This document shows positions 1 to 64,000 of a stretch of DNA of 64,000 nt, in pieces. The stretch is from Conidiobolus incongruus B7586 (Eukaryota): positions 1 through 64,000 of the forward strand of contig JNEM01009691.1 in assembly GCA_000697335.1 (NCBI GenBank), in the 5' to 3' direction. Position 1 is the stretch's first letter. Every line of letters starts with the position of its first letter. The position numbers and the translations under genes were made by a program. The notes beneath the pieces were generated by a model, which was not told the DNA's origin, did no database searches, and worked only from the letters and a program-made list of their open reading frames with translations.

Positions 1-240
1 ATATAGAGGGTTTATAGTTGAGTTTTAATAATACTAAAATAAAAGATTTTTGATAATCATTATTTAATTTAAGTATAATTAATTTAACTTTAAATTTCAA
101 AAAAATAATTATAAATATATATATATATATATATATTTCCAAAATATTAATTCTCCTAATTATTTTTTATATATTTCATTTTTCAAAACTAGCAATATGT
201 TTGAAAAATCAGAAATTAAAAAAATTGCCATTTCTATTTT
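1..240 (-). mobile_element. Partial, diverged copy of the 5' end of the mariner element at 20228-21511 (runs off the left window edge)
   Basis: Reverse complement of 1-235 aligns by eye with 20243-20490 (AGAAATGGCAA-TTTTTTAATTTCTGAT ... GTTAAATTAATTATA ... AAAACTCAACTATAAACCCTCT vs AAAACTTAATTATAAACCTTTT). Confidence 0.75.
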
Positions 241-758
241 TTTGAAGATATATTATAAATATTTTTCATAATCAATAGATTGATTAAAATTTGAAAATCA
301 ATATTAAAAAATTATATAACTGATCATTTTAGGACAATGAGAATATCATTAACAATATTATTAAATTATTGGTATTTTAATTAATAGATTACAGATTAAC
401 CAATAAAGATATTGAAAACTCAAAATCAATATTATAATTTATTATAATTTAACATAATTATATTCGTTTAAATATATAATTGATTAAAAAAATAATATAA
501 TTCGATGATAAATTCAAGTTCAATTTAATTATTAAATTGAAAAAAGTTGGTATAATAAATTTTTTAATATATGCTTAAATAAAACCGTGTATTTAAATTT
601 CATAGTAATTATTAGTATATTTAATTATATTTATATAAATTACTATGATTAATGTGAATGAGTTTTACATACTTAAAAATCATTAAAATGACATATTAAG
701 CAATACATCAAAATCATATATCTAACCGATGTTAATGAAATGAGCCAATTATATTTCA

Positions 759-1968
759 TTAATCGTCGCTTGAGAACATCTGGTCTACCTGAATGCTGGT
801 GGTGGTTTGGAGAGAGTTGTCGTTGCGTTGGTGGTTGTTGTGCATTTGAGAGGATGATGAGGGAGGAGAGTCGTTATTTAAGCCATCGCTGGGACTGCTT
901 AGAAGATTGGACTGGTTGTAGCGTTGAGTGGGAGGCGACGAGGGGATGATGCCGGATGTGTCGATAATGTTGATGAGGGAGGATGAGGGGTTGAGGCCTG
1001 GAGATGGGTTGTGGTGGAATGGTTCGCTGGATGGATCTTCGAAAGCGGGAGGCATAAGATCGGCAGAGTGCCGGGGTGAGGAATCGTTTGATTTGAAGTT
1101 GTCGTACGGTGGGATCACATCGAACGAGTTTTGATCAACGCCACCATCTTCGAAATACTCGTCAATGTTAGGATTGGCAGGTGGCACCATTTCAAAATCG
1201 TCTTCATCGTCGTCGTCGTCGTCGTATTGAATGTCTGGCAATGGTTGGATGTTGTCGTCTGAAGAGTATTCGATCTTGTCGATTAACTCAGCTGGGACGT
1301 CATTATGAGTAATAGGCGGTGGTGACGATGACAAAGGGGGCTGAGACAGTGGTGAGGAAGAATTGACGTTGTTTGTTCTAGGAGGGGGTAAGGGTGAGTG
1401 CGAGTGTAGGCTGGGTGCCTGAGGCAGCGGCGGAGAGGAGCTTTCGAGGTTTTTTATGGGAGGAGGAAGGGGTGAAGAGGAGTGGAGATTATGCTGCTGT
1501 GATGGGGAAAATTGGGAGATTGTCTGGAATTCGGCCACAAATTCGTCGTTGTCAGAGGTGTACACAGGTTGTAGCGTAGGAGGTGGTGGGGGTGAGTTGT
1601 CTTTGATTTCAAAAGTATCTTGAATCTTACTCAGTGTATAAGTTTTCGTTTTTGGATTAAAATATAGCACTAGTTCATTTTCTTTAGAATGAGCTTGAAC
1701 AAGTTCATGTTCCGAATGCTTGATATTTTCCTTCAATATTAACTTATTTTTATTGTAATTGAGTTTGTTTTGTTGTTCAAAATTTATTTTATTGGCATCT
1801 ATTAATCATTAATAAATATTAATCAATATATTAATTGAAGCAAATACCTTTAATACAAAATAAGTCATTCTTATTAAAACTTAACCGATTTTTGTTACTA
1901 TTATTATTAAATATAATTGGGTCAATATTAATATTCACAATTCCTTTAGGAAGTTGATTTGAATTCAT
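759..1968 (-). CDS. ELL-associated factor (EAF)-like protein with long Pro/Ser/acidic low-complexity tail; 2 exons (1968-1848, 1798-759)
   Basis: GT-AG intron 1799-1847 joins MNSNQLPKG...FCIK in frame to the 325-aa ORF. The segment ENELVLYFNPKTKTYTLSKI resembles the EAF-domain motif (ECVLIFDxETxxFxLE). Confidence 0.6.
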
Positions 1969-2202
1969 ATTAGATAATTTAATATAAAAGCATAATATAT
2001 GTATTTGAATCAATTTATTTGAGAATCCCTTAATTCATTTTTCCCTTTTGTTAATCATAAAAGATTCATAGATGTATCCAATTAACAATGAAATTATATT
2101 AAAAAGAATGGGATTCAATCAAATATATATATTTTAAATACCAAAATCCATTGCAAGTAATATCACTGAATATTTTAATATGCTTATAATATTATATTGC
2201 AC

Positions 2203-2850
2203 TATCAGTATGTTTTAAAAATACTTCGAAATCCTCTAAGGACTAGAATGGATTTGATAATAAAGTAATATTAGCTTGGATTGATTCAATTTGATTGTTA
2301 ATATATATTTAAGGATCGTGGACCATGTTCACTGCCAGCCATTGTGCAATTATTAGTATATGATCAATTTGACGATTTAATAGATCCCAAATAGCCCAAC
2401 TAATTGTAAATCAATATCAATTAAAAAATATTAGACAATGAATTAGCCAATTAAATACTATCTTTTATTTGATCACTAACATTGTACAATAGTACTGGAA
2501 CAGAAGAATTTTGCTTTATTTATTATGTAAGAGCGTCACCAACTAATGAGAGTGTTTTATAGCGAAACCTGGTTGGAACATATGCTTTAATTGCTAACAA
2601 ACTGAGGGATTTGGAGAATCAATTGAGTATCTTTTTCATGTTTCCAGATTTATCTGTGAGGAATGAGGGTATTTATACTTTGGAATTTACATTTATGAAT
2701 TTGCAGGTGAACTTTAGAAATGGAGTGCCATTGGAACCTTTCCAAGTGTTTAGTCTCAAAAAATTCGAGGGAATGGTTGATACAAGTGCTTTGAGCAAGT
2801 GTTTTGCAAGGCAGGATATTAAAGTGCTCATTCGTAAGGATATATCTTAG
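2203..2850 (+). pseudogene. Degenerate velvet-domain (VelB/VosA-like) gene
   Basis: Velvet motifs in order: YVLKILRNPLRTRM-(frameshift)-GFDNK, DRGPCSLPAIVQL, RNLVG, IFFMFPDLSVRNEGIYTLEF, EPFQVFSLKKFEGM..TSALSKCFARQDIKVLIRK. In-frame stops TGA 2470-2472 and TAG 2560-2562. Confidence 0.7.
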
Positions 2851-3932
2851 GCGCTCTGTAAATTGGTTTGAGCTATTAGATTCAGTTCTTCAGTGTATAG
2901 AGTTTCTAACTCTTTTAGTAATTGATTCAACTCTTCTAATTCAGTTAATTGAGATAAGAATAACTCATTAATAGTGATTAGTTTGTCATTGATCGACTGT
3001 AACTAAAAAATATATAATTAGTATAATAGTGTAGTAATAAATCAATATCATTGTATACTTGATCCATATCGATAATTTCAAAATTTATACCATTTAAATC
3101 TTGTAAGCAGTTTTTTATATTTAAGAAAAAATAATCTGTAAAATGCATTAATTATAATGTTTAGTTTAAATTAAATTTAAATAATATTACCTAAATTAAT
3201 ATCTAAATTCAAATGGCTGAACTGATTCTCTAAATTATTGATAAAATTTAAATAACTTGATTTAAAACGATTTAATTGAGTTAATATTAAATCAAATCCA
3301 TCAAACTATAAATATAGATAATATTAAATTAAAACATTTATATGTAGCTATATTTAATTACCATCCATTTTAACTGATCATTCAGCTTATATTTTAATCC
3401 CAGTTCCATTTTCTTTTGAATTTGATCATTTAATTCTCGATATTCTTTAATGATTAATTGATTAAATCGATCGATCTCTTTCTAGATATAAAACTAATAT
3501 AAATATATGTATATATAATGATATGAAACAAATATCTAATACTTGACTTGAATCTACTACTTTTAATATATTGGATTGAAATTGATTGTTTAAATATTCA
3601 TACTGGATTAATCTTGTTATACTACAATATTTAAGAGTTTCATCATCATTTAATACAATTTCAGAGGGATGATGAGTATGCTGAGGTGTAGCTATTAATT
3701 TTTGATTAACTACTGTATATTATTGTTAAGGTATTTGCATTGATTACTAGGCCTTGAGTTTTCTTGTAAATTGGTATTGGGTGTGGATACTTTACTATTA
3801 TTAGCTTCTTTACGGAAGTTTAAATACCTTGAAGGTATTACTTTAACTAATGAATTCAATTTAATATTAGTAAGTTTTAATCAAATTAATTTATTTATAT
3901 TAGGTTTTACTTTTTTTATTATTAGAATTCAT
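2847..3932 (-). CDS. Multi-exon coiled-coil protein, possibly augmin subunit HAUS8-like
   Basis: Seven exons joined by GT-AG introns give an open frame MNSNNKKIKVIPSRYLNFRK...LEELNQLLKELETLYTEELNLIAQTNLQSA*. The N-terminal VIPSRYL resembles the SRY motif of HAUS8/AUG8. The promoter 9-mer lies 90 bp upstream. Confidence 0.6.
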
Positions 3933-4021
3933 TAATTTTTAAATATTTTAATTCAATATATTTAATATTCTGACTTATATGACTTAAGAATTATTTTATG
4001 TAAATTTGAATTGAAATAATT

Positions 4022-4030
4022 TTATGGGAT
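4022..4030 (-). promoter_or_regulatory. ATCCCATAA upstream element (HAUS8-like gene)
   Basis: Exact 9-mer 90 bp upstream of ATG 3932, sense orientation. Confidence 0.6.
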
Positions 4031-4280
4031 TTATTCAAATTTTTAATTATTAAATATTAATGTATTGAAAGAATGGTTATAAGATATTGGATACTGAGAC
4101 AAAATGAAGGATTTCGATTAATTTTATCAACTTAAGTCACTATTTTCACATTATATCATTGGATAACTTGAAATTTAATCAATTTTAACCCTTTCTTAAA
4201 TTTGAAAATAAAGATATCTGAGATAATTAGAGTGTATAAATAGCCACATTAAGCGCTTACAAATACATGTCTCTATCAAA

Positions 4281-5696
4281 ATGATTAAACTATTGCCAAT
4301 ATTAGAGTTTATTATAGATAACCAATATTATTATGATTTCTTGATACGATTGATCGTTAGTATATTGATGATAGTCAAATTAGTCAGGGATTTTGTACTG
4401 ATTAATTTAACTGATTTACAACGAAAAAAGATGGAATTTGTGAACTTGGCAAGGCAATGTGAAATCGTCGATCATGAAAAAGAAGTCAATGATTTACATT
4501 ATGAAGTAAAAGCATATATCTATTCTATCTATAATTTATTAAATTAATAGATTAGATGTCTGTTGATATAATGAAATTAATGTTAGGTCCATTATTAAAA
4601 CATTCGAGTTGCTATTTCCCCACAGGTAATCAATATTGATTAAATTTATAACATATAACTAATATAAGAATTTAAGGTAAAGAGACTTTAAAAGAAGCCG
4701 AGATAAAAATGTTAGAGTTGTACTGCGAGAGAGCCGAATGTTATGATGGTATGAAATGTTTAGATATTGGATGTGGTTGGGGTAGCTTGGCCTTTTATTT
4801 GGCAAAGGTAAATCAATGTTTGCTAGTAGTAATAATTTATTTTAATATTGTTAATAGAAATATCCAAAATCAACCATTACTTGTTTTTCCAATTCGAAAG
4901 CTCAGATATATTATATTGAAAGAGTATGTGAAGAGCAAAAAATCGCAAATATTGAGACAGTGTTGGGCGATTTAAACAAACCTCCTGTGGATTTTATTAA
5001 CAAGTAAGATCAATTAATATCTATAATTGCATTGTTTATTTATTAGTATGATTAGATTTGATAGGATCATAGCAATTGAATTGTTGGAACATTTAAAAAA
5101 TTATAAAGTTTGTTTTGATACATTTTATAATTGGTTGAACTATGATGGCAAACTTTTTATTCAAAGTTTTGGTTATCGCATCTTTCCCAGTCACTTTGAT
5201 TTTGATCAAAATCAGAGAAGTAGTAACTGGTTGGCCAAATACTTTTGTAAAGGTATCATGTCCGTATCACTCATTTATATCACCTAAATTGACATTCTAA
5301 TTATAGGTGCAACGATGATCAGTCTCGATATTTATTTATATTTTCAAGATCAATTAAAATTAGAAAACTGCTGGTTAGAAAGTGGAACTCATTATGGTAA
5401 ATTGCCAACTTGCCATTAAATATTGTATTACTAACTAATGTAATATAGCTAACTCTTTCAAACACTGGATCAAGCAAATGGACAAAAACAAAAAAATATT
5501 GAGAAATGAATTAAGTGAATATTATGGTAATAAGGCAGAAGGTTATTACTGGTTTAGTAGATGGAGATTTTTCCTATTGGTATCAAGTATTCCTTTCCAA
5601 TTATTTAGAGGAAATTGCTGGGGAATTGGCCATTATCTATTTAAGAAGCCTTCTACATTGAAAGGGGCTACTAGTTCACTTTATTCAATTGACTGA
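4281..5696 (+). CDS. SAM-dependent methyltransferase, cyclopropane-fatty-acid synthase / coclaurine N-methyltransferase-like family (multi-exon)
   Basis: Motifs [64 protein letters not shown] across exons separated by GT-AG introns. Confidence 0.85.
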
Positions 5697-6101
5697 GTTA
5701 GTTGAATCTATCAAAAAATTAGCATATCTATATAATTTAATTGAATCCCATTATTATAGCAATTATCTTGAATAAATTATTTGATATATTAGTCAGAAAC
5801 ATTTACTCTAGTATTAACTTTGTTTTCATTAAATTTTTTAAAATCTAAGAATATATACTATATAATAAAAATACAAGTTATAATGTTTAATAATTCATTA
5901 TTCTATATTTGGTTAAATACTTTATTAGGGTCAAAAATACTATATTCTGAATAGTGTAAAAACAATAAATGATAATAATAATACAATTATTTCATGGTTA
6001 GAATTTCTAATGTAACTGATACTTTAGAATAATTAATAAAATCATATGTTTCTTGATTAATTGAATACGTAATTAACTATTCAATGAAGTTGAAACTAAG
6101 C

Positions 6102-7262
6102 TCAAACTACAGAATTAACCTCTTGAATATCTAATCCTCTCAAAGCATCAATACAACCTTCCAACTTGAGGATTTCTAAACGCTGGCAGTCTAATTCATA
6201 TTTGAGCTGAGATTGATCTTGGAGCATTTTGAGCTCTTCATTCTGATAATTTCTCAGGTCGTAATATAAAATTTGCAGCTCTTCTTCAAAATCCGCTGGC
6301 CAAGGATGTGGATAAAGCTGAGGGTCTAGCTGAACACTCGGAAGTGTTGGGCGGCGATGTGGCAATGGTCTTGGAGGTGGTGAATTACGATGGTAATGCG
6401 AAGAACTACGTGGAATTGAATCGAGACGTGGGCGCTTCACCGGAGAATTATATGAATCTTTGTAAGAAGGTGATGGAACCTGTGGTGAAAAACATGCCTG
6501 TGGAGACTCGGCTTGTGGTGTTCTTTGAATTTCATTCCTTGAGTCAGAACGTCCAAAAGCAGGAGAAATGGTTCGTTCGATGGAAGTATCTCGAGTACCT
6601 GAGACTTGGTTTGTGCTGGGAGTTGTGCTAGCAGTATTTGAAGAACCAGAACGATGGTCATTATAGTCAGAAATGTGCTGAGATTTATATCTAGAGGAAG
6701 AATGCTTGTAGTGATATTCTTCCGAGCGGTGTGAAGAGCTCTTAGGGTGGTGTTTATATGAAGAATGTTTTCTACGAGAACTGGAGTGATGATAATCTCT
6801 ACTGTGGCCATAATGGTCATCTTCATATCTAGAAGGTTCTTTACTGTGATAATTATCCTCCCTTGTGCGACTTCTAGAGCGAGAATGATGTCTCTTATGA
6901 CTTCCATCACTATATGAAGAGCTATAGCTAATAGAAGGACTGCGGCTATGATGGTTTCTTGGACTGTAACTTCTACTCCTACTCCTGGACCTTCTATGGT
7001 AGTAATCTTCTTTATATTTCCTATGACTTCTGCTATTGTATTCTTTATAACGAGAGGGACTACGAGAGGAATAGTATTTATCGTAATCTCGCCTATATGA
7101 AGAAGGATGACGGTAGTGACCTTCATAATCTCTCGAAGACCTTGGATAAGTTTCTCTACGATGGTGACTAGAAGAGGAAGCTTCGCTAGGGTGCTGATAT
7201 CCGGAATGTGAGGGATAATTGGGGTCAGAGGGTCTTAATGTAAAGCTATCTCTTCTGCCCAT
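6102..7262 (-). CDS. Arg/Ser/His/Tyr-rich low-complexity protein with C-terminal coiled coil (putative nuclear or RNA-processing protein)
   Basis: Intronless ORF, first ATG at 7262. RS dipeptide runs (RSRSRSRSYSP), heptad-like C-terminus, promoter 9-mer at 7433. Confidence 0.7.
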   Translation of the reverse strand: MGRRDSFTLRPSDPNYPSHSGYQHPSEASSSSHHRRETYPRSSRDYEGHYRHPSSYRRDYDKYYSSRSPSRYKEYNSRSHRKYKEDYYHRRSRSRSRSYSPRNHHSRSPSISYSSSYSDGSHKRHHSRSRSRTREDNYHSKEPSRYEDDHYGHSRDYHHSSSRRKHSSYKHHPKSSSHRSEEYHYKHSSSRYKSQHISDYNDHRSGSSNTASTTPSTNQVSGTRDTSIERTISPAFGRSDSRNEIQRTPQAESPQACFSPQVPSPSYKDSYNSPVKRPRLDSIPRSSSHYHRNSPPPRPLPHRRPTLPSVQLDPQLYPHPWPADFEEELQILYYDLRNYQNEELKMLQDQSQLKYELDCQRLEILKLEGCIDALRGLDIQEVNSVV

Positions 7263-7432
7263 GTTATACACGATAAAATTAAGGAGTCTAAAGAAAAAAT
7301 TAAAAGGTAATAATAATTATAAAAATCCAGTCAGCTAAAAAATTTAAGGAATTTGTAAGTTTTAATAATTTTAAATTCAATTCGCGTTGAATAGTTAATT
7401 ATATTATATTTTTAATACAATGAAACAAATAA

Positions 7433-7441
7433 TTATGGGAT
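7433..7441 (-). promoter_or_regulatory. ATCCCATAA upstream element (RS-rich gene)
   Basis: Exact 9-mer 171 bp upstream of ATG 7262. Confidence 0.6.
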
Positions 7442-7803
7442 ATTTTAAACTAAATTAAAATCATCAGATAAATACTAATAATGAATTGTTAATGATAAGA
7501 TTGCTATTAAATTCTATTTTTATTACAATTATTTAAAGATTAATATTATATACTTTACATAAGTTATTTTACTAAATAATAATTAAAAATACAATGAAAT
7601 TGATTTCAAATGATATAACAATTCATATTTGAAAAATTCGAAGTTGTTAACAATTTTGGTAAATGAATTAAACCATAGAATTTTGTAAATTCATTAATAA
7701 AAATAAATTAATAAAACTAGCATTAAAATAAATATTACAAATTGATAAATGTTCTATTAAAAGCGAATACAACTTAAAAATATTGGGTCGAGAGGTAATA
7801 TAA

Positions 7804-8385
7804 TTAATGGAGTTTCTTAACGGATTCAACACATTCGTCATATGTTTCTTGATATTCGGAAGTATCCTCAGTACCCTTCAAACCACCAGGGGTGATGAAA
7901 AGGCAGGAAGTAGCTCTCTTAGTGTTGGCTGAGACACCGAGTTGTTCCTTAGAATTGACAAATACATAAGGTAAGTTGTTTTCTTCACAGAGAACAGGGA
8001 GGTGTGTTAAGACATCAATAGGAGAAACATTACCAGCTAAGACAACAAGACTAAAAATAAGGTTAAAAATTTGGTTAAATAAATAAATTTTATAAATATC
8101 AAAGCATACCCTTTCTTTCCTTGACGAATAGCTTTGACAGTTTCCTTAATACCTCTGCGAGTGTGCTTAGCTTTGCTAGCTAAAAAAGGAATAGATAATT
8201 AATTAATAAATTCATAAGGATAGTAAAATTGAAGTACCTTTCTTGCAAACCTTGAAAAGTTTCTTGGATAAAGATTCTTCAGCTAAGGGAACAGCAATGA
8301 CGGAAGGTTTATATTGAATTTCGGGTTGATTAGAAGTTTCCTTCTTTTCAGATTTGGATTTTTTGGAAGATTTATCTTTAGCCAT
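7804..8385 (-). CDS. NHP2: H/ACA snoRNP subunit Nhp2 (L7Ae family), 3 exons
   Basis: Spliced translation MAKDKSSKK...IAVPLAEESLSKKLFKVCKKASKAKHTRRGIKETVKAIRQGKKGLVVLAGNVSPIDVLTHLPVLCEENNLPYVFVNSKEQLG...KRATSC. Missed by the ORF track. Confidence 0.9.
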
Positions 8386-8551
8386 AGTTAATAAAAATCT
8401 ATTCTATTAAGCTTATTAAATAGAAATATAAAATCTATGATAATTATTAAAAATTATCACTTTTATTTAAGTATTTTATTTAATTTTAGATTTTTTTTCT
8501 TTATATTGATTTATTTGTATCAATATTTTTTTAAAATTTTTAAAAATATTT

Positions 8552-8560
8552 TTATGGGAT
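8552..8560 (-). promoter_or_regulatory. ATCCCATAA upstream element (NHP2)
   Basis: Exact 9-mer 167 bp upstream of ATG 8385. Confidence 0.6.
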
Positions 8561-9491
8561 ATATTAAAATATATTAAAAATATGATTTGACTGATATATA
8601 ATTTGAAATTAAACAAACATCAAATTTTTGTATATTTGTATTAAGTATATTTTTATATCTTTTAAGCCTAAATCGTACATTATTTCAGTTGATAATTTTT
8701 TGAGTATTAAATAATAATGAGTATTATATGAATAATTATAGTATATAGTATATAATATGCTAACATATGAATTAAACATCTAAATAATATATAAAAATAT
8801 TATTTTCAACACTAAATATATAAATAGATTAAGTTTTATTTTTACAACATAATATATATATATATATATTATTTCATTAATATAATAAATCTTCAAATAT
8901 TATAATTATTTATTATATATTAATAATTTATGAATCTATAAAAAATTGAAAATATCTACTTTAATTAATATTAAATTAATTAAGTTTAATGATCAAAGTT
9001 AAAAATATTCTAATATTTATAATTGAATGGTTTTATAATATTCTTATCAAATGGTAAATCATTAAATATTTGATCTTTTATTTAGAATCTATTGAATTGA
9101 AATTAAAATACCAAATTTTTTTGAAGTGTAATTCAAAATAAATTTCAAAGTCAATAGTGGAAAGCTGTCAAATCAATTATCAATCAACATCATTTTTATT
9201 TAGTTAATTTGGTCAAAAGTATTACTCAGATTTGTTATGATGGAATGATATTTTTGAATAATAATCTTTTGTCTGATTACCTACCTGAGTAGAAATAGGC
9301 TTTAACTAATAATTCAGGATTTAAAGTAATTTGTATCTGTTGAATATAATTTATTCCAATATAGTGCTTTTTGAATAAAAACCAGCGTTTTAAAAATAAA
9401 TCAAGTATGCTGTTTAATATAGCTTGAAAATATCTGGAACACCGCCAATATTTTTACAATCCTAATTTTAAATATCCAGAAATTAAAAAAT

Positions 9492-10094
9492 TCAGTCATT
9501 TTCTGGTGGAGAGTTAGGTAATTTTGACAAGCTAGATATTTCAAGAGACTCAGGATTTTGTGGCAGGGTAGTTGTTGGTGGAGAATTAGGTTTTGGCAAC
9601 CCCTTATCCACTGGTAATGAATTATTTGCCTTTAGTGATTTAGACTTTGGAGACATCTTATCTTTCTTTGGACGCTTAGGTCTTGGTGGATATTTTGCTT
9701 GGTAGACGCCAGACTCTCTAAGAACTTTATGCACAGTTGTTTTGCCAACATTAATATCTTTAGCACGAAGTTGTTCACTAATTTGCTTCAAGGACAAATC
9801 TTTTCCATCTTGCTTCTGACTAAAAATAGATAAAATTTCTTGTTTGATAGAGTCTGTGACTATTGAAGGTCTACCAGAAACGGGTACATCAGTTAAATGT
9901 TCATCGCGAAGTTTCAGAGGTTTGCCTTCAGGATCAAAACCACGTTGAATTGCTTTGGAATAAATTCGACTCACATGACTTTTAGAGACACCAGTTATCT
10001 CCGCAATCTCATTTATTGACATTTCAGTACGGCATTTGAGTACTACAACGGCAGCTCTTTGAGCAATATCAGTACGAGCTCCATTTCTATCCAT
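9492..10094 (-). CDS. Tc1-type transposase-derived paired HTH DNA-binding protein lacking the DDE domain
   Basis: HTH1 (SINEIAEITGVSKSHVSRIY), GRP-type linker (SGRPS), HTH2 (SLKQISEQL...VGKTTVHKVLRESG), then a basic NLS-like stretch and Pro/Ser tail. No DDE domain or TIRs seen. Confidence 0.7.
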   Translation of the reverse strand: MDRNGARTDIAQRAAVVVLKCRTEMSINEIAEITGVSKSHVSRIYSKAIQRGFDPEGKPLKLRDEHLTDVPVSGRPSIVTDSIKQEILSIFSQKQDGKDLSLKQISEQLRAKDINVGKTTVHKVLRESGVYQAKYPPRPKRPKKDKMSPKSKSLKANNSLPVDKGLPKPNSPPTTTLPQNPESLEISSLSKLPNSPPEND

Positions 10095-11002
10095 GTTAAG
10101 TACAAAATGGAAACTAAAATAATTCGAAAAGTTTAGAGATTTAAAGTAATATTATTAAATGAACCGAACGCTTACAATAACACTAATCGATTGCGAAAGT
10201 GAGTTTGAAACCAGTCCATTGACCCATAAATTTATATTGGTGTGATTGGCTCAATTTCATTTTATTCATAATTTTTGGACATTGATTAGAATCTGAATAT
10301 AACGAACAAAAACAATTTTGTAATTTTGCGTCAGCAATCAACTTGAACTGATTAAATTTTTATATATCTAATTAAAATAAATTTCATATTTAAAGCTCCT
10401 TAACATATATTCTTTAATGAATACGTTGAATGATATACTACGGATCAATGTTTAAAATTATAATATAATATATCAGAATATCCATCAAATTCGAAATAAA
10501 AGCATTTTACAATACATAAAAATACATATATGTATTTAATTATCAAAGTATTACAAATTTTATAAAACCATACATCAAACTGTAATTATAAAATTGGTTG
10601 CATTTCAAAATACTGCAAACTTTTATTATATACCAATATGCTTAAAATAATTAATGAAAGTGCACTTTTAAATAATTTAATAGTTTCTTAATAATCACAA
10701 TGAAATAATACAAGATTTGAATTCTTATTATATCACATTATTCTTATTACGTCTGCGAAATTAATCCAAACTAAATATATTACTAATTTATTTCAAACTA
10801 ATTTACAGATAGTATTCAATCACAACACTTGTTATCATAACGAACATTAGATCATGATACTTTATTAACCAATAATTGTGATCAAATAATTAAAAATGAT
10901 ATACTAGTGTTTCGAGCATATGTGACATCCTAAGAAAGTGGCAACAAGTATATTATATAACTGGTCAATTTAATATAATTTGACTAAATTTACAATCAGA
11001 AA

Positions 11003-11006
<4 letters not shown>

Positions 11007-11040
<34 letters not shown>
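11007..11040. repeat. (AT)17 microsatellite
   Basis: Direct reading. Confidence 0.95.
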
Positions 11041-11044
<4 letters not shown>

Positions 11045-13041
11045 GTACATATTATACATATTCAGTGACAATTTTAAATAAAATTGAAAACTCAATAATA
11101 TTGTCAATTATATAGCTTTTTAATTTGGAAGATGATTATTATATATTTTTGATCTATTTATTATTTAATATTTAATAATATTGATAATTTAATATAAATT
11201 CATTCAATTATTCGAATTATCTTTAATTGAATTTAAATAGGAAATGATTATCTATACACATTAAATTATATATTTCAAATTTTTGTTTTTGAAGGTTATT
11301 AATTTGTAGAATGTCACATATTTTGGTGTGAAACTGATAATGCAAAATTTAGCACATCTTTTTATTATCCAATTATTATTCAATAATTAACTTGGAATTC
11401 ATTATTCAATTGATTCACTACTTAAAAAAATATAAATCAACTCAAAAATCTTGATAAACATTTGGAGAAAAAATAATAAAATGTCAATACGTATATATAT
11501 ATTATAACAGTATAACAAGGTATTAAAAATTTTTCACATATTATTTTAATTGAAAATTTTATCATATTTGATTTAATTTCCTTTAGTTTTATTTAACAAA
11601 GCTATACACTTTGTTCCATATATAATTCATATTTTCAATTATATATTGAGTAATATAAAAATAATAATTAATTTTTGTTTATTTAGTTTTATCAACCCAT
11701 TATAATTTAATAAACGACAATTATTGATCAGATATACTAATTTATATTGATTTTGGTTTGAAAATTTAAATGGTGATTAATAATATAAATATATAAAGTT
11801 TAAAGATTAAATTAAAAAGCTTCAATTTATATAACTTGAATTTTCTTTAAAAAATCTTTAAAGTAGGTATTGATCAAAAATTCAACAAAAGATCTTTTTT
11901 CAATATGTATAAATTTAGTTTAGAAGATATATTTATCAACTCTTAAAAATAAATAATATTTGTACCAAAACCAATTAATAAAAATATCATCAAATCTTGA
12001 TCTAAATAATATTCCTATTAATGTTTAGTATTAAGTCTACACTACTATTGTTCAAGGAAATTATTATGTCAAGTATAATTATTATGTATTAAAGGATTTT
12101 AAATTTGTAGGTTATAATGGAGAATTGAATAAAATTATGTATCTTTGAAAAATCAAATATCAAATCATAATTCAGATTGTAAATCCTCTATTCGACATAA
12201 GCTGTTGAACACAATATGGGATTGATTTAGATATAGCTAGAGTATCTGATTTGAATATATATACTCCTTTAAATTAAAATCAACAGAATATATTGATATT
12301 ATGGTTGTTCAATATATTAAACTAATAATCAATAATCTGATAATAATCATTTGCCAAATATTACTCTTATTCATTTTCGAAATAGTAAACCATTAATATA
12401 TTATTATCAAGATTCATATGATTGATTCTAAATAAGGTATTCCCTTTTTTGAACTCCAACAAATTATCAAAAAAGGTTAATTTTTTGATTTTATTAGCTT
12501 TAATATATAATATACAATTATACAATTATTAACTTCAATATCTATAATTGAAATATTTATTTTTATAAGTAATATAAATCTGCTTTCAAACTCTAAACTG
12601 ATATATTTAGTTATCTTGAAAATATTAATAAATGGGAATATCTCATTTAAAAATACTAATATATAAAAATAACAGTTAAATTTAAAGATATAGCAATATT
12701 AATTTTTGAGAATTAGTAACAGAACAGTTAATTGTAAATACTAGTATTTAAAAGAAGATTTAATAAAAAATGAGCTATGTTTATAATATAGTTATATCTC
12801 TCTTATTATTATATAACTTTCAAATTACATCATATGACGATTGAATATATAATAACATAATCAATTTAAATTTATAATGTTGTTAATTTCAACAAAGGAT
12901 TTTAACTTAATTGTTTAAAATTGTAAATTTAATAGATTATCAAAGTGCAAATCTAATCAAATATAAAATTAATTTAAATAGGATGTAATGAACTTAATTT
13001 CAATATTTTTTAATCTATAGTTTTAATATAATATTATTATA

Positions 13042-13326
13042 ATGAAATTCAGTTATTTAGTAATTTTTCAATTGGGTATTATTTTAAGCCGACCTTTACC
13101 TCAAGGACCTGAAGAAATAATAGATAACATTGATATTCCAGAGATGGGAGAGCTATTCACAGTAGGAGGTCAGAATAATAACCAACGTATTGGTTATGTA
13201 GGCCCATCCTACAATAATATCAATGCATTGAAATCTGATACCGATAGTAATTATTCTAAGGTTGGTGTGGACGATGACAGGAAATCCATAGCCGAATCTT
13301 TGTTAAAATTGGCTAGTCAAAGTTAA
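13042..13326 (+). CDS. Small secreted protein (94 aa)
   Basis: Signal-peptide-like N-terminus MKFSYLVIFQLGIILS, higher GC than flanks, motif shared with the next ORF. Confidence 0.7.
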   Translation: MKFSYLVIFQLGIILSRPLPQGPEEIIDNIDIPEMGELFTVGGQNNNQRIGYVGPSYNNINALKSDTDSNYSKVGVDDDRKSIAESLLKLASQS

Positions 13327-14061
13327 ATATTAATTGCATATTATTTCATTCATTGCATTTCATTAATAAAATATTCATTACATAAATAGTATTTTGAATT
13401 TGGTATCAAAGCTATAGTATATATTTTGAACTTTGAATTATATATTGTTTTAAATATACAGTCAAACTTTTTTATTGATTAGATTATAAATCTACTAATT
13501 AATTAATATAATTATTTGACAAGTTAAAAGATAATCTCACTAATATAGCCTAATTAATTTATATGTCCTCAATCAAAATAAGCTTTAAAAGATTAATCAT
13601 ATTGGTCATAATATATCAATGAATTGGTATTTATTGAATCAATATAGTTAATTTAATCAGTCTTTTCATGTATTATATCAGGAATTGATTAGAGATAGTA
13701 TTTGAGTAAGAATAAAACAAGCGGTGTATAATATAATATTAGGTCAGTTGAAATCTCTTGTAATTCAGATCAATTATCAAAATTTAGTTATATTTTAATA
13801 TATAGAGTTGATGCCTTGAATATAATTATTGAGATTGTACAGTAAATCTGTTAATCTGAATATTTACTAAATTCCGGTAAATTTGTCAATAATGAACAAA
13901 AATAAAATTTCATCAGATTGACTGGAATAAATAATACTATAAACAAAATGAAAATCATTTAAGTTTAACTGATTCATTATATAAACTGTCAGTATAGTTT
14001 ATAGCTTACTAACAATTCATTCATCGATTCATTCATATATTCATTCATTTAACACATTATC

Positions 14062-14319
14062 ATGCAATTCAACATCATCATTGCCATTATTAACTTGAGT
14101 GCTCCTTTCGCTTTACCCCAGTACATGGTCAAGAGAAGTCCTGAATCCACTGCGGTTGGTTTGTTGAATTCCCATCAAGGAATTGGTGAAGGTTCTGCAT
14201 CGGGAGGAGGTGTCAACAATTTAAACGTCCAGAAATCCGATTCATCGACTGAGGTCGTTAGACACCGCGAAAGTCTTAACACTTTACAAAATGCTGGGGC
14301 TGTTGCAGCTACCCTATAA
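14062..14319 (+). CDS. Small secreted protein (85 aa) with a possible Kex2 site
   Basis: Hydrophobic N-terminus MQFNIIIAIINLSAPFA, LPQ...KR dibasic site, NNLNVQKSD motif. Confidence 0.75.
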   Translation: MQFNIIIAIINLSAPFALPQYMVKRSPESTAVGLLNSHQGIGEGSASGGGVNNLNVQKSDSSTEVVRHRESLNTLQNAGAVAATL

Positions 14320-14566
14320 TGAACATTATTATCTCAAATTAATAAATTACATCATTTTTATCCCAATTAAATTTAGTTAAATTAGAATTGGAAAAGCTGT
14401 TTGATATGTAATTTAATTTTTTCAAACAATTTCATTTAATTAATTTTAATTTATTCTAAGTTTCAAAACTTGGATCCAAATAATCCATTGATCAATATAT
14501 ATTTATTGCCCTTCCTCAGTTTTATTCATATTTTGGCTTGGATAGAGTAGTATCATCGTTTGAAAG

Positions 14567-16207
14567 ATGAAGTTTTCATCTATCGTGGCACTACAAATTG
14601 TTGGTTTTTGTGCCATACCAGCGATTGAGCCTGATGCTTCCGAAATGACCAAAGCCGAATTAATAGCTCATCCTGAAACGGGCCAGTCATCTGCCAATGC
14701 ACCAGAAAATCTTCCGATGGCTGCTGAAATGCAACATGATGAGATCAAACCTCGAAATGCTGATGGGAGCGCTCAATCAGATGAGTTTATAGATGTTTCA
14801 GAACTCTCTGCTCCCAGTCCTCAAGCTGTCATATCTTCAGGTTCGAATATATCCCCAACCTCAACTCCTTCTAATCCCAACGAAGCTAAAACTACACTGA
14901 TCCCCAATTCGAGTAGCTATCAACTTACCAAATGGGATAATACAGCTACACCCACAGCTGCTTCCGTTAACTCCAGTCCAACGGGAATGATGGATGTTTC
15001 ACAATTTTCAGCAACAAATACTCAGACCAACAAAGATGGAGGGATGTGGAATGAGCCCACTTCAACTGCAATGAATACAGATATATGGAAATCTACATCA
15101 ACATCTAATACGAGTAATTATCAAAAAACTAATTGGAATGCGCCCACATCAATATCACCAGCTATAGGCAATCCTGAATCTAATAATGTGTGTAATAGAA
15201 TAGCAATGGGAGATACTATTCCTAGTTCTGAAATGGTTCAATGTATTCCAGCAAGTTCAACGACACCGACAAATGCAGAAATCAAACCAGAATCCACTGA
15301 AACCATAAGTCAACCATCAAGTGATTTATCTGCAAGTGGACACGAGGTCACTGCCAATGGGCCATTGATTACAGAAATGTCCAAGATTGTGTCAGGTCCA
15401 GAAGATGAGTTCATTGAGAAAGCTGAAATCAAAATGGCACCGTCTCTTAAGATAGTATCCTTATCTCAAATTGAACCATTTTATCAGCGACAAATCTTAT
15501 TCCCTAGATCTTTATTACCCTACGATCTAGGGATTAAAGAAGCATTTAAAAACAAAGATTTTATACCTACTAATTCTATTCCTCCCAAATCTTTGACACG
15601 TACAAAAATATTCGATTTAACCAAAGATTTGGAACAAAAACATCAAAAATTTTCCGATATGATCCTTGAAGATGATTTAAAACCAATTAAAATTGCTCAA
15701 TCTCCGTTTCAATTGACTAAGGGAACCGATGCATCTAGTATGAATTTTGATGCCCCAGCGCCGTATATACTATCATTTTCACCATCTTTAAGCTATGATA
15801 TACAGCCTTTCCTCCGTCAACAAGTTAAAAATTCTGGACTCCATATGAGCGTTGTGCGTCGTAGGGAATTTAGCTCAGGTATAGATAGTCCAAGAGCAGC
15901 TATAGGCGCAAGATCTAAAGTGAACCAACAGAATTCAGATATGAAGTTAACTGCTGCAGGAATCCCGAAGCCGCATTTCATTAGAGAGTTTGAAGAGAGC
16001 TCAGAACATACATTTGATTCATCTAAGCAAAAATACAATATCTTAGAATCCAGCAATAACCTTATTATGAACTACGATGGACCATATAAATTCAATTATG
16101 ATTTGAATTTCCATCAAACTGACCCCATGATAGAAATATGGAATCCTTTACAAGCATTGGAACTTCCTTTAGCTACTCCTATTAACTTCAATGAAGAAGA
16201 GGATTAG
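14567..16207 (+). CDS. Secreted Ser/Thr/Pro-rich protein (546 aa) with an internal repeat
   Basis: Signal-peptide-like MKFSSIVALQIVGFCA, long intronless ORF, 67-aa-period duplication. Confidence 0.8.
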   Translation: MKFSSIVALQIVGFCAIPAIEPDASEMTKAELIAHPETGQSSANAPENLPMAAEMQHDEIKPRNADGSAQSDEFIDVSELSAPSPQAVISSGSNISPTSTPSNPNEAKTTLIPNSSSYQLTKWDNTATPTAASVNSSPTGMMDVSQFSATNTQTNKDGGMWNEPTSTAMNTDIWKSTSTSNTSNYQKTNWNAPTSISPAIGNPESNNVCNRIAMGDTIPSSEMVQCIPASSTTPTNAEIKPESTETISQPSSDLSASGHEVTANGPLITEMSKIVSGPEDEFIEKAEIKMAPSLKIVSLSQIEPFYQRQILFPRSLLPYDLGIKEAFKNKDFIPTNSIPPKSLTRTKIFDLTKDLEQKHQKFSDMILEDDLKPIKIAQSPFQLTKGTDASSMNFDAPAPYILSFSPSLSYDIQPFLRQQVKNSGLHMSVVRRREFSSGIDSPRAAIGARSKVNQQNSDMKLTAAGIPKPHFIREFEESSEHTFDSSKQKYNILESSNNLIMNYDGPYKFNYDLNFHQTDPMIEIWNPLQALELPLATPINFNEEED

Positions 16208-17629
16208 ATCATAATAAGTAAAACAAATTTCAATTAATAGAGTTATAAAAACCATAGAATCAATAAATAAAATCATATCTAACATTCATTTTAAGAATTT
16301 CTATATTTAATATTTATAAAATTGATTAATCTTGCATTAAAATAGTATTTGTTATTTATTAAAATTTGTTTAATTATTAAAATTAAACATACATATAAAT
16401 TAATTTTAATTAATACTTTACTAAAATAAAATAATTTTTAATCATAATATTATATCTATGAAATCATTAATAACTTTATTAATATAGTTCAAATTCAAAT
16501 ATTTATTTTTAATTATTAAAATATTCACATTATTAATCTTGAATAGTAATTTTTATAATAAAAAATTTTACTAAATTTATTAATCTGAGAATTTGATCAA
16601 AAAAAATTTTTTTTATATTGTAATATGATATAATTTTTAAAATATCAAAAAAAATTATATATTATTATAATTTTCATTTTAGTTTTAATATTAAATATAA
16701 TTCATTATTATATATAGATATAAAATTTTTTATTTTAATATTTTTATATATGATTAAAATAATATATATTCTATGAGATTATATTTTAATAAGTAATAGT
16801 TTATGAACTAAAATTTTTAAGAAAAGTCAAATATAAAGAAATATATATATATATATTAAATTATTTCTCACTATTAAATAATTATTTATTTAGAAATGAA
16901 TAATTAAATCTCGTATATTTCAATTAATCGTTATTCAAAATTCGTACAAATTAACCAATATTAATATAGTATAATTATTTTAATTTGAAATAGTTGAATA
17001 ATACAAAAAATATACTGGAGTAATATTGAGTAGTCTATAATATTAATTTATGATTAAAATAAACTATTATATTTAATTCCTAAAATACTAAATTTCAATA
17101 TATTGATCAGTTATTGAAATATTATTTAGTTTGATAATTAAATTTGATATTATTACCAAATTTTATTCAAAATTATTGATTAATTTAAAATTCATAATAT
17201 TACTAAATTTGGTATATTTTAGACAATGAATAGAAATACTATTTAAAATGTTGAAATAAATTATAGCTTGATGATTTATGAAAATTCTTCTTTGTCTAAT
17301 TGAAGTAAAAAAATGGAGAATAAAGACTAAAATATTTAGTACTATTGAGTTAAACAATGTTGATTTAGATCAACTGAATGGATGAAAAGTCCACAAACTT
17401 AACAGATTGCAATTTAGTAAAGTGTGGGGGACATTCCGAATTCATCTATAATCGGCATTGGAGGAGATGGGAGAAAACTCTTTATAAATGAAGATAATGT
17501 AATAAGATAATAAAAAATTCCCTCTCTGTATTTTATCCCAATTAAAATTGTTAGGATTATTAATATCATTACTCTTTTAATTGGTATTCCACTTTGATTC
17601 TATTGATTCTATTGATATATTAATTAGTT

Positions 17630-19177
17630 ATGTATTTAAAAACTTTATTTATTCAACTTCTACTTAGCCTGGTGTGTTCTGAAACTCATGTGGATAGTTA
17701 TAATGATATAGTTTTACCACAAGTGCGCTCTGACTGCCAGAGTAAAAAATGGGTTGATATACTGGTGCAATTAACACCGCCCACATATCCAAAGATCCCA
17801 TCAAATGTGGATTGGGCTCAAATGGACCATGAGCGCTGGTTTAGTCACAATGTTTTGCCCAAAATCATCAAGCACTGTGACAAGGACAGGAGGCCCGTCG
17901 TGGATAAACTCGAGCAATTCAGACGCATGGGTAAGGTCCATCGAGTCCAGCCCTACTACATCACCAATACTCTCGCAGTTCGATGTACGCCGGATGTGGT
18001 TGAACACCTTGCAGGCATGGATAACGTCAATGAAATCTCTTCCAACAACTGGTTCCGCATCGATTCTTTGTCTAGTGGAGATGAATCTGAATCGAGCGCC
18101 GGAGATGCTGACTGGGCTGGAACTTCTCCTCACTGGAGTTTGGAGTATATTAATGCCGCCTCTATTTCACCGGATATTTATGAAAATGCAAGTCTGCTCA
18201 GATATGCGAATGCGGACACTGGAGTAGATTTTGACCATCCCGCTCTTATTGAAAATTACATAGGTAATAATAATGGTCACATCAATCATGACCATGCTTG
18301 GTATGATGCAAACAAAATCCAGAATGTGACAAAGCCAAATGAGATTTGCGGCATTAATTCTCAAGTACCATGTGGTGACGATGACCATGGAAGCCATACA
18401 ATGAGTACGGCAGTGGGTCGCATGGGACTAGGAGTTTCTCCAACCACTAAATGGATGGCTTGCAAGAACATGGACCAGAATATTGGATCTCCAGAAACTT
18501 ATCTAGGGTGTCTACAATTCTTTTTAGCTCCTCATAGGCGGGATGGTACTGATCCCAGACCTCATTTAAGACCTCATGTTGTGGGGAATTCGTATAGCTG
18601 TGGGCCTTCAGAAGGATGCTCACCAAATACATTCGGACATGCTTTACAAGCATTGAAAGCTGCAGGTATACTTATGGTCGGTTCTGCGGGAAATAATGGA
18701 AGAAAAGGTTGCTCAACAATAAGTGACCCACCCGCTATCGATCAAAATCTTATATCAGTTGCAGCATCTAAGTATATGAGTAACGAGCGTGCCCCTTTCT
18801 CATCAATGGGCCCAGTCATTAGTCGTTCTTTTGCAATTGATATCACGGCGCCAGGAGCTAATATCACAGGAGCTGCCAAGGAAGGAAAATACAAGGTACT
18901 GCAAGGGACAAGTATGGCTGCACCCCATGTAGCAGGTGCTTCCTTGCTCATCATTGCTGCGTGCCCTCATCTATATCGTCACGTCGATGGAATTCGTGAT
19001 GTACTTCATCAAACAGCCACACCAATTTATCCTACAATGGGCTGTGGCAATGATGATGCAAATACACGGCCGAATAATGAATTTGGATATGGAATGCTGA
19101 ATGTTCAAAAGGCTATTGAAGCTTGTAGATCTCAGCCTGGATATCGACCAGGAATGCGACTGAATCCGACACTATAG
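17630..19177 (+). CDS. Secreted subtilisin-like serine protease (S8, bacillopeptidase F-like)
   Basis: Signal peptide and prodomain; catalytic triad ADTGVD (D codon 18215), HGSHTMST (H 18386), GTSMAAPHVAG (S 18911); oxyanion SAGN. Confidence 0.93.
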   Translation: MYLKTLFIQLLLSLVCSETHVDSYNDIVLPQVRSDCQSKKWVDILVQLTPPTYPKIPSNVDWAQMDHERWFSHNVLPKIIKHCDKDRRPVVDKLEQFRRMGKVHRVQPYYITNTLAVRCTPDVVEHLAGMDNVNEISSNNWFRIDSLSSGDESESSAGDADWAGTSPHWSLEYINAASISPDIYENASLLRYANADTGVDFDHPALIENYIGNNNGHINHDHAWYDANKIQNVTKPNEICGINSQVPCGDDDHGSHTMSTAVGRMGLGVSPTTKWMACKNMDQNIGSPETYLGCLQFFLAPHRRDGTDPRPHLRPHVVGNSYSCGPSEGCSPNTFGHALQALKAAGILMVGSAGNNGRKGCSTISDPPAIDQNLISVAASKYMSNERAPFSSMGPVISRSFAIDITAPGANITGAAKEGKYKVLQGTSMAAPHVAGASLLIIAACPHLYRHVDGIRDVLHQTATPIYPTMGCGNDDANTRPNNEFGYGMLNVQKAIEACRSQPGYRPGMRLNPTL

Positions 19178-20227
19178 TTCATATATAACATTATTATCAA
19201 ATAATTCATCCTTTTAAAAAAGATAATAATTGATCATTAATAATTTTACTAATCTTGAGCTTTCATAATGTCAAACGTTTTTGTAATCAATAATAAAGTT
19301 TTAATATTGATTAAAATTATCTTTCGTTATGGTGATCTTTGTGATCTTTGATTATTCATAAGTTTTATAAACAAAAATAAAATTATTATGTTTGGCTAAT
19401 ATTGATACTTTATGTTATATACATTATACAAATATAATTATAAAATTTGTTTAATGATTCACTATTAGCAGGTATTATTAATTTAATCAATTAATTGCTA
19501 ATAAACAATCAGAGAAATATATCAGATTTTTATTTTTGCTTGAGAAAAGATAATTTTTATTAAGATTTTGTTAATTGTTCAATATATCAATATTCCAAAT
19601 ATTTCTTGGCTCGCAGTTCAAATAGGATTTATAGTGCTGATCATCACAATCTCGAATTCCTAATTAATACGCGATTCATATTGCGAGCATATATCTCATT
19701 TTATACCTCCTTTTAAATATAAAAGCTCATCGTAATTAATAAAGAGTAATTTCATAGTCAAATTGATATGTGAAAGTATGGTTTAAAAACATAGGTCAAT
19801 TATTTACTATTAATAAATATATTTAACTTTTGGTTCAAAAATAAAGCTTTAACTGAACTTACAAAAGCAGCAATCACTAAAAAATTTTCTATTAATATAA
19901 AAGGTCAAATTTCAAATCTGCAAATTACCTTGATAACTCCATTCTTATTAATAAAATTGATCAAATTGAGTGTATGAAAAGATATAATTTCAAATCAAAA
20001 GTTAATAAATATCCTTGAAATCATTTTGATCTATTAATTAAAATGATTATATTATCAAACTTTATGCTTGATTTTTAAACTGTTTAAATACATCAATATA
20101 TCTTTTAATGATATAGATATTGACCTGTTAAAATAGCTGTTGATGCTTTTATTTCTTTATTACATGATTTAAATTTCAAGATTGATTAGAATAATATTCT
20201 AATTCTAAACATATAGATTAAGTATTA

Positions 20228-21511
20228 TTAGTATAGAAATTAAGAAATGGCAAATTTTTTAATTTCTGATCATTAACATATTATACATTTTGAAAGATTT
20301 TTTATATAAAAAATATATATGTAAATAAATAATTTCAAACTATATATATATTTAATTCTAATTATTTTTTTATTTAAATATTTTGATTTTAAAATTTATA
20401 GTTAAATTTAATTATATTTAAACTAAATATTGTTTATTAAAAGGCTTATATTTTTATATCTTTAAAACTTAATTATAAACCTTTTAATATCATTTAAGAC
20501 TTGTAAATAGCTTATGAAGATGATATTTTATTTAAAACTACTATATATTGTTAAATTTGTGATTTTAAAACTAAAAAGGATATTATTTAAAATTTATTAA
20601 AATCTAAAAGATTAATTTTAATTATCATTGTTTTATTTAATAATAGAATAAGTAAATATATTAATAAATATCTTTTATTTTAAATAAAGAATTATTAAAG
20701 CAATATAATATTAATTATACAAGTATATTATATATATTTAAGCTTAAATTTAAATTAATTAATAAAAATATAAAATAAATATCTTATAATTTAACAAAAA
20801 CTTAAAATAATTAGAGTAGCTATAATTAAACTAAACTTATTAAAATATAACTAAAAACAAAGGTTTTTATAATAAATACTTATAATTAATAAATTTTAAA
20901 TTTTTTTATATAATCTTTTATTTAAAAATAAAACAAGATATTAAATTAAATTAATTCTTGTTATAAATTTTAATAAATAAACACTTTAAATATAAGTAAA
21001 TATTAAATATTATAATATATTATAATGGTATATAGTTTTTTTATTTAATACCTCAAGCAAAATTAATATATAATAAATTATATATTATTTTTTTAAATAA
21101 AATAATTTTTAAATAGTATTCTTAATATAAATTAAAGATACTTATTATTTTACATGATAATTATAAATTATATAAAGTTAAAGCTGTAAAAAATTTTTTA
21201 TATAAAAAACTAGAAAGAATTACTATATTTAGTATATTTATTTAATTATAATGTATATAATTATAATTGTTTTAAATAATTAAAAAATTAACTTACAAGA
21301 AAAAAAATTCCTACAAAAAAATTAAATTAGTTTGTAAAATATTAAATTTTAGTCTTGGATAAAAAAAACTATTTTTTAAGTATTAGAAGCTTACTAAAAG
21401 TATAGAAAAGAGTTATTGATAATAAAAGAGAGTATTAATTTTATATTATTTATTAATTTATTTGTTTAATTTTAATTTTAAAATTGTGCCATTTCTTAAT
21501 TTCTACACTAA
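20228..21511 (+). mobile_element. Full-length but hypermutated mariner (DD34D-type) DNA transposon, 1284 bp
   Basis: 25-bp TIRs (20228-20252 TTAGTATAGAAATTAAGAAATGGCA vs 21487-21511, 24/25 match) with TA on both outer sides. Relic transposase motifs: D1 region at 20888, ILHDN at 21147-21161, W-ELPHPAYSPD..CDY at 21211-21264 and GIRSLP-VW-RVIDNKGEY at 21379-21435 after reversing transitions. Confidence 0.88.
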
Positions 21512-21750
21512 TAAATCTTTGAAATAAAAAGATTATAACTTTGAAAATTTTTGATAGTAGAATTTAAAATCTTAGAATATACTTTATAATGTCTATATAT
21601 AAAATGATCATTAGTTATATCAATTATTCCATTTTAAAAATTTATTAATTATAAATTTTTCAATTTGATATTATCTTCAAAATGTTATATAAAAGATAAT
21701 ATATGATTTGAAATATAAGCCTTAATTCTAAGTTAAAAATTTAGTATACA

Positions 21751-21759
21751 ATCCCATAA
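21751..21759 (+). promoter_or_regulatory. ATCCCATAA upstream element (DUF1115 gene)
   Basis: Exact 9-mer 133 bp upstream of ATG 21892. Confidence 0.6.
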
Positions 21760-21891
21760 TTTAATAGCTGAACTTTGTTTATATATCGTGGTTTGACACA
21801 AACGAAGCAGTGCTTTAAATAGTTTGATATATGCATGATTTAATCAATTATCAAAAAATCCTAAGACATTTTTTCAAGTTATATTATTGAA

Positions 21892-22281
21892 ATGACTAAA
21901 ACAATCAAAACAATAGGATTTTATATGCACCATATTTATAACGATAAAAAGAAGCGATTAATAATCAATTTAGCAAAACGATATGAATTAAATGGGCTAT
22001 ATAAATTTGGGAAACCTGGAAGAGTTATCGTTCAGTCTGATAACTATGACCATTTAAAACAATATACTAAATTGATCAAATCTCAAACCTGGCAATATTG
22101 CACCGTTTCTGCTCAACTCGAGTTTAATTTGACAAATTTTAATCATAACAAAAATGAAGTTAATATTGTTAAAGAATTTGATGGGTTTAAAGCTTGCGAA
22201 ACTGATAATGAAATCAAATCTGAGCTAATTAAAGTTGGTTTACTGGAATTTTGGTTTGAATTGACAGGCTTCAAAAATTAA
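21892..22281 (+). CDS. Stand-alone DUF1115 (RWDD2 C-terminal) domain protein
   Basis: GFYMHHIYNDKKKRLIINLAKRYELNGLYKFGKPGRVIV...LIKSQTWQ matches the HHI...K...A..L.L.G....GKPG...W pattern of RWDD2/DUF1115. Confidence 0.75.
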   Translation: MTKTIKTIGFYMHHIYNDKKKRLIINLAKRYELNGLYKFGKPGRVIVQSDNYDHLKQYTKLIKSQTWQYCTVSAQLEFNLTNFNHNKNEVNIVKEFDGFKACETDNEIKSELIKVGLLEFWFELTGFKN

Positions 22282-23568
22282 TATCACATCCATGATATCA
22301 AATGTACATTATATTCATTCAAATAAATATATTATTAAATACTGTATTTAATATAATAATAGAAATATAATGCTTGGAATGGCTAGAGTACCTGAAATTA
22401 ATTAATCAGAGTGATCAAAAATTGTGTTATGAAGAGGGTGAATAGTGAATAATTTTTAAATGTATACCAATATTGTACAATATAGAAACTGTTTTCCTCA
22501 ATTAAGCAATATATAATATAACTCAAATATTACGTAAATGATGCACTTATAAGTATCTATCAACAGTTTTAAGGATTCAATTTAATATTTATCATTATAA
22601 ATTTTAATATATTTAAAATTTATCAAACTACTTTACAAGATAATAAATAAAATTAGATTTATATTATTCATTAGGTTGTATATATTATATAATATTATAA
22701 TCAATATGTGACTTTTCCAATAATCATACACTAGAGTTATACAATAGAAAATTTTAAAATTCGTTTATAATTAGTATAAAATTTATAATCATTTTTTGAT
22801 ATTGTAAATATGATTATCAAAGAGAATGAGTAAAAATAATTTTATTATATAATAATTTGTTAAAATTATTTTGAATAAGAAAGTAAATATATAATAAATT
22901 ATTCAAAACATCAAAAATGTCAATATTTTAAACTATAGATACATAATATTATTTACATGTATGGAAAATATATTATATCAATTTTTTGATTGTACATTAT
23001 CTATTCGATACATAGTATAATGTTTTTTAAAAATCACTGTTTAAACCTGAACTAAATATGATAGAAGCATATATTCATTAGAACCATTAGATATTTAATT
23101 ATGACGGGTGGTCAAACTCACTCATTGGAAGGAATCCCTTAAAAGGGTACATAATATTAGGCAAAGAGCTAAAAAAGTTAATCAAATATAAAAGAAAGAG
23201 TAAAGCTATAGTTAAGATAGTAGAGCACGGTGTTTATTCAAGAAAGTCAAGTGGTTTAAATATTTTGAATATAATAGAAAGTGGCTTATAATATGGAATT
23301 TCTAGAATATCACAAGCTCTTGGGGCTAAGGACTAAAGTATCTCTGACAATTGCATTGATTAAGAAAATGGTTTTATTGATAACTATAAATTAATAATGA
23401 ATATAGTATTGAACAGACTAAAGAATATACTTTTTTGATAATTTTTTTGGAATATAGATTAGATATAATCTAATATACAAAAATTTCCATTAATTTTAAT
23501 GTTGATTAATGAAGCTATTCACATGAAATAAAATATTTAATGCATTATATATATATATATATATTAAA

Positions 23569-24335
23569 TTATTTGAATCGATTCTTGATTACACCACTAG
23601 TCTTAGCTGCATTTCTAGCCTTTAATTCAGCTTCTTTAACTATATTAAAATATTAGCATATTGTTAATCGAATGTGAATAATATAAAAACATACTTTCAG
23701 CTTCGGCCTTCTTAGCAGCAGCGGCTTCTTCCCTCTTCTTACGAATAGCAGCAAGACGAGCGAGATCAGCTTTGGCTTGATCTGTCTTGCCTTCCATATG
23801 GAGTTTCCAATATCTTGCCTGAGCTTCTTTTTTCTCCTTAGCTTCTCTTTCCCTTCTTGAGAGTTCTCTAGGTGCAGCAGTGTCTAAGGTCGAAGCCTTA
23901 AAGTGGGATTTGACTTGTTGGCGGTTGGGATTCTCAATTTCAATACTTTTATCTTCTCCTTCAGAGTCAGAAACTTGTTCAGATTTCTTTTTAATGTCAA
24001 GGTTCTTCATTTGCTATTTAAATATAAATGGCATGTTCATAATGTATGAAATTTATGCGTAAATATAGTATATTACTTGAACTGGAATTTCGTCTGAATC
24101 GGAATCTGATCCCAAACCTGAGCCACTATCGGAATCTTGCGTTTTTCCACGATTTTGCTCCTCTAAAGTATTCTAGAATAAAATTTTGATGATGTGAATA
24201 AGATTAATTATTCAAAATGAGGGAGGATATTACCCAACCCCACATATCATCGTCGTGATTTCTGCGGTCATATTGATTCTTTCCTCTACTACCAGCACTT
24301 GCCCCCCCGCGTTTATTCAATTTACCGCGAGCCAT
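23569..24335 (-). CDS. PDAP1: 28-kDa heat- and acid-stable phosphoprotein (PP28/PDAP1 family), multi-exon
   Basis: Start [11 protein letters not shown] at 24335; conserved IEIENPN and [49 protein letters not shown]. Confidence 0.88.
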
Positions 24336-24613
24336 AATTATTTATTGATCAATTATAATTATTCCAATTAGTATTCATGAACTGTGGATAAAGTTTTAAT
24401 ATTAATTTTTATGATGAGATATTATGGGAACTGTAACAAAGGAAAACGTGCTGAATATCAAACTTGAATTTTGACCTGAATAATTTTTGGATTGATTTAA
24501 TTTGAAAATTAATATTTAAAAAGGTGAATATATTTACATGATATGGATTTATTGAATTTAAGCAAGTATAATGATTTACCTTCTATTTTCAGGCCATTCA
24601 CTCTACTAATTCC

Positions 24614-26359
24614 TCAGCGATATCGATTAAATTTGACCGTACCATCATTCACTACTATTCGATCCTTTAAGGCATTGTTATCCCAACTCATTGTACTCAT
24701 GTCTCCAAAAACACCAACTCGATTGCGCTTAGGGAACCAGTTAGGATGGGTAATTATTAGAATCAGAGCAATAAGCAAGCTCACCCAAAGAGCAATGGTG
24801 AAAGCCAATCTGAATCGTCCTTTCCACCTTATATGAATAGGATTCGGAGTGCGACTCGTTTGTAAAGGAAGAAGGCAAATTGCAAGATAAGCAAAGAACC
24901 ATAGAGGGTAGAATAGAAAACCTATTCCAAAGATAATTACATACATCTGTTCCGTTCTCTGATCTCCTTTCATCCAGTGCCTCCAATGGTACCATTTAGT
25001 TGTCTTGGATAGCTGTGAATCTATTATTATTTCTTTTTGATCAGCCATGAGACCAAGATCATGCTGACCAAACATCGCTTTGTCTTTTGTAAGAGTAGTT
25101 GGCTCAAGACAATCTCCAATTTGAATTCTAGACAAAAGAGAGAACTTTGCAGGTTTTAAATCCCTGAGAAAATCAGCAAAGGACCCAACTTTTTCTTTAA
25201 AAACATTTGATTTTTTCAAATCGTCATCATGTTGTTCCAAGCGAAATACATTAAGATGCTCAATGGATCCAATATTCGATTTGATTTTCAAATCATTGCC
25301 TATATCCAATCCTACGGAACTCGTGCGTTTCCGGTATAGCTCACTCAGTGATGTCTTCGGGAGTTTCCCTTGGAACCATTCTATTACTTTATGTGCCGTT
25401 GGCTGAGATGCCAAATCTGGCTGCGAATCAGCTTTTAAATGCTCTTTCTCAGTGATATGTGGTTGATGAATTTCTGATTTGGCCATAAGGAGCTGCAATA
25501 TGTTTATTTCGCTCACACTATAAAACTTTCTACCAAAAGATGATCTGGCTGAACGGGGTGGAGGTTGAATGATAGAGCTTGAAGACAGATGATCATGAGT
25601 TGACACATCTGTTTCAGTTGGTGATGGGATGAAATTTTCATCTACTGGATTTAAAACATCCCCGTTGAATGTAGGTAAAGCAGATACATTGATTGTTGAT
25701 TTGTTGTTATGATTGATGCTGTAAGGCTTTGATGGTACATCCAGCTTCTTAGAAGTTACATTCTTTAATTGGTCCGCTGCTGTTCGCAGCATTTCACTGA
25801 GGTTTAGGCTCATACTCGAGGACGATGCACGAACATTGCTTTGATTTAAACTACTGTGAGATGCGAGTACAGAATTTTTAGGGCTGTCCCTCTTAAATAT
25901 TCTGTTTGAACTTAGGTTGAAAGAAGCAGTGGAATAAATTTTAGACCATGGCATTTGAATGACGTTGTTGATTGCTGTTTCTTCTTCGTCACTGGAGTAC
26001 TCATCCGTATCTTCATCTTCATAATGCTTGCTACCACTATACTGTTCCCAGCCTCCATTCTGGCAATTTTGGAAATTAATTGGAATCAACCGATTGTTAA
26101 ATTGACTATTGCTGTCATAAGTTTTAGAATGATTCAAATGAATCATCTTGGAAATCGAACAACTGCTGGTATCCAAGCTGGTCGCAATGCCGGATGTACT
26201 CCGAACATCTGAGACATTAACTGATGAACTGGAGGGAGGGAGAGATGCAGGCTCATCCTCAGGACTGAAGGTAATGCACTCTCTTAGGGGGCTATTTTTG
26301 AACACAGTGGGATCATATTTTCCACTTGGATTCCTTAATCGAGAACTACGAAATGACAT
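24614..26359 (-). CDS. Hypothetical protein with a long disordered N-terminus and 2 C-terminal transmembrane segments
   Basis: Intronless ORF of about 580 aa (first ATG 26359). Hydrophobic segments MYVIIFGIGFLFYPLWFFAYLAICLL and LAFTIALWVSLLIALILII. Confidence 0.75.
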   Translation of the reverse strand: MSFRSSRLRNPSGKYDPTVFKNSPLRECITFSPEDEPASLPPSSSSVNVSDVRSTSGIATSLDTSSCSISKMIHLNHSKTYDSNSQFNNRLIPINFQNCQNGGWEQYSGSKHYEDEDTDEYSSDEEETAINNVIQMPWSKIYSTASFNLSSNRIFKRDSPKNSVLASHSSLNQSNVRASSSSMSLNLSEMLRTAADQLKNVTSKKLDVPSKPYSINHNNKSTINVSALPTFNGDVLNPVDENFIPSPTETDVSTHDHLSSSSIIQPPPRSARSSFGRKFYSVSEINILQLLMAKSEIHQPHITEKEHLKADSQPDLASQPTAHKVIEWFQGKLPKTSLSELYRKRTSSVGLDIGNDLKIKSNIGSIEHLNVFRLEQHDDDLKKSNVFKEKVGSFADFLRDLKPAKFSLLSRIQIGDCLEPTTLTKDKAMFGQHDLGLMADQKEIIIDSQLSKTTKWYHWRHWMKGDQRTEQMYVIIFGIGFLFYPLWFFAYLAICLLPLQTSRTPNPIHIRWKGRFRLAFTIALWVSLLIALILIITHPNWFPKRNRVGVFGDMSTMSWDNNALKDRIVVNDGTVKFNRYR

Positions 26360-26973
26360 GAGATATGATGAGAATGACAACTATGAAATGCTCTTCAATA
26401 ATTTAAATGAATAAAAAATACACAAGAAACCAATATTTAATACATGCAATTCAAATCAGAAAAAATTAAAAAAGTTCAAATTACGTCGGAATATTAATGA
26501 TATTATACCAAGTCTCTTACACTTAAACGCCATAAAACTAAGAATCTTAATTAGAGATGTGGATTTAGTAGGTAAAATTTGTTTAGTTTGAAACGTATCA
26601 AATTTATCAAAATTGATTAATTTAAATCTTATTAGATCATTCAATATATAAATATTCATTTACCATAAAATATTGATTATTTTATGTAATGTAATGTAAT
26701 AGATATATTAAAATGTTATTAATTATTAATTTCAATTTCATTATTACAATCAAAATAAATCAAATTGAATCTAAACATTTCGATTGAATATAAAATTCAT
26801 TTTGAAAATATTTAATTTATGTTTTTTTAATGATGCTAAATATAAAATACAAGTAGAATAAGCTAATTTAAAGCTATTCGTATTACTTTAAATGAAAAAG
26901 TGTATTGATTACACCTTACTAAACCTTGATACAATTTACTATACTCCCATACATCTTTAAATTGAGTGTAAAA

Positions 26974-26974
<1 letters not shown>

Positions 26975-27010
<36 letters not shown>
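26975..27010. repeat. (TA)18 microsatellite
   Basis: Direct reading. Confidence 0.95.
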
Positions 27011-27011
<1 letters not shown>

Positions 27012-28103
27012 TCAAAGATAGGTTGATTGAAAATCAACTAGATTCATGCCATCTACTTTTTAGATATTATTTATGGTTCAAGATCCATAGAATGATGCCT
27101 AACCCAGGCAGGCTATAGTAATCCTTAGTGATTCATCTATACTGTTTGTTGCTAGTGAGAATTGATTCCAATATACTTGAATTCAATTCTTTATAACAAT
27201 GAATATGTTGCTATATTTGAGTAAAATAATCTATAAACTATATCAAAATTAAAAATATTTGATTATATTTTATGTAATTAATTGATAGATATTAATGAAT
27301 TATACAATAAATTTAGTAATACACATTGAAATGTATTTATAACTTACAGCTCAATTTAAATTTTCATATTATTTGAATCTTAATTAACCAAATCATAAAA
27401 TATAAATTATTAAACAAACTATCAAATGACAAAATATATATCATAATTCGAATGTATAAATATATCAATAGTATCATACATCATTTTCAACAACTCTAGT
27501 GGGTAATATTAATTAAATCGACTAAACTAAGTTGGGAAATGACTCCAATATTATTTCAAAAATTTATTATATTTACGATATTCAATATAAAATATACATG
27601 ATATAAATATAACTATTTAAAAAATAGATTTTAACCTACTGGTGTAAATGAGGATCTATATTTAATCCTTAATATTTGGTCATTTTTACATAGATCTTGG
27701 TTATAGTCCGACAGTAGATACCTGGTTTTTATTGTAATAATATATTGGAAAATATATATCTTTTGAGATAATATATTGAATTTTATTTACACATACCTAT
27801 TATTAAAATTTTTCAAGCATATACTTTGTCTTGAAGGTTGAGCTTAAGTTTAAGATATAGGTATATAATTTATCAAAATAATTTATTAACATAGGCTTTT
27901 ATATAATACCAAAAGGATTCAAAACATTTAGAATGTTCAAATTTGAAATATAATAACATAATAATTTTCAATATTGATGATTGCTATTTGAATAATTTCA
28001 ATCCCATATAATTTGAAATATAATTCAATTTGAATTAAACTAATGCAATTGTGACTAATAACAATATAAAATTATATCAAATGAAAATATTTATTCATTT
28101 ACT

Positions 28104-29717
28104 ATGAATCCATATAACTATAATAATCATTTACAGAATATCACAAATTTAAATAATATTAATATTAGTAACAACAATAACTCTAACCTTAGCTCACTAG
28201 CAAATCATCCCATACAATATGCTCAGCAAGCTGCTCCAATTCCTGGCTTGATACCCCAAACCGATCCTTCCATGTTCAATCCAAATGCCCTCCAAAGGAA
28301 TCTATTGCCTAAGCCACTCCACAATGCGATGCCGGTGCCCAATCTTCAAATGCCTCAACTAGTTCCCAGACCTCAATTTCCCAATTTCAATATTCCTAAG
28401 CCCTCTCAATTACCTAATTATCTTCAGCCAGCTAAACCAACTGTAGCTACCCAAGCCATGCCAGCAACACCTACTAATGCAAATACATTTCTCCAACCCA
28501 AAATTCCCCATCCTACATCTGCAATAGATCAACATAATATGGAAGCAGCGTCTCCAATAAGCTTATCAAACATAGACGAAAAGGATATCATTAAAATAGA
28601 AGATAATGCTAAATTGAAAGACACTTTAGAAAAAATTAAATCCAAAGACAACGAATACAAACTCCAATTGAAAAAGCAGAGTGAAAAGAACCTACATTTA
28701 AAAACACAGCTACAACACACGGCCTCAAAAAACCGCAGCACGCAGATACATCCTGCACCTATTTTATGGACTTCTCCTCATTCACGCATACCATCCTACC
28801 TTCGGTTCAAGTTAGATCAGCCTCGTAAAATCAACAAGCAACTTGCGGGTCTGAAGCTTGGATTGTGTCCTATTCGCCTAGAATTGGAATTAAACCAACA
28901 TAAGCTAAGAGATGTGCTACTATGGAACGTGTATGAGCCAATAATCACGGTAGAAGCTTTTGCTGAAGTTTTATGCCAGGACACACTTCTACCTCCTCAG
29001 TTCGTGCCTCTTGTAACAACTTCGATGAACGAGCAAATTGAAGATTATGCCAAATACGGCGAAGAAACTTTACTCCATTTGAAAAAACTTTCTGAGCAGG
29101 GCTTGATATTACCTGAGCTTATTATTGATATTCAAATTGATATTACCATCGGCAATGTGAATCTTGAGGATAGATTCTCATGGGACATTCTATCCCCCCA
29201 CAGTGACCCAGAGCTCATGGCTCATCTCACATGCCAGGACCTTGGTCTTGGGGGTGAGTTCATTACTTGTTATGCCCATAGTATTCGCGAGCAATGCTTT
29301 ACATATCTAAAATCACTTAAGCTGATTGATCACGATTTTACATCACCATACATTCATGAACAAGACCTACAAAAATGCTTCTTGCCACCTCCAACAAAGA
29401 GCATTCGATCTGTACATGAGGTTGGGACATATACTCCCATGCTCACAGAGTTGTCTTCCTTTGAATTGGATCGTATGGAGAAAGATCGCGAGAGAGAGTA
29501 TCGCCGTAAAAGACGTCAGACACGTTCTAGAAGAGGAATTGCACTGCCCGAGAGAGAACCTCAGAAAACCGCTCCCACCCGTCACCCACCGCTTCCCCTA
29601 CCCATTCCGTTTCCCAACTCTGATCCCAGTGCACTCAGCCGTGCACTTTCGCCCAAGTCGCAACAGAAAGCAGCTGACCGCTCTAGAAATTTTAAGAAGA
29701 AAACACACTTTGATTGA
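28104..29717 (+). CDS. SNF5: SWI/SNF complex subunit Snf5 (SNF5/SMARCB1 family)
   Basis: N/Q/P-rich N-terminus; repeat 1 LCPIRLELE...LRDVLLWNVYEPIITVEAFAEVLCQD; repeat 2 LEDRFSWDI...DPELMAHLTCQDLGLGGEFITCYAHSIREQ; DREREYRRKRRQTR. Confidence 0.88.
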   Translation: MNPYNYNNHLQNITNLNNINISNNNNSNLSSLANHPIQYAQQAAPIPGLIPQTDPSMFNPNALQRNLLPKPLHNAMPVPNLQMPQLVPRPQFPNFNIPKPSQLPNYLQPAKPTVATQAMPATPTNANTFLQPKIPHPTSAIDQHNMEAASPISLSNIDEKDIIKIEDNAKLKDTLEKIKSKDNEYKLQLKKQSEKNLHLKTQLQHTASKNRSTQIHPAPILWTSPHSRIPSYLRFKLDQPRKINKQLAGLKLGLCPIRLELELNQHKLRDVLLWNVYEPIITVEAFAEVLCQDTLLPPQFVPLVTTSMNEQIEDYAKYGEETLLHLKKLSEQGLILPELIIDIQIDITIGNVNLEDRFSWDILSPHSDPELMAHLTCQDLGLGGEFITCYAHSIREQCFTYLKSLKLIDHDFTSPYIHEQDLQKCFLPPPTKSIRSVHEVGTYTPMLTELSSFELDRMEKDREREYRRKRRQTRSRRGIALPEREPQKTAPTRHPPLPLPIPFPNSDPSALSRALSPKSQQKAADRSRNFKKKTHFD

Positions 29718-32700
29718 TTGGATTTTATTAGTTTTTGGCCATTTATTAATGAACATAGCTTTTAATTTGAAAGCTTATCAAGTAATTAATTTTTTATCAC
29801 ATATGCTATATTTATTGTTTAGCTCAGCTAGAATCAGATTCAATTACTAGTCTATTTCAATTTTACTAAACAAATTTTACTACATTTTCTTAATTTAATT
29901 TAAAGATTTTAAAATATAAAATATAAAATATAAAACATCATCAAATAATGATATTTTACATTTTTATTTAATTATATAAATAAACAAATAACTTTGTATA
30001 TACATGATGCTCACGAAAATAGTCTATTTGTTACTTGAAGTCATATCAAATTGTAATTATCTAATTTGGTAAGAAAATACATTTAATATATATGATAATA
30101 ACTCGAATTTCATAAAATTATATATTTATTCTTATAAATTTCAAAAATATTCAAATTTATGAATTATCACTATAATTGACATTACCAAATATTTTAATAA
30201 ACAAATTATAGAACAAGAAAATGGTCAAATTTGATATGATCTTAATTATCGAATCCTTTAGTAAATAATACATCTTGATATTTTATATATTTTGATTTCT
30301 ATATAATGATTCCTATATATCAATTGAAGATTAACACTTTCATTCCAATTAATGAATGATATATTATCAATTAAATCATATTAACTTAGTCTATATCTAA
30401 TATTGGGTCAAGATCAAATGAAATTATTATGATACAAAATTGAATTTATTATTGACTTTAATATAATCTAACTTATTCAGATAATGAATGTTATATTTTA
30501 TCAGAAATTATAAAGAACAATTTCCCTATTTTGAATTTGTTTCAACAATTTAATTCTTTATTAAGTTATAAATATTTAGATAAGATCGATTAATTTATCT
30601 GATATGTTAATTAATAAATATTAATTAAATTATGAAAATTATTCAAATTGAATATTGAGCAATTTATTATAGATATTAATCCCTTAACTAAAGGATAATC
30701 TTGATTTTTTAATATAATTAATCAATATATAAAAAATTTAATAAAATATATGATTATTTGTATAATGTTAAAAACAGTTACAATATTCAATATATTCCTA
30801 ATCAGTTGTTCCGGTTTCACAAGGTCATATCAACATCTGAAATCATATTCATATCATCACTTATCTGTTATTTTAATGTCTTAAAAATCAATTAAACTCA
30901 GAAAATATCACACAATTAACCTCAATTTTAAATCTAATAAATTCAGATTGATCGAGATTGATATATCTCTAAATTTAATTCTTTATAAAATAAGTATTGT
31001 TTATCTTTAATTAATCTTTGATATACCTTGATTTAAAAGCATATTCTTGGTAATAAATTTTTCTTTGATTTATTAGATAATTCGAAGACATCTTAATTCT
31101 AATGATGTATTACCTTTATGATTTTATGAATGTAGCTTATTTCAATGTTTAATTCGATTGTTTTATTTCCTTTTGAAATTTTCATATTATTTCAGTGAAT
31201 ATAAATGTTAAATTATAATTCACAATATTACCAATAATTGAGTTATGAACCAAGTGAATATATATTTTAGCGAGATAGTATTTAATATGCATTACAATTA
31301 GAACAATTTTAGAATTTATTAGAGAAATTTAATATAATTATACAGTCATTTATATTAATAAAAAATCTTTTTTATCAGAAATCATACTTATCAATATAAT
31401 CTCATATATAATTTTATACTAATTATTATGAATCATATTAAATAAAATTAATTAAAACAAGTTCAAAAGAAAAATCAATCATCATTTAATAAATGCTAAT
31501 TATTAAAATATTTATAATTAGCGAGATTATTATGAGTCAGTATATATTTTATTAATATATAATATATTTTAATTTTCTTCTAATTATCTTATGAATAAAT
31601 TAATTTTTTTTAATTCGATTTATCAAAAAATATAAATGCACTTGAAATTTTAATTAGGATTTTCAGAATACAAATTGGTGTAACTTGGTATTACGAATCT
31701 AATATTTTCAAATTATCACGAGATATTTAAATATTATCAATTTAGTATTTTCTTATTGATATAATATTCTTATAAATCATAGTTTAATTCCATAATCTGT
31801 TATAAACATGATAATTTTTCATCTAAAATTAATTTATATTTAGAATCATTCTAATTATTTCATACTTACTCCGTAATAAATTAATTGGTTAATTCATTAA
31901 CTTCAAAATATGATGAATTTGTAATCTTCTGAACGGTTCATAAATTGAAATTATGTTCAATTAATCATTAGCTTTAGAAATAATATTTATTAAAATAAAT
32001 TTATATTGTTATTGATTTAATTAAATACAACACAGTCATAAATTAAAGGGCAAATATTATTCACAATTTTATTCAAAACTCTCGGTTGAATATGGATTAA
32101 ATCATATTCCCATGTAATAATTCACTATTCGTCTTTCAATAACTTCCCGATATTTTCAATTTTAAAAACAATTTTGAGGATTTTAAAATATAATAGTTAA
32201 AGTATATAAATGATTTTATTAGAAAGGAAATGATATCATCACAATAATGTAAGACTCATTATTAAAATAATTTCGATATTTTCTCATTTAAATAACTATT
32301 TTGGTGAGTATATTTCTATGATTGGATAATTTATTTTTAATATATAATATATAATATTACTGGATTGGGAAATAAAATATAATTAAATAATTACTTAAAT
32401 GATTAACATCTCGCTCTATTACATCTCAACCAAAATAAATCTATAATACCGATAAATGGCCGTTTACATTAAAAAAAGTTTAAAATTTAATAATCTGTGT
32501 ATTAATCTATATTAAGAATGGATGGCTTTGTTTGAATTTCTACAATTACACCAATTTATTCATCAATATTCTATCAAGAATATGCTAAGTATCGAAAAAC
32601 TGGAAAGAGTTAAAAATAGTCAAAGAAAGTAATTTTGATTATATCTAAGAGTGAATAAATGTTTGAATAGTGAAATTTAATCTTATAGCTACCAATAATC

Positions 32701-32795
32701 AAAATCATTTATTCAGAAACAAAAAGGAAGATAATGTATATATATTATTAATTAATATTCATAATATATAATAAACGCTACTAAAGGGTGTGTAT

Positions 32796-33173
32796 TTAGA
32801 AAAATTTAAGATAAATAATTAATAGAATAATAGCTATTAAAACAATAATAATGGCATACTTAATAAACTTATTGGTTAGCATTCTTCTAGTCATCTCTTT
32901 TAGAGTACTTTGAGCATTATGAACATTTGAATCTGCTTCTCTTAATGTGTTCCTAGTGTTTAATATTTGCTCTCTTTGAGTTCTTAAATCGGTCAGAATG
33001 CCAGCTCCCAATTGCTCGGTCTCTAATGCCAATCGATGACTATTTTGAAGTCTCTGACTGCTCGTATTCAGGGTCTCAGTTCCGCTTAACAAGCGAGTCC
33101 TTTGATCGGTTTCAGCGTCGTCAAAATCGATAATAGTTCTACCAGCTAGCAATTCATCTCTGTTTGTGCTCAT
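32796..33173 (-). CDS. VTI1: Vti1-type Qb-SNARE (SNARE motif plus TM only; no Habc domain seen)
   Basis: DQRTRLLSGTETLNTSSQRLQNSHRLALETEQLGAGILTDLRTQREQI...MTRRMLTNKF followed by a C-terminal TM helix. Confidence 0.85.
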   Translation of the reverse strand: MSTNRDELLAGRTIIDFDDAETDQRTRLLSGTETLNTSSQRLQNSHRLALETEQLGAGILTDLRTQREQILNTRNTLREADSNVHNAQSTLKEMTRRMLTNKFIKYAIIIVLIAIILLIIYLKFF

Positions 33174-33259
33174 TGTACTTAATAAATGCAGATTATTTTT
33201 ATTTAGAGAAATTGTGAATGAGTGCAGTCTCCCCCTATTGATTTAATTTCATTTTTAAT

Positions 33260-33268
33260 TTATGGGAT
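33260..33268 (-). promoter_or_regulatory. ATCCCATAA upstream element (VTI1)
   Basis: Exact 9-mer 87 bp upstream of ATG 33173. Confidence 0.6.
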
Positions 33269-33900
33269 TTCATCAGTTGAAATCATTTGGTTGCATTTGA
33301 ATCAATAATAGTGATACTGATAGTATTAAAATATATGGGGAGAGGTAATACAATTCCCATCCTTTGTATTGTACTCGGGAATTCTTCAATCAAAACAAAC
33401 TATTCATTGGCCCATGTTCAAAACAGCGACGATATTTGATGATAGCTGCAAATTAGCCTTGAATTGTCAAGTTAATTAGCGAATGTTCATTGCATTAAAA
33501 ATGAATTAAACACAGTTGAGCTGTATCATTGGTCTTTTCCAGGTTTTAACTATACTAATTTGATCAGCTTAATAATGCGTATTATGGCAAGTAATGGTAA
33601 GAAGAAATAGGAGGAAATCGGATGATTTCATTCCATTACTTGTGAACAAGTGAGTGATCGGGTGGTTCTGAATGGAAAGAGTTGACCTATTATGGAGTCA
33701 AGTGAACAGTGTTACTGGATGGATAATTAATTAGAAATTACGTTTTTCATTCGTGTCTGATCAATTAAAAATTTTTGAGTATAAATTAAATCATTGTCAT
33801 TGAATTTGGCCTTGGATTGAATTTTTCTCTGATTTATTGAATTCGGCTAAAAGTGATTTTGGACCCTAGCCACTTTAATTCTTATATTTATTCTTCAATT

Positions 33901-34425
33901 ATGAAAGTTGCTAAATCTTCAGATCATCACGAAAGACACTTACCAATGAGCAATTTGACTAATTATCAAAAACGCAGAATATGTTCTTACAAGCTCGAGC
34001 ATCCTGACCTATCCCAGAAAAAGATAGCCAAGTGGGCCCAACAAGAGTTCTTCCTCGCTCATCCACCCTCACAATCATCCATCTCTCGTGCATTGAAGCT
34101 AAGGCCACTTCTCGAGAGAAGCTCTAGCTCAGAATCTCCTAGAAAGCCCAAGGTAATGACTTATACCGACCTGGATATGTCCCTAGCCAACTGGGTAAAA
34201 CGCTCTCAAAGTTATGGATACCACATGGATGAGGAAAGGATCATGGACAAGGCCCACGATTTCGCTGATGCTATGGAGCTATTCCCTCCCAACATCCCTA
34301 GCTTTGACTATGCTTGGGTGAGTTCGTTTATTCAGAGACACGAGATCACCTTGACTTCCACTCCGGAATTTTCTAGAGATCACTCAACTTCTTCCGACTC
34401 GCATAGCTCTCCTCGATCCTTTTGA
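33901..34425 (+). CDS. CENP-B/pogo(Tc5)-type double-HTH DNA-binding protein without DDE domain
   Basis: LTNYQKRRICSYKLEHPDLSQKKIAKWAQQEF....PSQSSISRAL (CENP-B N-terminal HTH) and LDMSLANWV...IMDKAHDFA...FDYAWVSSFIQRH (HTH_Tnp_Tc5-like). First ATG at 33901. Confidence 0.8.
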   Translation: MKVAKSSDHHERHLPMSNLTNYQKRRICSYKLEHPDLSQKKIAKWAQQEFFLAHPPSQSSISRALKLRPLLERSSSSESPRKPKVMTYTDLDMSLANWVKRSQSYGYHMDEERIMDKAHDFADAMELFPPNIPSFDYAWVSSFIQRHEITLTSTPEFSRDHSTSSDSHSSPRSF

Positions 34426-37400
34426 ACTATTCAACCAACCCTGCCGTTTATTTAATTCAAATCCTATCCTTTCTCACCCTCTATTCTCTCTAAGGAACTA
34501 TATGTAATCAGTACTATTCTTCACTATTATCAAGACAAGCTTCCCAATCTATCCATACCGGTTTATGGACCGGATCTACATTAGCAATGCTGGAATAAGT
34601 TGCATTTATTAAGTTATTACAATCAATTATGTTTTATAAGTAAATAAATCTACTAACAATGAATATATGTTTTCAGTATTCATCGATTTGCTCTCATATG
34701 TTGCAATGTCGTTCATTCAAGCGAATTCAGAGCGCCAATGAAAAAATTTTTCAATGTTTTCATTCGTGGGCAGTTGAATTGATTATTTTTCCAACTTCAT
34801 CTAAAAAACAAGTTAGATGGATGAATATTTCTAATTTCCTTATTAGGTTATAACAAATTTTTCTTCATCATGGATGACACCCCATCCACCAATCAGAATC
34901 ACTTTCAACCCAAAATAAAAATAATACTTAGAATGAATTAATTCCAATAATACATCCTTAATTCCATTTTTACCCGAATTGATGAATGGGTAATATCTCC
35001 AATTCTACCCAGGTATTCCTCAATTTTTTTTAATATTTTGATTTTTTCTAATAGTTAATTTTCTTGTGATCTATTCAGTAGTAGCATATCAGATGATTAG
35101 GTCAATTACTCTATGGATAGAAGCAGTTAGTATTGATATTTAGATTCAATGGACTAGACTCATATTATCAATTTAATCAATTGATCCTATTCATCATCTA
35201 TCCAAAGTAAAACATATTATACTAATTACTTGATAAGTTGTGCATAACTGATGAATGAGAATTATTTCTTAGTAATGGAATAAGGGATGTAAGAGAGCAG
35301 TGACATGATAAAATCACTCATTTAATTCATCTAGCCTGATTGATTTAGAACAATACTTGATTTAATCATAATTTCACTCCAATATAGCAATTCAAGAGCA
35401 ATCTTGAAAAGACTATATACAGTAGTATTTTATTTCATTATTTATTTCAAAAAATGAATCCAAATTATACAATATTATATCTTTCATTCAATATTTATTC
35501 TCTATAACTCCCAATGTAGTGAATATTATATATTATTAAATCCTTTAAATGGGGTTGTTAATTTATTATTGCTTAATTTGGTAATATCAAATTTTAAAAT
35601 ATGAAGAATATATCTAAATTATTTATTTTGTGATTTAACAATGTTGTAACAATTTAATAATTTTATTTTATAAAAGTAAAGAGATAATAATCTATAATCC
35701 GAATATATGTTTTGTAAAGAAATAGGATAGCTAACAAATTAAAAAAAATCGGATGAAATGGTATTTGGAATAATAATGAATAGGAATAATTCGTAATCAT
35801 TGAACATAGTATTCTCATGATATCATCTTGATGTAAAAATGAAACCATTATTCATTTAAATTAATTTGATTCTATTGATGGTTGTTATAAATTTTGTATT
35901 GTTTATTTTAACAATATGAATTAATAATTCAATATTTTCTAATTATCCGAATATTGAATTGTGAATTTATTAATAACAGATGAAATATAGATATATTGTT
36001 TTTATATTCAAGTTTTTGAATAAATTAAATTTAAGGATTATATTTTAATCCAATTTAATCAATATTTATTATCATATTATTTAGTTCTTTTTAATTGATT
36101 AAAGCTCTGAATTAATGTTATTATTAATTATATTAGTATTCAAAGTTGATTGAACTAAATTTTTTAATAAAAGGATTTTTAATACTAATGAGAATTTTAA
36201 AATATGTGACGTATTATTTGTAAATGATTCTTTGGTAATTCAATTCAATTAATCATAATTACATAAATTGTATTAAGAATGACTGATGAATTAACCTATT
36301 TTGATTCAATAATTTTGAAATTATTTTATTATTAATAAATTTTTCTTTTCAATGATTTACATAAATTCTCAGATTGTGGAAATTAGTTATTATTTCATTC
36401 CGAAAAATTTCATGCAAATGCAAAATTTCTTTTCCTAATAATTCCATTTCAAGATTTATATTATTAATTATTCAGTTTTCTGTAAAAATCATAACACATA
36501 AAAGATTCATTAATTCTATAAGTATATTATCATTATTTTTTTATAATTCAGCTCAATTATGTGATGAATAGAAAATACTTTAATTAATCGGTTTTACTAT
36601 AACTATACTTTGATTTTGATATATATTCAACAAATATTGCAGTTAAAATAGTTTTTTACACTATAATATTGAAAAATAAAATATATTTCAATATTGCTTA
36701 GATATCATATTTTGATATTGTAGTCATTTATTTATAATTTTAAAATTTAAAAATTCAATTTTATTTAAATAAAATAATGATATTCAATTAATTTATAAAT
36801 ATTTATACTTCTCTAATATTTGAAAAAATATTGCTGAGTTTTTCTATTGAATTATAAAATTAAAAAAAATATAATATTGATAAAGTATATGGATTTAAAT
36901 AAAATATTATATTAATTATACTCAATTACTTAAAAATATTTTATTATTATAATACTAGATTGAATATTTAATGATAATGCTATACCAATAGCATCACCAA
37001 TAATGATTAACATTAAAAATCGTATATATAAAATATGAATATTTTTAAGTAATTGAGTATAATTTTAATAATGATTATTTTTTTGCATTCGAATAATCAA
37101 TATACAAATTAATTTTGATGATATGTTAATATAAACAAAAGTGAGATTTTTTAGTGTTATAAAGTAATGAATATGTGTAAGTCATTCCTAACGTCTGATT
37201 TAATATTCAATTTTATGATAATTTCTTAATGATTTTTAATATGATATTTTATTTTATTTCACTATTATACAAATTGAAAATTTCAAATATAAATATAAAT
37301 TAATTGAATAAGATAAGCAATCAATAGATATATATTATATATAATGTGATTAGGTATTGTTTTATTTGAAAAGAAAATCTTCAATATTTTTTAATTTATA

Positions 37401-37835
37401 TTGTTTTTATAAAGATTAACGTTGCTTTGTGAATGGCGATTTTTAATATGTATATATATTCAATAGAGGCGAGCTAATCTAAAAAGTGTCTGGTATATAA
37501 ATTGAATATATATAATTAATATTGATAAATTATCAAAATACAAAACTCAAAATCTATTAATTGTAAGTGAATTTTGAAAAATAAAATATAAAATTAATGA
37601 TTATCTCACTTTGAACCAAATAAAATATTTTAAAAATATATACTTAATACTATTTAATGGTTAAATTCTATAATTTGCTAATATCAAATTCATATATATT
37701 GTATTAAAAATATATTAAACATTATATTAACTATAATAATGTAGTATTTTATACTATAGAAACTCTGAAATCATAATAAAGATTAGAATATTATTACATA
37801 CTGTGTAGCCATCATTAAAATATTATTATAAACTA

Positions 37836-37861
37836 ATATATATATATATATATATATATAT
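37836..37861. repeat. (AT)13 microsatellite
   Basis: Direct reading. Confidence 0.9.
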
Positions 37862-38196
37862 TATTTACTTATACAGATACAAGTATATTAGATACTCAAT
37901 TGGCTTAAAATTAGAGTTAAAAATATAATGATTATTATTTCAATACAGTTTGATTTTAATAAATTGAAAATTGTGTATAATATGATGATATTTTTAAAAA
38001 AGGAAAGTTTTATAAATTTCAAAATTATTAAAATCAATTTAATACATTAATAATATTATAATAAAATGAATTTAAATAACAGTGTTGATGACATAATTAT
38101 TAATAATGTGAAATGGGTTTATATTTAAATTATTTATTAGGAAGAATTTTATGAGATTAGGTTTAATGAAAAAAAATACAGGATATGGCTTAAATT

Positions 38197-38391
38197 CTAT
38201 TGAAAGGAGGATCCTTTAGAGATTAATAATTGCTTTTCGTCAGTGTATATTGAGTCAGTGTCTACCTCTTTACGTTCTCGTCTAAGTAACTCTTCTTGAT
38301 ATTTGGGATCAATTGTAAAGTTTTCAAGTGTTGCCAAACGATGCAAACAGATATTAGCCATGTTAATTGTTTCTTGGTTCAATTTGAACAT
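38197..38391 (-). CDS. Small hypothetical protein or pseudogene remnant
   Basis: 64-aa ORF with coding-like composition; the frame continues upstream past one TAG. No recognisable family. Confidence 0.3.
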   Translation of the reverse strand: MFKLNQETINMANICLHRLATLENFTIDPKYQEELLRRERKEVDTDSIYTDEKQLLISKGSSFQ

Positions 38392-40344
38392 CGTATGAAT
38401 ACTCTAGGGTCTTTTTATACATGCTGTAAAGGGATTATCAGTAGTCCCTGAACAAACTAAGAAAATTAACTACTACGTAATTATCAAACATCAATTAGAT
38501 TTAGCAAGTCTTTCTAATTATTTTCATAAGAATAGCTGTGCAAAAGTTATTGATGAATTGGAGTTAATGATTAAATTTACCCATGTAGAAATTATTTTAC
38601 AAAATTACTTAATTAGGTTTAAATCTTAAATTTTCAAAAATTCATCATAAAAAATGAATAAGTTAGAATAATCTTGAAAGTATTAGTTAAACTTAATTGG
38701 TTATTAATATTGAATTTTTCAAATTTATAAGAATAATTAAAATGAATTAATCATCAATTTTATGGATATCAAGTTCAAAATAAATTAAGTAAGCTCCCCA
38801 GATATAAATTGTATATAACATGATTTTAATCAAAAAATATATTTAAATTGTGAGTGATATTTATTTTATAAATTTATATTCGGCACTTCATTAATTTTGA
38901 TAATTATGGTTTATAAAGATATTAAATACTTCAGCTTTTATCTGTATATGCATGTATTGTTTAAGTATAAAACACTATATAAATTTCCATTTCACTCGAT
39001 TAAGTATTATTAGTGTATTTCGATAATAGTTGCTGCGAATGGTTGCATTTAGAAGTATTAGTTTTTATACTATTAAGTTTCATTTAGTGTAATTATTAAT
39101 ATTTTTAATATAATTTGACAAATTTAGTGCTGACAGATATCAAATTTTTGCATACGTTTGAACCAATATTAAAAACCTAACTAAAATCAATTTACCTTAA
39201 GTGCTATCCATATAAAGAATGGTAATATAGGTATAAAATAAAGCAATGATAAATTTATCAATAATATATTGGTCTTTTTACAGTGAATTGAAAGTATACT
39301 AATATTTAAACTATGGACAATTATAAATAACTTGAATTTTTTTTAAAAATCCAGCTTAAATTTGAAAATTAGTCAATTAAATTGAAATCGTATCAATAAA
39401 TTTATTATGAACAATTTCAAAAAAAAAGTTAATAATGCGCAACTTATTATGCTAACATCTATTGGATATTATAAAAATATTATTATGTTTAATTATAAAA
39501 TTCATTATGTCAATATAATATTAATAATATATTATTTAGGTGATAAATTAAATGAAATTGAAGTTATTTAAATGACTAAATTAATGATAATTTTAATAAT
39601 GAAGTATAATAAATGGCTAGAACCTGTTAGATATAATTTGAATGTGTGATACCTGGGTTAGGATTAACAGTATACATACAGAAAAGAGGTATCTTCAGCA
39701 ACCGATGAAATAAGTTGGTTACAATAAAAACACAAATGACTTGATTAAATAAATATGTTGCCATAAATTTGACATATTTAGTTGCAATCATTTAAGAGTG
39801 CATTATTTAAATTCGATTAATCTATTCATAAACATGTTTTATTATATTAAATTGAATATATTCATGAATATTATTTTAATAATTATATGAGAATATATTT
39901 ATAAAATTTTTGAACTTTTGATTAATGAAAATCTTAACTAATTTATTTTGAGTTTGAAATCTAGTAAATTAATTCAAGTATAGCTAAATTAATAACTATT
40001 ATTGATTGTGAAAAACCCTATATATTCAGCAATGAATAATATTTAGAATTAATGGTTTTGAATTATTAGATGTTTTATATCATTGGGTTTAATAGTATGT
40101 ACTAGAAAATGAATATTTTTTTTTCAAAATCTTATGGTGATAATTTGCCACAATATTATTTAATTAGAATGTACTAAATTTAATGATTTCATTCGTTGAA
40201 TGATTGGATATTACAGATTTAGACTAAATATCTTAATTGTATAATTTGATAAATGGAAAAAAAAATTAAATTTATTAATATATTCTTTTGAAATATCTTT
40301 CTTATATGTAGAATCAATTCTATCATTTTAATTATATTAATATA

Positions 40345-41102
40345 ATGGGTAGTTGCTGTAGTAAACAAGAATCAAGCGAAGTAATATAAATATGACTGTT
40401 GCATTTATTTTACATATTACCAACTAATTATTTGTTTTTGTTTAGCCTAATGAAACAACTAGATTATTATCTAATAATGTTATTACAACACAACCCGAAG
40501 CAGCAACGTAAATTAACTAACATTAGTTTTTAAAATTTAAAATTTAAATTAATATTTTACTACATCTAGTATGGAAGAGTCTTTCCAACAGTTGTATCAA
40601 GCTAAATTGGAAGCTGAAACTAAAACTTTAAACCAAATCGTTTCTCAAACTGAAGAGTAACTATAACCAATTAAATAACTAATTATTTTATTAATTTCTA
40701 TTTATTAGGAACCTTATTGATATTTCAAGGTTGGAATCCAATGAACGCTTAAAATCTCAAGAAGGAACTATTACAAGTCATGATTATGAGTAATTAATTA
40801 ATATTCATTTTTGAATGATTTGTTAATTTATTATTAGTGAAATACTCACCAAATCCCAACGTTTAAAACAACATTTAAACTCTAAAAAACGTATAAGTAG
40901 CATTTTTAACACTGCTCCAGAAAACCCTTCTAAAGACGCTTATGCCACTTTGAATAGCTTGACTGTACCTGATTTAACTCAATTGAATCAAATTTCAAAA
41001 GAAATTCAAGATACCCTCAAATGTTTTGAAGTTCAAAGTACTCAAGATTTAATTGTACCTTTATCCTTTTCTAGCAATAGTGTTGAGGGTACAGCACATT
41101 AA
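40345..41102 (+). CDS. LAMTOR1: Ragulator/EGO anchor subunit LAMTOR1 (Meh1/Ego1)-like, 5 exons
   Basis: Spliced MGSCCSKQESSEPNETTRLL (myristoyl Gly, palmitoyl CC, dileucine motif), LNQIVSQTEENLIDIS, C-terminal FEVQSTQDLIVPL. All four introns are GT-AG and keep the frame. Confidence 0.85.
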
Positions 41103-41375
41103 CTTTAGATATCTAGTTAAATCCTTATTTAGTTTTCTCGCTTTATTTAACTCCTTTCTTTACTTTGATTTGATTTTAGCACATTTGATAATATCGATTA
41201 ATTTTAATAAATAATATATTGACTATCAATACATTGAATAATTTCCATTTGATAAATGAATAAGTTATATTGTATAATTAATACCCTCTCCCGTAGCTGT
41301 ACATATTTTCATTTAAAAAATGCTAAAATAAAATATTTATTGAAAGATAAAGTAAGTAATATATGAATAAAAAGT

Positions 41376-42728
41376 TTAAATATAGTCTTCTTCTATTCCC
41401 ACACTCAATGCGGCCTGTCGATTGAGCATTGACTGTGCTTTCTTTTGCGTGCGTGCTTTGGATACTCTGGAATTAGGGCTATGGACAACTCTGGGACTGC
41501 CTGGGATCCCAAGATTTGATTGAGCATGGATCATGCTGCTGCCAAATATCTGATGCAAAAGTTCATTCCGGTCAATGTGCACCGAAAATCCGCCCGCTAG
41601 AGTCACCCTGAAGTTTTGCAATTGCTTGATCTTGTTCCAGCTATCGAAATAAATATGGCATCGCTTAAATTTAAGTTTAATTTCGGGAAGGATTCCATTC
41701 TCAACAGTTGGAATAATATCTCTAAATGCGGCCCTTTGGTGACTGCGTTCCTTTTTGGATCTATACTTGGCAGAGTCAGTGGCGATTGCATGTAATTTGT
41801 CAATGAGGTCGGGAAGTTCGGGATAGATTTCACTTTCTTCGTCATGTGCACCAAGCGTTTCAAACATGACTGCAATATTCTCACCAGTGGAAATACGAAC
41901 GGCGGGATCTGAAGAATCAAGACATTTAACATGGAACGCAATGCTTTCATCGAACTGCTTCCGCATAAATGAATGACCCCCATATGCGAGACCTGTATAG
42001 AGTAAGCCATAACTATTGAGAATACTCAAAAGGATATTATGAGGAAGCTCTGAGGAAGTTGCCAACTGAAGGTAGAAGTCCATAAGATCAACGAGTTCAG
42101 TAGGATCAACATCGCTCACAAAACAACAGATAGCTAAGGTGTGGATTAGAGCTGCTCGAACATCGTCTGATCTTCCATCTTTGATAATTTTCTTTATCGA
42201 AGGAATTATTTCGAGATAGTGAGATTCTGAATTCCATTCAACAGTCAAGAATAAAAGCTCTAATAATTTAGCACCTAAGCATTTCTCTTTAGTTGAGGAA
42301 CCCTTAATGATTGCCTTTTTAATGCGCTCTAATGTGGTCTCATGGTAGTTATCCAAACAGTCGCGAACATATTTAAATGTGAAAATCTTAACAAGCTTTT
42401 CTAGAGCATCTTCTCTGGTACTATAAAAATGATTAGTACTAAAATTTTGGTTATGATCTGTGTTCAGGGGTTACCTAGTTCTCTTCTCTAAAATTTTTTC
42501 AAGTAATTCTTTTATAAGCTGAGTCAAGTCACTATCCTGAGTTTCTGAGTCAATTTCATTTAAACCGTCTCGGTCACTTTCAACAGAGAGGTAAGTTTCA
42601 TCAGAAAAATCGGAAAAGATCGATCCCTCATCATCAGATTCATTATCAGAGTTATTTCGACTAGCTGCAGGAGTATTCTTTCTGCTTGCAGACTTTACAG
42701 CAGCTTTTAACAAGCTCTTTTTACCCAT
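41376..42728 (-). CDS. Interferon-related developmental regulator (IFRD) family protein, 2 exons
   Basis: Intron 42421-42474 joins the two ORFs in frame. Motifs EKRTSTREDAL, VRISTGENIAVMFE, ATDSAKYRSKKERSHQRAAFRDI, FDSWNK, HIDRNELLHQIF. Confidence 0.88.
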
Positions 42729-43573
42729 TTTATATGTAAAAAAGAATTATAAAAAAATTAATATTTACAAAAGAATAGCTCTATTTTGAAATTATTTTAA
42801 ATAAAATTGGTGAAGAGCATTTTATCGGTTAGACAATCATGCGGAATTTATACCCTGATCTGATTGATTTAATTACTAACACATTTCAATTTCAAATTTG
42901 AGTCAGTTCTCTATTTAGAAATTCATGTATTATTAAGTGAATTTTACGTATTTTCAGCCAAATAAACTTCTAAATGCTCATCAATAAGATAATTGATTGG
43001 ACTGTTATATAATTTTGATTAATTGCTTTTATTCAGCCAATCCCTTGATTCAATTAATTTCATAATTTATGAATGGAATACAACATTAATAATCGATTGA
43101 TTATTACTAAGCCGATTAATACTAAAATATTTTGGTTTTTTATTTACCTTACATTATTTCATAAATACCGAATATGATATAATTATATGTATTTAACCAT
43201 GTAGATATTTTCAATTTCAAATAATCTTCCTTAATTATAGATAACTGAAGGTATAATTCTGTCAACGATAAAAATAGTTTGGATTGTTTGCTAATTACAA
43301 AACACATATTAATTCTGTATGAATTTGCATTAATAATAGCATTCAATTCCGCTATTAATAATAGTTTTGTCATTTATTATTTTAATTTTCAATGTTCGAT
43401 CATTTAGGTTAGAAAACATTAAAGATGGTAATATTTATTTGAGGATGATTATTAATCTCCCCTTTTTGTTCATATAAACTTGAAATGATTCAAGGAGAAA
43501 AATTTGAAAGTTTCATTTTCAGGAACTATATTATATTTCAAGATTTTATTTCAATTGATAAGATTTCAGAAAA

Positions 43574-43576
<3 letters not shown>

Positions 43577-43608
<32 letters not shown>
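43577..43608. repeat. (AT)16 microsatellite
   Basis: Direct reading. Confidence 0.95.
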
Positions 43609-43611
<3 letters not shown>

Positions 43612-44991
43612 TATAACAACTATGCTCATATTTGCAATTTGTAATTTGCAATCTTCTGTTTATAACTCATTTTGAAATTGGAATTTTGACAAAATAGTAA
43701 CCAACGTATCACGCTTGTTTGAAAGTGTATCAAAGTAATCACAACATACCTAATATAAAAACAATTAAAATTATATCAAAATATACATCATTCTAATGAT
43801 CAAAATTTCAAAAATATCCCAATTAAGATTTATTTAGTTTTTTAAAATAAAGGCAAATAAATCAAATGATGATACAATTATTGCATCATCAATTCATACA
43901 TCATTACATCATATGCATTGTATTTTTATTTTAGAGATTTGAAGGGATTTTTGTAATTCAAAAGTGAAAACTGGTTCAAAGGGTTAAAGGACTAATTCAA
44001 AGAGCCTGAGAATATTTATACTGTAGAAAACTACTATTACAAAGATATGAAATTGTGTCGTAATTATCAAATATAACAGTGAAATATTTTATAATTAAAT
44101 TTTCAAGATTATAATAAAACTACAATTGTATTCATATATATTCTAATGTTCTAAAGTTTGAATATTGTCCCAATAAAAATACATTTATTGACAAGAGTAA
44201 ACTGAGTATTTGCAAAATAACTGTTGATTTATATCCAAAATAGCTATTGTATGGAAATGATTAAATTTATATTATTTTTAAAATTACTTGCGTTTGTTAA
44301 TAATAAATATAATAATAATCAAGATATTAATTAGGTTTGATGATTATTCTATTCTATACAATATTAAAATTTGTCTCAGATAATGGGTGAATTCAATTTT
44401 AATTTAATATTTCAACAAAGTACAGTATTTTTATTTAAAACTATATACTAATACAACTGTAGCCCTTGAAATTATAATATATGAAAAATAATCTAATTGC
44501 ATTGAATTAGTTGTATATTATGTTTCATAAAAATCGGTAATCAAAATGCAATAATCCCACCTTTAATTCAAAATAGAATTATAAAAATTTTATTGATATT
44601 TTATCACTTGAATAAAAATGAATATAAAAATTATTACTCTTATTATATATATATATATATATATCCACTTATTATATTGTTCAGAAAAAATAATATATAC
44701 AATAATTATATTGAATATTATTGGTATTTTAAATCAAAACCATTGATTATTTATCAAGGTTACTAAAAGATAAAGGAAAATAACATTCTAATAAAGTATA
44801 TTTAACCACTTTGATATAGAGTATCCAAAAGTTATTCTTAATCGTAGAGAAGTTAATCAAGATATATTTCAAGTGAATTTGAATTTGGTTTAAAATTATT
44901 TATAGATCTATAAACTTACAATATTATTACTTTAAAATTAAAAATTATCATTAAATTTGATACAAAATATTGCTGAATGGAGAAAAATATA

Positions 44992-45000
44992 ATCCCATAA
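44992..45000 (+). promoter_or_regulatory. ATCCCATAA upstream element (TRM82)
   Basis: Exact 9-mer 91 bp upstream of ATG 45091. Confidence 0.6.
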
Positions 45001-45090
45001 AATAAATTATCAAATCAAAAACATAAATACAAAATCAATTAATTAATATAAATATGATAAATTCATATTTTAAGTTAATATTAAAATAAA

Positions 45091-46440
45091 ATGCATTTTC
45101 CAGTACCTAAAACTAACTTTCATCCTAACAATGACCAATTAGTTGTTAGCTTGACCAGATCTAAGCTACTTGGGTTTGATATTAAGTAATTATAATTAAA
45201 TTTTATTTAATTATGATGTATTAACATTATTCAATAGAGAAGGAAAGATCGCTTTTGACCATTCCGTTCCCAACCTCAGCAAGGATCCTAAGAATTTGGA
45301 TGTCCTTAACTTTTCATTCAATCACGATGGCACTTTGTTAGCCGTCGTTGTTTCTGACAAATCTTTAGTTGTTTATGACACCACCACTTGGGAAATTAAG
45401 CATCAGACCATTATTCCTAAACGTGCTAACGTCGTCAGATTTACTCCTGATGGCGAGTTCGTTGTTGTTGGTGACAAATTTGGCGATGTGTATCGATTCT
45501 CTCTCAATGACTTTGGCAAAGAAGAACTCATTTTGGGCCATGTCTCTGTGTTGACTGATCTTTTCTTGAGCCCCAATGGTAAATTAATTGTCACAGCCGA
45601 TCGTGACGAAAAAATTCGTGTCAGTAAATTTCCCAATGGCTATAATATTGAGAACTACTGTCTGGGACATTATGAATTTGTGTATCAGATCGCCCCCTTG
45701 GTCAACTTTGATGGATTTTTAGTATCTGGAGGTGGTGACGATTACATCAATGTTTTCAACTATTTGACTGCCAAACGCATCCAGAAAATTGATCTCACCA
45801 GTATCATCCAATTACCATATTATACCGTTGTTCAGTTACTTCAAGCTGAAAGCATAGCTGATCACTTATTTGTCATTTTGGAAGGCTTTAATGGACTCCT
45901 AGTTTTCAAGATTGAAAATCAAGACGGATTACCCAATTTGAGCTTGGATCAAAAACTTGAATTTGATCAAGATTTTGAGCCAATCAGCATCACTGCCAAC
46001 AAACTTAGTCAATTGTTTGTATCTTTATATAACAATAATACCCATATCGCTCAATTCAAGGGCTTTGAATTTGATTCAACAAATGTAAATACATTACAAT
46101 AATCAGAGTTGAGTGAAATATCAGACTAATATTGATTTTAGCAAGCTTTTAAAAATTTAGAAATTGTTGGAGTAGATCAATTTTTGCAAATTTTATCCAC
46201 TGGTAATTCGAATATACATACTTATGATTACATTACTTATTTTGATGTTTAGATTCAATTACAGATACCAAATTAGCAAGAATTAATGATTTAAGAAAGA
46301 GCAAATTTGATGAGCCTAAGGGAGATGATGATGACAATGAAGACGACGAGGCTAAAGGCGATAAATTGAATCCAACTCCATACCGTGAAATCAAAAAATC
46401 AAAACTTCGACCCAAATCCAACCCCACTAAATCCTCTTAA
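45091..46440 (+). CDS. TRM82: tRNA (guanine-N7)-methyltransferase non-catalytic WD40 subunit Trm82/WDR4, multi-exon
   Basis: IPKRAN, VGDKFGDVY, LGHVSVLTD, TADRDEKIRVSKFP, IENYCLGHYEFV, LVSGGGDDYI. Start MHFPVP at 45091. Confidence 0.92.
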
Positions 46441-46668
46441 CATAATAAAATTGTTATAGATATTTCTTATAGATTTCAAATTCAGTAATCATTTTGTTTT
46501 TTGATAATTGACCGCTACTTCATTATACTCGAACGAAACCAGATCAATATATATTCAAAATTCAATTCATACTGACAAATATATACCACTTGGTTTAGTC
46601 TAGCTAACATATTTATTGATACTATGACTTAGTCTTATTATTTACATCTAATGCAGAATGGGAATTAA

Positions 46669-48811
46669 TTAATTTGCGTCAGTCAGTTCCAGGTAGCAGT
46701 CTTCGCAAATCCTCGAGGGCTTTGGATCGCTGGGTAATGTCCATCGAAATCTCGTGCAGTGGTTGCAGTATACCTTGCCATCGCGGCGACAGTGGTGCTT
46801 TCGGTTGACTATGGTGAATTTGGTTTGGCATTTGGTGCACTTAGTGACGAGCTGAGAGTCGACCCAAGGAATTTTACTACTCTGGCTTCCAACATATAGT
46901 TCTAGATCTTTCAAATTGAGCTTCGATTGAGCCATCTCTAAAGCAAACAACTCGAGCATACTATCCTGATGGTGTATTTGGTTCTCCAATTGGTCTTTCT
47001 GCTTGACCAATTCTGAATTGGTCTGCGTTAGTTGCTCAATACGCATTTCCATCTGTTTAATTTGATGGGTCAAGGATTGAGATAAGTTTTGATATTCAAT
47101 ATTTTCGTGGTTGCTATTGTTCAGTTTCTTGTTGAGTTGCTGTATATGTGCATTTTTATGCTCTAGCTGTTCACTCAAATACTCTACCTGACGGTTAGAT
47201 TCTTGGTATTTTGATTCGAGAGTCTGTTTTGTAGAGTCGAACTTATCTAGCTGAGACCGAAGGTCAAGTATTTCGGAATCTTTAAGCTTCAAAGTCGAAT
47301 GTAATTCTACATTTTTGGCTTCAAGAGTGTTCAATTTGGTAAGATGTGAAAAATTGATTTTTCTTAACGTAACAATCTCTGACTCTAGTTTTTCCACATG
47401 CTGCTTCCAATAAATCAGATCAGGATGCTCCGATTCCACCTGATCATCAAGCGAATCCAGGGATGGAGGGAGTGATATTTGGTCTGGCGGAAGTGATATT
47501 GGACTAGTTGTATTGGTCGATGGTGATTGGTTTAGTGATTTAGAAGTGGCGACCAATTTGGTTTCTGAAGCAGGGCTTGAGATAGATTGAAAAGCAATGT
47601 TTTGTGGCTAGAAGAAAGATCAGTTGAAGGTACATTATACTTAATAAGCTATAACTTACGCTTCCGTCATCATTCAGCTTAGGTAATATGATCTGTGGAG
47701 GAACAGGCGATGCTAGCTTTGGCTGGGTTAAAGAGTTAACAGACCCTTTAGGGCTGAGTGGTACGATTGAAGAAGGTGGAGATACTGATGCTGATAACTG
47801 TGTATTGACAAGTAATGGAGAGTGTGTATTCGAAGAAGATTTGGGTGATTCATGAATACCTATTTCGCTGACTCCTAGCGAAATCCGTTGAATATCTTCG
47901 TCATTGTTATGATCATTATTATTGGAAAATGATACAAGCTCTTGTGTAGTCTCCAAATTGGGAAGGTCTTTAAGCTCTTTATCAACAAAGCTGTCATTAG
48001 ATTCGATGGATCGAAGATCTTCAATTTCAGATTGACTTTCCTCATTTTCATTCAGCTGGTCTTTAAGCTTCTTCTCAAGTTTAGGTAGCCACTCTACAAG
48101 AGTAACTTCACTTAAGCTTTCTCCACTAAATATTTCGTTTAATTCTAATAAAAATTCGTGTTGAAATCCCAAATCAAATTTGATGTTATTTAAAACTACG
48201 AGCAGTCCATTAAATAAAACCATTTGATCTTGAAGAATGAAGGCATATGGTTCGTACCAGTCTTTTAATAGCTGGGGCTGGTTTAATAATAGTCCCAGAC
48301 GTTGATCTAATCTTTGGTTGATTAAACTGTGGAGAATGAACACGATGCCAGCAATTGAAGTTACTTGTGCCGATAAACTTTGGATTTTATTGGATAAACT
48401 GGGGTAATCTTCCATCATTGAACTGGTCTTTGGAGTATATTGGTATCCTGTCCAAATAAAGTCCCAATATGATTTTTTATAACCGAATAAATTCCTCTTG
48501 ACTTTTAGTCCGTGCTTTAATATTTGGTGTAATAAGTGAAATAACCACTGGACAGGTGGATCTTTCCAACTTAAAGATTCCTTCAATGTCGATTGAATTA
48601 GTAAAAGTTGGCCTAGCTGTTTGGTACATTTAAGTATTGAAGTGTATAGTTGATTTTGTTGTTGAACGAAGTGAACTATAGTTTTCAATTGCTCTGGGCC
48701 TGTAGTTTTTTCTAGTTCGCTTTTATTCTCTAAATTTTCTAATAAACTCTGCACTTGTTGAGGGTGACTTCTGATAATAAATAAAACATCGTGAATATTA
48801 TCTTGTGACAT
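46669..48811 (-). CDS. RUN + coiled-coil + FYVE domain protein (RUFY-like), 2 exons
   Basis: GT-AG intron 47608-47659 joins the two ORFs in frame. RUN-like motifs (LHQILKHGLK...SYWDFI; FILHSLINQRL; LLKDWYEPYAFI), long coiled coil, FYVE (WVD...CTKC..F.IVNRKHHCR). Confidence 0.85.
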
Positions 48812-49008
48812 TTGTTAACGATGTATTAAAATATAAAAAATAACCAATAGATAGAATTATATATAATATCAGATTATTACTAAAAATAAAAATCTTATTT
48901 TACTAAATTAATTATCTGAGTATCTATTGAATTAAATGAATTATGATTAATAAAAATTAGATGAAAGTTGTAATCATGACATAATATAGATTAGCCTAGC
49001 AATTTATA

Positions 49009-49017
49009 TTATGGGAT
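49009..49017 (-). promoter_or_regulatory. ATCCCATAA upstream element (RUN-FYVE gene)
   Basis: Exact 9-mer 198 bp upstream of ATG 48811. Confidence 0.55.
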
Positions 49018-49526
49018 TATTACTGGGACTAAATAGTATAATATTTTCACAATAAATAATAGTTTAAAAAAATATAATTAATTTTGAGAATAGGCTATAT
49101 TATTACAAATAGGATTTTTACACAGTATTTTTAAATCATTAAACTAAATAAATGTAAATCAGCCCCCTTATGATGATCTTGAACATTAATGATATCAATG
49201 TCACAATGAAATGGAGAATTAGGAATCCAGTTGTATTATTTTTTTTTTGATTTTAGAATAGTTCAGTAATAATACAAAGTAAAATAACTATTATTGTATG
49301 GAATTGTAATGTTAATAATTAAAAGATGGAAAATATCTATACATATGACAGTTGACGGCGATATTAGATACTTTATTCAAAATTTAAAGCACTTGACACT
49401 GAATACTAATCAATATTGCATTTAATAAATGAATAGATTTAAACTAAAAATAGAAAGTATGCCAAAAACTATAATAATTTAGTAAATCATTTATGTAATA
49501 AATAATAAATCTAAAAATGCATGTAT

Positions 49527-50851
49527 TTATACGTTTTGTCTATAGCGATTCAAAAATTCATCCTTGAATTTAGACTTGGAAGAAAGAATGATGAACGAAG
49601 GAACTCCGTTGACAACAAAGTATTTGGGATGTGAAAGGATCTTTCCAATCTCAAGCTTCTTTCCAACCTTGACGAGTGAAGGCTTTGTGGCGTTCTTAGG
49701 GAAAGACTCAAAATAAACTTCAACTGATGATGGGTTGTAATTAAATTCAGGGTCCCAGGGAGCAGGTTGTTCAAACATTACTTCAATGTGATCAAGGAAA
49801 GTGGTGCGATCACCGCATGATTCAATAAAATCGCTTTCCTTGAACTCTGGATAAAGGAAGAATACAGGCCAAAGTAGTTGATCATTTTCCATATCGTATT
49901 TGACAGAAGAATCAGATTCTAAATCGGGTTCATACATTTTATCATCTCTGTCTCTGAATTGGATATTGCGTTCCTAAAAATTAATAGATATGAGAAAATA
50001 AATTAAATGTTTAAAATAGTATTTACTCTGATGGCTCTTTGTAAAATTTCTTTCTTTTCTTCTTCGGCCTTCAAACGTTTTTCCATTTCTTCTTCCTTCT
50101 TTTTAAGTTTTTCCAAGAGTTGCTGGCTTTTTTCTAATTGAAGTTTAAGCGCAACATTATCAGGGTTTATCTATTAGCAATTAATTATAAATACACAAAT
50201 ATTATTATATTAATTGATGTAACCTTAAGTCCAGCTTCACAGCATTCAATAGATTCAGCAGCTTTATCTAAAGCATAGAGTGCTTTTGAAGCACGATAGA
50301 AAGCCTTGATATTTTCAGGATCAAATTCCAATGCTTTAACACAATCATTGATAACTTTTCGATAATTTTCTATCAAGAAATTGTTAGCTATTTATAAATG
50401 TAAACCAAAATATTATTTTCTACTTAGTTCTAAATTTACTGCAGCTCTATTACAATAGCAAACAGAATTGAGTTTTTTGTCAGAAGATTTTTGTTCAATA
50501 GCCTCAGTATAATAATGAATAGCGTCTTGACGCCTTGGTGGTTTATAAGCAAGCATTTCATTGCCCTGATTTTTGAAATTTTCGGCGTTTTCTAATTATA
50601 GATTTTTAGGAAATCATTATTAAAATATTACACATATTATTTGTACCTTCTGGAGTGCCATCGTATTTCAAGGCTTGAAGTGCTTCAAGAGCAGTATTAG
50701 TATAACCCTCTTTGAATTCGGTCATAAATAATGGAGTTTCTTGCATAATTTCATCTACTGATTTTTCTTCTCCTGCCCAAGATGGTCTTGGAAATTGTTC
50801 GGGTTGAATAGTTAATTTTTCCAAATCTTCAATTTCTTTTATTTCAACCAT
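49527..50851 (-). CDS. CNS1: Hsp70/Hsp90 co-chaperone Cns1/TTC4 (TPR), multi-exon
   Basis: TPLFMT, LEALQALKYDGTPE, AENFKNQGNE, TPR motifs (NYRKVINDC, KAFYRASKAL), C-terminal wheel domain LLWPVFFLYPEFKESDFI. Confidence 0.92.
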
Positions 50852-50951
50852 TTTAAATAATTATATTGGGTAATACTATTGCTATACTGATTAATTAATT
50901 CTAGTTGAATTTTGAATATCTAATTTAATTTTAATAAACTTAATTATAAAC

Positions 50952-50960
50952 TTATGGGAT
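50952..50960 (-). promoter_or_regulatory. ATCCCATAA element in the CNS1/RIO2 divergent promoter
   Basis: Exact 9-mer 101 bp upstream of the CNS1 ATG, within the 185-bp divergent spacer. Confidence 0.6.
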
Positions 50961-51036
50961 AGCAAATATTAATCTTTATTTTATTGATTATAGTTTTTGA
51001 TTTATTAATATCTTTATCAATTTATAAATATTTATA

Positions 51037-52346
<1,310 letters not shown>

Positions 52347-52630
52347 TATATAATAGAATATTAAAGTTCGCCATAGAAATAGTCTGATCTTGAGCTCAAT
52401 ACATTTAATTCATTGTAATAAATATTGATCAACGAATCTTTTCAACTTAACATGATTATTTAATTCAGTGAATACAGCCTCTCAAGTCGAATAAACATTG
52501 GAAATCATTTAATAATATCCAATTAATTGAGTTGAATATAAATTATACAAATTTTATTGAATTTCTATCAGATCATTTTGCTATATTGAGTTTCTATTAT
52601 AGTCCAACCATATTCATAATTGAATGGTTC

Positions 52631-55313
52631 TTATTTGAATAGATTCGAGAAAAATCCACCCCTTGAAGTGGTAGCCGTCTTGTATGGATTCTGGGGACGG
52701 GGAGCTTGAGGTGCTTGTTCTGATGCAGCTCTCTGGGTGGCGATAGTGTTATAGTGAGCTGGATTTGGTAAAGGTTTACGCGATTCACGAGATGAAGAAG
52801 AGAGTGGTCGCTCGGTTTGGGCTTTGTTCAATCCCAGATTCGGAGGAAGATTAGGCATTGAGTTACGATGAAGATTGTTGTCTTTAACATGGCCGGGTAT
52901 GTGCAATGAAGGAGGATCTAGAATTCCGCCGTTGCTTCTTCTCAACTTGTCACTCGGTGATTTAAGCGGAGATGGAATGCGACCACCGATAGGTCGAGGA
53001 GATACAGACAAAGAATTACTAGCTGCTGTGGGGTTTGGATTAGCTGATGCTTGGTATCGCATCAATCTCAATGCTTCAACAAAATCATCAGGAGGAATAA
53101 TGTCAGTAGAACCAATTAAAATCTCACGGTTTTTAGCTTTACCAACTTCGTATGCAGTTCTTATCTCAGAGTAAGAAACGCCTCCTGCGATAAAAACAAT
53201 GATTTTACCGCCGTTGGATAAACGAGAGACTGAGTTGGCTGGATCATCAGATTTCTTTTCCCATGCGGGTTTATTCTTGCGTAAGGAAGTGACTGGTTTC
53301 TTTGTAGTTGGTGATACTGGATTAGGTGATTCAGATGCACCAACTTGGGGGAACGCATCTAGATCTAATTCGTTATCGATAAGCTTATTGAGTATCTTCT
53401 TCAGAGCGGGTTGGTATCTCGAGAGTTCGTAAGCAACATTTTCTTCTTGGAGATCCTTTTTCTTTCCTCTAAAACTCAAAGATGACATAAGTTTTGATAA
53501 ATTATCTGGACTGTTAGGCTGAGTAGGGCGGTTATTTAGAAGAAACTCCATATTTGTGATGGCATCTTTGTCAGACTGAGTTAAACCTGCGTGAGATTCA
53601 AGGCGACGACGATCTACATTTGCAAACCCTTTCATATGAATTTGATAAATTAATAGCAATCTTAATTTGTCAGATAGTAAAACTTTAGGGTTATTCAAAA
53701 TGGGAACGATTTCATTTAGTGCATTTTTCAAAGGCTCACCATCTGGAAAAGTACCAGTAGAAATGTTTTGTTCGCACAAAGCTACTTCACTTAATTGACG
53801 AGTTTTAAATCTTTCCATAACAGTTTCTGCCAACCCGAAATGTAAAGAATAAAGATCCTGATACTGTTGTAATTCAGGAACGGAAGTAACAATATCCCTC
53901 ATATCTCTTAATTTGGCAATCTCACCATTTTGACGTCTTTTCATCATGCTTTTAGCAGCTGGATTTTCAGCAATCATAGCATGGAATTTGGAAGTTAATT
54001 TTTGATTACATTCAGCAATGTGGAAATGTCTTAATTCTTTCCATAATTCATCTTTCTCATCTAAAGTATAAAACTTTTCTAATGTTTTTCCACTAGCAGC
54101 TTGATATTCATGTCTAAATTAGTTTATAATTATACTTAGTAAAATGTTAATTTGAAGAATAACAATATTTTAGTAAATATAAATACCTGTAAGTTTTACC
54201 TTCGTTTAGATGAATCAAATCATTTATCATTGCTTGATAAGTAAATTCATGTAAAATGGGTGCATAAAAATCACAAGTACGATCTAAAATTAATAATGTG
54301 GCTCTCTCAGCAGGATCTTTCATTGGGATGTTATTAATTTGACAGAATCGATCTAATTCATTTTGAAAAGCATATGCTAAAATACAAGGATTATCCAACC
54401 CTGAGCTCATAGCTTGAAATCTTACTAAAGGACGTTCATTAAGGGAAGAACAAACTGTCACTAGCTATATAATCACAAATATTTAGTTCGAATTATAACA
54501 TCTATATAAATTAACAAAATGGCACCTTTTGAGCTAGTTTAATTAATTCTGCTTTACTAGATTTAGTAGACATTGAGAATAATTTAAAAAAACTGTCATG
54601 ATCCCTGAAATTGAATACATTAGATTCAAAAGCTATTAACAAAGTTAATTTAAAAAAATAAATAATTATATTATTCAATATTACGATAATAGTTAATATA
54701 AATTTCAGTCAGTCCTTGAAGATAAGGATAGATCGGACTGGTTTTAATCCTTGTAAGTTCATCATCAGAGACAGCTAGAAGTAAGAAGTTAAATATTTAA
54801 TTAATATGTTGTTTGAAAGAAATATACCTTCAAGAAAAAAGATATAAGCTTTCTTATAACAATTTTTACTGTTGGTGATGTAGGGAGTATTCGCAGGCGG
54901 ACCACTTTTACGAAATCCTTTTGTTTTGGATACAGGAGGAGGTGCAGCTGCTTGAAAATCTTGGATGATTCGATTGATATTATCTGGTGTAGGAAATGCA
55001 TAGTATATCACTCCAAATTGAGAAGTTGGGGTACGATCCTCATTAAGTCTATCGATAGTAGTCACATTATGCTTGATGATTTGGTCTTCTTCAGAGCAAG
55101 AATTAAAAATAGATCTTGCTTCGTCATCCATAACTACAACCCACCATTCTGAGCTGGTTGCAGGGTCTTGAGATAGCTTTTCTAGTGGTGAAAGAAATTC
55201 TATTGGAAGAATTAATTGTTAATCATTTATATTTATATATTTATATATATGTGCATTGATTGAATGAATAAATACATACTATCTTTTACTAATTCAATGA
55301 ATGAAGTTTGCAT
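52631..55313 (-). CDS. SEC1: Sec1/Munc18 family exocytic SM protein, multi-exon
   Basis: WWVVVMD, LLILDRTCDFYAPILHEFTYQAMINDL, YSLHFGLAE, YELSRYQP, IIVFIAGGVSYSEIRTAYEV, ILIGST. Start MQTSFIELVK at 55313. Confidence 0.9.
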
Positions 55314-56503
55314 TTAATTTATTGGAATTGATTATATTATTATAAAAAGGAATATGAATAGCCAGAATAAAACTCAAGAGAAATATAAAACATCATTAAA
55401 TTTATTTTGATTTAATTTTTAGCTAAGGATTTCAAATTTAACAAGTCTATAATTGTTTTTGAATTAGATAAATATCCTTCATAAATTAATTAATTGAAAT
55501 TAATTTAAAATCCAACTTAGATGATATTTATCTTTATTAATTATAATATCACTTTTTTTGATATTAACATTCAATCTTAATGATCATAACATTATATGAA
55601 TTATTATAAGTTAGGATTTGATTTGAATAAAATGAATTTGAGTGAAATTCCAGATTTAAAATTACTTCTAATTGTTTCAAATATAAATGAAATAAACCAT
55701 CTAACGCAGCTGAAATGACATAATTACAAGATAGTAATCAAATGGCTAAGAAACATTAGAAATTCAAGAATTTAGAATTTCACCTATATGATGTCATATT
55801 ATATTTAAATCAAGCTATTCAATATATTAATATATTACTTTTGTGATATTGTATTGATTTTATTCTTGAAATTTCATTTACTTTCTTGTATTGATATTTG
55901 AATATTAAATAATAATAATAATAATAATAATTTATTATATTTTTTTGATTAGTATTTATAATATAATTAATTATTAAATTAATATATAAGGAAACTTTAT
56001 ATTTATATTGATAATTATAAATTTTACAATATACCAAATCCTTATAAAATTTTATCTCAAAATAGAATATTCGTAAAATCAATCAAATTAATGATAATTT
56101 GAATAAATTACTCATTCATAAGGATTATTTTTATTTAACTTTGCTAATATATTACAGTCAGCTATTTATATATTTTAATAATTTAACATATAGTAATATC
56201 ATATTTAATGGCCATTACTCAAATTTATATATTATTAGACAATCAATTAACACTAATATGTATTTATTTAATTCATATTCAATTTACAAGTTATCAAATG
56301 ATATAAATTTGAATGAATTTGGGTTTGTTAATGCCTTCACTTAAATAATTTTGGTTTTATCCAAATATTTGAACGCAAATCAAATAATAATCTATTTTTT
56401 CAATTATAATGACATGAATCTTTCAAGAGATATAATATAAAATCCTATTATGTATCTAAATGGAAAGCTTATTCGGAACAATAGATATTTTGAAAAAAAG
56501 TAA

Positions 56504-56512
56504 ATCCCATAA
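56504..56512 (+). promoter_or_regulatory. ATCCCATAA upstream element (DNM1)
   Basis: Exact 9-mer 110 bp upstream of ATG 56622. Confidence 0.6.
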
Positions 56513-56621
56513 AAATTATTCAACTGACATTTTTAAATATGAAATTGAATGAGATCATAGATAATCAGTAATTATCTAGTTTATCAAATTATCAAGTATT
56601 TAATTTAATAGATTCGTCAAG

Positions 56622-58938
56622 ATGATGGACGATTTGATCCCTTTAGTAAATAAGCTACAAGATGTGTTTAATACTGTGGGTAATGATACTTTAGATTTAC
56701 CTCAAATTGTCGTAGTTGGGTAATGCTTGAGATCAATCCACTTGTATAATTATTAATTTATTCTTAGCTCTCAATCCTCTGGCAAGTCTTCTGTATTGGA
56801 AAACTTAGTAGGGAGGGACTTTTTACCAAGAGGCAATGGTATTGTCACTAGAAGACCCCTGGTATTGCAATTGGTCAATTTACGTGAAGATGCGGACCTT
56901 GATCTAACTGAAAGGGCACAATTTCTTCATAACCCTACTAAATTTTATACTGATTTTTCTGAAGTAAGACAAGAAATCGAGCAAGAAACAAATCGACTTG
57001 CCGGTGAAAATAAAGGCATTTCTAGAAATCCTATTCATTTGAAAATCTTTTCGACTCAAGTTCTCAACTTAACTGTAGTTGATTTACCTGGTCTCACTAA
57101 AGTAAGGTGTTTTTAATTAAATTAAATATAAAAATATTAACAGCAGTTAATTTAGATCCCAATTGGTAACACCAATACAAATATTATTCGTATATTTAAT
57201 ATTGATTAATTTTAGGCGATCAACCTTCCGATATTGAGAAACAAACTAGGAGTTTGATTTTGGACTATATCAGCAAGCCCAACAGTATTATACTAGCTGT
57301 TAGCCCCGCCAATGTAGATTTAGTTAATTCTGAAAGTTTGAAATTAGCCAAAGAGGTTGATCCAGAAGGTGAGATGCACTGAAATTTATCAGCATTAAAC
57401 TCTAAACAATTATTCTAGGCAAAAGAACTATTGGTGTCATTACCAAAATAGATTTAATGGATGCTGGAACAAACGCACTTGATATCTTAACTGGAAGAGT
57501 GCTCAATTTGAAGTTGGGCTTCATCGGAGTGATTAATCGTAGTCAGCAAGACACCATTGCCAAAAAACCTATTAAAGAATCCTTGGCTGCCGAACTTGAA
57601 TTCTTCAAATCCCACCCCGCATACAGAAACATTTCTCAGCGTTGCGGCACAGCCCACCTCAGTAAAACTCTCAACCAAGTATTAGTTAATCACATTCGCG
57701 AAAGGTTACCCGATATGAAATCCAAACTAAATACATTGATTGGCCAAACTCAGCAAGAATTACAATATTATGGCGATCCCTCCATTGAAAGTCAAGAGAA
57801 CCAGGGCTTATTAGTACTCAGACTCTTGACTGACTTTGCCAGAAATTTCAACGCTTCGATCGAGGGTAGCTCTCCTCAACACGGAATCCAATTATGCGGT
57901 GGTGCTAAGATTTATGATATCTTCAATAGCATCTTCGGATCCGCTTTGAAATCAATAAGCCCTAACAAGAACTTGACTTATCAAGATATCCGCACTGCTA
58001 TTAGAAACTCCACTGGACCTCGTCCCTCTCTTTTTGTTCCCGAAATGGCTTTCGAACTTTTAATCAAACCTCAAGTCAAGCTTCTAGAACAACCCAGTAT
58101 CCGATGTGTTGAACTTGTTTACGAAGAGTTAATGAAGATTGGTCACACCTGCTCCAACAAGGAATTACTCAAGTATCCCAAGCTCAATGCTAAAATCAAT
58201 GAAGTTGTCTCAAACTTGTTGAGAGAAAGATTAACTCCTACCATCAACTATGTCGAAAGCTTAATTGATATCCAGTTAGCCTACGTCAACACTATTCATC
58301 CCGATTTTATTGGTGCTAAAGGTGCCTTACAAAGCTTGCAAACCCAGCCCTCTCAGCCCAAAGTACAAGATTCGTCAGCTAAATCCATTGTGATTCCTAA
58401 AGAAAATGTCTCTATGACTGAAACTAACCAGCAAGAAGAGGACGATGAGCAGCTTTTGGATAATTTCTTTGGAAATCCAACCGATGCTAGCCATAATCAA
58501 GTCGAGCAAGTAAGTAATTTGCAATACACTTCATTATATCATAATTAACTTTATTTTTAGCTTGCCAATCATATTGATCAACATATGAGACTTAATGAGC
58601 ATGATGAAAGAGAAATCCAGTTAATCAGTAAGTGCAATGACCTAATAACTTATTGACTTTATTCAAATTAACTGTATTTTTTAGGATCACTAATTGACTC
58701 CTATTTCAAGATCACATCAAAATCTATTCAAGATCTAGTGCCCAAGGCTATCATGCATCTCTTGGTTAACTTTACCAAAGACAATTTACAAAACAAGTTA
58801 GTCGCCAGCTTATATAAACCCGATTCATTAAATGAGCTCCTTATGGAAGATGAGACGCTTGCTGATGAAAGGAACAAGTGTAAAGAACTCTTAGATTTGT
58901 ATAAGAAAGCTTATGAAATTATCAATCAAGCCACTTAA
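56622..58938 (+). CDS. DNM1: Dynamin-related mitochondrial fission GTPase Dnm1/Drp1, multi-exon
   Basis: [64 protein letters not shown] is Dnm1-type rather than Vps1-type. [14 protein letters not shown]. Confidence 0.92.
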
Positions 58939-59251
58939 TCAGTCTTCTGCATTTATTAAATTGATTAATAACATAAAGTCATAAAATTAATTAGTCTATA
59001 TTTATTATAAACAATTTTCATTTTCAATTACAATAAACTATTAAAATCTACAAATATCATGATATTTCTAACAAATTATTCCTATTATATTAAATATAAT
59101 TCTGTAAAAAATATTATATATTTTTAAAAAATGCAACTAATGGTATGAAAATAACTGCTATAACATATTAATTATTGAACTTTTAATAAAAATCTTTCAC
59201 TATTAAAAAAATTTAAGTTAAATAAAAATTTATATTTATATATAGATTAAT

Positions 59252-59671
59252 CTATTGCTGAGTTGTTTGTTTGGTGGTAGCGCCGGTAGTAGCTTCAGTT
59301 GTCTTCTTCTGAGCTAACTTTTCTTGGAGTAATAATTTCATTTTAGATCCCCATTCGGAAGCCAATTTGGAATCAGAAGTATGTAATAAATAATTATCTA
59401 AACCACCTTTCTTATCAATCGATCTCAAGGCAGAGGTAGATACGGTTAATAAAAAGGATTTGTCGAATAATTCGGAATAGAGATATTTTTGATGTACGTT
59501 AGGGAACCACTTTCTCTTTGTTTTGTGTAAGGATTTGGGTTTGTTATTTCCTGATAATACTTGCTTGCCATCTAATAAATAACCATCTACTCCACGGAAG
59601 ATCTTATAATACAATCTTCTGTTTTCTCTATTGCTTTTAATGATAGTTCCAAATAATTTAACTGATGACAT
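59252..59671 (-). CDS. MRPL24: Mitochondrial ribosomal protein bL28m (MRPL24 family)
   Basis: GNNKPKSLHKTKRKWFPNVHQKYLYSE...VSTSALRSIDKKGGLDNYLL. Confidence 0.88.
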   Translation of the reverse strand: MSSVKLFGTIIKSNRENRRLYYKIFRGVDGYLLDGKQVLSGNNKPKSLHKTKRKWFPNVHQKYLYSELFDKSFLLTVSTSALRSIDKKGGLDNYLLHTSDSKLASEWGSKMKLLLQEKLAQKKTTEATTGATTKQTTQQ

Positions 59672-61907
59672 ATTTTTTAATTATTTTTATATTTTAAATA
59701 TATTTATCAATATATATCAATTATTATTTTTTTTTAAATTCAATGATAATTATATTCACTTCATTTATTTAAATATATAAATTCTTTAAAATACTATAAT
59801 TGTGGGATAAATGAAATTATTATTCTCTCTTTTTAATTAATAGTCCTCAAATTTTTAAAAATATTAAATTCAATACATTTTATATCATATATAATATTAT
59901 GATTTATTATGCATTATATTATAAATATATTTGTTTGAAGTCATTTAAACATTCAAAATTACGCTTAAATCCAATAAAGCTTTTAATATCAAAACATATT
60001 ACTTCATTCAACCTGTAATAGTTTATCATTTTAAATATTAATAAATAATTAACAAATTTTGTATGTTCAAGAGAATCTCACTATATTAATGTCAAATCAT
60101 TTTTAATTCAAATATTGAAATCAAATTTTTATGTAATATTTCTATTATGTAAAATTTGTTCAATTTAAACGTTTTATTATACTATATATTTAGTAATACT
60201 TGAACAACTTTTTAAGTTTTAAAAACCAAGGTATATATTGAATAAAATTGAACATAATCGATTTTTACTTTAAAATAATATCAATAATTGATCTTGAATA
60301 TGATTCCTTTTCTCTTTTGATCAATAATTATCATTAAAATTCTAAACTGATGATTTCAATGTTTTAGGGACTGATTACAGTTTTCACTTTTATAGATATT
60401 GATATATTGTTTGAATTAAATAATTAATATTACTTATATTCTGATGATATCGTCGAATAATGCTTTGTATATGAATATATCAAAAACCACTATCCTTTCG
60501 AACATTCAACCAGATTAATATTTGTTACAAATTTATAAACTTATCAATGGAATATAAATCAGCATAGTACAAAATAATAATATATCTTCAATTTTTATAT
60601 ATATTTTTGCAATTGACTATTTTTCATATTTGAATAATTAACTTATTTTGAATAGATTAATTTAATTAAATTAATAATTTATTAATTTCAATTCACTATG
60701 AATATATGATCAAGCTTAATAGACTTATCAATTATTAGATGATTTTGAAATAATATTTTATTTGCTTAAAAAGAACGATATAAATATACCAACTACACAT
60801 TTTATATAGTATATAATGACATTTACCAATTTTGTGAGCTATTCATTGCATGCAGTTTAATTGCAGTTTCAGCCTAAAATCGTGATAATATTCAAGTTTA
60901 CATAATGAAATTCTCAATTGCCATTATATTATAGCTATATTCTACTAATTTACTTTTTTATATTCATATTCAACAATTTGTAAGGTTTAGTTAATTATAT
61001 ATTTTTCTAAATAATAACCATATCTGAACAACATAAAATATTCTGAATATTGATTTCAGATCTCATTAAAATGGAGTGTTCTTATCATATGATATTATCA
61101 TTCAGTTGTAATTAATTTATTTTGAGGTACTTATTAAAAAGTTGAGGAAATTGATGATATATGATAAATTATAGTATTTATTAAAAAAGAATGAGAATTA
61201 CTTCATAATAAAATATATAATTGAAAGAGTGATAGTAATAAATATTGATTATTGTATTATATAACGGATACTGGATGGAACTAATTTTGAAATATCAAAA
61301 ATCATTACTATCATTAGATTATCATCAACCATGTAATAATATATGGTTAATCATAATATAATATTAAAGAATAAACATTTAACTTTTAGTAGAATAAAAT
61401 TATAAAAAACAATATTTATCTAAGCATTCCACCCTTACGTATTCCTTATACATTTTACTATTAACCAATTAAATATAATAAAGAAATTTCAATTTCAATT
61501 TAAATAATTTTTGGTTCCCCCTTCATAGTTCAATTCTTATTCAATCTTCTTTATATTAATATGATTGGTTCTAAATTATAGTAAACGATTGGATGATAAT
61601 CATTGGATATCAACAATTCGTATGATTTGCTTTAATCAAATCATCAACCAATCAAAATCTATTTTAATTTTTATATTTGTTTCGTCATTATTATTTGAGA
61701 TAATATTAATAAATTTATAGTAAAATTTACTTATGAAAATACTAAAAAAATATTGAAATGTAATATTAAAAATTTTTCAAGTTGAAATTGAAATTCTCTA
61801 GTATAAATAGTGCTGATTTCAATATACTTTATTAATAACTTAGGTATCTAAGATATTTCCATTTTCTTATTATCATTTAATATTTCATTTGCCTTCATTT
61901 TATCATA

Positions 61908-62163
61908 ATGCCTAAAGTCGCTGCTGACAAGAAGTCAACTGCTAAAGGAGGTAATTATTCCTATTACATATTTATTTTACTTATTAACTCATTGTTTTCC
62001 TTTCTCTATAGCTAAGAAGCTCAGCCCATACAATCAATATATGAAAGCTGAACTTCCCAAGTACAAGGAAAAGAATCCTAACGCTTCTCATAGAGAAGCT
62101 TTCAAAGCCGTTGCTGCTACTTGGAAGACCTCCAAAGAAAACCCTGTCAACCAAAAGGCTTAG
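61908..62163 (+). CDS. 64-aa YABBY/HMG-box-like basic protein, 2 exons (61908-61950, 62012-62163)
   Basis: Spliced MPKVAADKKSTAKGAKKLSPYNQYMKAELPKYKEKNPNASHREAFKAVAATWKTSKENPVNQKA*, matching the YABBY pattern SxYNxFMKxE...NP...HREAF...A..W. TATAAATA at 61802. Confidence 0.85.
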
Positions 62164-64000
62164 ATGTCCTTACCTTTATTTTCATACTGATAATAACTCA
62201 CTTGACTGATTTTATTGTGCTTTGCTACTCCTTGGTTCTCTACTATTATAGCTTTGGTTGTACTCTTAGGTTCTTGTATATATGAGCCCCTTATAGTAAT
62301 ATAATTGATAATAAAGCTGTTTCTGTATTATTAACTTTCATAATATACATGGTTTTGCTTTCATTCTATACTTGATCTATTATTTTCATATATTATACTT
62401 ATATCAATTTATTATTGCTAACATTTATCAAATGGAAATAAACTTTACTACAATTAGAATGCAACTATTGAATCTCAATTATTTCATTCTAATTTCGCTA
62501 TAATCAATTGCACAACATTTCTTAATTATATTCCAATTTTTGAATATCCAAATATTCTATAAATATTCTACTAATTAATTTACACATATTAATCTTTATC
62601 ATAGCTTAAATTTCTCTTCTCAAACTCCAAATTAATTCTGAATTTGATTCAATTGATACAAAAATCAATGATAACATGCTAATATACTTTAAAATAGATA
62701 CTATTTTGAATTTATAGATTAGATAATTCCTTATCTATTATTTCATTGTTTTCAAAGCAATTGTTGAATGATGTACTTGAACTATTATACCAATTGATTA
62801 TTAGGATGATAATTAGCAGTTTTTTGATTATACATATAAAAAGTATTTTAGATATGATAATTTATCATGTTTAACAACCAATTGATCACTTTAGTGTACC
62901 AAAGAGTATTTAATAGTTATAATCTTACCATAGTACCTAGAGATATGTGCCATATAGACTCTGAGTTATTTTAATCAATCTTAATTTCTCGTGTTCTGAT
63001 TGTTCAGCTTTAGGTCATATATAATGAATGGTGGCTTTACATATTGTTAATACCACTTTATCCTTGTAAAAATTTTATAGTATTTGCAAATCTTTATCAT
63101 AATGTGTTAAATATGTATATTTATTCTCATTAATCAACCTATTAAATTGAATATTTTTTTTCAAAATTATAAGACTTATTGAAAAATTGATTGGTTCTTA
63201 AGTGAGAGAATATTAACATTTAAATATATTAAAAATAGCAAAACCTTAGATATCAAAATTTATCAACGAAAAATATTTGAGATATTTTTTCTCATTATCA
63301 TTGGTTTCAAATCAAATTTTCAAAAATAAGTTGTTTTTTGTTCATTAGTTTTATTAAAATATAAAAATTAAAACCTTGTTGATATTTGTATTTTTTAAAT
63401 TGGTTGCTCTACAAAACAGATTAAATATTGATCTTGAAATATAAGTCAAGAAAAGCAAAGATTCCACCTTATCAATGATAATAGGATATATAAAAGATAT
63501 ATTAAATATCATAACAAAATTGCTTTTAACTAATTTTTTCCCTATTTTGTAAATGCTATAATAATATATATAATAATATTTTCTTAAATATATGATATAC
63601 ATTCAAATAATATATGAAACTTTATTTTGATCCGTAATTATATAATTTTAATTTTATAAAAATTCATAATATTATAAATTTTATTATTATTAAATTTTAA
63701 TACTTTAATATTATAAGTTAATTTATTTAACTAATTGATATAATTATTAAATCTAATATTCATTAATAGAATTCTATTTTCTTGTTATAATAAATCGAAA
63801 TATATCCAAATTTTATAGTTAATATAATATATATTTTATATAACTAATTTTATATCTTTATACTCAAAAAAATCCTATTATTTTAGTATTTTTTTTAAAA
63901 TATAAAGCTCTAGTAAATAGTGATAATATTTGATATAATTGAATAACTATACAATTAAGGATATATTATTAATAACAAAATAAAATCATAGGCAAACAAA

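Follow-up and report, generated by a model that had tools for sequence, protein, structure and literature searches.

RIP-type genome defence is regarded as a trait of the Dikarya, and mainly of ascomycetes. In Neurospora crassa and other Pezizomycotina, RIP depends on RID/Masc1, involves the pairing of duplicated sequence and takes place premeiotically, within the sexual cycle. It changes C:G to T:A only, on both strands and at high density, leans towards CpA, destroys transposases at kept length and gives a positive composite index. The documented occurrence of RID/Masc1 is described as limited to Pezizomycotina (PMC5751038), and RIP-proficient taxa are reported to be almost all ascomycetes (bioRxiv 10.1101/2025.06.16.659975). 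According to PMC4352252, CpA/CpT signatures are tied to RID, with 90% CpA in Leptosphaeria transposons, and CpG signatures are tied to Masc2/DNMT1; the CpG (TpCpG) signatures of basidiomycete transposons are RID-free and methylation-linked. A further system is reported from Zymoseptoria tritici, where Dim2 drives mitotic C>T mutation at CpA in transposons, in a sex-free manner, and methylation follows the order CG > CA > CC (PMC8016269). In early-diverging fungi, repeats are reported as methylated in CG and CHH (PMC11258239).

For the Entomophthorales the literature conflicts. Stajich et al. 2024 (PMC11105155) give composite-index RIP for 24.2% of Zoophthora radicans and for 2.4–5.7% of three other Entomophthorales, with caveats and a call for validation; the idea of RIP-like mutation in this order, proposed there from composite indices, is therefore not new. 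The same paper describes two-domain cytosine methyltransferases in Entomophthorales, which according to its authors are not readable as RID homologs. A kingdom-wide k-mer survey reports RIP-like signatures in ascomycetes only and scores 8 of 8 Zoopagomycota, one entomophthoralean among them, as no-RIP (PMC12543289). In supplement 3 of that survey Conidiobolus coronatus, scored no-RIP, is given with 0 repeat matches of ≥1 kb at 95–100% identity and 555 at 80–95%, a profile expected of eroded repeats but also of an assembly in fragments. A search of the literature outside subscription papers for a direct report of such mutated elements in this group yields only PMC11105155 as relevant.

The locus described here, positions 20228–21511 of the window (the whole 64-kb stretch of DNA that was analysed), is a dead mariner DNA transposon of 1,284 bp with a GC content of 11%. 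Its parts and its two neighbours are listed in Table 1. The lone mismatch between the two terminal inverted repeats (TIRs) is a G/A transition, and a scan of the window tolerating up to 5 mismatches gives no second copy of the element end. DD34D mariners (Pfam PF01359 Transposase_1 plus PF17906 HTH) share with the element a length of about 1.3 kb, short TIRs and TA flanks, as well as helix-turn-helix (HTH), linker and catalytic regions in the same order. The element differs from them in being dead and without an intact relative in the searches made.

Table 1. Features of the element and of the adjacent genes, with positions in the window
Feature	Position	Strand	Basis
Left TA, likely target-site duplication	20226..20227	.	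flanking sequence
Left TIR, 25 bp	20228..20252	+	24/25 match to right TIR
5′ non-coding stretch and probable transposase start	20253..20437	+	single references align from 20420–20441
N-terminal helix-turn-helix relic, 83 codons	20438..20686	+	profile alignment
Second HTH and linker relic, after frameshift 1	20689..20805	+	conserved Trp column 20776, Pro column 20782
Relic following frameshift 2, including the first catalytic Asp column (20888)	20807..20953	+	profile alignment
Catalytic core relic following frameshift 3, including the unmutated second Asp (21156)	20955..21200	+	profile alignment
C-terminal catalytic relic following frameshift 4, including the third Asp column (21259)	21202..21438	+	TAA 21436–21438
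Right TIR, 25 bp	21487..21511	-	24/25 match to left TIR
Right TA, likely target-site duplication	21512..21513	.	flanking sequence
Left neighbour, intact S8 subtilisin gene, outside element	17630..19177	+	domain match, protein relatives, tree
Right neighbour, open frame with Prp3_C-type domain, outside element	21892..22281	+	domain match

An earlier, sequence-only reading of this DNA had reported the TIRs, the TA flanks and the length, all of which are reproduced here; the codons that it quoted from 21211 onwards are also found in the sequence, as is ILHDN, free of mutations, at 21147–21161. The 103 nt that it gave between the second and third catalytic Asp agree with the Asp columns of Table 1. 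Measured start to start this distance includes a frameshift, and 105 nt is expected for D34D. The spacing would fit D34D with a 2-nt loss, and D33D with a 1-nt gain is also compatible. The claim that length and most of the frame are preserved needs correcting as to the frame. There are four frameshifts, near 20687, 20806, 20954 and 21201 (alignments differ in their placement by as much as about 50 nt), and 24 of the 331 aligned codons are stops (19 TAA, 5 TAG and 0 TGA). The four frameshifts sit in A/T runs and could alternatively be assembly errors.

Genes are dense in the window and fungal in character (velvet, SNF5, Sec1 and dynamin are found), with Pfam matches in 17 of 20 frames tested. 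The best named relatives of the subtilisin to the left of the element are from Neoconidiobolus thromboides and Entomophthora muscae, at 48–62% identity. A quick tree built from 44 proteins places it within a 20-row clade (SH-aLRT 100), the named members of which are all Entomophthorales. This one gene likely places the host in the Entomophthorales, in line with the early-diverging fungus suspected from the sequence alone. The clade is an Entomophthorales-expanded one; its nearest outsiders are mostly metagenomic, with one named Chloroflexi and one chytrid.

Two intact genes with transposase-type HTH domains, at 9492–10151 (−, HTH_32 type) and 33841–34425 (−, Tc5/CENP-B type), are without hypermutation. 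No catalytic domain was found in either gene, and both are likely domesticated. A perfect 27-bp inverted repeat (36914–36940 and 37038–37064, spacer 97 bp, AT-rich, with 55-bp arms at 78%) may represent either a hairpin or a small MITE, and its region displays no CpA depletion. Intergenic (AT)n microsatellites are situated at about 110–140, 11000–11045, 26970–27010, 37830–37865 and 43575–43610.

The raw reading frames of the element are silent in standard searches. Pfam, with X at stops, gives matches in 0 of 6 frames; a word-indexed protein search gives 0 relevant among 618 candidates at E-values up to 10; phmmer against 1.84 billion representatives gives 0 matches, and raw-frame searches of solved structures (PDB) give 0 mariner matches. 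The element was aligned with a custom frameshift-aware aligner in which each codon is scored under a chosen mutation model. The profile consists of 73 mariner transposases, namely 66 of length 310–410 from the 120 homologs listed among 2,423 profile-search matches, and 7 loci. Fourteen mariner loci had been fetched with a mariner motif, and 3 of the 14 were omitted as too short. All 14 of these motif matches lie in bacterial genome records, mostly on short contigs, and encode pieces of mariner-type transposases; they are likely eukaryotic contamination of the assemblies.

Against this profile the element reaches 124 bits under C>T/G>A over 331 codons, from the HTH region to the C-terminus (124–127 bits across fits). 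One hundred dinucleotide shuffles of the element score 18.1±2.0 bits with a maximum of 25.5, and the best non-overlapping stretch elsewhere (97 window bins, both strands) scores 25.0 bits. With the same profile, the model with half transitions and half transversions gives 89 bits, the models with no bias and with T>C/A>G give 28 bits each and C>A/G>T gives 20 bits. The homolog search alignment included 2 window rows of 5, and the fit was therefore repeated with 7 references selected independently of the window, which give 66 bits, and with two halves of the homologs. Of 11 references aligned one at a time, 10 score best under C>T/G>A, the exception being L014, for which the reverse-transition model gives 28.7 vs 26.9 bits. 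The best single references, P0220, P0204 and P0227, reach 70–76 bits and are presumably irritans-like mariners. The element thus reads as a full-length mariner relic, as the sequence-only reading had proposed, and its back-translation by C>T/G>A changes alone held up in a hand check.

Protein searches and TIR scans of metagenome contigs reveal no close intact relative of the element. The TIR scans returned 0 and 3 matches, and the three were rejected as chance matches without a second TIR or a transposase. Mariner-motif scans of viral contigs returned 0 and 0 matches.

Since the searches found no close intact relative of this one copy, the substitution spectrum rests on the profile of distant transposases; it is estimated by a likelihood model that treats the ancestral codons as unknowns and uses the alignment obtained with the transition model. 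The per-site estimates are 0.69 for C>T/G>A, 0.035 for C>A, 0.025 for C>G, 0.000 for T>C and 0.06 for T>A, and the likelihood bounds place C>A at no more than about 0.10 and T>C below 0.02. About 328 changes are estimated in 983 sites, of which about 273 are C>T/G>A, and the ancestor would have had about 40% GC. The changes are balanced between the strands (about 135 C>T vs about 138 G>A), and the rate lies at 0.61–0.78 in all five segments. The 76 columns with the highest conservation include 53 at which the element differs from the profile; C>T/G>A alone reaches 32 of these and T>C/A>G none, while C>A/G>T reaches 6, C<>G 1 and A<>T 9 (the classes overlap). The spectrum is stable across three other profiles, one of the 7 window-independent references and two of homolog halves. 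Thus an estimated 70% or so of C:G pairs became T:A, on both strands, with other changes rare, and the one-way hypermutation described from the sequence alone is borne out.

The context of the changes is a different matter. They had been described as mostly CpA>TpA, which does not hold, and as of the Neurospora type, which is not supported in that form. CpA carries an estimated 35% of the changes at a rate about twice that of CpC and CpT, which are themselves about 58% converted. By 3′ base, the estimated conversion is 0.82 at CpA, 0.59 at CpC, 0.85 at CpG and 0.57 at CpT, with a likelihood gain of 11.7 log units. On the grid of ratios of CpA to CpC/CpT, values of 1.6–3 lie within the 95% likelihood range and 1.3 and 4 outside it; a ratio of 1 is rejected by 6.6 log units. 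Context-free simulations on real mariner DNA give CpA values of no more than 0.67 and gains of no more than 6.5 in 10 of 10 runs. In two unmutated controls the CpA estimate is 0.0. The lean towards CpA is therefore real but mild.

The remaining contexts are read with more caution. In an unmutated AT-rich control the model reports spurious conversion, 0.70 at CpG and 0.32 at CpT, and the CpT conversion of about 57% in the element may be inflated. A preference for CpG was dropped as a reading, the value of 0.85 standing against 0.70 in that control and 0.79–0.89 in simulations without CpG preference on the same template. No CpG remains in the 1,284 bp, and the CpG has been lost from 3 of 3 Arg columns for which CGN is the best reading. 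In this the element resembles the basidiomycete transposons with CpG signatures; however, CpG-dominated simulations fail to give its CpA excess (CpA no more than 0.58 in 10 of 10 runs). Four conserved Trp columns are now TAA, which requires a non-CpA change. There also appears to be an effect of the 5′ base (C after T 0.79, after C 0.76, after A 0.70, after G 0.52), with a likelihood gain of 5.4.

The C>T excess is confined to the transposon DNA, as the analysis of this one element against its flanks and the other low-GC DNA of the window supports. The composite RIP index is +0.43 for the element and no higher than +0.01 in 602 other overlapping windows of equal size. CpA/TpG per C or G is 45/141 (0.32) in the element vs 1595/3189 (0.50; Fisher p 3e-5) in low-GC DNA elsewhere in the window, and it is about 0.5 in the 200 bp flanking each side. 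Neighbouring single-copy genes had been called untouched on inspection of the sequence, and confinement to the element is upheld here. The outcome is RIP-like in that the transposase is irreversibly destroyed and the adjacent host genes are intact.

Within the element the TIRs are much less mutated than the interior, with 6 of 7 G/C sites retained in both, for which a rough estimate of chance is 2e-4. Retention of G/C and of CpA/TpG is far better at 20228–20302 and 21487–21511 than in the interior; in the 5′ non-coding stretch CpA/TpG is retained over the first 50 bp, and GC then goes down to 6%. The sparing of the TIRs could reflect edge sparing, transposase binding or later movement in trans.

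The likeliest cause, proposed with moderate confidence, would be a host cytosine methyltransferase of the DIM-2/DNMT1 type aimed at the transposon, followed by deamination of C to T. Silencing machinery would recognise the element, presumed to be multicopy, the methyltransferase would mark its cytosines, and the marked cytosines would deaminate and be fixed as thymine; neither RID nor a sexual cycle would be needed. By analogy, Zymoseptoria Dim2 could be the best model for how this mutation works, as it shares with the element transposon-restricted C>T change and a CpA preference (PMC8016269). The two-domain cytosine methyltransferases reported from Entomophthorales, not readable as RID homologs (PMC11105155), also point this way, as do the broad context seen in the Trp columns and a CpA conversion above that of the context-free and CpG-dominated simulations. 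The fit is imperfect, in that the Dim2-linked mutations of Zymoseptoria are described as specific to CA and not CG, with CT barely methylated (PMC8016269), whereas all contexts appear heavily converted in the element, CpT included; the no-RIP score of all eight Zoopagomycota (PMC12543289) also speaks against it. A true analogue of RIP, which ranks next but is rather unlikely, would sense duplicates by DNA–DNA homology during sexual development, when zygospores or resting spores form. A methyltransferase, either RID-like or co-opted, would act in bursts that over several rounds exhaust CpA and spread to other contexts. The one-way, two-strand and near-saturating C>T change, which leans towards CpA, stops sharply at the borders of the element and leaves the length intact, is what such a process would produce, and the spared TIRs are in keeping with it. 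Edge sparing is a trait of RIP, to which the sparing of the TIRs can be likened. However, the CpA preference is weak, the gain of 11.7 standing against 24–49 in 10 of 10 Neurospora-like simulations (with assumed rates), and there is no leakage into the flanks. The composite-index RIP in Z. radicans (PMC11105155) argues for such an analogue; the descriptions of RID as not demonstrated beyond Pezizomycotina (PMC11105155, PMC4352252, PMC5751038) argue against it. The element further differs from known RIP in a host outside the Dikarya and in a CpA share below that of Leptosphaeria transposons (PMC4352252).

Neutral decay, in which an old unselected element of 40% GC drifts untargeted to the AT-rich equilibrium of the genome, is already disfavoured and is held to be improbable. 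Other non-coding stretches of the window do fall to 8–14% GC over 400 bp, and the four frameshifts together with up to about 5% A<>T change indicate some age. But the other AT-rich DNA is CpA-rich (CpA rho 1.20±0.10 in 97 overlapping windows below 20% GC) and the element is CpA-poor (0.72). Moreover, ordinary AT drift simulated to a similar GC loss, under assumed spectra, leaves mariners unrecognisable at 14–44 bits in 15 of 15 runs (14–34 bits in 6 of 6 runs with transversions, 17–44 bits in 9 of 9 runs of transition-biased drift with back-mutation) vs 124–127 bits for the element. Little probability is likewise given to an interior mutated elsewhere, at another locus or in a RIP-proficient fungus, with the dead copy later mobilised in trans through its intact ends. 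Nearly intact TIRs around a saturated interior and untouched flanks would be expected of such a history, and frequent Tc1/mariner transfer between fungi is reported (bioRxiv 10.1101/2025.06.16.659975); a dead element, however, can pass between species only if the recipient supplies an active transposase that matches it, and no donor was found in the protein searches. Movement of a mutated copy within the same genome would leave the main conclusion unchanged. About as little probability is given to a methylation-independent cytidine deaminase (AID/APOBEC-like), acting for example on exposed single strands. It would suit the 5′ effect, with C after T or C changed more than after G, but both strands are equally affected in every segment, and a cut-and-paste DNA transposon has no long single-stranded stage.

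One-way C>T hypermutation confined to a transposon thus has direct support in the Entomophthorales, at the level of a single element. Stajich et al. 2024 (PMC11105155) make the same proposal for the same order from a dinucleotide index in 1-kb windows; the element adds direction, strand balance, context and a control within the window. Pfam, PDB and phmmer searches all fail to see the relic, which hints at how surveys could overlook such mutation. The element also lets dependence on RID and sex be set against DIM-2/DNMT1 methylation, and the hypermutation may bear on the large variation in genome size within the Entomophthorales. It is doubtful that this order has a RIP of its own, homology-triggered, RID-independent and outside the Dikarya, mutating repeats at CpA and other cytosines; if it does, repeat-directed hypermutation would predate the Dikarya or would have arisen several times from DNMT1/DIM-2 methylation.
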